From positions 1,410,001 to 1,442,000 of the forward strand of contig OX638337.1 in NCBI GenBank assembly GCA_951812855.1: a stretch of 32,000 nucleotides of DNA. Direction: 5' to 3'. This stretch comes from an uncultured Lentisphaeria bacterium (GTDB lineage: Bacteria; Verrucomicrobiota; Lentisphaeria; JABSQK01; JAJFLO01). Shown here in pieces: positions 1-32,000 of this stretch; positions within the stretch are counted from its first letter, which is position 1, and each line of letters begins with the position of its first letter. The position numbers and the translations under genes are program-made. Below the pieces are notes generated by a model. The model had not been told where the DNA came from. It worked only from the letters and a program-made list of their open reading frames with translations, and searched no databases.

Positions 1-1095
1 AAGGTTATGATGGACTGCATATTCGGGCACGAAAATTTTCTCAACGAGATTGTTTGGAATTATGGGAAATACACTAACGCTGCAAATCATTTTCAAAGAA
101 ACCATGACATATTATTGCTTTATTGCAAAAAGAAGAATTCTCATTGCTTCAATAAACAGTTCACGGAAGGAGCGGAAAGTACCAAAATTGATTACTTGAG
201 AGGATATCGAAGGCATAGGCCGAAAGGAATTCCTCAGTTATTGGTCTACGATAAAGAAAAGGCCGTTGATGCAGTGAGAAAAGCCGAGCTTGATGGTTGC
301 AAAATTGTGTATAGAGAGGGAAAAACCAAAGTTGCTCTTTCAGATGTTTGGCAACTTCCAATAATCGGTTCAACTTCAAAAGAACGTCTTGGCTACGCCA
401 CCCAAAAACCTTTAGCATTAATTGAGCGTATAATTCAAGCCAGTAGTGACGAAGGCGATGTGGTCTTTGACCCTTTCTGTGGCTGTGCAACAACTATTGA
501 AGCTGCACACAAACTGAATCGGCGGTGGATTGGGATCGACATTGCCATTCATGCAATTAAACGCGTGGCGAAGATTCGACTTGAAGATCGGCTTGGCCTG
601 AAAGAGGGGATCGATTTTATTATTGAGGGCGTTCCACATACACTGGAAGGTGCCCGCGATTTATGGAAGCGGGACAAATACCATTTTCAGAAATGGGCTG
701 TCGAACAGATAGACGGATTTGTTACGTCACGCAAAACGGGGGATGGCGGAATTGACGGAAGGTTATATTTCGACCGTGGCGGGAATAATCTTGAAAGTAT
801 GATACTCGAAGTCAAAGGCGGCCAAAATATTAACATTAGCGTTATTCGCGATATCCGCGGGGCGATGGAACGCGAAGGGGTGCCTATGGCGGGTCTGATT
901 GTAATGGACGCGTTAAGCGACAGAAAAGCCGCAAATTTTCAAATGGAAATGGCTGCGGCGGGGGACCTTGACCATCGGGGTGTTCCATATCCCAGAATGC
1001 AAATGTTAACTGTGCCGGACATCTTAGAGGGGAAGCGATTTAGCACTCCCTCGATTGCGCGAGGGCGGGGAGAAGCGCAGCCCAACCTGCTGTGA
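1..1095 (+). CDS. DNA methyltransferase (N6/N4 beta-class, PF01555-like) fused to a C-terminal Mrr-like PD-(D/E)xK endonuclease domain; 5' end lies outside the window
   Basis: The frame is open from nt 1. 'ENFLNEIVW', 'TQKPLALIERII' and AdoMet motif I 'VVFDPFCGCATT' are typical of N6_N4 MTases. The DPPY motif expected upstream is not in the window. The C-terminal 'GDGGIDGRLYF...MILEVKGG' matches the Mrr-type D...ExK core. Confidence 0.8.
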   Translation, partial: KVMMDCIFGHENFLNEIVWNYGKYTNAANHFQRNHDILLLYCKKKNSHCFNKQFTEGAESTKIDYLRGYRRHRPKGIPQLLVYDKEKAVDAVRKAELDGCKIVYREGKTKVALSDVWQLPIIGSTSKERLGYATQKPLALIERIIQASSDEGDVVFDPFCGCATTIEAAHKLNRRWIGIDIAIHAIKRVAKIRLEDRLGLKEGIDFIIEGVPHTLEGARDLWKRDKYHFQKWAVEQIDGFVTSRKTGDGGIDGRLYFDRGGNNLESMILEVKGGQNINISVIRDIRGAMEREGVPMAGLIVMDALSDRKAANFQMEMAAAGDLDHRGVPYPRMQMLTVPDILEGKRFSTPSIARGRGEAQPNLL

Positions 1096-1170
1096 AGTCA
1101 AGCCCCTATCTACTAACTGCGAAAGATTATCAACCGAGCAAGGTCGAACTTGAAGAAAAATTCGACATAA

Positions 1171-1575
1171 TTCCCGCCACAACCTACCCTTGTATATACC
1201 GATATATCCGTGCCGGTCGCCCGCCTGTTGATGACTCCCGCACCTCCACAAGCTGCTGAAGAGCTGATTGATTTCTCACGTAATAATCAGGGGCCGATAT
1301 TTATGGAAGCAATATCTTACCGTTGGCGTGGTCATGTTGGTTATCGAGAGGATATAGATGTGGGTGTAAAAAGGGGAAAGGAATTATGGAAATGGCGCGA
1401 TCGAGATCCTGTCGGCCGCTTAAAAGATGCGATGCTTAGTTTTGGTATGATTACGGATGCGGATTTTAATTTAATAAATAGAGAGTTGGATATCTTAGTA
1501 TAAAAGGCTTGGAAAACTGCAGATAAAGCGCCTTATCCCTGTAAGGATCAACTTTTTAATTTTGTTTACGCGTAA
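1171..1575 (+). pseudogene. C-terminal remnant of a TPP-dependent 2-oxoacid dehydrogenase E1 alpha subunit, 5'-truncated and carrying an in-frame TAA at 1501-1503
   Basis: 'GPIFMEAISYRWRGH...WRDRDPV' matches the E1-alpha C-terminal region. Reading past the stop gives 'KAWKTADKAPYPCKDQLFNFVYA*', the usual E1-alpha C-terminal tail, in the same frame. About two thirds of the N-terminal part of the gene is absent. Confidence 0.7.
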
Positions 1576-1702
1576 TGCTGAACAAAACTATTAAATTCGA
1601 TATTTCGTTTTAAATTAACATTAGATTGAGTTGAATCATTCGAATATACTTCTAAATTTCGTTGATGATTACAAAATAAACATTTTCAAAGGTGATAGAG
1701 TA

Positions 1703-2164
1703 ATGGCTAAGACTTCATACGGCATAGTGATACGTCAGGCATTTCATTATTTACTGACAAATTATAAAGAAGTATTTACGATTGGACAGGCCTTGCATTC
1801 ATGGTATGTGCATATACCTGGCTATGCATGCCGGGACGCGGTAAAGACACTGACAGAAAATAAGATTGAATGTGAAGTTATTGATTTACGCGTACTCAAT
1901 CCTCTTGATACCTTTATTATAGCTGAGTCTGTAAAAAAAACGGGTCGATTATGCGTGGTTGATGGAGGATGGAAAATATGTGGGTTAGCCGGAGAAGTTA
2001 TTTCTTCAGTAGTGGAAAGATTAAATCCAAATGAATTAAAGACATCACCTGTACGCATTACTTTACCGGATACACCGGCTCCGACAAGCCAGCCATTAGA
2101 AAAAATGTATTATCCTGACACTGAAGAAATTATCACTTCCTTAAGAACGATTATTACAGGCTGA
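1703..2164 (+). pseudogene. Internally deleted E1 beta subunit (transketolase C-terminal domain retained, pyrimidine-binding domain lost)
   Basis: 'MAKTSYGIVIRQAF...' resembles an E1-beta N-terminus. 'HSWYVHIPGY' resembles the HSQ..PG motif. 'ECEVIDLRVLNPLDTFIIAESVKKTGRLCVV...ITLPDTPAP' is the E1-beta C-terminal domain. The product is only about 153 aa against roughly 325 aa expected. Confidence 0.6.
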
Positions 2165-2177
2165 CTATCAACGAATT

Positions 2178-2921
2178 ATGAAAAGACTATTTGATTTTAT
2201 CGTTTCATTGATTGGTTTATTATGCTCCAGCCCATTGTTAGTTCCCGCAGCTATTCTTGTATGGCTACATGATTTCCACAGCCCTTTTTATATCGCTCCA
2301 AGACTTGGAAAAAATAAGCGAATATTCAGGATGGTAAAATTACGGTCAATGGTCGTTAATGCTGATAAAAGCGGTGTGCATTTGACCTCAAATCGTGATA
2401 GCAGGCTTACGCCTGTAGGGAGCTTCATCCGAGAGTTTAAACTCGATGAACTGCCACAGCTTTGGAATGTACTGATTGGAGACATGAGTTTCGTAGGACC
2501 ACGGCCAAATTTAGAGAAAACAACAGACCTGTATACAAATGTTGAGGAAAAATTGTTAACGGTTATACCAGGAATAACAGATTTTTCATCGATTGTATTT
2601 TTTGATGAAGGAGAGATTCTTAGCGATAGTGCTGATCCTGTTTTAAAGCATAACCAGCTTGTACGCCCTTGGAAAAGTCGGTTAGGACTCTTTTACATAG
2701 AACATCAAACATTCATTTTGGATATAAAATTAATCTTAATTACAATAATGGCAATTTTTTCACAACAAGCAGCACTAAAAAGAGTTCACGGAATTTTAGA
2801 GAAGTTAGGTGCCGATGAACAGCTTTTAAACGTTGTTTTACGTAAGAATCCACTTTCCCCTTATCCACCTCCCGGCACAGATAGAGTAGTTGAGAGCTGC
2901 AAACCGGTAATTAAGCCATGA
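2178..2921 (+). CDS. Bacterial sugar transferase (polyprenyl-phosphate hexose-1-phosphate transferase, PglC/WbaP small-type, PF02397)
   Basis: N-terminal re-entrant helix, 'KLRSM', 'LDELPQLWNVLIGDMSFVGPRPN' and 'PGITDFSS' are signature motifs of the family. Confidence 0.9.
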   Translation: MKRLFDFIVSLIGLLCSSPLLVPAAILVWLHDFHSPFYIAPRLGKNKRIFRMVKLRSMVVNADKSGVHLTSNRDSRLTPVGSFIREFKLDELPQLWNVLIGDMSFVGPRPNLEKTTDLYTNVEEKLLTVIPGITDFSSIVFFDEGEILSDSADPVLKHNQLVRPWKSRLGLFYIEHQTFILDIKLILITIMAIFSQQAALKRVHGILEKLGADEQLLNVVLRKNPLSPYPPPGTDRVVESCKPVIKP

Positions 2922-2932
2922 GTTGAAAAACC

Positions 2933-3280
2933 TTGCTTTATATAATATTGCGGCGGTTGTTGAGCTGGTTCCGTCTACAGCCAATGCTTGATGATAATAA
3001 GAATTGGTTAAGACCGATTGTAACAGGGGTCAGAAAATTACCTCAGTCCTATGCTGATGGTGCGAACATTTTTTCATATCCCTGTGAAGTCTCAGATGGC
3101 AGCGTCGTTATCAACAATTCTAAAACCTCTATTCCGGCACATCAAGTCGGGGTGTTTGCTGTTGCTTTAGCGGTAATATCCAATCCCAAAACGATTTACA
3201 CAGTCGGTTTCGACGGTATAATTCCGTCACCATTCCAGGTGCCACCTGAAACAATAGTTTGTCTATTGCAGACCTGCTAA
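2933..3280 (+). CDS. Hypothetical protein, possibly a gene fragment (weak resemblance to the C-terminal part of the MptE/DUF115-like core)
   Basis: ORF with a non-ATG start. 'VGVFAVALAVISNPKTIYTVGFDG' only loosely resembles the '...Al.lA..lG...I.lvG.D' segment of DUF115 proteins. Confidence 0.3.
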   Translation: MLYIILRRLLSWFRLQPMLDDNKNWLRPIVTGVRKLPQSYADGANIFSYPCEVSDGSVVINNSKTSIPAHQVGVFAVALAVISNPKTIYTVGFDGIIPSPFQVPPETIVCLLQTC

Positions 3281-3803
3281 AGGCTGATTGAATCCGAATC
3301 GGATTCATCCAGGTTACTTAAAATTCGTAACGCGGCGTTATTGTAATGACTCTCCTTCCTGAATATCTGTATTGATCCATTTTAATTCGAGAATATCCGC
3401 CCGTTTGTTAAAGTGTGATTGATCAGCTTCTGCCATTGCAATCACTATCCAGATAGTTTAGAAAGGCAGGATTACATGTAAAACTATCTGTGATTTTGCC
3501 ATATCTAAAATCCTGATAGAAGAACCTGAACGTTTTTCACTTGGGTGAAATACAGTCAGTCACCTGACATCGTCAGCCTGAGGGGGTCAGTTCTATTTTT
3601 TAAAATTATCTCCTCTGAGGCTTGAAATAATTTACGTATTATGTCGGTTGTCAAAAGTCGTACGGTCATCTTGGCCGTGGCTTTTATTATTGCACGGGCA
3701 GGATGCCCATGCCACTTACTGCCGGATTAAAGTCTTGTATTGTAATAATCGACTCATCAGTCTGAATCGACAGTTGCTCCATTGAAAATCGGAAATCGTT
3801 CAT

Positions 3804-5873
3804 TTATTTCGGAGATGTCGGTGGTGGTTCAGGCGATATATCCGCGTTGTTGTTTTCTGGCTCAGGTTTGGTGTTACTGCCGCGTTTGACCTGGAGATAT
3901 TTAATGATTGGTTTTGGTGAAATTTTATAGCCTCTTGCTGAGGCACCGCGAATGGATACGTCATTAAAGTCTATATCTTTATGCTGAACTTTTTGACCTT
4001 TGGACGGGGCAAATTCACATCGAATTACAATTCCGTATCGGCCATATATTTTATCTATTTTGCAGCCGGGCGGGGTTGTTCTATAATCGCGGTCCATGAT
4101 ATATTTGTTGATCTTAAATCGCTTCATGTAAGAAATGTGCGATTTCTTTTCTCTATAAATCATGGAGTATACCTGATCTCTATCTGACTTCATGACAGAT
4201 GCAACAGAACCGATATAGAGTTTGTCCGGTATCTGAATAACTTTATAAACTCCAGTCCAGCCCAAAATGACAAGTCGATCATACTCGGTGCATGAAATGG
4301 GTTCGCTTGTTTTGACGGCTTTTCCGACATATCCGGTTGATTTATCCCACCCGACTTTAATGTTGCTGAGAGCAATAGCACGAATATTAATTGTTTCTAT
4401 ATCCTCGATTTTAGTATGTCGTGGATGGGCTTTGCCATAGCGTTTGCTCAAATCTTTCAAATAATTGATTGTATAGTTTTTAATATTCGCAAGATTTTCT
4501 TTAATGTCATCTATTTTTGCGAGTATGTCGTCCAGATCCTTTTTATTTTTATCGATATCAAATTGTGAGATTCTTCGAATAGGAATCTGCAATAATGTTT
4601 CGATATCTTTTTCGGTAATGTCCCGTTTTAATTGTTTGATGAATGATTTCAGACCTGATTTAACCTCTTGCAGTACCTTTTCGTAAGTGTTACAATCTTC
4701 AATGCGTTGGTAAATTCTATTTTCAATAAAAATCTGAGCCAGTGTTTTAGCATGGAACAGGTCTTCAAGTTTTCCGAGTTCTATTTCCAGTTCATTGCGA
4801 AGATCTTCTACAAGTTTGTGGGTATTATATTCTAACACTTCATTAACATTCATTATCCAGGGACAATTGTTTCGAATCACCAGGCAATTCGTTGAAATTC
4901 CGGTTTCACAATCCGTGTAGGCATAAAGTGCTTTCATGGTCTGGTCTGCATATACTCCACGGGGCAGGGTAATTTCAATTTCAATATTTTCAGCAGTATA
5001 ATCATTCATGGCAGCCACTTTTATCTTTCCTTTATTGACTGCATCCTCGATTGAATCCATCAGAGACTCGGTTGTCGTGGTTGCCGGTATTTCCCGAATT
5101 ATGAGGGTTTTTTGATCGGTAATTTCAAATTTTGCCCGCAATCGAATTTTACCGTTACCTTTGTGATAGTCGCTGACATCCATGATGCCGCCTTGAATAA
5201 AGTCCGGATAAATTTCAAATGGTTTATTCCGAAGAATTTTAATCTGGGCTTTTAGTAATTCGTTGAAATTATGAGACAGAACTTTGGTTGCCATTCCGAC
5301 AGCGATTCCCTCGGTGCCCTGCATGAGCAATACCGGAACTTTCGCAGGCAGTGATATCGGCTCTTTATTGCGGCCGTCGTAGGAATCAATAAACTCCGTG
5401 ATTTCTTTATTAAATAAAACTTCCCGTGCCAACGGCGATAATCTGCATTCGATGTAACGTGCAGCAGAGGCACCGTCTCCCGTGAAAATATTGCCGAAAT
5501 TACCCTGCCGATCAATGAAATAGTCTTTATTTGCCAAATTCACCAATGCATTGCCGATAGATGCATCTCCGTGCGGATGGTACTTCATCGTATTCCCCAC
5601 AACGTTGGCGACTTTATGGAATTTACCATCATCCATTTCCCATAGGGAATGTAAAATTCGACGTTGAACCGGTTTTAGACCGTCGTTAATATCAGGAATG
5701 GCCCTGTCTTTGATGACATAGGAAGCATATTCCATGAAATATGATGACATCATTTTTCTAAGTGCACTGGGTTCATCGGTTTGAATAACCTCTTGTTCAG
5801 ATTCTTTGGGATCACTGGCAGAATCGTCTGCGTATGCGAATGATTCAGGTTGATTGTGTTTGTCGTTACTCAT
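3804..5873 (-). CDS. parC: Type IIA topoisomerase subunit A, topoisomerase IV ParC-like
   Basis: 'HPHGD', the catalytic-Tyr context 'SAARYIECRL' and a short C-terminal domain with no GyrA box (QRRGGKG) seen. The start overlaps the upstream subunit B stop as ATGA. Confidence 0.8.
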   Translation of the reverse strand: MSNDKHNQPESFAYADDSASDPKESEQEVIQTDEPSALRKMMSSYFMEYASYVIKDRAIPDINDGLKPVQRRILHSLWEMDDGKFHKVANVVGNTMKYHPHGDASIGNALVNLANKDYFIDRQGNFGNIFTGDGASAARYIECRLSPLAREVLFNKEITEFIDSYDGRNKEPISLPAKVPVLLMQGTEGIAVGMATKVLSHNFNELLKAQIKILRNKPFEIYPDFIQGGIMDVSDYHKGNGKIRLRAKFEITDQKTLIIREIPATTTTESLMDSIEDAVNKGKIKVAAMNDYTAENIEIEITLPRGVYADQTMKALYAYTDCETGISTNCLVIRNNCPWIMNVNEVLEYNTHKLVEDLRNELEIELGKLEDLFHAKTLAQIFIENRIYQRIEDCNTYEKVLQEVKSGLKSFIKQLKRDITEKDIETLLQIPIRRISQFDIDKNKKDLDDILAKIDDIKENLANIKNYTINYLKDLSKRYGKAHPRHTKIEDIETINIRAIALSNIKVGWDKSTGYVGKAVKTSEPISCTEYDRLVILGWTGVYKVIQIPDKLYIGSVASVMKSDRDQVYSMIYREKKSHISYMKRFKINKYIMDRDYRTTPPGCKIDKIYGRYGIVIRCEFAPSKGQKVQHKDIDFNDVSIRGASARGYKISPKPIIKYLQVKRGSNTKPEPENNNADISPEPPPTSPK

Positions 5874-7669
5874 AACAGATTGTTAATGATGTATTCTCGT
5901 CGCTTTGGTGTATTTTGTCCCATAAAGAAACTTAGGATTTCCGGGACTTCATGAATTTTATCTACAGATACGTTGATCAGTCTGATATCGTCGCCAATAA
6001 ACTGACCAAATTCGTTTGGAGAAATTTCTCCTAATCCCTTAAAGCGTGTTATTTCAGGTGCCCCTCCAAGCTCTTCGATTGCCCGAAGACGTTCCTGATC
6101 ATCAAAGCAGTATATTGTTTTTTTCTTATTTCGAACACGGAACAATGGTGTTTCGAGGATAAATAGGTGTTCGGACAAGATAAGCTGTTCAAAATAATAG
6201 AGAAAGAATGTTAATAGAAGGTTGCGGATGTGCATCCCGTCATCATCAGCATCGGTAGCGATAATAACTTTTTCATATCTCAAACCTTCCAGTCCGTCTT
6301 CAATATTTAATGCCTTCATGACGCAGTAGAATTCGTCATTGCTAATAATAAGATCCCTCTTCTTGCCATAGCAATTGAGAGGTTTTCCTTTAAGAGCGAA
6401 TATTGCCTGCTTATACACATCGCGACAACTGACCATCGATCCGGCCGCGGACTCTCCCTCAGTTAAAAAAATCATGGTCTCAGCACCTTTTTCTGAATCA
6501 GAATTAAGATGATATTTGCAATCTTTGAGCTTTGGTATTTTCAGGGATAGTCTTTTTGCTTTTTCTCTGCTGGCTTTTTTTACCGCTTGAATCTCTTTTC
6601 GAACCTTTTCATTTTGTGCGATTTTTTCGATGATTAAATCAGCAACATCTGTATTCTTAAATAGATATTTTGTGATTATATCTCTTATTGTCGTGACCAG
6701 TTCCCCTCGAATTTCGCTGTTTCCAAGCTTATTTTTAGTTTGCGATTCAAAAATAGGGTCTTTCAGTTTAACTGATATCGCCCCGATAATTCCATTACGC
6801 ACATCGTCACCATCAAAACTCTTCCGGGCATATTCATTGACTCCTTTGAGTATACCCTCCCGAAATGCAGACTGATGAGTACCGCCATCATTCGTATACT
6901 GACCGTTGACAAAGGAATAGTACGTTTCTCCGAAATTGGCGGTATGGCAAAATGCAAATTCCAACATTTTATCTTTGTAGTGAATAATGTTGTATATTTT
7001 CTCGTCTTCGACCTTTTCCAGGATTAAATCGTGAAGTCCGTTTCTCGAATAGATTCGTTCTCTATTCAGATATAGGGAGAGTCCACTGTTGAGATAAGCA
7101 TAGTTCCACAGTTGCCGTCGGATCAATGCGATATTGAATTTGTATTTCTTAAATAGTTCTGCTGACGGTGTAAACGTAATCACAGTCCCGTCGGCTTCTT
7201 CGGTTTTCCCATCGGCTTCATTTGTTAAGCTGCCATCTGCAAATTCTGCACATTTGTACTTGCCCTTCCGAATTGCCTTAACCTGGAAGTTTTCAGAAAG
7301 GGCATTAACCGCCTTTGTACCCACCCCATTGAGTCCTACGGAAAACTGAAATACATCGGTATTGAACTTGGCACCGGTATTAATCTGAGAAACACAATCA
7401 ATGACTTTTCCCAGAGGAATCCCTCGCCCGTAATCTCGAATTGAGGCAACCTCTTCCTCAATATTGACTTCGATTTTTCTGCCGTATCCCATGATGAATT
7501 CGTCGATACCATTGTCGATCACTTCTTTTAGGAGGATATAAATACCGTCTTCGCTGTGCGAGCCGTTGCCCATACGGCCGACATACATGCCTGGACGCAG
7601 GCGAATATGTTCTAATGAGCTAAGTGTTTTTACCTTACTCTCATCGTAATTATGGGTATTGTCAGACAT
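5870..7669 (-). CDS. parE: Type IIA topoisomerase subunit B, topoisomerase IV ParE-like
   Basis: GHKL ATPase motifs 'LEHIRLRPGMYVG' and 'GLNGVGTKAVNALS'; Toprim 'LTEGESAAGS' and 'ATDADDDGMHI'. The 599-aa length fits ParE rather than GyrB. Confidence 0.8.
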   Translation of the reverse strand: MSDNTHNYDESKVKTLSSLEHIRLRPGMYVGRMGNGSHSEDGIYILLKEVIDNGIDEFIMGYGRKIEVNIEEEVASIRDYGRGIPLGKVIDCVSQINTGAKFNTDVFQFSVGLNGVGTKAVNALSENFQVKAIRKGKYKCAEFADGSLTNEADGKTEEADGTVITFTPSAELFKKYKFNIALIRRQLWNYAYLNSGLSLYLNRERIYSRNGLHDLILEKVEDEKIYNIIHYKDKMLEFAFCHTANFGETYYSFVNGQYTNDGGTHQSAFREGILKGVNEYARKSFDGDDVRNGIIGAISVKLKDPIFESQTKNKLGNSEIRGELVTTIRDIITKYLFKNTDVADLIIEKIAQNEKVRKEIQAVKKASREKAKRLSLKIPKLKDCKYHLNSDSEKGAETMIFLTEGESAAGSMVSCRDVYKQAIFALKGKPLNCYGKKRDLIISNDEFYCVMKALNIEDGLEGLRYEKVIIATDADDDGMHIRNLLLTFFLYYFEQLILSEHLFILETPLFRVRNKKKTIYCFDDQERLRAIEELGGAPEITRFKGLGEISPNEFGQFIGDDIRLINVSVDKIHEVPEILSFFMGQNTPKRREYIINNLL

Positions 7670-7775
7670 GTGCTTTTTTTATGGATAAATATCTATCGAA
7701 GCTATTACATTCTAAATCAGGCTAAATATTCACTGTAACCTATCCCGTAAAAAGTGTGACAGGGCAAGGGGATTT

Positions 7776-8612
7776 TTAAAAAAACCGTCTCTTCCCTTTG
7801 GGCATCACTGGATTGCCTTTCATTTGACCTTTGCCAGGTCTCTGTTTAGGTGGTTTTTCGAGGTGCAAAGAGTACCACTGTTCACCTAATCCGGCATTTG
7901 AAAAAAGATGAATTTTATTATTCGCGACATTTTGCCAGTTCCGATGTATCATTTCGTCATCGATTTTTTCCTTTGCCAATGTCAAAACTTCCAGGGCTCT
8001 GTCAATATCGTTTCGTTTTATTAATATCCATGCATATAAAGAATGGACAAGAATTCCTTTTTCGTATTTGAACTTTTTAATGCCCTTTTTATAGGTTTTA
8101 TCCAGATCAGGTGAGTTATTATGATATTGTCGAACCATTTTCATGCATAATGTCAATGGTTCTAAAACAAATATTTTCGGCATGAGTTTATCAGCTTCAT
8201 CAAATCGTTTTATTTGAAAATTCAACTGCATTTTCAGGGTGTTTATTTGACGTTCAGCGAATAAACTCCACTTGAACAGCGGGCGAATGGTTTCAAGGAC
8301 TTCAAGTGCCTTTATCACACCGGCTTCAACCTTCTTTTCGACATTTTTTTCCATCATCTTCTGTGACCCCGCCGGTTTACTTTGAAATCGGTTGATCATC
8401 TTAAACGCGTCATTTTGAGATTCAGTGAGCATTCCCTGGACCTGATTGACTACGGTTGTCAGCTTTTTCCCAAAATAACGATTTAAGATTATGGCAACAG
8501 TTAAAAAGGCGGCAATACCAATGGTGATTACCCACCCTGTGCTCTCAATTTTCAAACTGGCTATGCCTGAAAATAAAATTCCACAACTAACTGCAATTAT
8601 TAGGCTTAACAT
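7776..8612 (-). CDS. Hypothetical membrane protein (two N-terminal TM helices, helical repeat region, basic C-terminal tail)
   Basis: Long ORF with the hydrophobic N-terminus 'LIIAVSCGILFSGIA...WVITIGIAAFLTVAII'. I recognise no family. Confidence 0.55.
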   Translation of the reverse strand: MLSLIIAVSCGILFSGIASLKIESTGWVITIGIAAFLTVAIILNRYFGKKLTTVVNQVQGMLTESQNDAFKMINRFQSKPAGSQKMMEKNVEKKVEAGVIKALEVLETIRPLFKWSLFAERQINTLKMQLNFQIKRFDEADKLMPKIFVLEPLTLCMKMVRQYHNNSPDLDKTYKKGIKKFKYEKGILVHSLYAWILIKRNDIDRALEVLTLAKEKIDDEMIHRNWQNVANNKIHLFSNAGLGEQWYSLHLEKPPKQRPGKGQMKGNPVMPKGKRRFF

Positions 8613-8806
8613 TTGTTATTGCTCCTGAGACAGCTGATTTTAAGATGGTTGGTTACAAAACTGCGGTGAATTTGATTGCCTATTTTTATAAAATTGGAGA
8701 AATGGGTTCTCGTTCAATGATGTTTATTTTATTTAAATATGATTCAGGTACAGAACCGTTAGTGAATAAAACGAAGTCCTTAAAGAAATACAGTTTAAGT
8801 AACGAT

Positions 8807-10147
8807 TTAATTCATGGGATCTCCAATAAGAGAATAGGGACTGGTTTTGCCTATCTTTACATGAATTGTCTTGCCCAACAGATTTCTGGGATCGTCAAAA
8901 AATACAAGTTTATTATGCATGGTGCGTCCAAACCACCGATCTTTCTTTTTATTTTCTACCAGAACTTCTAATGTTTGGCCGAGTAATGATTTGTTTTTAC
9001 GTTCTAATATTTCATACTGGGCTTCATCAATAATATTTCGTCTTTCCGTTTTTTCATCGTCAGTTACATCATCAATCATTTTTCGAGTGGCAATAGTCTT
9101 CGGCCGAGTCGAATATTTTGAGATATGTATCTTGTCAAATTCAATATCTTTTACCAGTTGATACGTATCATTAAACTGATCATGACTCTCATTAGGAAAA
9201 CCGACAATAATATCTGTATTAATTGTTGCACCGGGTATAATGGTGCGGATTCTGTCGATCAATTTACAATAATCTTCACAGGTATAACCCCGCCTCATAT
9301 TTGCTAACACATTATTATTCCCTGCCTGGACCGGAATCTCGATATGGGGACAGACTTTATCTAATTCTTCAACGGTATACAACAAGTCATCTGTCATCCA
9401 GTTTGGGTGGCTTGTTAAAAAACGAATTCGTTCAAGCCCATCGATCTCGTGGATCTTTCGTATTAACCCGGACAGACTCTCATTTTGATCCAGGTCAGCA
9501 CCGTATCGGTCTACGATTTGACCCAGCAGCATGACTTCTTTGATCCCTTGAGAAACCAGGGTATTTATCTCGGTCAAAATCTCATTGGGACGTCGGCTGC
9601 GTTCGACGCCTCTGCGATACGGAATAATACAAAATGTACATGCATGGGAACAGCCAAGAACAATTGGGACAAATGCTGTCACAGCATTTCCACGCTGATT
9701 CATTGGAAGCAGGTTTTTTGCATCTTGAATTTTATCGCGCAGCCTGCGATCGGATTTTTCCTGATTTCTCAGCTCTTGTAAAAAATGATGACGTTCAAGA
9801 TAATTGATTAGCGGTGTTGAATCTGAGGGTGGCATAAACACATCAACATAAGGGAATCGATGTTTAAGGGTCGGTGCTTCTTTCATGCCAACCATACATC
9901 CCATGAGTCCAATGGTTAAATCAGGATTTTTTTCTTTTGCCGTTTTTAATGAGCCCAATCGACCATAAATTTTATTTTCAGCCTGTTGACGGACCACACA
10001 GGTATTTAAAACGACAAGATCTGCGTTGTCAGGTTCCGGTGTAGATTTAAAACCAATTGTTTCCAGTTGAGATGCTAAGTGCCTCGAATCTGCTTCATTC
10101 ATCTGACAGCCAATCGTCCAGAGGTGATATTTTTTCGTTTTTAACAT
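8807..10147 (-). CDS. miaB: tRNA-i6A37 methylthiotransferase MiaB (radical SAM plus TRAM domain)
   Basis: UPF0004 N-terminal Cys pattern 'TIGCQMN...LNTCVVR...GCM', radical-SAM 'CSHACTFCIIPYRRG' and a C-terminal TRAM domain. Confidence 0.9.
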   Translation of the reverse strand: MLKTKKYHLWTIGCQMNEADSRHLASQLETIGFKSTPEPDNADLVVLNTCVVRQQAENKIYGRLGSLKTAKEKNPDLTIGLMGCMVGMKEAPTLKHRFPYVDVFMPPSDSTPLINYLERHHFLQELRNQEKSDRRLRDKIQDAKNLLPMNQRGNAVTAFVPIVLGCSHACTFCIIPYRRGVERSRRPNEILTEINTLVSQGIKEVMLLGQIVDRYGADLDQNESLSGLIRKIHEIDGLERIRFLTSHPNWMTDDLLYTVEELDKVCPHIEIPVQAGNNNVLANMRRGYTCEDYCKLIDRIRTIIPGATINTDIIVGFPNESHDQFNDTYQLVKDIEFDKIHISKYSTRPKTIATRKMIDDVTDDEKTERRNIIDEAQYEILERKNKSLLGQTLEVLVENKKKDRWFGRTMHNKLVFFDDPRNLLGKTIHVKIGKTSPYSLIGDPMN

Positions 10148-10184
10148 TACGCGATGTGATAAATTGGTGATTTACTTTAGGATT

Positions 10185-10222
10185 ATGTCAGTAATCTACA
10201 TTTTGACATACTCATGTCAAAA
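10185..10222. promoter_or_regulatory. Three ATGTCA/TGACAT half-sites, including a 9-bp perfect hairpin (10201-10222)
   Basis: ATGTCA (10185-10190), TGACAT (10204-10209) and ATGTCA (10214-10219). TTTTGACAT-actc-ATGTCAAAA forms the hairpin. The sites lie 38-75 nt upstream of the miaB start, in a divergent intergenic region. Confidence 0.35.
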
Positions 10223-10422
10223 ACAGGCCGTCTGCTGATTAGATTACTTTTGGCAATTGATAAGGTCAATATTGCCGTTTAATGATAAGCAGTAAATATC
10301 GAAAAAGCGTTTGCTTGCGGTATAGTAAAACTGATTTTTACAATTTGATACTGTAACAGCAAAAATTAACCGCTGTTTTCTTATAAACTGAATTTTAAAT
10401 AGTAAACTGTATTAACATTCTC

Positions 10423-12216
10423 ATGTTACCACTGTTAGATAAAAACCGGGAACCTCACTGGGTACTGTCCCAGGCTGAAGGATTTGCGAATCAACCAAAA
10501 GACTTTGACTGGCTGGGCAAAAATATTCCATGCCAAAAAGCCTGTCCTGCAGGTACTGATATTCCTGAATATTTACATGCAGTTTCCCAGGGTAATTTTG
10601 AACAGGCTTATTTTATAAATCTAAGAGATAATGTATTTCCTGCTGTACTCGGGCGGGTGTGTTCCAGACCATGTGAGCCGGCTTGCCGGCATGGATGGGA
10701 AGGCTTAGGAGATCCGGTTGCAATCTGTTTTTCAAAACGTTCATCCGCTGATTTTATGCATAAGAATCCAGTTGTATTACCTAAAATATTTGGACCAACA
10801 GATAGAAAAGTTGCGGTTATCGGGGCTGGAGTCGCTGGATTGGCTGCAGCTCGGGATTTAGCGTTATTCGGACATGATGTGGTCGTCTACGAAAAACACT
10901 CATCGCCTGGCGGAATGTTAAATCAGGGGATCCCCGAATTTCGCCTGCCAAGAAGCATAATTGAAAAGGAAGTTCATCAGGTTGAACTCTGTGGTGTTAA
11001 GATTGTTTGCGATACTCATATCGGAGAGACTGTGTCATTGCAGGAACTGGTCATGAAAAATGATGCTGTAATTATGGCAGCGGGTACCTTGAAACCAAAC
11101 ATGCTTCACATTCAGGGGAATCATTTCTCAGGCATCACTCATGGGCTCGATTATTTACTGCAGGTCAACGAATTCAATAACAATCGGATTGGTCAGAATG
11201 TGCTTGTTATTGGTGGTGGATTTACGGCAATGGACTGTGCCAGAACATCGTTGCGTTCCGGTGCAGAGTCTGTCAAGGTTTATTACAGGCGTTCTCGAAA
11301 TGAGATGTTAGTAACTGACGAAGAGATTCGTGAGCTCGAGGTGGAAGGAATACCAATCCACTATCAGGTCGCTCCAATACGTTATCACGGTGACAGTTCA
11401 GGGAGGTTTACAGCAATTGAATTTGTAAAAACTGAGCTTGGTAAGAATGATGAAAGCGGCAGGTGCAAACCAACTGAAATTTCAGGCAGTGAATTTCAGG
11501 TTTCTGCAGATATGGTTCAGCTTGCTACGGGGCAATTCCCTGAAACGGAGTGGATTGATCAATCGTTGAAAACGGATTTGGTTGATAAAAATGGGTGGCT
11601 GATCAGTGGTCATTCAACATCGACTGCGGTTGATAAAATTTTTGTTGCCGGTGATTTTGCTTTAGGTGCGACAACATTAATCGATGCAATTGGCCATGCT
11701 CGGAGATGTGCTCGAGATGTAGATCGGTTCTTATGTGGGAAAGATCGACTGTTTGACGTAGTTTCAGTAGAAAATATCGATAACAACAGTCGTAACCCCA
11801 AGCATAATTCAATTTCACTTCACGTGATGCCGATGATTCCACCTGGTGAAAGGACCTTGACTGCAGAAGTTGAAACCGGCTATCTGAAGGCTGATGCAAA
11901 GAAAGAGGCTTTGCGCTGTTATTTATGCCATTTCAAATATGAGATAGATAATGAACTGTGTATATATTGTGATGGATGCCTCAGGGTAATGCCGGTTGAA
12001 AATTGTATTGTTAAAGTAAATTCATTGACCTATGATGACGATGGACAAATTACAGGCTATATCCGGTCGCAAAACTCGTACGATTATAATATGTTATATA
12101 TTGATCAAAACGAATGTATTCGTTGTGGTGCATGTGCTGATGTTTGCCCGGTGGAGTGTATTCCAATTCAAAAAGTTTCGAAAAAAAATGTTACAGAAGA
12201 TCAATTATGTAAGTAA
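10423..12216 (+). CDS. Glutamate synthase small-subunit-like NAD(P)H:FAD oxidoreductase with a C-terminal 2x[4Fe-4S] ferredoxin domain
   Basis: N-terminal Cys cluster 'CQKACPAG...CSRPCEPAC', Rossmann 'VAVIGAGVAGLAAARDL...YEK...GG' and C-terminal 'CIYCDGC...CIRCGACADVCP'. Confidence 0.85.
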   Translation: MLPLLDKNREPHWVLSQAEGFANQPKDFDWLGKNIPCQKACPAGTDIPEYLHAVSQGNFEQAYFINLRDNVFPAVLGRVCSRPCEPACRHGWEGLGDPVAICFSKRSSADFMHKNPVVLPKIFGPTDRKVAVIGAGVAGLAAARDLALFGHDVVVYEKHSSPGGMLNQGIPEFRLPRSIIEKEVHQVELCGVKIVCDTHIGETVSLQELVMKNDAVIMAAGTLKPNMLHIQGNHFSGITHGLDYLLQVNEFNNNRIGQNVLVIGGGFTAMDCARTSLRSGAESVKVYYRRSRNEMLVTDEEIRELEVEGIPIHYQVAPIRYHGDSSGRFTAIEFVKTELGKNDESGRCKPTEISGSEFQVSADMVQLATGQFPETEWIDQSLKTDLVDKNGWLISGHSTSTAVDKIFVAGDFALGATTLIDAIGHARRCARDVDRFLCGKDRLFDVVSVENIDNNSRNPKHNSISLHVMPMIPPGERTLTAEVETGYLKADAKKEALRCYLCHFKYEIDNELCIYCDGCLRVMPVENCIVKVNSLTYDDDGQITGYIRSQNSYDYNMLYIDQNECIRCGACADVCPVECIPIQKVSKKNVTEDQLCK

Positions 12217-12655
12217 GCTGGCTATGTGATACGGGAAAAAATAGAAAAAATTAAGGGAAATGCCATGGGCATACAGTAATTTTTTCAACGTTTCACGGCA
12301 GCTTTGCCGGCCGCCTCAAATTGACATAATATTTCTTGAACTCTTTTCCTAAAATTATCCCGCGGGATCGCATGAGAGAATCGGTAAAGTCTGTGATTCG
12401 GATTCAACATAAACCACTGTAAAGAAATTGTTACTCTTTACCATTCCGGGATTGCCCCTGCATTAGGTTCTCCTTAAATGAGTTCAACGGGATTGACCGG
12501 TTATTACGATAATACAGTTAATTTTTCGGTCATCTCATCAACTGATATATAATACATAACATATTGAATAAAAGTATATTAAATCGTTTTTCAGGATCGG
12601 CTAAATTAAAGAAACAGATCCAGCCGGCGCTCCAAAATTTGGAGAGGGAAAAATT

Positions 12656-13618
12656 TTATAAAAGGTCTTCGGGAATAGTCAGTCCGACTTTTTGAGTACA
12701 TTCCAAAAAATCACTTGGCAGTTTAGCCTGGAAGGATTTCAATTCTCCCGTAGTTGGATGATGAAGTTTTAATGTCAGGGCATGCAGCATTTGCCTTGGA
12801 AAGAATACATCGTTTACTTTTCTTTTGTTATAAACGGTATCACCGGCAACGGGTAATTTTATATAGGCCAGATGAACACGAATTTGGTGAGTTCTACCGG
12901 TTTTTATATTTATTTTTAGCAGTGAGTAAGCGTTGGATTGTGCTACAACATGGTAGGACGTAATCGCATTTTTTCCATTCTCGGTTACCACACTCATTTT
13001 TTTACGATTTCTCTGGCTGCGACCGATAAGAGTTTCAATCGTACCCGAGTTATAGTCAGATATTCCATGAACTAAGGCCAGATATTCTTTGACGGTATTT
13101 CCTTGCTTAAACTCTTCTGTTAAATTTGATTTCGCCGTTTTATTTTTTGCAACGATCATAACTCCAGTAGTGTTTTTATCGAGACGATGGACGATGCCCG
13201 GTCGTAAATCTGTGTCATGCATTTTGCTGAATGAGGTAAAATCATGATTGAGCAGGGCATTCGCCAGGGTGCCGTCTTTTATTCCTGCTCCGGGATGAAC
13301 GACAAGATACGCAGGTTTATTGATAATCAGTATATCCTGATCTTCGTATATAATTGTAAATTTTATGCCGGGGTCAGGGAGTAATCTATTTTTTTTATTC
13401 TCCGGCCACTCAATTGTTATCCTGTCATTACATGAGAGACTGGATTTTTTTTGAGTATTTTTCCCATTTAGCAAGATGGAACCCTGTTTAATCATTTTCT
13501 GCAAAGTACTTCTGGAGAGGTCAGAAAATTGTTTAGATAAAAACTGGTCCAGTCTCACTCCGGATTCACTTTCGCTTAGTATAATTTCGACATCTCGAAC
13601 AACGGGATCAGGTGACAT
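12656..13618 (-). CDS. rluD: RluA-family 23S rRNA pseudouridine synthase (RluD-like) with an S4 domain
   Basis: S4-like 'RLDQFLS...' and the catalytic motif 'HRLDKNTTGVMIVAKN'. It overlaps the lgt stop by 11 nt. Confidence 0.85.
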   Translation of the reverse strand: MSPDPVVRDVEIILSESESGVRLDQFLSKQFSDLSRSTLQKMIKQGSILLNGKNTQKKSSLSCNDRITIEWPENKKNRLLPDPGIKFTIIYEDQDILIINKPAYLVVHPGAGIKDGTLANALLNHDFTSFSKMHDTDLRPGIVHRLDKNTTGVMIVAKNKTAKSNLTEEFKQGNTVKEYLALVHGISDYNSGTIETLIGRSQRNRKKMSVVTENGKNAITSYHVVAQSNAYSLLKINIKTGRTHQIRVHLAYIKLPVAGDTVYNKRKVNDVFFPRQMLHALTLKLHHPTTGELKSFQAKLPSDFLECTQKVGLTIPEDLL

Positions 13619-14411
13619 TTACTGTTTTCTTGTTTTTGATAAAAAATATGATTCCTATAGGAAATAATATTAAACATATAATTTGTGAAATTGTCATTCC
13701 TGAATAGTACGAAAGATAATCCCCTCTGAAAAACTCGTTTGTAAACCGACCTGCTGAATATAGGACGAGGTAAAGTGAAAATAATTGTCCTTTATGCTTA
13801 AATCTTTTCGCTGAAAATATGAGAATTAGCCACACTCCTATATTAATCAGACTCTGGGAAATTTGTGTTGGGACTACGGGTACACATTCCGTTGCGTAAG
13901 GTGCGATCACATGCTTATTAATTTGCGTAGAAAATATAATTGAATCCGATGGATACTTTATTGAAAACCAGCTGTTAGCAGGGATGCCGAAGCAACAGCC
14001 ATTAATGAGACAGCCGATACGGCCAATTGCTTGTGATAGAGGCAGTGTCAATGCAAACAAATCAGCAATGATCCAAAAATCCAGTTTTTTTCGTTTGATG
14101 TACCAGGTCACAGCGGTCCCTGCACCGATAAAACCGCCATAATAAACTAATCCGCCATGATCAATTCTTATGATTTCTAATAGATTATTGGAATAATCCT
14201 CAAAGTTTAGAACGACATATAAAAGCCTGGCTCCTGTTATCCCACCGAGAATCGCATAAAAACATAAATCAGACACATGTTCAGGATCAATATTGAACTT
14301 TACTGCCCTGTAATGAATAATAAAGAAACCTGCCATTACGGCTGAGGCAACACATATTCCATACCAGTATATAGGGATGTTTCCAACCTGAAATGCGATT
14401 CTGTCGATCAT
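13608..14411 (-). CDS. lgt: Prolipoprotein diacylglyceryl transferase
   Basis: Polytopic membrane ORF with 'IPIYWYGI' and 'GRIGCLINGCCFG', both characteristic of Lgt. Confidence 0.85.
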   Translation of the reverse strand: MIDRIAFQVGNIPIYWYGICVASAVMAGFFIIHYRAVKFNIDPEHVSDLCFYAILGGITGARLLYVVLNFEDYSNNLLEIIRIDHGGLVYYGGFIGAGTAVTWYIKRKKLDFWIIADLFALTLPLSQAIGRIGCLINGCCFGIPANSWFSIKYPSDSIIFSTQINKHVIAPYATECVPVVPTQISQSLINIGVWLILIFSAKRFKHKGQLFSLYLVLYSAGRFTNEFFRGDYLSYYSGMTISQIICLILFPIGIIFFIKNKKTVNVT

Positions 14412-14784
14412 TGATTTACTGCCGGGTTCGTATACTAAAAAGTTTCGTCTCTAATAAGAATGATTCATAAATCGACAGAACCTATTTTCCTTGCTCGCCG
14501 TTTTCAATATTCAATTGTAATTCAAATTGATATTCGGAGGGTCTTACTTTTTAAACAGATTAAGTCTTGGCTTATGATTTCCCTCTATAAACGCAATTAG
14601 CATAATTGAGGAGATTATAACCCTCATTATCGTCAGATATTATACAATCTATTGGAATGTAATCGGTCAGCCTGGTTTGAAAACAGATTGGCAATCAGTA
14701 TTATAGCATTCCAATTTAAAAGACTGACTTTATTTTTTCTTTGTTCAAGATAAACGCATTTATCTTTAAAAAAGGTTTATATAA

Positions 14785-15102
14785 ATGGATGAAAAATCAC
14801 AAGATGTTGATATTAAGCATATTGCCGGTTTAGCTCGATTGAATCTAAATGACAGTGAAATTAGCCGTTATGAAACGGATATAAATGCAGTATTGACTCA
14901 TGCTGAGCAATTGTCAAAGGTTGATTTATCTGATGTCAGCCCCACAGCTCATGCTGTGTCAATTACAAATGTGATTCGAAATGACGATGAAGGCGTGTCA
15001 ATGAGTCGCAGTAACGTCCTGGATAACGCACCGGATGTGCTTGATGATGAGTTAATTAAGGTCCCGGTTGTAATTAGTAGTAATTCGGAGGATTCAGCCT
15101 GA
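14785..15102 (+). CDS. gatC: Asp/Glu-tRNA(Asn/Gln) amidotransferase subunit C
   Basis: 'IAGLARLNL...', 'LDNAPD' and 'KVPVVI', plus its position upstream of gatA and gatB. Confidence 0.85.
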   Translation: MDEKSQDVDIKHIAGLARLNLNDSEISRYETDINAVLTHAEQLSKVDLSDVSPTAHAVSITNVIRNDDEGVSMSRSNVLDNAPDVLDDELIKVPVVISSNSEDSA

Positions 15103-15103
15103 A

Positions 15104-16582
15104 ATGAGTACCGTACAAAAGTTTGTATTCAAACATAACCCGGGTACGATCCACGAAGCATCGGATGCTTTGGAAACTGGAGATCTCAGTTCAGTTAAAT
15201 TATGTGAAGGTTTGATTGACCGAATTGATAGCGTCGACAGCGAAATTAACGGTTTTCTAAGCGTTGACAAAGATCAGATATTGGAGGATGCAACTGCTTC
15301 AGATTCCAGACGGAAAAATGGCAAAGAACTGAGCCCTTACGATGGCATACCCATCGCAATTAAGGATAATATTTCTGTAAAGGATCAGACGTGTGGCTGT
15401 GCATCAAAAATCCTTGAAGGCTTCGCCTCTCCCTATAATGCAACGGTTATTAATAATCTGCGAAAAAATGGTGTTGTTTGTTTCGGACGGACAAATATGG
15501 ACGAGTTTGCAATGGGGTCTACAACAGAGTTCAGTGCTTATAGGAAAACATCAAATCCCTGGGATGTCGGCCGCGTTCCGGGTGGCTCAAGCGGTGGTTC
15601 TGCTGCCGTCATTTCATCAGGGCAGGCACTTGCGGCATTAGGGTCGGATACAGGAGGATCCATTAGGCAGCCTGCGAGTTTTTGCGGTGTTGTAGGGCTA
15701 AAGCCTACCTATGGAAGAGTCTCACGATATGGCTTGGTTGCCTTTGCATCGTCTCTTGATCAGATTGGGCCGATTACCCGTGATGTTGAGGATGCTTCAA
15801 TTTTGTTTGAACTTATCTCTGGTCATGATGAATTGGATTCTACTTCCTTACCTAAGAGCAATTTCAATTACGCTGATTTGCACGATGAATTCGATATTAA
15901 TTCGCTAAAAATTGGTATCCCCAAAGAATTTCTTGAAGTTCAGGGTTTATCAACTGATGTGAAAGGAGCATTTGAAAAATCAATTTCAATTTTCAAATCT
16001 CATGGATGCGGAATTGTTGAAGTAACGTTACCTAATCTTGCTTATGCTGTTTCATCATATTACATCATTGCGACTGCTGAGGCGAGTTCCAATCTTTCCA
16101 GGTTTGATGGTATTCGATATGGAAACCGGGTAGATAAGTCATCAGATTTACTCGACATATATCTGGATTCAAGGGAAAATGGATTTGGAGAAGAAGTAAA
16201 AAGGAGAATTTTGTTAGGTACATATGTTTTAAGCAGCGGCTACTACGATGCATATTATTTGCGGGCACAAAAAATGAGGACACTTATTCGAGATGATTTT
16301 AATAAAGCATTCAGTGCATGTGATTTATTATTGAGTCCAGTTTCTCCAATTTCAGCATATCCATTCGGTTCGGTCAGTGATCCTTTGCAAACGTATTTAT
16401 CTGATATTTATACAATTCCAGTTAATTTAGCCGGGAATTGTGCAATTTCGGTTCCAACATCATTTGATGGCGACGGTATGCCCATTGGAACTCAATTAAT
16501 TGGAAATTTCATGGAAGAAGTAAAGCTTCTTCAGGCAGCAAGTTGGTTTGAATCTGTAAATGATATCGGGAAACAAACATGA
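15104..16582 (+). CDS. gatA: Asp/Glu-tRNA(Asn/Gln) amidotransferase subunit A
   Basis: Amidase signature 'GGSSGGSAA...GSDTGGSIRQPA'. It starts 1 nt after the gatC stop. Confidence 0.95.
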   Translation: MSTVQKFVFKHNPGTIHEASDALETGDLSSVKLCEGLIDRIDSVDSEINGFLSVDKDQILEDATASDSRRKNGKELSPYDGIPIAIKDNISVKDQTCGCASKILEGFASPYNATVINNLRKNGVVCFGRTNMDEFAMGSTTEFSAYRKTSNPWDVGRVPGGSSGGSAAVISSGQALAALGSDTGGSIRQPASFCGVVGLKPTYGRVSRYGLVAFASSLDQIGPITRDVEDASILFELISGHDELDSTSLPKSNFNYADLHDEFDINSLKIGIPKEFLEVQGLSTDVKGAFEKSISIFKSHGCGIVEVTLPNLAYAVSSYYIIATAEASSNLSRFDGIRYGNRVDKSSDLLDIYLDSRENGFGEEVKRRILLGTYVLSSGYYDAYYLRAQKMRTLIRDDFNKAFSACDLLLSPVSPISAYPFGSVSDPLQTYLSDIYTIPVNLAGNCAISVPTSFDGDGMPIGTQLIGNFMEEVKLLQAASWFESVNDIGKQT

Positions 16583-18018
16583 AGTTTGATGTTATTATCG
16601 GGTTGGAAGTTCATGTCCAGGTCATGACAAAATCTAAAATGTTTTGCAGTTGCCCGAACCGATATGGTTCAGATCCCAATACGTTAGTCTGTCCGATATG
16701 CATGGGATATCCCGGTGTACTGCCTGTTCCTAATAACGAGGCAATACGTAAAACATTATTGGCCGGGTTGATGTGCGAATGTAACATTGCTCTTTACAGT
16801 AAATTTGACCGTAAGAGTTATTTCTATCCGGATATGCCTAAAAATTATCAAATTTCACAATATGATCTGCCGTTTTGTGAGGATGGAAAAGTGGTTATTT
16901 CCGGGAAAGGGCTCTCGAAAGAATTTGTAGAAACAAAACCTATAGGTATTACGCGTATTCATTTGGAAGAGGATGTTGCTAAATCGACTCATTTCAGACA
17001 ATGCAGCGGTATCGATTTTAATCGGGCTGGCGTTCCTTTAATGGAAATTGTCAGCGAACCGGATATATCAACGCCGGACGAAGCATACATTTATTTAACC
17101 GCATTAAAACAGATCATGCAATATGCTGACATCAGTGACTGTGATATGGAGAAAGGTCAAATGCGGTGTGATGTGAACGTATCCTTAAAATCACCTGAAT
17201 CGCCGACATTAAATGCTAAAACAGAGGTAAAAAATTTAAATAGTCTCAAGGCAGTTCACCGTTCCTTACTCTATGAAACAGAGCGGCAATCGGAGGTACT
17301 GGAAGGAAATGGTCAACTTATTCAGCAGACACGAGGTTGGAACGATGATATAGGTGAAACGTATATTTTAAGAACAAAAGAAGATGCTGCGGATTATCGA
17401 TATTTTCCTGAACCCGATCTCATGCCTGTAGAGATATCATCAGATTATTTAGAAAAATTAAAAAAGGAAGTACCGGAAACACCGGCTCAACGGTGTGCCC
17501 GGTTTATTCGTGAATTTGCTATCCCGGAATATGATGCATCTGTATTAACATCAAATAAATCATGTGCTGATTACTTTGAAAAATGTATCAGTTTTGGCTC
17601 TGACGCTAAAAAAACATCAAACTGGACAATGGTTGAGCTGTTAAGAGAATTATCTCAAGCAAATAAGACATTTGATCAATGCCCTGTCAACCCTGAGAAT
17701 TTTGCCGAACTGATTAAATTGATTGATAATAAAACCATTAACGGAAAAATTGCAAAAGCAGTGTTTAGTGACATGTTTAGTTCCGGAAAAACAGCGTTGG
17801 AAATCATTGATGAAAAAGGATTAAAACAGGTCACCGATACTGACGAGATTCTTCAGTTTGTGAAAAAAGCTGTTGAATCTAATCCAACCCCTGTACAGCA
17901 GTTAAAGGAAGGGAAATCAACAGCATTGAATTTCCTGGTTGGGCAAGTCATGAAGTTTAGTAAAGGAAAAGCAAATCCACAATTGGCTTCTGATATGATA
18001 AAGAAGGAATTAAGCTAG
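16579..18018 (+). CDS. gatB: Asp/Glu-tRNA(Asn/Gln) amidotransferase subunit B
   Basis: 'IGLEVHVQ', 'CPICMGYPGVLP' and 'RIHLEEDVAKS'. ATGA overlap with gatA. Confidence 0.95.
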   Translation: MKFDVIIGLEVHVQVMTKSKMFCSCPNRYGSDPNTLVCPICMGYPGVLPVPNNEAIRKTLLAGLMCECNIALYSKFDRKSYFYPDMPKNYQISQYDLPFCEDGKVVISGKGLSKEFVETKPIGITRIHLEEDVAKSTHFRQCSGIDFNRAGVPLMEIVSEPDISTPDEAYIYLTALKQIMQYADISDCDMEKGQMRCDVNVSLKSPESPTLNAKTEVKNLNSLKAVHRSLLYETERQSEVLEGNGQLIQQTRGWNDDIGETYILRTKEDAADYRYFPEPDLMPVEISSDYLEKLKKEVPETPAQRCARFIREFAIPEYDASVLTSNKSCADYFEKCISFGSDAKKTSNWTMVELLRELSQANKTFDQCPVNPENFAELIKLIDNKTINGKIAKAVFSDMFSSGKTALEIIDEKGLKQVTDTDEILQFVKKAVESNPTPVQQLKEGKSTALNFLVGQVMKFSKGKANPQLASDMIKKELS

Positions 18019-18023
18019 GCTGT

Positions 18024-18485
18024 TTATTTTGTATTTGCGGGCTGAAACAATTGTCGATGTTCTTTGAGCATATTTGATACATTTTCAGAATTAATATCTA
18101 TATATCTCAGTGCGAATACTTCTTCCAGACTCGAATTCATTAATTGTTTATCGTATGAACGTAATCCCCGGGGGACAACACATGCAGAGATTTCGTTCTC
18201 GAATATCATGCCTCCCTTATTGCAGAGATTATTGGTAAGAAGACCTAATAATAATTTTCCTTCATTTATTTTTATCCAGGTCTTACTGCCTGTAAAGTTT
18301 CCCGGAAGGTCTGTCAAGAGAATTATAATATTGCATTTTTCATGTTTAATCACCAGATCATCAATCATTCCTGCGTCGACGTGCAGGTCGGGATCGAACG
18401 AGCTATCCTCAATTGTATTTGATTCCTTGTTTTCGATACTTATAAATTCTTCTTTAATCCCGTTAATGTATCGATAAATTCCCAT
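18024..18485 (-). CDS. Hypothetical protein; probably the 3' part of a gene interrupted by an in-frame TAA (see findings)
   Basis: ORF in the same frame as 18519..18860, separated from it by one stop and 11 sense codons. Confidence 0.5.
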   Translation of the reverse strand: MGIYRYINGIKEEFISIENKESNTIEDSSFDPDLHVDAGMIDDLVIKHEKCNIIILLTDLPGNFTGSKTWIKINEGKLLLGLLTNNLCNKGGMIFENEISACVVPRGLRSYDKQLMNSSLEEVFALRYIDINSENVSNMLKEHRQLFQPANTK

Positions 18486-18518
18486 TTTAAACCCTTCAAT
18501 AAACGCATCATGGTAATT

Positions 18519-18860
18519 TTAACCCGTTTCAGTCTGCTGTTTATTAACGATCAATGCCTGTGATTCACCTCTTGCTAATAGTGAAAATTGCTTGCCAAAG
18601 TAATGGCCTAATGCTCGTTGTGAGGTGAGTTCGTTTTCTAATCGCTGCTGTTTTACGTTTGCATTGCCAGGTTGAGAATTAATTGTTAAGACTATTAGAG
18701 CAATTAGAGATCCCGATGCCCAGAAAACGGCAGCTGAGTTTGTGCCCATTATTTTATCCAATTTAAAATTTGACGACAAGGGATGTCGTTTCCGCGATTT
18801 TGAATTTCGGAACGATAAAATGGTGAGTGATAATGTTATGATCAAAAATAAATATTGCAT
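18519..18860 (-). CDS. Hypothetical signal-anchor protein; probably the 5' part of the interrupted gene. A likelier start is the internal Met at 18749.
   Basis: 'MGTNSAAVFWASGSLIALIVLTI' forms a hydrophobic anchor. The ORF ends at TAA 18519-18521, in frame with the downstream ORF. Confidence 0.45.
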   Translation of the reverse strand: MQYLFLIITLSLTILSFRNSKSRKRHPLSSNFKLDKIMGTNSAAVFWASGSLIALIVLTINSQPGNANVKQQRLENELTSQRALGHYFGKQFSLLARGESQALIVNKQQTETG

Positions 18861-19222
18861 AACAGTTTACGAAAAGTTAATTATTGAAAGTATTAACGCG
18901 ATTGTAGAAACTCTGTATAAACCGGAGTAATTAAGCCTCAATAGTCCTTGAGCTAAACGGCTAAGCCTTATGAATAGATCATATGTGGTAAAATCATCCG
19001 GCTAAACAGAGATGAAATTTGTTTCAGCATTCATAATCTGATTTGTTAAGTGTACTGTCACCTTCAACAGTTTAAAATAATCTTTCACAATCAGCAACCA
19101 AGAATTGATTTTCGTCATTCGAAAATAAGAGTATTGCACCTTTGTTTAGCTATGGTAAATATTAACATTATGCAATTGACTCCAGTTGAAAATTTTTCGA
19201 TCTGATTTATATATCAGAAAAT

Positions 19223-20023
19223 ATGGATAATACGTACTTATATAACCAATATCAATTACGTATCCAGCAGTTTTCCCTCGTGGAACTGCTTGTTGTTTTA
19301 GTCATTATGGGAGTTATGCTGGGAATGTTTCTACCTGTCTTCAATAATATGACCTCTCGGAATAAACTGAATTCCAGTATTCGCATAATAGGATCCCGGA
19401 TAAATCTGGCCCGTCAATATGCACAATCCAATCGTGAATTTGCTGCGTTGATTACTCCTGCTGAATTAACGAACGTCGCACCAGTTACCAACCCCGCTTT
19501 GGATTTGGATGATGAAAAAAAATATAGAGCCTATCGATTGGCAGTTGTTACCCTAAGTGCCGGCACTTATACGTTTAGCAGTTGGATCGAAGGGACAAAG
19601 TGGGAATATCTGCCAACGGGTTATTCTCTTATGGAAGTTGACGATGATATGGGGGTTCAAAAAATCGTTGGAGGATCTCTTGCTTATACAACCGATCCGG
19701 AAGATAATAATGCAAGCAAGGTTAATGGGGTTCCGTTTGATTCGCCTTTGTTCGATGCGACAACTGATTTTACCGCAACCTGCAGAGCACTTATTTTCGC
19801 AAAATCAGGTAAACCGCGACCCGTAGGCGATCATCGCTATGTAACCATTGGTGAAGCAACCAGGTTAAATGGTTTTTGGGTTGTAAAAAACCCGTTTACA
19901 GACTCAGATACCGCAGCGGATAATCCGAACAGAAGTGCGTCCAATCAACTGACGATCAAAGTCAATGCATTTACTGCAGGTTTGAAATATATTGTGCCTG
20001 AGAAATATACTGATTATGACTGA
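19223..20023 (+). CDS. Prepilin-type N-terminal cleavage/methylation domain protein (pseudopilin-like)
   Basis: 'QQFSLVELLVVLVIMGVMLG' matches the class III signal / N-methylation motif, with Glu at +5 relative to Phe. Confidence 0.7.
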   Translation: MDNTYLYNQYQLRIQQFSLVELLVVLVIMGVMLGMFLPVFNNMTSRNKLNSSIRIIGSRINLARQYAQSNREFAALITPAELTNVAPVTNPALDLDDEKKYRAYRLAVVTLSAGTYTFSSWIEGTKWEYLPTGYSLMEVDDDMGVQKIVGGSLAYTTDPEDNNASKVNGVPFDSPLFDATTDFTATCRALIFAKSGKPRPVGDHRYVTIGEATRLNGFWVVKNPFTDSDTAADNPNRSASNQLTIKVNAFTAGLKYIVPEKYTDYD

Positions 20024-20259
20024 TTCATTTTTTCTAAGGTCTATAGGTTTCGTTTTCAACTTTTTCGTCGGTTTGATATAGTAATGCTGTGACATCACCA
20101 CACTGTTAATCTATTAAATTTACAGTCGGCAATCCAGTTTTTTAATCATTCTGGAAATTAGGAGAAGTTCCGTTTCGGTTGCTGTTCTTTTGATTTAATT
20201 AGTTTATTGAAGTGCTAATTTTATAAGATTAACCGTGTATAATTTCAAAGGAAAGACCT

Positions 20260-20718
20260 GTGACACATTTGACAGAAGGATCCCGGGCTCCTCATTTTGA
20301 AGGAATTAATCAACATGAGGATAAGGTTTCAATTAGAGATTTTGAGGGAAAATATATTATTCTTTATTTTTATCCGAAAGATGATACACCCGGATGTACA
20401 AAAGAAGCCTGTTCATTGCGTGATGGTATTAATAAGTTGAATCAGAATGACGCAGTTGTTATTGGTGTGAGTCCGGATTCAGTAAAATCGCATAAACGCT
20501 TTGCAGAAAAATTTGAATTATCGTTTCACTTACTGGCCGATGAAGACAAGACGATTGTAAAGACATACGGAGTGTGGGGGGAAAAATCTATGTATGGGAA
20601 AAAGTACCCGGGAGTCTTTCGAACTACGTTTATTATTGACTCTGGAGGGATTATTAAAAAGATAATTAAAAAAGTGAAAACAGATGCCCATGCAGATCAA
20701 ATTCTGGAAATTTTATAA
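20260..20718 (+). CDS. bcp: Thiol peroxidase / peroxiredoxin Bcp
   Basis: 'FYPKDDTPGCTKEACSLRD' contains the peroxidatic Cys motif. GTG start preceded by 'aaaggaaag'. Confidence 0.9.
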   Translation: MTHLTEGSRAPHFEGINQHEDKVSIRDFEGKYIILYFYPKDDTPGCTKEACSLRDGINKLNQNDAVVIGVSPDSVKSHKRFAEKFELSFHLLADEDKTIVKTYGVWGEKSMYGKKYPGVFRTTFIIDSGGIIKKIIKKVKTDAHADQILEIL

Positions 20719-20726
20719 GAATTATT

Positions 20727-20987
20727 GTGGTTTCCTGTTTTTTTTGTTATTCTCTTACATCCTCTTTGTGGGCGTTTGATATAAGTGGAGAGTTAACTGT
20801 ATTCAAAAAGCACGGAAACGAACCATTACCTGATGCGTCAAATGCAATTGTTTATATTTCCGGGATTAAAACTCTGCCCCCTTCTGAGCCCGCGATATCA
20901 GAGCAAATGAGCATTTTTAATACCAACAATTTAAATTATTTCATATTTATTTTACCGGCTTCATTTCACCGGAATTTAACCGATTAA
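20727..20987 (+). pseudogene. Possible truncated N-terminal fragment of a secreted protein
   Basis: Signal-like start followed by 'GELTVFKKHGNEPLPDASNAIVYISG...ISEQ', which loosely resembles the N-terminus of secreted cupredoxin-type proteins. The ORF decays into AT-rich sequence and overlaps the 3' end of the symporter gene. Confidence 0.2.
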
Positions 20988-22599
20988 CATAATCATCCGC
21001 CAGTTTTTTTACTTTTCCTGAGATGATAATCATACCGATAATATTAGGAAAAGCCATGCTTAGGAGCATTAAATCAGCAAAACCAATGACATTTTCCAGG
21101 CTTAGGAATGGGCCGAGGATAATAATGAGAACATAAACAAGTCTATAAACAGGAACTGTTTTTTCCCCGAACAAATAGACCGTGCTTCTTTCACCATAAT
21201 AACTCCAGGATATCACAGTAGAATATGCGAATATAGCAACAGCCACAGATAACAATATAGGCATAAATGAACCCAGAGTACTAAACGCCTTTGCTGTAAT
21301 TTGAACTCCTTCACCAGCAAGTTCCGGATCTAAATGCGATCCGGTTATTAGAATTGACAATGCCGTCATTGTACACACCACATGTGTATCTATAAATGGT
21401 CCGATCATCGCGACAGTTCCTTCACGAATTGGTTCATTTGTCCTCGCTGCTGAGTGAGCAATTGCGGCAGATCCAAGTCCAGCTTCATTTGAAAATGATG
21501 CTCTCTTAATCCCCTGGAATAAAACGCCCGCAAAGCCTCCAAAGGCAGCCTCGGGAGACACAGCCTGATTGACAATACTTTTTAGCAGAGGAATGACTTC
21601 GGATATATGACTGACAATTATTAACATACAAACACTACAGTAAAATAGGCACATTAATGGTACAAGCTTACAGGTAACTTCACCGATCCGCTTTATTCCA
21701 CCTATTATGACAATTCCCACAAGAAACGCCAGACCAAGACCGATAACCAGTTTGTAATTCTCCAAAACGGGGAACTGCCATGAAAGTAACTTATATGTTT
21801 GGTTTGCCTGAAACAAATTTCCTCCTCCAAAGGAAGCCCAAATTGTTAAAAACGCAAAAAGTCCCCCAAGTAGTTTTCCAAATCCTGACAGATTGGGAAA
21901 TCGTTCAGTTATACCTTGTTCCAAATAAACCATCGGGCCACCTAAAACCTGACCCTCGTTATCGACTTTACGATATAATTGTGCAAAAGTGCATGACGAA
22001 AATTTCATGCTCATGCCAAAAAATGCGACGACCCACATCCAAAAAACGGCACCGGGGCCTCCAAGTGAAATGGCAACTGCGACTCCGGCGATATTGCCTA
22101 ATCCAACGGTTGCAGCCAATGCTGAAGTTAACGCCTGAAAATGGGTAACTTCACCGACATCATCAGGATTATCGAATTTACCTCGAATTACATCAAAACT
22201 GTGTCGAAACAGCCGGATGTTGATGAATCGATACCGAAACGTAAAAAATAACCCGCCCAATACCATGATAATTAAGAGGAAGGGCATTTTAATTGTTGAG
22301 GTAATCGGAACTGGATAAAACAGAACCGGAGCAATTATTCCAACCAACTTACCAAAAAAACTGTTCGTTTTGTCCTGTATGATTTTTGGTGCGGAATTAT
22401 TCTCAACAGTTGCTGATTCTTCGGGGGACTGAATTATTTTTGATTCAATTTGATCGACCGTTTCTGCAGTATTGAGCTCCGGGAGAACAGGTGCAGAAGA
22501 ATTACTGTCATCTTGACTAAACAATAATCCAATGAAAAGCAATGTACAAAACCCGATAAACAACAATGTTCGTTGTGATTTAAATAAATTCTTATCCAT
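20947..22599 (-). CDS. Alanine/glycine:cation symporter (AGCS family) with an N-terminal extension
   Basis: 'FQALTSALAATVGLGNIAGVAVAISLGGPGAVFWMW' is the AGCS signature region. The protein is polytopic. Confidence 0.9.
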   Translation of the reverse strand: MDKNLFKSQRTLLFIGFCTLLFIGLLFSQDDSNSSAPVLPELNTAETVDQIESKIIQSPEESATVENNSAPKIIQDKTNSFFGKLVGIIAPVLFYPVPITSTIKMPFLLIIMVLGGLFFTFRYRFINIRLFRHSFDVIRGKFDNPDDVGEVTHFQALTSALAATVGLGNIAGVAVAISLGGPGAVFWMWVVAFFGMSMKFSSCTFAQLYRKVDNEGQVLGGPMVYLEQGITERFPNLSGFGKLLGGLFAFLTIWASFGGGNLFQANQTYKLLSWQFPVLENYKLVIGLGLAFLVGIVIIGGIKRIGEVTCKLVPLMCLFYCSVCMLIIVSHISEVIPLLKSIVNQAVSPEAAFGGFAGVLFQGIKRASFSNEAGLGSAAIAHSAARTNEPIREGTVAMIGPFIDTHVVCTMTALSILITGSHLDPELAGEGVQITAKAFSTLGSFMPILLSVAVAIFAYSTVISWSYYGERSTVYLFGEKTVPVYRLVYVLIIILGPFLSLENVIGFADLMLLSMAFPNIIGMIIISGKVKKLADDYVNRLNSGEMKPVK

Positions 22600-22881
22600 T
22601 TTTTCCCCTTGTTTTTACAGTAAAACACCAAGTTAATTTACAAAGATTAGATGTCAATAAAACGTCACCGTAAATAATCATCGGCATCCGGAGAATTTCT
22701 GATATTTATGAATAGGTGATTGTGGATACTGGTAGAATTGGAAAAATCCTAAGTAATTTTAAGATGCCTATCATTATTTTCCTTAGTTTCTGTAAGTTTT
22801 ACAATTGTCATGAGTTATTTTCATTGCAATATAACAGTTGTTTACCAATACATTAAGCAACATGATCGGGGCTGCTTTTAA

Positions 22882-22916
22882 TGTCTATTTAATCTGAATC
22901 TCAGATTAAATAGACA
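22882..22916. promoter_or_regulatory. Perfect 16-bp inverted repeat with a 3-nt spacer (candidate operator or 5'-UTR hairpin)
   Basis: TGTCTATTTAATCTGA-atc-TCAGATTAAATAGACA, checked base by base. It ends 27 nt upstream of the 22943 start and lies in the divergent region shared with the symporter. Confidence 0.5.
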
Positions 22917-22942
22917 ACCATAAATTTCATTGGTGCAACTTT

Positions 22943-23578
22943 TTGAAACTTAGGCATTTACATTTTATTTTGGTGGGGATTTCACTGACATTGAGCTCGG
23001 GATGTTTGCATTTCGAACAAGTTATCGAGATACGAGAAAATAATAAAGGCGTATTTCAATATAACATATCGATGCCCATTGATATTTATCAATCAATGAA
23101 AGACACCGAATCGATTGCTCCGCATACGATCTTTCAATTTTTTGATCCTAAACATGGAAACAGCTATTTTGCTGATGAACCTGGTTTAAGTATTGATCGG
23201 TATCGGGTTTATGAACGAAAAGATAGAATTTATGTTAAAATAAAAGGCTTGATTAGTAACCTGAAAAAAACTTTGGACTCAAAAAAACTCGGAGATTTTT
23301 CATTAATAAAACATTCTGAGGACGATACATATTTACTGAGATTGAGTCTTGAGCCTCATTCAGATTTTTTCAAAAAAGACACAGACCCTGAAAAAATGGA
23401 GAAAATGAGAAACCTTCTCAAAGGCACAACATTGTCGTTAACACTAAAAGTACCGAATAAAATTGTAGACAGTTCAGCAAGAATAGAATCAAAAAAATCC
23501 GTTAAGTGGATTTTTGATATCAGTAAGAACGATGATTTTCTAAAAAACAGACCGGATATTTTTGTAAGCTTTAAATAG
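22943..23578 (+). CDS. Hypothetical lipoprotein
   Basis: TTG start. The signal 'MKLRHLHFILVGISLTLSSGC' has a lipobox-like SSGC. I recognise no family. Confidence 0.55.
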   Translation: MKLRHLHFILVGISLTLSSGCLHFEQVIEIRENNKGVFQYNISMPIDIYQSMKDTESIAPHTIFQFFDPKHGNSYFADEPGLSIDRYRVYERKDRIYVKIKGLISNLKKTLDSKKLGDFSLIKHSEDDTYLLRLSLEPHSDFFKKDTDPEKMEKMRNLLKGTTLSLTLKVPNKIVDSSARIESKKSVKWIFDISKNDDFLKNRPDIFVSFK

Positions 23579-23785
23579 AGTAACTGTCACATCTGTTTTA
23601 CAGTCTTTTTTAATCCGCCTCAGCAGGTATGCCGGAATACATTAAATCTGAATAGTTATATTTCTTCAGCTTTATGCTTCAACAATAATAGATTCTTGTC
23701 CGGGTTAATTTGAAATCTGAAATTATCAAGGAGATCCTCAACCTTAGGGCTTTCTTCCAGTAGTCTTTCGTCGTTAACAAAACCT

Positions 23786-24133
23786 TTAGCCATGTTGTTG
23801 CTGTTGCTCTTTAAAAATCTGTTGCTTTTTTTGGTTGAATTCTTCTTCTGTTAACAAACCATTCTTTTTCAAATCAGCTAATTTTTTAATTTCATCTGCC
23901 CCACCGTGTGAGGTGTCATTTTTTACAACAACATCAACATTATTTGGGTATGGATTTGTGCATGCCCATACAAGAGCAAGAACCCAGAAAACACCAGTCA
24001 ATCCAAGAAGTAGGTTAAATACGAAAATTGCGGGTATTGAAGGATGCTTTCTAATTTCAGCTACAATCGTTGGAAAAAAATAGCTGCAAAAAAGCAATGA
24101 AAAGAAAAATATTATTAAAAAAGCGTCTTCCAT
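23786..24133 (-). CDS. Superinfection-immunity-family membrane protein with a C-terminal SHOCT domain
   Basis: 'FFPTIVAEIRKHPSIPAIFVFNLLLGLTGVFWVLALVWAC' matches the Imm_superinfect pattern. 'EIKKLADLKKNGLLTEEEFNQKKQQI' matches SHOCT. Confidence 0.7.
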   Translation of the reverse strand: MEDAFLIIFFFSLLFCSYFFPTIVAEIRKHPSIPAIFVFNLLLGLTGVFWVLALVWACTNPYPNNVDVVVKNDTSHGGADEIKKLADLKKNGLLTEEEFNQKKQQIFKEQQQQHG

Positions 24134-24508
24134 ATTACAATGATTATTAGTTAATCTTTGTATCTTATCTACTTCTTATGTGTACATATTGAAAAAAACC
24201 ATTGCAATACGTGAAGCAATATCAATAGTATCCCTTTTTTTTATTTTTGTTGTCAATAATTCTCTTTATAGTTTTGTAAAAGATTTTTGAAAGTGTCAAC
24301 CTTTTTTAAAACCAGTAAAACCAAGGACACCCCTTACAAAGGAATCGACTGCTTAAAAAACTTTTACCTTAAAAATAATTGTTTATACCGTATTGATATG
24401 GGATATTACCGTGATTGCGGGGTGAATAATTAAAAATAGCATTTCCTCCAATACCTTCGAGTTACAAATTATTAAAATCAATCGCACAGAATTGACTCCG
24501 GATTTCAT

Positions 24509-26102
<1,594 letters not shown>

Positions 26103-26113
<11 letters not shown>

Positions 26114-27392
26114 GTGGACAGAAGGCACGTTAGCAGACATCGCAGAGGTGCTGATGGGACAATCACCTCCCGGAAAGGATTGCTCAAAAGAGCCAATTGG
26201 ACCGTCTTTATTGAACGGACCAACGGAGTTCGGCTCTCATTCGCCTGAGACAAGGCAATACACGGAAAACCCAAAGAGGATGTCTAAAGATGGCGACCTC
26301 TTGTTCTGCGTCCGGGGATCGATAGGAAGAATGAATTGGTCAGATCAAGAATACGCGATTGGCCGAGGACTCGCGGCCATTCGGCATAAGGATCCGGACT
26401 GCCAACAATATCTACGTGGTGTAATTGACTACCGATTGGACGAACTGCTTTCAGTAGCTACTGGGTCAACATTCCCAAACGTAAGCAGAAACCAAATCCT
26501 CGGAATTAAGGTAAACATCCCACCCCTACCCGAGCAGAAAGAGATTGCTCACATCCTGGGATCACTGGATGACAGGATTGAGTTGAATAACCGGATGAAT
26601 GCGACGCTCGAAGGAATGGCACAGGCACTTTTTAAGAGCTGGTTTGTGGACTTTGACCCGGTGATCGACAATGCCCTCGCCGCCGGCAATCCGATACCGC
26701 CTGCATTGCAGGCGAAGGCTGAATTAAGAATGCTGAATGCTGAATCAGAAAACTCCTCCACTCATCATTCATCACTTAGCACTCATCATTCTCTTTTCCC
26801 CGCCGCCTTCGAGTTCACCGAACAACTCGGCTGGATTCCCGAGGGGTGGGACGTCGCAAAAGCTGAAAACTTAGTTACTCGACACAAAGTAAAACAGAAG
26901 TTCACGAAGAAGAACGCGTTGAATGAAGGGCCGGTTCCGATTTTCGATCAAGGAGCAGGCCTTCTTTTGGGATATAGCGAACTTCCCGCTGACCAAGATT
27001 CCTCAAAAGAGAATCCCAGATTTATTTTCGGCGACCATACCTGCATTACCCACTTGTCGACCAAGCCCTTTTCAGTAGGCCCAAATGTAATTCCCCTTTC
27101 AGCGAAGACACATGCTCCTTACTGGACCTACTACGCGATTAAGGATATCCAAGAATTCCAAGAATACCGACGGCACTGGATGGAGTTCTCAATCAAAGAG
27201 ACCTTGCTGCCGTCACCGGAGTTAGTAGCTGTTTTCAACGACCACGCTAAAGAGTTTCGTGCGTCGATGGAGTTAAATGACGAGATGTCGAAGACTCTCG
27301 CTCGACTCCGCGATGTCCTTCTCCCGAAGCTCATTTCCGGTGAACTCCGTATCCCGAAAGCTGAACAACTCACAGAGGAAGCATTGGCATGA
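26103..27392 (+). CDS. hsdS: Type I restriction-modification specificity subunit (two TRDs)
   Basis: Conserved 'LPPLPEQKEIAHILGSLDDRIELN...LFKSWFVDFDPV' and C-terminal 'LRDVLLPKLISGELRI'. 11-nt overlap with hsdM. Confidence 0.9.
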
Positions 27393-29374
27393 TTGAGTTG
27401 CACACAATCGACGATATTGTTCTGTTGGCAGAATCCTCCGATCTCGAATGTAAACGTGCTGGAGGGAAGGATGGAAAAGGCGAGCTGCCCAGGGATTTTT
27501 GGAAGAGCTATTCTGCGATGGCCAACACCGACGGTGGCACCGTCTTGCTGGGAATAAAAGAGAGGGACGGGCAGTTTCAACTCGGCGGGCTCGAGCGAAT
27601 AGAAAAGATTAAAAAGGACCTGTTTGATACGGCTAACAACAAGGGTAAAGTCAGCGTCAACCTGCTCGCCAACAGCTCGGTCGACACGCTCACGATAGAT
27701 GGTATTTGCCTACTTAGAATTGATATCCGCCGGGCCGGCCGTGAAGAACGCCCTGTCTACCTGAACGGCAATCCCCTGGGGAACAGCTTTATTCGCAGGC
27801 ATGAGGCTGATCAGCGACTGTCGGATGAAGCCGTCAAGCGCATGCTCGCGGAACAAACCGAAGACAGTCGCGACACCAAAATCCTGAAAGGCTTCTTTCT
27901 GAATGATCTTTGCGAAGAGACCCTGCGCACTTACCGACAAGTATTTACCAACCGGCAGCCTGCCCACCCCTGGAACGGACTGGAGCTTTGCCCATTCTTA
28001 CAGCAAGTAGGAGCGTGGCGTACCGACCGTGAGACCGGTGAGCATGGGCTAACGGCTGCCGGGCTGCTCATGTTTGGTTACCACTCTACGATTCAGGAAG
28101 CGTATCCCAACTACATGCTCGACTACCAGGAGCGTCCGGAGGCAAAAACGGAGAACCGCTGGATTGACCGTATAACGCTTGATGGAACATGGTCGGGGAA
28201 TCTCTACGATTTCTACCGCAAAATCTATCCAAAGTTGACGGAGAGCTTAAAAACTCCCTTTGAGCTGCAGGACGATCAGCGTGTGGACGAGTCTCCGATC
28301 CACGTTGCGATTCGTGAAGCGCTTTGCAATGTATTGGTGCATGCCGACTATTCGGACCGTTGCTCGGTATTGGTCGTCAAACGGCCTGATTTATTCGGAT
28401 TTCGCAATCCGGGTCTGATGCGTATCCCGGTCGACTTTGCACTTCGTGGCGGCAGCCCGGACTGCCGCAATCGAAATTTGCACCAAATGTTCCGTTATGT
28501 AGGTATCGGCGATCAGGCAGGCTCCGGCATCCCAAAAATCATGAAGTCCTGGTATGATTGCCACTGGCGCCCTCCTGAACTTATGGATAGACGAGAACCC
28601 TATGATCAAACTATCCTGCGGATGCGAATGATCGACCTGTTCCCGCAAAAATTGGTGCAAGAACTCGAATTGAAATTTGGGGAGCGCTATCAGGAACTTT
28701 TACATATCGAACGGGTGGCATTGGCGATCGCAGCAGTCGAAGAGATCGTAACCCATCAGCGTCTATATGCTCTGGCCGGAGGACACCCTGCGGGTGCGAG
28801 TCGCTGCCTCAGGAGTCTCGTCGAAAAGGGGTTCCTGGAACAAACAGGCAGCAGTCGAGGTGCAGTTTACCACATTTTGGGTGCCAGAATCCCAGGCCCC
28901 GAAGATGTCTTTGATTCTTCTGATTTCGCCGGGAGCTCCCCGATTAGTGAGAACAGGTCCCTGATTAGTGGACCGAGCTCCCCGATTAGTGAGGACAGCT
29001 TGTCAATTAGCAACACTGATACTGAAAGCTCCCTGCGTAATGTCGATGGGCTTGTGATGTCGCCCTTACACGATTTGCCGTTCGTCGACGATATGGAAGC
29101 ACTCTCCAACTCATATCGAGCTCAACTGAAACAACTTGCAAGCGAACCCAGAACCAGGAAACGCCTAAAACGGGAGCTAATGCAAGGCGTTTTAGAGTCT
29201 CTGACTACCGGGCATTATATTACGATCGCGTGCTTGTCTGAACTCACAAAGCGAGATCCCGAAAGCCTAAGGCAACTATACTTAACCAAAATGGTGAGGG
29301 AAGGAACCCTGGATATCGCATTTCCCCGCACACCAAACGATCCGCGCCAAGCATATACAAAAGCTCGAAGATGA
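27389..29374 (+). CDS. AlbA_2 (Schlafen-like, divergent AAA_4) plus HATPase_c_4 plus wHTH protein, often annotated as a RecG-like or putative transcriptional regulator
   Basis: 'ESSDLECKRAGG...SYSAMANTDGGTVLLGIKE' (AlbA_2), 'AIREALCNVLVHADYS...FRNPG...RNRNLHQMF...GSGIPKI' (HATPase_c_4) and C-terminal wHTH-like segments. ATGA overlap with hsdS. Confidence 0.8.
   Translation: MIELHTIDDIVLLAESSDLECKRAGGKDGKGELPRDFWKSYSAMANTDGGTVLLGIKERDGQFQLGGLERIEKIKKDLFDTANNKGKVSVNLLANSSVDTLTIDGICLLRIDIRRAGREERPVYLNGNPLGNSFIRRHEADQRLSDEAVKRMLAEQTEDSRDTKILKGFFLNDLCEETLRTYRQVFTNRQPAHPWNGLELCPFLQQVGAWRTDRETGEHGLTAAGLLMFGYHSTIQEAYPNYMLDYQERPEAKTENRWIDRITLDGTWSGNLYDFYRKIYPKLTESLKTPFELQDDQRVDESPIHVAIREALCNVLVHADYSDRCSVLVVKRPDLFGFRNPGLMRIPVDFALRGGSPDCRNRNLHQMFRYVGIGDQAGSGIPKIMKSWYDCHWRPPELMDRREPYDQTILRMRMIDLFPQKLVQELELKFGERYQELLHIERVALAIAAVEEIVTHQRLYALAGGHPAGASRCLRSLVEKGFLEQTGSSRGAVYHILGARIPGPEDVFDSSDFAGSSPISENRSLISGPSSPISEDSLSISNTDTESSLRNVDGLVMSPLHDLPFVDDMEALSNSYRAQLKQLASEPRTRKRLKRELMQGVLESLTTGHYITIACLSELTKRDPESLRQLYLTKMVREGTLDIAFPRTPNDPRQAYTKARR
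28933..28998 (+). repeat. Tandem duplication: 24-nt cores at 28933-28956 and 28975-28998 (23/24 identical, 42-nt period) on a degenerate 21-nt/7-aa repeat
   Basis: GAGCTCCCCGATTAGTGAG[A/G]ACAG occurs twice and encodes 'SSPISEN RSLISGP SSPISED SLSISNT'. Confidence 0.8.
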
Positions 29375-29412
29375 AATTCACCGAAGCCGAATCTGCAATT
29401 TTTAAAAGATGA
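29371..29412 (+). pseudogene. Remnant of an hsdR 5' end (MKFTEAESAIFKR*)
   Basis: ATGAAATTCACCGAAG is 15/16 identical to the real hsdR start at 31002-31017, and both overlap the preceding stop codon as ATGA. The remnant peptide resembles hsdR 'MKFTEGQLEAAII'. Confidence 0.6.
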
Positions 29413-29425
29413 TGGAGGATAAATT

Positions 29426-29518
29426 ATGAGTGATGAATTAAAGAAGATTCAGTTTTCAGCAATCGTCATTCACTGCAGTGTTCTCTACGCTGAAAATATA
29501 GCTGAGGAGACATTTTAA
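29426..29518 (+). CDS. Candidate 30-codon small ORF or leader peptide (MSDELKKIQFSAIVIHCSVLYAENIAEETF)
   Basis: GGAGG lies 7 nt upstream of the ATG, the strongest SD-like site I noted in the island. The TAA stop abuts the next ATG (TAAATG). Confidence 0.3.
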   Translation: MSDELKKIQFSAIVIHCSVLYAENIAEETF

Positions 29519-30544
29519 ATGAAAAAAGATCTCACCACCTCTCACATCGATCGACAAAATATTCTGAATAACCCATATGCACTTTCTGAAATTGAAAAAG
29601 CGGCAGGAATCAAAGGTATTTCCTTTGAAGGGAAATCTGTAGTATTGAAGGAACAAATCGCACTGTTTTTTGAAGTCACACCGCGAACCGTTGATAATTA
29701 TCTGGAGAAAAACGCCTCAGAATTGCAACAGAATGGTTACGAGGTTCTCAAAGGTAACCGATTGAAAGCTATCAAGTTAGCGATTCAGCAATCCGATGTT
29801 CACGAAAGAGATTTCGTGAACATAAATAAAAGCGCCCAATTGGGGGTCTTCGATATTCGTGCTTTTCTCAATCTGGCTATGTTGATGTGCGAATCCGAAC
29901 GTGCCGGTCTGCTTCGCAAGGCAATTCTTGATATCGTGATTGATACGATTAATCAGCGAACAGGCGGTGGTACGAAATACATCAATCAACGCGATGAAGA
30001 ATTCATCCAATCCGCGTTTGTCGAAGAGAATTACCGTAAACAATTCACCGATGCCCTTGATCATTGTATTGACATGGGAAAAATCAAATACGCAATTTAC
30101 ACCGATAAGATTTATATCAGTATCTTTAAGGAAAAATCTCAGGAGTACCGGAAAATTTTGAAGTTATCAAATCGAGACAGCCTGCGTGATACCTTCTACT
30201 CAGAAGTGCTTGACCTCATCGCATCTTACGAATGTGGCTTTGCTGATATTCTGGAAGACGCTTTCAGGAACAAAGGTCGAAAGCTTACGAACTGGGAAGT
30301 CGACCGTCTATTTAAGAAATTCGAGAAGCAGGCTCACTGGAAGCCGCTCATTGAAAAAGCTCGTAACAAAATGGCCAGCCGTGACCTGGTTTTTCGTGAT
30401 GCTCTTCATCTCCAGTTAAAAGACTGTATAACGCCACTTCAGCGGGATGAATTCGAACGATTCCTCGGGGAGAAAAGTCAAGAACTTGCCGAACGTCTTG
30501 ACGAAGCCGGGGATGTATTGAAACGCCTCAAGGAGCGCGAGTAA
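29519..30544 (+). CDS. 341-aa putative HTH DNA-binding protein of unrecognised family, translationally coupled to the Doc gene
   Basis: HTH-like 'LKEQIALFFEVTPRTVDNYLEKN', and 'LGVFDIRAFLNLAMLM.SERA' reminiscent of Bro-N/ORF6N/DinD-type proteins. The stop overlaps the Doc start (TAATG). Confidence 0.6.
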   Translation: MKKDLTTSHIDRQNILNNPYALSEIEKAAGIKGISFEGKSVVLKEQIALFFEVTPRTVDNYLEKNASELQQNGYEVLKGNRLKAIKLAIQQSDVHERDFVNINKSAQLGVFDIRAFLNLAMLMCESERAGLLRKAILDIVIDTINQRTGGGTKYINQRDEEFIQSAFVEENYRKQFTDALDHCIDMGKIKYAIYTDKIYISIFKEKSQEYRKILKLSNRDSLRDTFYSEVLDLIASYECGFADILEDAFRNKGRKLTNWEVDRLFKKFEKQAHWKPLIEKARNKMASRDLVFRDALHLQLKDCITPLQRDEFERFLGEKSQELAERLDEAGDVLKRLKERE

Positions 30545-31005
30545 TGGGTTTTGTCTATCTCACCCTTGAACAAGCAATCGATATCCATGCTCTGACGGTG
30601 GATAAGAGCGGCGGCGGTGAAAAAGGGCATCTTGAAATAGGGAATTTGGAATCTGTCCTGGATAATATCCAAAATGATGACTACTACCCCACCTTTGATG
30701 CCAAACTTACCCATCTATTTCATTCAGCCTGTAAATTTCATTGTTTTCAAGATGGAAACAAGCGGATTGCCATTACGCTTTGTGTCAGGATGTTAATAGA
30801 TAATGGGTACTTAAGGAGTATTAATGGCTTTATCCAAAAATCAGAAAACATCAGCTACCATGTTGCAGCCGGAGTAATTTCTAAAGAACTTCTCGGCGAG
30901 TGGATGTTAGCCATATTGACAGGTGAAGAAGAGGATGAGTCATTGAAATTGAAAATTTTGAACGCAGTCACACAAGAATCTAAGTCCGAAGAATACAACT
31001 CATGA
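30544..31005 (+). CDS. doc: Fic/Doc-family toxin (death-on-curing type)
   Basis: 'VYLTLEQAIDIH' start and the Fido active-site motif 'HCFQDGNKRIA' (HxFx[D/N][A/G]NKR). The 153-aa size is typical of Doc. Confidence 0.85.
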   Translation: MGFVYLTLEQAIDIHALTVDKSGGGEKGHLEIGNLESVLDNIQNDDYYPTFDAKLTHLFHSACKFHCFQDGNKRIAITLCVRMLIDNGYLRSINGFIQKSENISYHVAAGVISKELLGEWMLAILTGEEEDESLKLKILNAVTQESKSEEYNS

Positions 31006-32000
31006 AATTCACTGAAGGGCAACTTGAAGCTGCTATCATCGAACTTCTCGGAGAGGAGGGCTACCCGCATGTATTGGGTAAGACGATTGAGCGTCAACGG
31101 CAGGAGGTGTTGATCAAGGCAGATTTAAATGAATTTTTGGCGAAAAAGTATGCAAAAGACGGGATTACGCCAGGTGAAATTGATTCGGTGATTCACCAGT
31201 TGGAAGCTTACTCTGCATCCGATCTTTACGAGAGCAATAAGGCAATCATGAAGCTGGTCTCAGATGGCTTTCTGCTGAAGCGGGAAGATCACACCCGGAA
31301 GGACCTGTATATTCAGCTGATCGATTATTCAGACTTAGCGGCGTTTCGGGAACCGAAGGAGGGGGAGATTCCGCATATTCTTGCAGATGATTCGGAGACT
31401 TATAAAAGAAAACTGAACATTTTCAAGATCGTCAATCAGCTGGAGATCGTCGGTCACGAAACTCGCATCCCTGACGGCATTCTCTATATCAACGGCCTGC
31501 CTCTGGTGGTGTTTGAGTTCAAGAGTGCGATCCGCGAGGAGACAACGATTCACGATGCCTTCCTGCAGCTTACCAACTGCTACAGGCGCGACATCCCGGA
31601 ACTGTTTAAATACAATGCACTTTGCGTGATCAGCGACGGGGTGAATAACAAGGTGGGTTCGTTTTTCGCATCATACGAATTCTTCTATGGATGGCGGAAG
31701 ACGGATGGCAGCGACCTGATCGAGAAAGACGGGATCGACTCGCTCTATTCGATGATTAAAGGACTGTTTCATCCGACCCGCCTCTGTGATGTGATCCGAA
31801 ATTTCGTTTACTTTCCTGATACTTCCCGGAAGGAGGAGAAGATCCTTTGCCGGTATCCCCAATATTACGCGGCGACGAAGTTGTATCGAAATATATTGCA
31901 GCATATGTGTCCCGAGGGCGATGGTAAGGGCGGCACGTATTTTGGGGCGACAGGCTGCGGCAAGAGTTTTACCATGTTGTTCCTGGTGCGACTGTTGATG
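31002..32000 (+). CDS. hsdR: Type I restriction enzyme R subunit, N-terminal part (333 codons, open at the window end; absent from the ORF track)
   Basis: My translation gives 'MKFTEGQLEAAIIELLGEEGYP...', the nuclease core 'PDGILYINGLPLVVFEFKS' and Walker A 'GATGCGKSFT'. ATGA overlap with the doc stop. Confidence 0.9.
   Translation, partial: MKFTEGQLEAAIIELLGEEGYPHVLGKTIERQRQEVLIKADLNEFLAKKYAKDGITPGEIDSVIHQLEAYSASDLYESNKAIMKLVSDGFLLKREDHTRKDLYIQLIDYSDLAAFREPKEGEIPHILADDSETYKRKLNIFKIVNQLEIVGHETRIPDGILYINGLPLVVFEFKSAIREETTIHDAFLQLTNCYRRDIPELFKYNALCVISDGVNNKVGSFFASYEFFYGWRKTDGSDLIEKDGIDSLYSMIKGLFHPTRLCDVIRNFVYFPDTSRKEEKILCRYPQYYAATKLYRNILQHMCPEGDGKGGTYFGATGCGKSFTMLFLVRLLM

Follow-up and report, generated by a model that had tools for sequence, protein, structure and literature searches.

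A type I restriction-modification (R-M) operon in the window (the whole stretch of 32,000 nucleotides analysed here) carries two copies of the start of its restriction gene, hsdR, one functional and one orphaned, and the 1.6-kb segment that they bracket (29387-31001, 41.2% GC) holds a two-gene candidate defence cassette, PDC-M59. The account that we favour, with a probability of about 0.78, is that the left-hand 16 to 18 nt are an orphaned hsdR start at a former AlbA_2/hsdR junction, and that the PDC-M59 segment recombined in from another operon and was stacked behind AlbA_2. The features concerned are the following.

24509 to 26113, + strand: hsdM, methyltransferase subunit (Pfam N6_Mtase 4.8e-103, HsdM_N 2.7e-23)
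26103 to 27392, + strand: hsdS, specificity subunit (Pfam Methylase_S 3.7e-20)
27389 to 29374, + strand: AlbA_2 (Schlafen-like) and HATPase_c_4 protein of 661 aa, the first embedded cassette (Pfam SLFN_AlbA_2 1.1e-10, HATPase_c_4 2.4e-06)
29371 to 29388, + strand: hsdR stump, the orphaned first 18 nt (6 codons) of hsdR, containing the left repeat copy (identity to hsdR starts of relatives)
29371 to 29412, + strand: 13-codon ORF opened by the stump, MKFTEAESAIFKR and a stop (translation)
29389 to 29488, + strand: AT-rich seam DNA of ~100 nt (local alignments, MAFFT)
29426 to 29518, + strand: 30-codon ORF, MSDELKKIQFSAIVIHCSVLYAENIAEETF and a stop (ORF list; tblastn)
29489 to 29518, + strand: relic of a donor hsdS 3' end, GCTGAAAATATAGCTGAGGAGACATTTTAA, reading AENIAEETF and a stop (alignment to the hsdS terminus of locus L088, AEKLIEETI and a stop)
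29519 to 30544, + strand: PDC-M59A (M59A), 341 aa, mostly helical, with an N-terminal winged-helix-like module (PADLOC PDC-M59A 1.1e-96, full length)
30544 to 31005, + strand: PDC-M59B (Doc), 153-aa Doc/Fic-family protein (PADLOC PDC-M59B 7.5e-34; Pfam Fic 1.5e-10)
31002 to 31017, + strand: right repeat copy, the functional hsdR start (sequence and repeat search)
31002 to 32000, + strand: hsdR, cut at the window end (Pfam HSDR_N 1.8e-31)

The operon is compact: hsdS, whose product ends in LRDVLLPKLISGELRIPKAEQLTEEALA, overlaps hsdM at one end and shares an ATGA with the AlbA_2 start at the other, and M59A and Doc overlap as TAATG. The full hsdR of locus L001 encodes 1074 aa with ResIII, SWI2_SNF2 and T1RH-like_C domains, and the host genes tig-clpP-clpX follow hsdR. 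A sequence-only reading of the window had reported two 16-mers, each overlapping the preceding stop as ATGA, and this was confirmed: ATGAAATTCACCGAAG (29371-29386), at the AlbA_2 stop, and ATGAAATTCACTGAAG (31002-31017), at the Doc stop, match at 15 of 16 positions, the single difference being C/T at position 12. The repeat starts precisely at the ATG; neither upstream of it (p 0.27-0.70) nor past about +21 (p 0.06-0.5) are the two copies significantly similar. The left copy does open a dead frame, MKFTEAESAIFKR, that resembles the hsdR N-terminus, MKFTEGQLEAAIIE. From the end of this frame, 13 nt that include a GGAGG lead to the ATG of the 30-codon ORF; the stump ORF may act as a translational-coupling relay. 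The content read between the copies, namely the GGAGG Shine-Dalgarno site, the 30-codon ORF, the 341-aa gene and doc, is all present.

Judged on the alignments, the decisive point is one of position: the left copy occupies the very site of the hsdR start in relatives that lack the cassette, and is identical to that start over 18 nt. The direct AlbA_2/hsdR junction predicted from the window alone exists in L005, L006 and L007 (AlbA_2 69% identical), where the AlbA_2 stop and the hsdR start share a GTGA; L004 (AlbA_2 76% identical) has a 2-nt gap between the two genes. In all four loci hsdR begins (A/G)TGAAATTCACCGAAGCC, 18 nt that are identical in the left copy. Compared with other hsdR starts, the stump is identical at 18/18 positions in the empty loci L004 and L005 and at 17/17 in L088, and the left copy, when extended, matches the L004 start at 20 of 21 positions. 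The 16-mer is conserved, with 0-1 mismatch, in 44 of 80 members of the hsdR family; on this comparison it is the family-conserved hsdR start and, for that reason, not a target-site duplication made at insertion.

The other side of the seam points to a donor. In the closest relatives of M59A (L088 and L089, 82% identity), an hsdS of the same family is followed by TAATG, M59A, Doc and TCATGAAATTCACCGAAGCACAACTTGAAGCAGCCATC, with an hsdR that begins MKFTEAQLEAAII, so that the right-hand Doc/ATGA/hsdR junction is already present in L088. In the window, the 30-codon ORF is unique to this lineage (tblastn matches only in L001-L003); its final 10 codons consist of the hsdS relic, and its TAA immediately precedes the M59A ATG. 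The alignment score of these last 30 nt with the L088 hsdS terminus was reached by 0 of 3000 shuffles, and AEKL..EE.. is the C-terminal HsdS motif of the family in operons without any cassette. The preceding 29389-29488 shows a weak collinear (MAFFT) but non-significant similarity to hsdS 3' regions (local alignments, p ~0.1); an HsdS-tail HMM finds nothing there, and this stretch is assigned neither to hsdS nor to another source.

Thus the suggestion that the repeat marks the scar of a cassette gained at the 5' end of hsdR is supported by the empty loci, by the other contexts of the cassette (see below) and by the hsdS relic. We propose that AlbA_2-ATGA-hsdR was once a direct junction, where the stump remains, and that ~1.6 kb recombined in from a same-family type I R-M operon arranged hsdS-M59A-Doc-ATGA-hsdR. 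The origin in another operon is argued from the empty relatives, the usual place of the cassette 5' of an R gene, the L088-type arrangement and the hsdS relic. The incoming segment would have comprised, from left to right, the donor hsdS 3' relic with the ~100 nt of seam DNA, PDC-M59 and the conserved hsdR start. On the right, resolution would have used the homology between hsdR 5' ends, whose nucleotide sequence is conserved family-wide, while the left joint, of hsdR +18 to +21 with foreign DNA, would be illegitimate. The outcome would be two embedded cassettes stacked in one operon with an hsdR-stump/hsdS-relic seam between them, the frames staying chained through overlapping or abutting stops and starts. 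As to direction and path, an out-of-register crossover between operons, a Campbell-type insertion of a circularised fragment or a one-sided homology-facilitated illegitimate recombination could each have led there; a base-by-base reconstruction is impossible, because the nearest M59A is only 82% identical and there is no close donor. The window hsdR is 77% identical to that of L005 overall (residues 1-50 76%, 51-100 82%) and has no mosaic break in this comparison; a donor-derived 5' tract must accordingly be very short, or else cannot be demonstrated.

Such stumps recur. Of 80 metagenomic operons whose hsdR belongs to the family of the window gene, 11 carry 14 extra hsdR starts (~0.005 expected by chance; the control gave 1 match in 900 kb), invariably on the same strand and 856-3368 nt 5' of the real start. 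Between loci, stumps differ in length from 16 to 196 nt, the repeats in these operons measuring 27-196 nt, and each is the 5' terminus of the R gene that lies downstream. The cassettes that stumps separate include RhuM, AlbA_2, AbiEi/AbiEii, deaminase, YhcG and UvrD; the gene directly 5' of the stump was another embedded gene in all scorable cases and hsdS in none. An independent case was found in a Nitrospira metagenome-assembled genome with a different hsdR family (L014), in the order hsdM-hsdS-RhuM-ATGA-[hsdR stump]-[hsdS 3' relic]-...-M59A-Doc-ATGA-hsdR; its stump is identical to the functional hsdR 5' end at 111 of 125 nt, and the stump/relic joint falls inside a 10-nt microhomology, AAGCTCGCCG. 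A third case (L043) reads RhuM-ATGA-res stump-M59A-Doc-res stub. On these comparisons, the event in the window is one instance of a recurrent stacking architecture.

The search for the cassette elsewhere, which the sequence-only reading had proposed, found M59A homologues (68-82% identity) in many other contexts across many phyla. In 80 genome loci, the genes for M59A and Doc are next to each other almost without exception, and most M59A homologues sit between hsdS and hsdR or mod and res. The 5' neighbour, in 64 scorable loci, was type III Mod in 22, HsdS in 16, HsdM in 3 and a BREX component in ~4; the 3' neighbour was a ResIII/DEAD R subunit in 23 of 43, and the Doc stop frequently overlaps the R-gene start as ATGA. 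PDC-M59 was absent from all 80 metagenomic operons with an hsdR of the window's family, and the proposed donor type is therefore rare. M59A matches no Pfam family; its AlphaFold model (pLDDT 89, pTM 0.82) has no PDB match at E<=0.001, the best being DdrC (E 0.04), and the protein probably binds DNA. PDC-M59B carries the Doc-type motif HCFQDGNKR, scores slightly under the cut-off of TIGR01550 (4.9e-09) and aligns with phage P1 Doc (3K33, E 0.006) across the motif. A candidate function for the pair would be a toxin-based defence, of the abortive-infection or guard type, acting alongside the R-M system.

Composition was part of the original argument. The hand counts of GC were exact (36.7% at 29581-29640, against 53.3% at 28441-28500 and 55.0% at 31441-31500), and by gene hsdM has 54.8% GC, hsdS 49.5%, AlbA_2 52.0% and hsdR 49.0% (48.5% for the part of hsdR visible in the window), against 34.5% for the stump plus leader (29371-29518), 42.6% for M59A and 40.0% for Doc. 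At third codon positions (GC3), hsdM, hsdS and AlbA_2 have 52-71%, the cassette 41-44% and the stump plus leader 29%. The cassette thus differs from both flanks, as claimed, but the surrounding chromosome itself is only 37-39% GC, so that the whole R-M operon is a high-GC alien and the cassette is nearer to the host. The GC step shows differing histories of cassette and operon, and is no sign that the cassette is the more foreign to the genome.

In the alternative that survives best, the polarity is reversed: hsdS-M59A-Doc-hsdR would be resident, and AlbA_2 with a trailing hsdR start would have come in, or a single deletion, beginning at hsdR +18 in the upstream operon and stopping at the hsdS 3' end in its neighbour, would have fused two adjacent operons, PDC-M59 not being the mover. 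The seam is symmetrical, an hsdR stump and an hsdS relic being what one out-of-register crossover or an inter-operon deletion would leave, hsdR lacks a recombination break, and similarities among relatives are already discordant (AlbA_2 is closest to L004, hsdM and hsdR to L005). On the other hand, the GC3 of hsdR (60.5%) groups it with hsdM, hsdS and AlbA_2, not with the cassette or the stump plus leader, and the genes of the donor-type L088 operon are uniformly ~44% GC. For a random deletion, it would be improbable to have one end-point no more than 21 nt from the hsdR start and the other no more than ~130 nt from the hsdS end; stumps, nevertheless, are generally short. Taken together, the two versions seem to us rather improbable.

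Transposition or site-specific integration, in which a cassette enzyme made a 16-nt target-site duplication or used an attachment site, is very unlikely, even though direct repeats flank the insert exactly and the R-M islands of L005-L007 adjoin a phage-type integrase. The cassette encodes no transposase, integrase or recombinase by Pfam, TIGRFAM-type profile or PADLOC matches, and terminal inverted repeats are absent; the repeat varies in length as the downstream gene start, and the L014 joint is an hsdR/hsdS microhomology. Flanking direct repeats are not general at PDC-M59 loci: among 63 with both flanks compared, the best matches, that in the window locus and a low-complexity one in L053, each scored 13, against 12 for the top control.

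A coincidental 16-mer between ancestral genes is least likely of all, being contradicted by the empty loci (18/18 at the orthologous start) and by the recurrence of stumps in the 80 operons, as well as by the unrelated contexts of the cassette and its composition. The match had been thought unlikely by chance, and this holds for the specific 16-mer (0.08 matches with <=2 mismatches expected in the whole window) but not for a blind search, in which a direct pair of at least 15/16 arises somewhere in 8% of shuffles of the 5 kb from 27000 to 32000, so that the unanchored match is only marginal; many imperfect 14-17-nt repeats lie nearby. Neither a consistent lack of AlbA_2-hsdR junctions in relatives nor a shared history of the cassette with hsdS and hsdR, which had been named as signs of an ancestral arrangement, was found, because the empty junction exists, the cassette occurs in many contexts and its composition is unlike both flanks.

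Like phage P1 Phd-Doc, the PDC-M59 pair couples a protein with a Fic/Doc signature (H-x-F-x-D-G-N-K-R) tightly, through TAATG, to a 5' partner gene. Unlike Phd, the partner is a 341-aa helical protein without a Phd/YefM or other Pfam signature, for which no solved structural relative was found; the pair is embedded in R-M operons, not in a plasmid or prophage, and its Doc is slightly below the TIGR01550 cut-off.

The operons also recall integron arrays, in which promoterless, co-oriented cassettes, each bounded by a repeat copy, are stacked at one docking point 5' of a fixed gene; excision and insertion via the repeat would account for both arrays and empty sites. Unlike an integron, the window has no integrase or attC-like structure, and the site is the hsdR coding start, of variable extent; exchange would therefore rest on general or microhomology-mediated recombination.

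A further parallel is that of the Vibrio cholerae T6SS effector-immunity modules, whose arrays of orphan modules are made by displacement, with homology-facilitated illegitimate recombination as the proposed mechanism (Kirchberger et al. 2017, PMC5361080). In these, as in Rhs and CDI toxin tips, entry is by recombination anchored in a conserved gene segment, and older material is shifted and leaves truncated remnants. They are, however, anchored in the conserved 5' body of the toxin gene and displace 3' tips and immunity genes, whereas in the window the repeated anchor would be the very beginning of the restriction gene that lies downstream; complete cassettes accumulate 5' of an intact hsdR without displacement, and the relics are gene starts of 16-196 nt, some joined to hsdS tails.

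The classical example of an embedded defence gene is PrrC, within the EcoprrI hsdMSR locus. PADLOC phage defence candidates, of which PDC-M59 is one of 145, come from guilt-by-embedding in type I R-M, BREX and DISARM operons; 96.7% of embedded genes are co-oriented with the host system, and back-up defence was raised as a rationale (Payne et al. 2024, bioRxiv 10.1101/2024.01.29.577857). The name PDC-M59 occurs in no searchable paper. Payne et al. termed the significance of embedding unexplored; how embedding happens is not addressed there, and the word "recombination" is absent from their text. AlbA_2 and PDC-M59 are likewise both embedded and co-oriented within the hsdMSR operon. What sets the window apart is a physical scar of the embedding; there is evidence that such scars separate stacked cassettes, and their recurrence in related operons shows how R-M operons collect extra defence genes.

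The start of hsdR occurs twice in the window's type I restriction-modification (R-M) operon, once at the head of the functional gene and once as an orphan directly behind the gene for the AlbA_2 protein. The features concerned are the following.

24509-26113, forward strand: hsdM
26103-27392, forward strand: hsdS
27389-29374, forward strand: AlbA_2/HATPase_c_4 gene (661 aa), here called AlbA_2
29371-29386, forward strand: left copy of the hsdR start (the stump runs to 29388)
29371-29518, forward strand: seam, that is, the stump plus a leader between AlbA_2 and M59A
29519-30544, forward strand: M59A (341 aa), first gene of the PDC-M59 cassette
30544-31005, forward strand: doc (M59B, 153 aa), second gene of the cassette
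31002-31017, forward strand: right copy, the functional start of hsdR

The sequence-only reading had described two 16-mers that differ at one base, each overlapping as ATGA the stop codon of the gene before it, the left copy that of AlbA_2 and the right copy that of the Doc/Fic gene, and had taken the right copy for the hsdR start; all of this was confirmed. Indeed, the left copy opens a dead frame, MKFTEAESAIFKR followed by a stop, to be compared with the hsdR N-terminus MKFTEGQLEAAIIE, and a GGAGG, a 30-codon ORF, the 341-aa gene and doc lie between the two copies. The hand counts of GC content, made on short samples of the cassette and of its two flanks, were exact on recount (36.7, 53.3 and 55.0%). 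Taken as a blind pair the match is marginal, pairs identical at 15 or more of 16 positions turning up in 8% of shuffles of 27000-32000; it is meaningful because of its position and its homology. Neither of two longer repeats was significant: continuation of the stump past +21 by way of a 6-nt deletion (MKFTEA[QL]ESAI) gave p values of 0.06-0.5, and extension 5' of the ATG, as in a longer target duplication including the 3' end of AlbA_2, gave 0.27-0.70. No promoter or terminator signals, RNA families or tRNAs rose above chance in or near the seam.

The complete operon, carried by the metagenome contig L001, reads hsdM-hsdS-AlbA_2-[13-codon stump ORF]-[30-codon ORF]-341 aa-Doc-hsdR. Its hsdM, hsdS and hsdR genes are intact and co-oriented (Pfam N6_Mtase/HsdM_N, Methylase_S and HSDR_N), and the full-length HsdR of 1074 aa has ResIII, SWI2_SNF2 and T1RH-like_C domains. 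Nearly all junctions are overlapping or abutting stops and starts. Together, the stump ORF and the 30-codon ORF link the AlbA_2 stop to the M59A start in an unbroken chain of short frames, an arrangement that may preserve translational coupling. The chromosome has 37-39% GC and the R-M operon 49-55%, and the whole operon is therefore an island; it lies between a SHOCT/Imm_superinfect gene and tig-clpP-clpX (from about 24400 to the end of the window; 7121-16838 in L001), and no integrase or tRNA was found near it. An exact copy of the AlbA_2 gene is present on two contigs (29 kb and 18 kb) of the ENA metagenome assembly ERZ18545485, which also holds a 99%-identical copy on a 1.94-Mb contig.

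Three observations concern the surroundings. On either side of hsdS, the contigs L001 and L003, which come from one metagenome assembly, show 99-99.5% identity; the hsdS genes themselves (26103-27392 in the window, 8715-10004 in L001, 8793-10004 in L003) can be aligned only in the central conserved region (89% identity) and at both ends, the two target-recognition domains being completely different. Co-existing strains appear to have swapped specificity while keeping hsdM, AlbA_2, the cassette and hsdR unchanged. Within AlbA_2, the C-terminal part contains a 24-nt direct repeat (28933-28956 and 28975-28998, 23/24 identical, 42 nt apart) from which the peptide SSPISE(N/D) is encoded twice; conservation of this stretch is poor (32-56% identity with L004 and L005, two cassette-free operons, over the last three 50-column alignment blocks). 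Finally, a search of 5.8 billion proteins gave no more than three relatives of the host trigger factor (L001 17550-18878) with over 40% identity, and its nearest named relative, from a Lentisphaeria bacterium, is 35% identical; the host belongs to a poorly sampled lineage, with about 1.94 Mb as its longest contig.

If the left copy is an orphaned hsdR start, related operons might be expected in which AlbA_2 meets hsdR directly, as the sequence-only reading had predicted, and such empty junctions were found. AlbA_2 has thousands of homologues, and the closest ones on long contigs belong to hsdM-hsdS-AlbA_2-hsdR operons, with AlbA_2 directly 5' of hsdR. The two genes overlap as GTGA in three of these operons (L005, L006 and L007; AlbA_2 69% identity), and a 2-nt spacer precedes hsdR in a fourth (L004; 76%). 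The hsdR gene of all four begins (A/G)TGAAATTCACCGAAGCCCAACT. The left copy of the window is identical to these starts over 18 nt (20/21 against L004), after which divergence is complete. The left copy therefore represents the first six hsdR codons at the ancestral AlbA_2/hsdR junction.

The closest M59A relative (82% identity, L088/L089) belongs to a type I operon, and this operon and that of the window are of one family. In L088, hsdS terminates in ...LRDTLLPKLISGEMRIPEAEKLIEETI and a stop, M59A and Doc follow, and the Doc stop overlaps hsdR in TCATGAAATTCACCGAAGCACAACTTGAAGCAGCCATC (MKFTEAQLEAAII), the same Doc/ATGA/hsdR junction as in the window, so that the right junction of the window pre-exists in the cassette's own lineage. 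The 30 nt immediately 5' of the window's M59A, GCTGAAAATATAGCTGAGGAGACATTTTAA (AENIAEETF-stop), align with the L088 hsdS terminus (AEKLIEETI-stop), with a score that none of 3000 shuffles reaches; AEKL..EE.. is the ordinary HsdS C-terminus in cassette-free operons of the window's R-M family. The 30-codon ORF, or at least its end, is therefore a relic of the donor hsdS. The idea that the whole 130-nt leader is an hsdS tail was rejected, the last 30 nt alone being significant; the remaining 100 nt or so give a p of about 0.1 against hsdS DNA, and an HMM of the HsdS tail finds nothing in them. GC content is 34.5% in the stump-plus-leader (29371-29518), 42.6% in M59A and 40.0% in Doc, against 54.8% in hsdM, 49.5% in hsdS, 52.0% in AlbA_2 and 49.0% in hsdR; the L088 operon is uniform, at about 44%. 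This composition agrees with the import of a segment into a different operon. No closer M59A donor was found in 5.8 billion proteins, the best non-self match being the one at 82%.

An hsdR start is orphaned at the old junction, and the incoming DNA stems from an hsdS-cassette-hsdR arrangement. On the right, the junction consists of the family-conserved hsdR start, a segment of donor/recipient homology such as accompanies an illegitimate-recombination scar, and the novel joint is that of hsdR +18 to +21 with unrelated DNA. An out-of-register crossover could have joined the hsdR 5' end of one operon to the hsdS 3' end of a related one; a circularised fragment could have inserted in the Campbell manner via the hsdR start; or homology on one side alone could have facilitated an illegitimate recombination, a mechanism proposed for T6SS effector-immunity arrays (PMC5361080). 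The recombination path is one that we infer, and all three routes would lead to the same product. On grounds of composition, it is more likely that a short segment was inserted into a resident AlbA_2 operon than that two whole operons were fused. A mosaic hsdR with a donor-derived 5' tract was rejected, the identity and GC3 profiles running without a break; because hsdR shows no mosaic break and no close donor is at hand, our preference for insertion is a tentative one.

The window is not an isolated case. A metagenome scan with HsdR residues 1-400 yielded 80 operons of the same hsdR family, in which the hsdR start (first 16 nt) is conserved at the DNA level and not just in the peptide MKFTE: ATGAAATTCACCGAAG is exact in 17/80 and one base off in 27/80. 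These 44 loci keep the motif despite about 62-83% identity over the first 400 HsdR residues in the set (L090-L169). The DNA upstream of each hsdR was then scanned with the locus's own first 18 nt, allowing at most 2 mismatches. Fourteen extra hsdR starts were detected in 11 of the 80 loci, always on the coding strand and 856-3368 nt upstream; the control, made on reverse strands and downstream DNA, gave 1 match in 900 kb, and the chance expectation is about 0.005. The repeats are 27-196 nt long. The two extra copies in L092 agree with the 5' end of the functional hsdR along 162 and 196 nt, with 92% identity, and no locus has more than two stumps, that is, three copies of the hsdR start including the functional one.

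Classical embedded genes lying between copies of the hsdR start, with the loci of the 80-operon set in which they occur
RhuM: L092, L116, L147, L163
AlbA_2+HATPase_c_4: L126, L136, L145, L154
DUF6088/AbiEi+AbiEii: L124, L135, L147
Deaminase-HATPase_c_4 fusion: L092

Where it could be scored, the gene just 5' of a stump is itself an embedded one, encoding RhuM, AbiEii, YhcG, UvrD or an AAA ATPase, and is never hsdS; in L163 it encodes an unknown 230-aa protein following hsdS. Its stop usually overlaps the stump ATG. Short stumps are tiny ORFs (MKFTEEKLGKAI, MKFTEEKLELI, MKFTEEKLENA and MKFTEEKSRK, each closed by a stop) whose stop overlaps the ATG of the next gene. The same junction is common to cassettes of one type, so that either a stump is passed on along with its cassette or recombination has a hot spot around GAAGAAAAATTAGA; it is speculative that this motif, which encodes E-E-K-L, resembles the A-E-K-L of the HsdS tail. 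At 2356-2962 of L163, two hsdR stumps stand 606 nt apart with no ORF between them, and after the first comes an AlbA_2-type start (ATGACCGAAAACAAAAACATAGAATTCAAACAA), which seems to belong to a decayed AlbA_2 cassette within the array. The window is one more member of this series, in the order AlbA_2, stump, hsdS relic, PDC-M59, hsdR.

Stumps separate stacked cassettes in many operons, and one joint lies at a microhomology. It is found in a Nitrospira defluvii metagenome-assembled genome (L014), in an hsdR family other than that of the window, where the operon reads hsdM-hsdS-RhuM-ATGA-[hsdR stump]-[hsdS 3' relic]-about 240 nt-[second hsdS relic]-M59A-Doc-ATGA-hsdR. The stump is identical to the functional hsdR 5' end at 111/125 nt, and it meets the relic within 10 nt of microhomology, AAGCTCGCCG, common to hsdR (codons about 60-63) and the hsdS tail. 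This is direct evidence for microhomology-mediated joining of the hsdR 5' region to the hsdS 3' end. The stretch 7494-8000 of L014 holds two hsdS-tail relics (about 7645-7709 and 7945-7980), as might be left by repeated insertion or by the loss of a cassette. Another PDC-M59 locus, L043, reads RhuM-ATGA-res stump (MKLHLNPNLG)-M59A-Doc-res stub.

Both proteins of the cassette are recognized by PADLOC. M59A matches PDC-M59A (E 1.1e-96, residues 3-340 on profile positions 2-335 of 338), and the adjacent, co-oriented Doc, whose gene begins at the last base of the M59A stop codon, matches PDC-M59B (E 7.5e-34). PDCs are candidates for phage defence, as yet untested, whose defining feature is that they are embedded in type I R-M, BREX and DISARM loci (10.1101/2024.01.29.577857); the name 'PDC-M59' is absent from the searchable literature. 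The Doc motif HxFx(D/N)(A/G)NKR is present as HCFQDGNKR, aligned to H.F.DANKR of phage P1 Doc. The protein passes the Pfam Fic cut-off (42.2 bits against 24) and scores 36.4 bits with NCBIfam TIGR01550 (DOC_P1), under the curated cut-off of 38.65. Unlike Phd-Doc, the cassette has no small Phd/YefM-type antitoxin upstream, the partner being a protein of 341 aa. M59A has no Pfam family, no PDB sequence match and no significant fold match. Its AlphaFold model (29519-30541; pLDDT 89, pTM 0.82) is mainly helical, with a small N-terminal winged-helix-like unit, and finds no match at E<=0.001 among 350,000 PDB chains, the best being the DNA-binding protein DdrC (E 0.04, TM 0.27-0.41). A distant relationship to RhuM was rejected (hhalign probability 2%, with an alignment limited to the helix-turn-helix stretch). 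The family comprises at least 6970 proteins at E<1e-30 in a clustered database, or 1024 representatives at 50% clustering. M59A is 68-80% identical in Verrucomicrobiota, Planctomycetota, Nitrospirota, Proteobacteria, Desulfobacterota and others, which argues for frequent horizontal transfer; identities of 68-82% over very distant phyla are also an unusually strong conservation for a defence-associated gene. We infer that PDC-M59 may be a Doc-type translation toxin restrained by M59A, providing a toxin-based defence beside or behind R-M, like PrrC in EcoprrI.

Doc comes directly after M59A almost without exception (80 genome loci). On the upstream side, 22 of the 64 scorable loci have a type III Mod next to the cassette, 16 have HsdS, 3 have HsdM and about 4 have a BREX component; on the downstream side, 23/43 have a ResIII/DEAD restriction subunit, and the Doc stop overlaps the R-gene start as ATGA in many loci. 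After Doc in L020 (9469-9677), the first 32 codons of hsdR are fused to its last 39, nearly all of the restriction gene being internally deleted and PDC-M59 intact. Cassette GC is below that of the flanks by 3.6 points on average, and lower in 53/63 loci (Wilcoxon 1e-8). Flanking direct repeats are not general to PDC-M59: the best among 63 two-flank loci are the window and a low-complexity match in L053 (flank-to-flank scores of 13 each, the highest control reaching 12), and when 29 loci, including 23 with PDC-M59 from the genome collection, were scanned strictly for 18-mers, only the window and one spurious match came up. PDC-M59 stands upstream of the window's hsdR family in 0/80 loci of the JGI metagenomes. 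R-gene-start stubs of 21-44 codons occur downstream of the cassette in L009, L010, L019, L020 and L037, and S/Mod-tail stubs of 26-79 codons upstream of it in L010, L020, L029, L030, L035 and L081. Such stub-flanked cassettes fit a unit travelling with short pieces of its R-M neighbours; alternatively, the stubs could come from in-place decay of R-M genes.

We tentatively propose, with a probability of about 0.4, that the extreme 5' end of the restriction-subunit gene is a docking site for defence cassettes, which would be added, and possibly removed, by homology or microhomology recombination, leaving stumps behind and forming recombinase-independent, integron-like arrays. RhuM, AlbA_2/Schlafen-like, AbiE, PDC-M59 and other cassettes would travel with short homology arms targeting R-M operons, and in some events a short stretch resembling the hsdS 3' tail may play a part too. 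Each stacking event would leave an R-start stump between cassettes, sometimes fused to an hsdS-tail relic, and translation of the array would stay coupled to hsdR through the stump ORFs that are kept.

R-M, BREX and similar operons have many defence systems nested in them. Guilt-by-embedding has made a discovery method of this, and how and why genes embed is an open question (10.1101/2024.01.29.577857). The window holds the readable scar of one embedding event, and related loci show the scar to be recurrent, which argues that operons of one R-M family exchange embedded cassettes and that these stack at the conserved R-gene start. Orphaned R-gene starts can serve as a simple signature with which to delimit cassettes, find new embedded candidates and order the acquisitions in an array. 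The locus also yields testable hypotheses on how stump ORFs might couple translation, and it puts PDC-M59, a pair with a Doc-type toxin, directly 5' of hsdR, in type I and type III systems. PDC-M59 as a catalogued candidate and embedding as a phenomenon are already known; in the part of the literature covered, where an earlier description may have escaped us, we found none of the orphaned R-gene start as the seam of stacked embedded cassettes, or of its recurrence.

Among known systems, a transposon or insertion sequence with target-site duplication does not fit, the operon having no transposase, recombinase or integrase domains and no terminal inverted repeats. As for integrons, a scan of the operon proteins, from hsdM to hsdR, gave no integrase domain, and a general search for repeats showed no structured inverted repeat at the cassette ends. 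The closest conceptual precedent is found in the displacement, or orphan, arrays of Rhs, CDI and T6SS loci. As in those, one module follows another, and a conserved segment of the anchoring gene is copied at the boundary of each. The two kinds of array differ in the gene end that is repeated and in the remnants: unlike in Rhs, CDI and T6SS arrays, a new module has not pushed an older 3' toxin tip or immunity gene to its downstream side; here the cassettes pile up 5' of an intact hsdR, and only 5' gene starts remain.

Follow-up and report, generated by a model that had tools for sequence, protein, structure and literature searches.

A type I restriction-modification (R-M) operon occupies the right-hand part of the window, the whole 32,000-nucleotide stretch of DNA that was analysed. 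All of its genes lie on the forward strand. They begin with hsdM (24509..26113), encoding a methyltransferase of 534 aa (Pfam N6_Mtase, E 4.8e-103; HsdM_N, E 2.7e-23), and hsdS (26103..27392), encoding a specificity subunit of 429 aa (Methylase_S, E 3.7e-20). They end with the restriction subunit gene hsdR (31002..32000; PADLOC REase_I, E 5.4e-107), which continues past the window end and on the source contig encodes a complete protein of 1074 aa with HSDR_N, ResIII, SWI2_SNF2, and T1RH-like_C domains. Between hsdS and hsdR lie, in order: a gene for a 661-aa protein (27389..29374) with Schlafen AlbA_2, HATPase_c_4, and C-terminal wHTH domains (Pfam SLFN_AlbA_2, E 1.1e-10; HATPase_c_4, E 2.4e-6; PHROG 12156, E 3.9e-40); a 13-codon ORF (29371..29412; MKFTEAESAIFKR*); a 30-codon ORF (29426..29518) with GGAGG just 5' of it; a gene for a 341-aa protein, called simply "DNA-binding protein" in RefSeq (29519..30544); and a gene for a 153-aa Doc-family Fic protein (30544..31005).

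The junctions are tight, exactly as described in the initial annotation of this DNA, which had also reported the two ORFs and the Doc motif HCFQDGNKR correctly. hsdM and hsdS overlap by 11 nt; hsdS meets the 661-aa gene in ATGA; and the latter meets the 13-codon ORF in another ATGA (29371-29374), followed by a 13-nt gap. The 30-codon ORF abuts the start codon of the 341-aa gene (TAAATG), the 341-aa and Doc ORFs share a single base (TAATG), and the hsdR start at 31002 overlaps the Doc stop (ATGA). A scan of the operon for promoter- and terminator-like sites turned up as many as shuffled sequence gives, so it speaks neither for nor against co-expression of the operon. A cognate Doc-type module does lie within a type I R-M operon, as first proposed; the account of the gene that follows hsdS needs correction, in that this is a separate Schlafen AlbA_2 gene, a further embedded gene outside the Doc pair.

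The 153-aa protein matches Pfam Fic (PF02661) over residues 5-84 with 42.2 bits (cut-off 24). Its HCFQDGNKR motif (residues 66-74, including H66, K73, and R74) aligns with HIFNDANKR of P1 Doc (3K33) at the same residue numbers, and fits the Doc-type active-site pattern, HxFx(D/N)(A/G)NKR, which has Lys where the Fic motif has its second Gly. The form H.F.DGNKR is retained in 60 of the 61 Docs found with a partner. Against the NCBIfam model TIGR01550 (DOC_P1) the protein scores 36.4 bits, under the cut-off of 38.65; RefSeq names its orthologs "death-on-curing family toxin". It carries a conserved acidic C-terminal extension of about 30 aa, and a sequence search of the PDB returned nothing beyond P1 Doc. 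P1 Doc is an EF-Tu kinase that arrests translation. Judged by its motif, the Doc protein studied here would act likewise, as a Fic kinase that phosphorylates EF-Tu and so stops translation.

The upstream partner is not an antitoxin of the usual kind. Phd/YefM-type antitoxins have about 70-90 aa, well short of 341, and Pfam finds no PhdYeFM domain in this protein, nor any other family above its cut-off (ORF6N falls below it at E 0.016). The AF2 model (pLDDT 88.8; pTM 0.81) predicts a winged-helix N-domain resembling KilA-N/ORF6N, at about residues 30-122, followed by a C-domain built of helices only, whose basic tail is conserved. Foldseek matches the model to KilA-N, antirepressor, and BRO proteins in BFVD (E 2.5e-6 to 1e-2), with modest TM-scores of 0.3-0.6; the best match in the PDB, DdrC, is weak (E 0.02; TM 0.41 on target). 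The helical C-domain has no close structural match by Foldseek, and neither the family profile nor the C-terminal 69 residues find sequence relatives in the PDB. The last 20 or so residues are modelled with low confidence (pLDDT 72, 56, 41), yet include the near-invariant R336 and L337. (The tail bears some resemblance to P1 Phd, in the arrangement EF..hydrophobic..EL..R; this is anecdotal, lacks statistical support, and carries no evidential weight.) Many polar and aromatic positions are invariant along the full length, and conservation of the protein equals or exceeds that of Doc (70-80% versus 51-76%). Antitoxins are not usually so conserved, which hints that the protein is constrained by a separate function.

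The large partner noticed at the outset, with a predicted HTH-like segment, is borne out; the statement that it belongs to no nameable family is not. PADLOC model PDC-M59A aligns with residues 3-340 of the 341-aa protein over profile positions 2-335 of 338 (E 1.1e-96), and PDC-M59B aligns with residues 3-146 of Doc over positions 5-148 of 159 (E 7.5e-34). PDC-M59 is a predicted defence candidate from a "guilt-by-embedding" screen (Payne, Hughes, Fineran & Jackson 2024, bioRxiv 10.1101/2024.01.29.577857). Its families were defined there on genes that sit inside type I R-M, BREX, and DISARM systems. The two proteins of the window match M59A and M59B full length, adjacent, on the same strand, and similarly embedded. 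In the curation of that screen PDC-M59 is assigned to a three-family cassette with 46 instances, and a two-family cassette with 414 instances, which we infer to be the pair studied here, is marked "Reject"; the correspondence of FAM numbers to PDC-M59 A, B, and C is our own reading of these data, with FAM_00939 presumed to be M59C. No M59C was found on scanning the 661-aa protein, the 30-aa ORF, HsdR, and the neighbours in related loci, and the 661-aa protein matches none of the PDC-M59 models of PADLOC. Our literature search found no paper that names PDC-M59 in its main text and no experimental work on the pair. Doc toxins in R-M neighbourhoods had been proposed as a further defence layer already in 2013 (Anantharaman et al., PMC3710099). 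The pair thus matches families already described, which largely removes the novelty first claimed for it, and the locus adds a further example of a predicted candidate that is already in the catalogue.

The two genes almost always occur together. The 341-aa family comprises at least 6976 proteins. Searches from its side show Doc as the next gene downstream in about 75 of 80 genome loci, with a start within 3 nt of the 341-aa stop in 59 of 61. Of 80 metagenome loci collected via Doc, 77 leave room upstream for a 341-aa homolog, and every one of these has it immediately before Doc. Pairing still holds at 40-48% identity: in 23 of 24 viral contigs, in Streptococcus satellites, and in E. coli 042. 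Whichever gene is taken as the starting point, the pairing is close to obligate, and it stays so down to 40% identity.

The surroundings, in turn, vary widely. At 60-80% identity the pair is embedded in two kinds of type I system (with two HsdR families) and in type III R-M systems (Mod/Res). In BREX it occupies two positions, BrxC->pair->PglX and PglX->pair->PglZ. It follows Res on an Ilyobacter plasmid, adjoins Septu- or MADS-like genes, is carried by Streptococcus phage satellites, and stands alone beside dinD in E. coli 042. The family is associated with Doc and with defence loci alike.

This distribution bears directly on the mechanism suggested in the initial annotation, which was modelled on the PrrC anticodon nuclease: the type I R-M complex would hold Doc or the 341-aa protein latent, and a phage anti-restriction protein would free the toxin. 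The placement on which the analogy was built is sound. The pair sits at the place of prrC, between hsdS and hsdR, and overlaps hsdR by ATGA; the Doc stop overlaps the start of a restriction gene in many related loci; and PrrC-style logic for embedded systems has been discussed in the literature (PMC3710099). In the prr locus (PrrC-EcoprrI), too, the gene between hsdS and hsdR encodes a toxin, there a latent one. The differences lie in what is placed there. The locus studied here holds a two-gene unit in which Pfam and PADLOC models detect neither the ABC ATPase nor the HEPN domain of PrrC, and this unit is not restricted to type I systems. That such conserved proteins should dock onto all of the complexes encoded at these loci is unlikely, and copies that stand alone must control the toxin without R-M. 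A toxin restrained by one particular R-M complex could not move so freely, so the analogy is unsupported as to mechanism, and control by the R-M complex appears very improbable. The same spread, over type I, type III, BREX, other islands, satellites, and solitary copies, argues against PrrC-style control and fits an autonomous module.

The edges of the insertion can be traced. The sequence ATGAAATTCACCGAAG at 29371, a 16-mer, is found again, differing in one letter, where hsdR starts (31002); these two matches compare with 0.01 expected by chance. The 13-codon ORF is indeed the dead 5' end of an hsdR that it had been taken for, and probably represents a recombination scar at the left edge of the insertion. 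Nucleotide homology among related loci begins exactly at 29519, the start codon of the 341-aa gene, and ends near the Doc stop. Upstream of 29519, 30-codon ORF included, the 80 related loci share neither nucleotide nor translated similarity with the window. A conserved third gene is ruled out by that comparison as an identity for the 30-codon ORF; having no family match among Pfam, NCBIfam, and PADLOC models, it probably is locus-specific filler or leader sequence. Elsewhere, the 341-aa gene start overlaps the stop of the upstream gene or falls within about 15 nt of it, and most loci leave the cassette no room for a promoter or operator of its own. At the other end, Doc stops that run into the start of a restriction gene are, as noted, common. 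Composition also sets the cassette apart, with GC3 of 0.41-0.44 versus 0.52-0.71 for the hsd genes (hsdM, at 0.71, contrasts with 0.37 for the backbone). With its ORF-precise boundaries and its scar, the locus offers a clean case of cassette exchange among R-M, BREX, and other defence operons.

Together, these features suggest a self-contained, horizontally mobile Doc-type toxin module (PDC-M59 A plus B), an autonomous toxin and inhibitor inserted upstream of hsdR. We consider this reading somewhat better than an even bet; the pair probably does not depend on the R-M system in which it is found. The cassette would have arrived without conserved upstream DNA of its own, would use the transcription of the host operon, and would be translationally coupled to its neighbours. 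It would act independently of which modification-based system surrounds it, with likely roles in backup abortive infection, in addiction, or in both.

The same mobility could reflect mere selfishness, with a type II-like toxin-antitoxin pair that stabilises mobile R-M/BREX operons and satellites by post-segregational killing, or simply rides along on them, and contributes nothing directly to phage defence. P1 Phd-Doc is, after all, the classic addiction module. A mobile two-ORF unit with ORF-precise boundaries, a composition unlike that of its neighbours, and a recombination scar at its edge is what such an element might look like, and copies occur on a megaplasmid, in satellites, and on prophage-like contigs. 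In the embedding screen, the curators turned down the two-gene cassette, presumably this pair, as a defence candidate. Placement, however, is strongly and repeatedly in or beside defence systems rather than across mobile elements generally, and the position beside an integrase in satellites would be the usual place of defence cargo. Nor are addiction and abortive infection mutually exclusive. A purely selfish cassette seems rather unlikely.

For the autonomous toxin and inhibitor, gene order, coupling, and obligate pairing make the 341-aa protein the candidate cognate inhibitor of Doc. Its KilA-N-like N-domain and unusually conserved helical domain suggest that it might also be a switch or sensor, and the earlier suggestion of a "sensor or antitoxin" is plausible. 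The basic, conserved C-terminal tail, predicted with low confidence, is a candidate Doc-binding element by comparison with Phd-C helices.

Patterns of decay bear on this assignment in both directions. Doc is broken, absent, or motif-mutated beside an intact 341-aa gene in nine loci, and the 341-aa gene, despite being 2.2 times as long, is disrupted in only two, an asymmetry that favours a toxin and its inhibitor but amounts to no more than a trend, since it combines two locus sets, each selected by one partner. (The counts come from an ORF-based table with manual checks; counting "*" inside tblastn alignments over-called broken Docs.) In one of the two loci, the 341-aa gene is frameshifted and Doc carries R74W, in the catalytic motif. 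In the other (L148), the 341-aa gene has an in-frame stop, and Doc is canonical and apparently intact, which speaks against an inhibitor.

L148 can also be read as a sign that Doc alone is harmless to the host. The 341-aa protein would then be no inhibitor: bound to DNA, it would be the targeting or activating subunit of a two-subunit effector and direct Doc to a specific substrate, such as a phage or DNA-associated protein. Conservation of the 341-aa protein at least equal to that of Doc, with invariant polar and aromatic residues throughout, would suit such a role, and the scarcity of room for a promoter or operator makes a classical autorepressor unlikely. Single-chain analogues, with a RhuM-type DNA-binding N-domain joined to Fic (PDC-S23; PMC3710099), also do without a separate antitoxin. 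Against this, known toxic Doc kinases show just this gene order, 1-nt overlap, and NKR motif; loss and mutation affect Doc more often than its partner; and the sole frameshifted partner coincides with Doc R74W. On balance the two-subunit effector is an unlikely account of the pair.

If, instead, the 341-aa protein does restrain Doc, it may be a DNA-reading switch rather than a passive antitoxin. Its KilA-N-like domain would respond to the state of DNA or to a phage factor, whereupon Doc would be freed and translation would stop; possible cues would include DNA that is foreign or unmodified, products of restriction, or an anti-restriction protein. Because the cassette lacks its own promoter and operator in most loci, the KilA-N-like domain would, on this proposal, not serve autoregulation. 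The idea is speculative, and we hold it to be rather improbable in this specific form. Were it true, the pair and the RhuM-N/Fic fusions (PDC-S23) would together define a general class of immune modules, each a DNA-binding sensor with a Fic/Doc effector, that would plug into any modification-based defence operon. More broadly, should the pair prove to work in defence or abortive infection, it would be a widespread addition (those 6976 or more proteins come from many phyla, from phage satellites, and from some strains of E. coli), with a Fic/Doc kinase under a large, highly conserved DNA-binding protein, and would bear on how toxin-type effectors sense infection.

Phd-Doc of P1 remains the obvious point of reference for the autonomous module. 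The two share the Fic fold, the HxFxD(A/G)NKR motif at residues 66-74, and a translationally coupled partner gene upstream; they differ in the partner (341 aa, KilA-N-like, without PhdYeFM), in the acidic tail of about 30 aa on Doc, and in the lack, in most loci, of the cassette's own promoter region. The best mechanistic precedent is PanA(Phd-C):Doc (NetFlax), in which Doc likewise is paired with a larger, multidomain protein; there the globular antitoxin domain is thought to be sensory, and C-terminal helices neutralise Doc (PMC10440598). The Panacea domain is absent from the pair described here, and that the 341-aa protein contains anything like Phd-C is conjecture.

RhuM (PF13310; PADLOC PDC-S05) resembles the 341-aa protein in outline: about 340 aa, an N-terminal DNA-binding domain, a helical C-domain, and embedding in R-M operons. 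Its members are linked or fused to Fic/Doc domains, and the RhuM-N/Fic fusion is PDC-S23 (Anantharaman et al. 2013, PMC3710099). Homology between RhuM and the 341-aa family is nevertheless undetectable, and was rejected: alignment of the family with bona fide RhuM by hhalign gave a probability of 0.2%, and Pfam RhuM finds no match. The two do meet in the genome, since RhuM adjoins the pair in three related loci.

The Doc pair lies inside a type I R-M operon, between hsdS and hsdR, as first annotated, and every gene is read from the forward strand: hsdM (24509-26113); hsdS (26103-27392), with an 11-nt overlap with hsdM; a 661-aa gene (27389-29374), with an ATGA overlap with hsdS; a 13-codon ORF, MKFTEAESAIFKR (29371-29412), overlapping the stop of the 661-aa gene; a 30-codon ORF (29426-29518) abutting the ATG of the 341-aa ORF; the 341-aa partner ORF (29519-30544); and the 153-aa Doc ORF (30544-31005), which has one base in common with its partner (TAATG) and whose stop codon shares ATGA with the beginning of hsdR at 31002. 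A 13-nt gap containing GGAGG separates the two short ORFs, and the source contig carries a full, intact hsdR of 1074 aa. The junctions described in the initial annotation (11-nt overlap, ATGA overlaps, 13-nt gap, abutting 30-codon ORF) were all found. From the ORF overlaps, co-transcription of the pair with the R-M genes is likely; a scan of the operon for consensus promoters and terminators gave matches at chance level and is uninformative on this point.

One point of the initial account needs correction: the 661-aa gene is a further gene embedded in the operon and no hsd component. Its product has Schlafen AlbA_2 and HATPase_c_4 domains besides a C-terminal winged helix. In PADLOC it weakly resembles pAgo-associated N-terminal domains, and its PHROG match, at E 3.9e-40, is annotated 'DNA helicase'. 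The operon may thus hold another embedded defence candidate besides the pair.

The 13-codon ORF had been read as a dead hsdR remnant. Its 16-nt start (29371) recurs, apart from one mismatch, where hsdR proper begins (31002-31017), and because two matches to this 16-mer were observed against 0.01 expected from shuffles, the 5' remnant is real. It looks like a recombination scar from swap-in of the cassette, and perhaps also of the present hsdR 5' end. The surrounding hsd island (24500-32000) has a foreign, internally mosaic composition: GC3 is 0.71 in hsdM, 0.52 in hsdS, 0.56 in the 661-aa gene, 0.61 in hsdR, 0.44 in the 341-aa gene and 0.41 in Doc, with a chromosome backbone of 0.37. These differences, together with the duplicated hsdR start, indicate that the island is a mosaic and acquired the pair by recombination. 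In the source contig the island is flanked by a small Imm_superinfect/SHOCT gene and by tig-clpP-clpX.

At the nucleotide level the window is homologous to related loci from the ATG at 29519 to a point just short of the Doc stop; ahead of that ATG, 148 nt (remnant and 30-codon ORF) have no match in those loci. By such comparisons the cassette behaves as a mobile, ORF-precise unit. In most embedded loci the partner ATG overlaps the stop of the upstream gene or lies within about 15 nt of it, leaving no space for a promoter or operator of the cassette's own, and the Doc stop often overlaps the ATG of the restriction gene.

The 153-aa protein belongs to the Fic/Doc family (Pfam Fic, 42.2 bits; cut-off, 24), although NCBIfam DOC_P1 falls just short of its cut-off (36.4 versus 38.65). 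The motif reported initially, HCFQDGNKR (H66 to R74, with K73), is present, and each of its residues has its counterpart in the aligned HIFNDANKR of P1 Doc (PDB 3K33). Motifs of the HxFxD(A/G)NKR type are of the kinase kind, distinct from the AMPylase GNGR motif. Unlike P1 Doc, the window protein has a conserved, acidic carboxyl-terminal extension (...EDDESLKLKI...).

The 341-aa protein was originally described as having an HTH-like segment and no nameable family. The first part stands: the AlphaFold2 model, built with 30 homologs, is confident (pLDDT 88.8; pTM 0.81) and places a winged-helix/beta amino-terminal part (about residues 30-122) before a long all-helical domain. The second part stands for Pfam and NCBIfam, where no family passed threshold (ORF6N, E 0.016; HTH_40, E 0.021), but not for PADLOC-DB v2, where PDC-M59A matches residues 3-340 over profile positions 2-335 of 338 (E 1.1e-96). 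A PDB sequence search found no relative. With Foldseek, the model matches KilA-N DNA-binding, antirepressor, BRO, and 'regulatory' proteins among predicted viral structures (best E 2.5e-6) and, weakly, a single PDB entry, the DNA-binding protein DdrC (E 0.02). Identity as RhuM was ruled out (hhalign probability 0.2%).

Doc in turn matches PDC-M59B (E 7.5e-34), so the pair is no undescribed module: the locus is a further instance of a catalogued, predicted candidate (the PDC-M59 A/B core). PDC systems, 145 in all, are 'phage defence candidates': Payne et al. predicted them by 'guilt-by-embedding', starting with genes located inside BREX, DISARM, and type I R-M loci (bioRxiv 10.1101/2024.01.29.577857). 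Table S8 of that work lists PDC-M59 as a three-family cassette, FAM_01085>>FAM_00079>>FAM_00939 (n=46), families that we infer to be components A, B, and C; two-family FAM_01085>>FAM_00079 (n=414) is marked 'Reject', with no reason stated. The third component was not found in the window operon or related loci, and among the papers of the library searched none names PDC-M59 in its main text. Modules of this kind, with a Doc toxin nested in a modification-based defence operon, were already known. Anantharaman et al. (2013) noted DOC toxins in R-M neighbourhoods as 'multi-pronged' defence, drew the PrrC analogy, and found RhuM-like proteins, often fused to DOC, at the same R-M position (PMC3710099). 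PADLOC PDC-S05 is RhuM (seen with L036:6792-7916, in a related locus), and the PDC-S23 models join a RhuM amino-terminal domain to a Fic domain, which makes them a single-chain counterpart of a DNA-binding protein plus Doc.

The partner family comprises at least 6976 proteins (E <= 1e-3) in 1024 clusters at 50% identity and is unusually well conserved, with 75-82% identity maintained across Verrucomicrobiota, Planctomycetota, Nitrospirota, Chloroflexota, and Proteobacteria. The proposed survey for Fic/Doc neighbours bore out the association from both sides. Of 80 genome loci retrieved by searching with the 341-aa protein, about 75 have Doc directly 3' of the partner, the remainder being mostly contig ends; conversely, among 80 metagenome loci found with Doc, the partner is upstream in all 77 having room. 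The Doc start is at most 3 nt from the partner stop in 59/61 loci, and the catalytic motif is strongly conserved (60/61). Judged from this arrangement, the two genes form a cognate, translationally coupled unit. Pairing persists at 40-48% identity in 23 of 24 viral contigs, four Streptococcus satellite phages, an Ilyobacter megaplasmid, and E. coli 042 plus 14 other complete E. coli genomes. In the satellites the partner carries the name 'CiaB', apparently in error, and the Doc ORF has no annotation; in Javan319 (L083, 4995-6455) it spans 6003-6455 and encodes 150 aa with the motif HMFRDGNKR.

Association of the family with defence loci also proved correct. The pair lies between type III Mod and Res in about 25 genome loci, with SNF2 and DUF4391 genes frequently located upstream; between HsdS and EcoEI-type HsdR in about 14; and in BREX, in the BrxC/PglX or PglX/PglZ interval (the latter in L058). 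Elsewhere it adjoins RhuM, Septu PtuA-like, PDC-S02, or MADS genes. Even where no R-M marker is present, the setting is therefore often a defence island, as L058 and two other loci illustrate: in L024 the pair precedes a Septu PtuA-like ATPase and PDC-S02, and in L019 MADS mad3/mad8-like genes. Several apparently R-M-free loci are decayed operons, since fragments of Res or the HsdR amino terminus remain. Several genome loci have the pair amid housekeeping genes, and no defence gene was detected in the vicinity. The E. coli 042 copy is solitary, next to dinD, and the copies in the four satellites adjoin the integrase.

This range bears on the initial proposal that the R-M complex masks a latent Doc toxin much as in the PrrC system. 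Position between hsdS and hsdR is what that proposal expects, but masking by one complex would tie the toxin to that complex, whereas the same pair occurs in at least four unrelated host systems and also alone, with little sequence change among settings, and it is without PrrC's domains. We regard PrrC-type control as very improbable.

Control by the partner fits better. P1 Doc phosphorylates EF-Tu and blocks translation; by analogy, the window Doc would do likewise, and translation would stop. The 341-aa protein would keep Doc in check, as suggested by the inhibitor-first order, the obligate two-sided pairing, and the pattern of decay. The partner is intact where Doc is broken, missing, or motif-mutated in nine loci, and is disrupted in just two though 2.2 times longer than Doc; the counts come from two locus sets, each chosen by one partner, and the asymmetry is therefore only a trend. 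In one disrupted case (L103/L105, 2157-3480) the partner bears a frameshift and is truncated, and Doc has HCFQDGNKW as its catalytic motif (R74W). In the other (L148, 1930-3422) the partner has an in-frame stop and Doc is canonical and apparently intact: either a genuine counter-example to the inhibitor role or a sequencing error.

A precedent for a large antitoxin that neutralises Doc through its carboxyl terminus is PanA(Phd-C):Doc of NetFlax, in which two C-terminal 'Phd-C' helices act on Doc and a sensory role has been proposed for the globular domain (PMC10440598). The last 20 or so residues of the 341-aa protein have low pLDDT, yet contain near-invariant R336 and L337, a combination that a partner-binding tail would show; we conjecture that they bind Doc. 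Conservation of the partner equals or exceeds that of Doc, and its DNA-binding domain cannot act as a classical autorepressor in those loci where the cassette lacks space for a promoter. A simple antitoxin therefore fits poorly, and these features suggest a sensing or targeting role.

The stand-alone copy beside dinD, present in E. coli 042 (L084, 5605-7088; EC042_RS21130, 48% identity; EC042_RS21125, 44%) and in 14 other complete E. coli genomes, is a convenient native system in which the proposed sensing by the 341-aa protein and its proposed control of Doc are directly testable. Finally, in the 639-aa metagenomic protein P0123 a C5 DNA methyltransferase domain lies amino-terminal to a complete domain of the 341-aa kind. 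The two may be naturally fused, which would tie this family to a type II modification enzyme, or the protein may result from read-through in gene calling.
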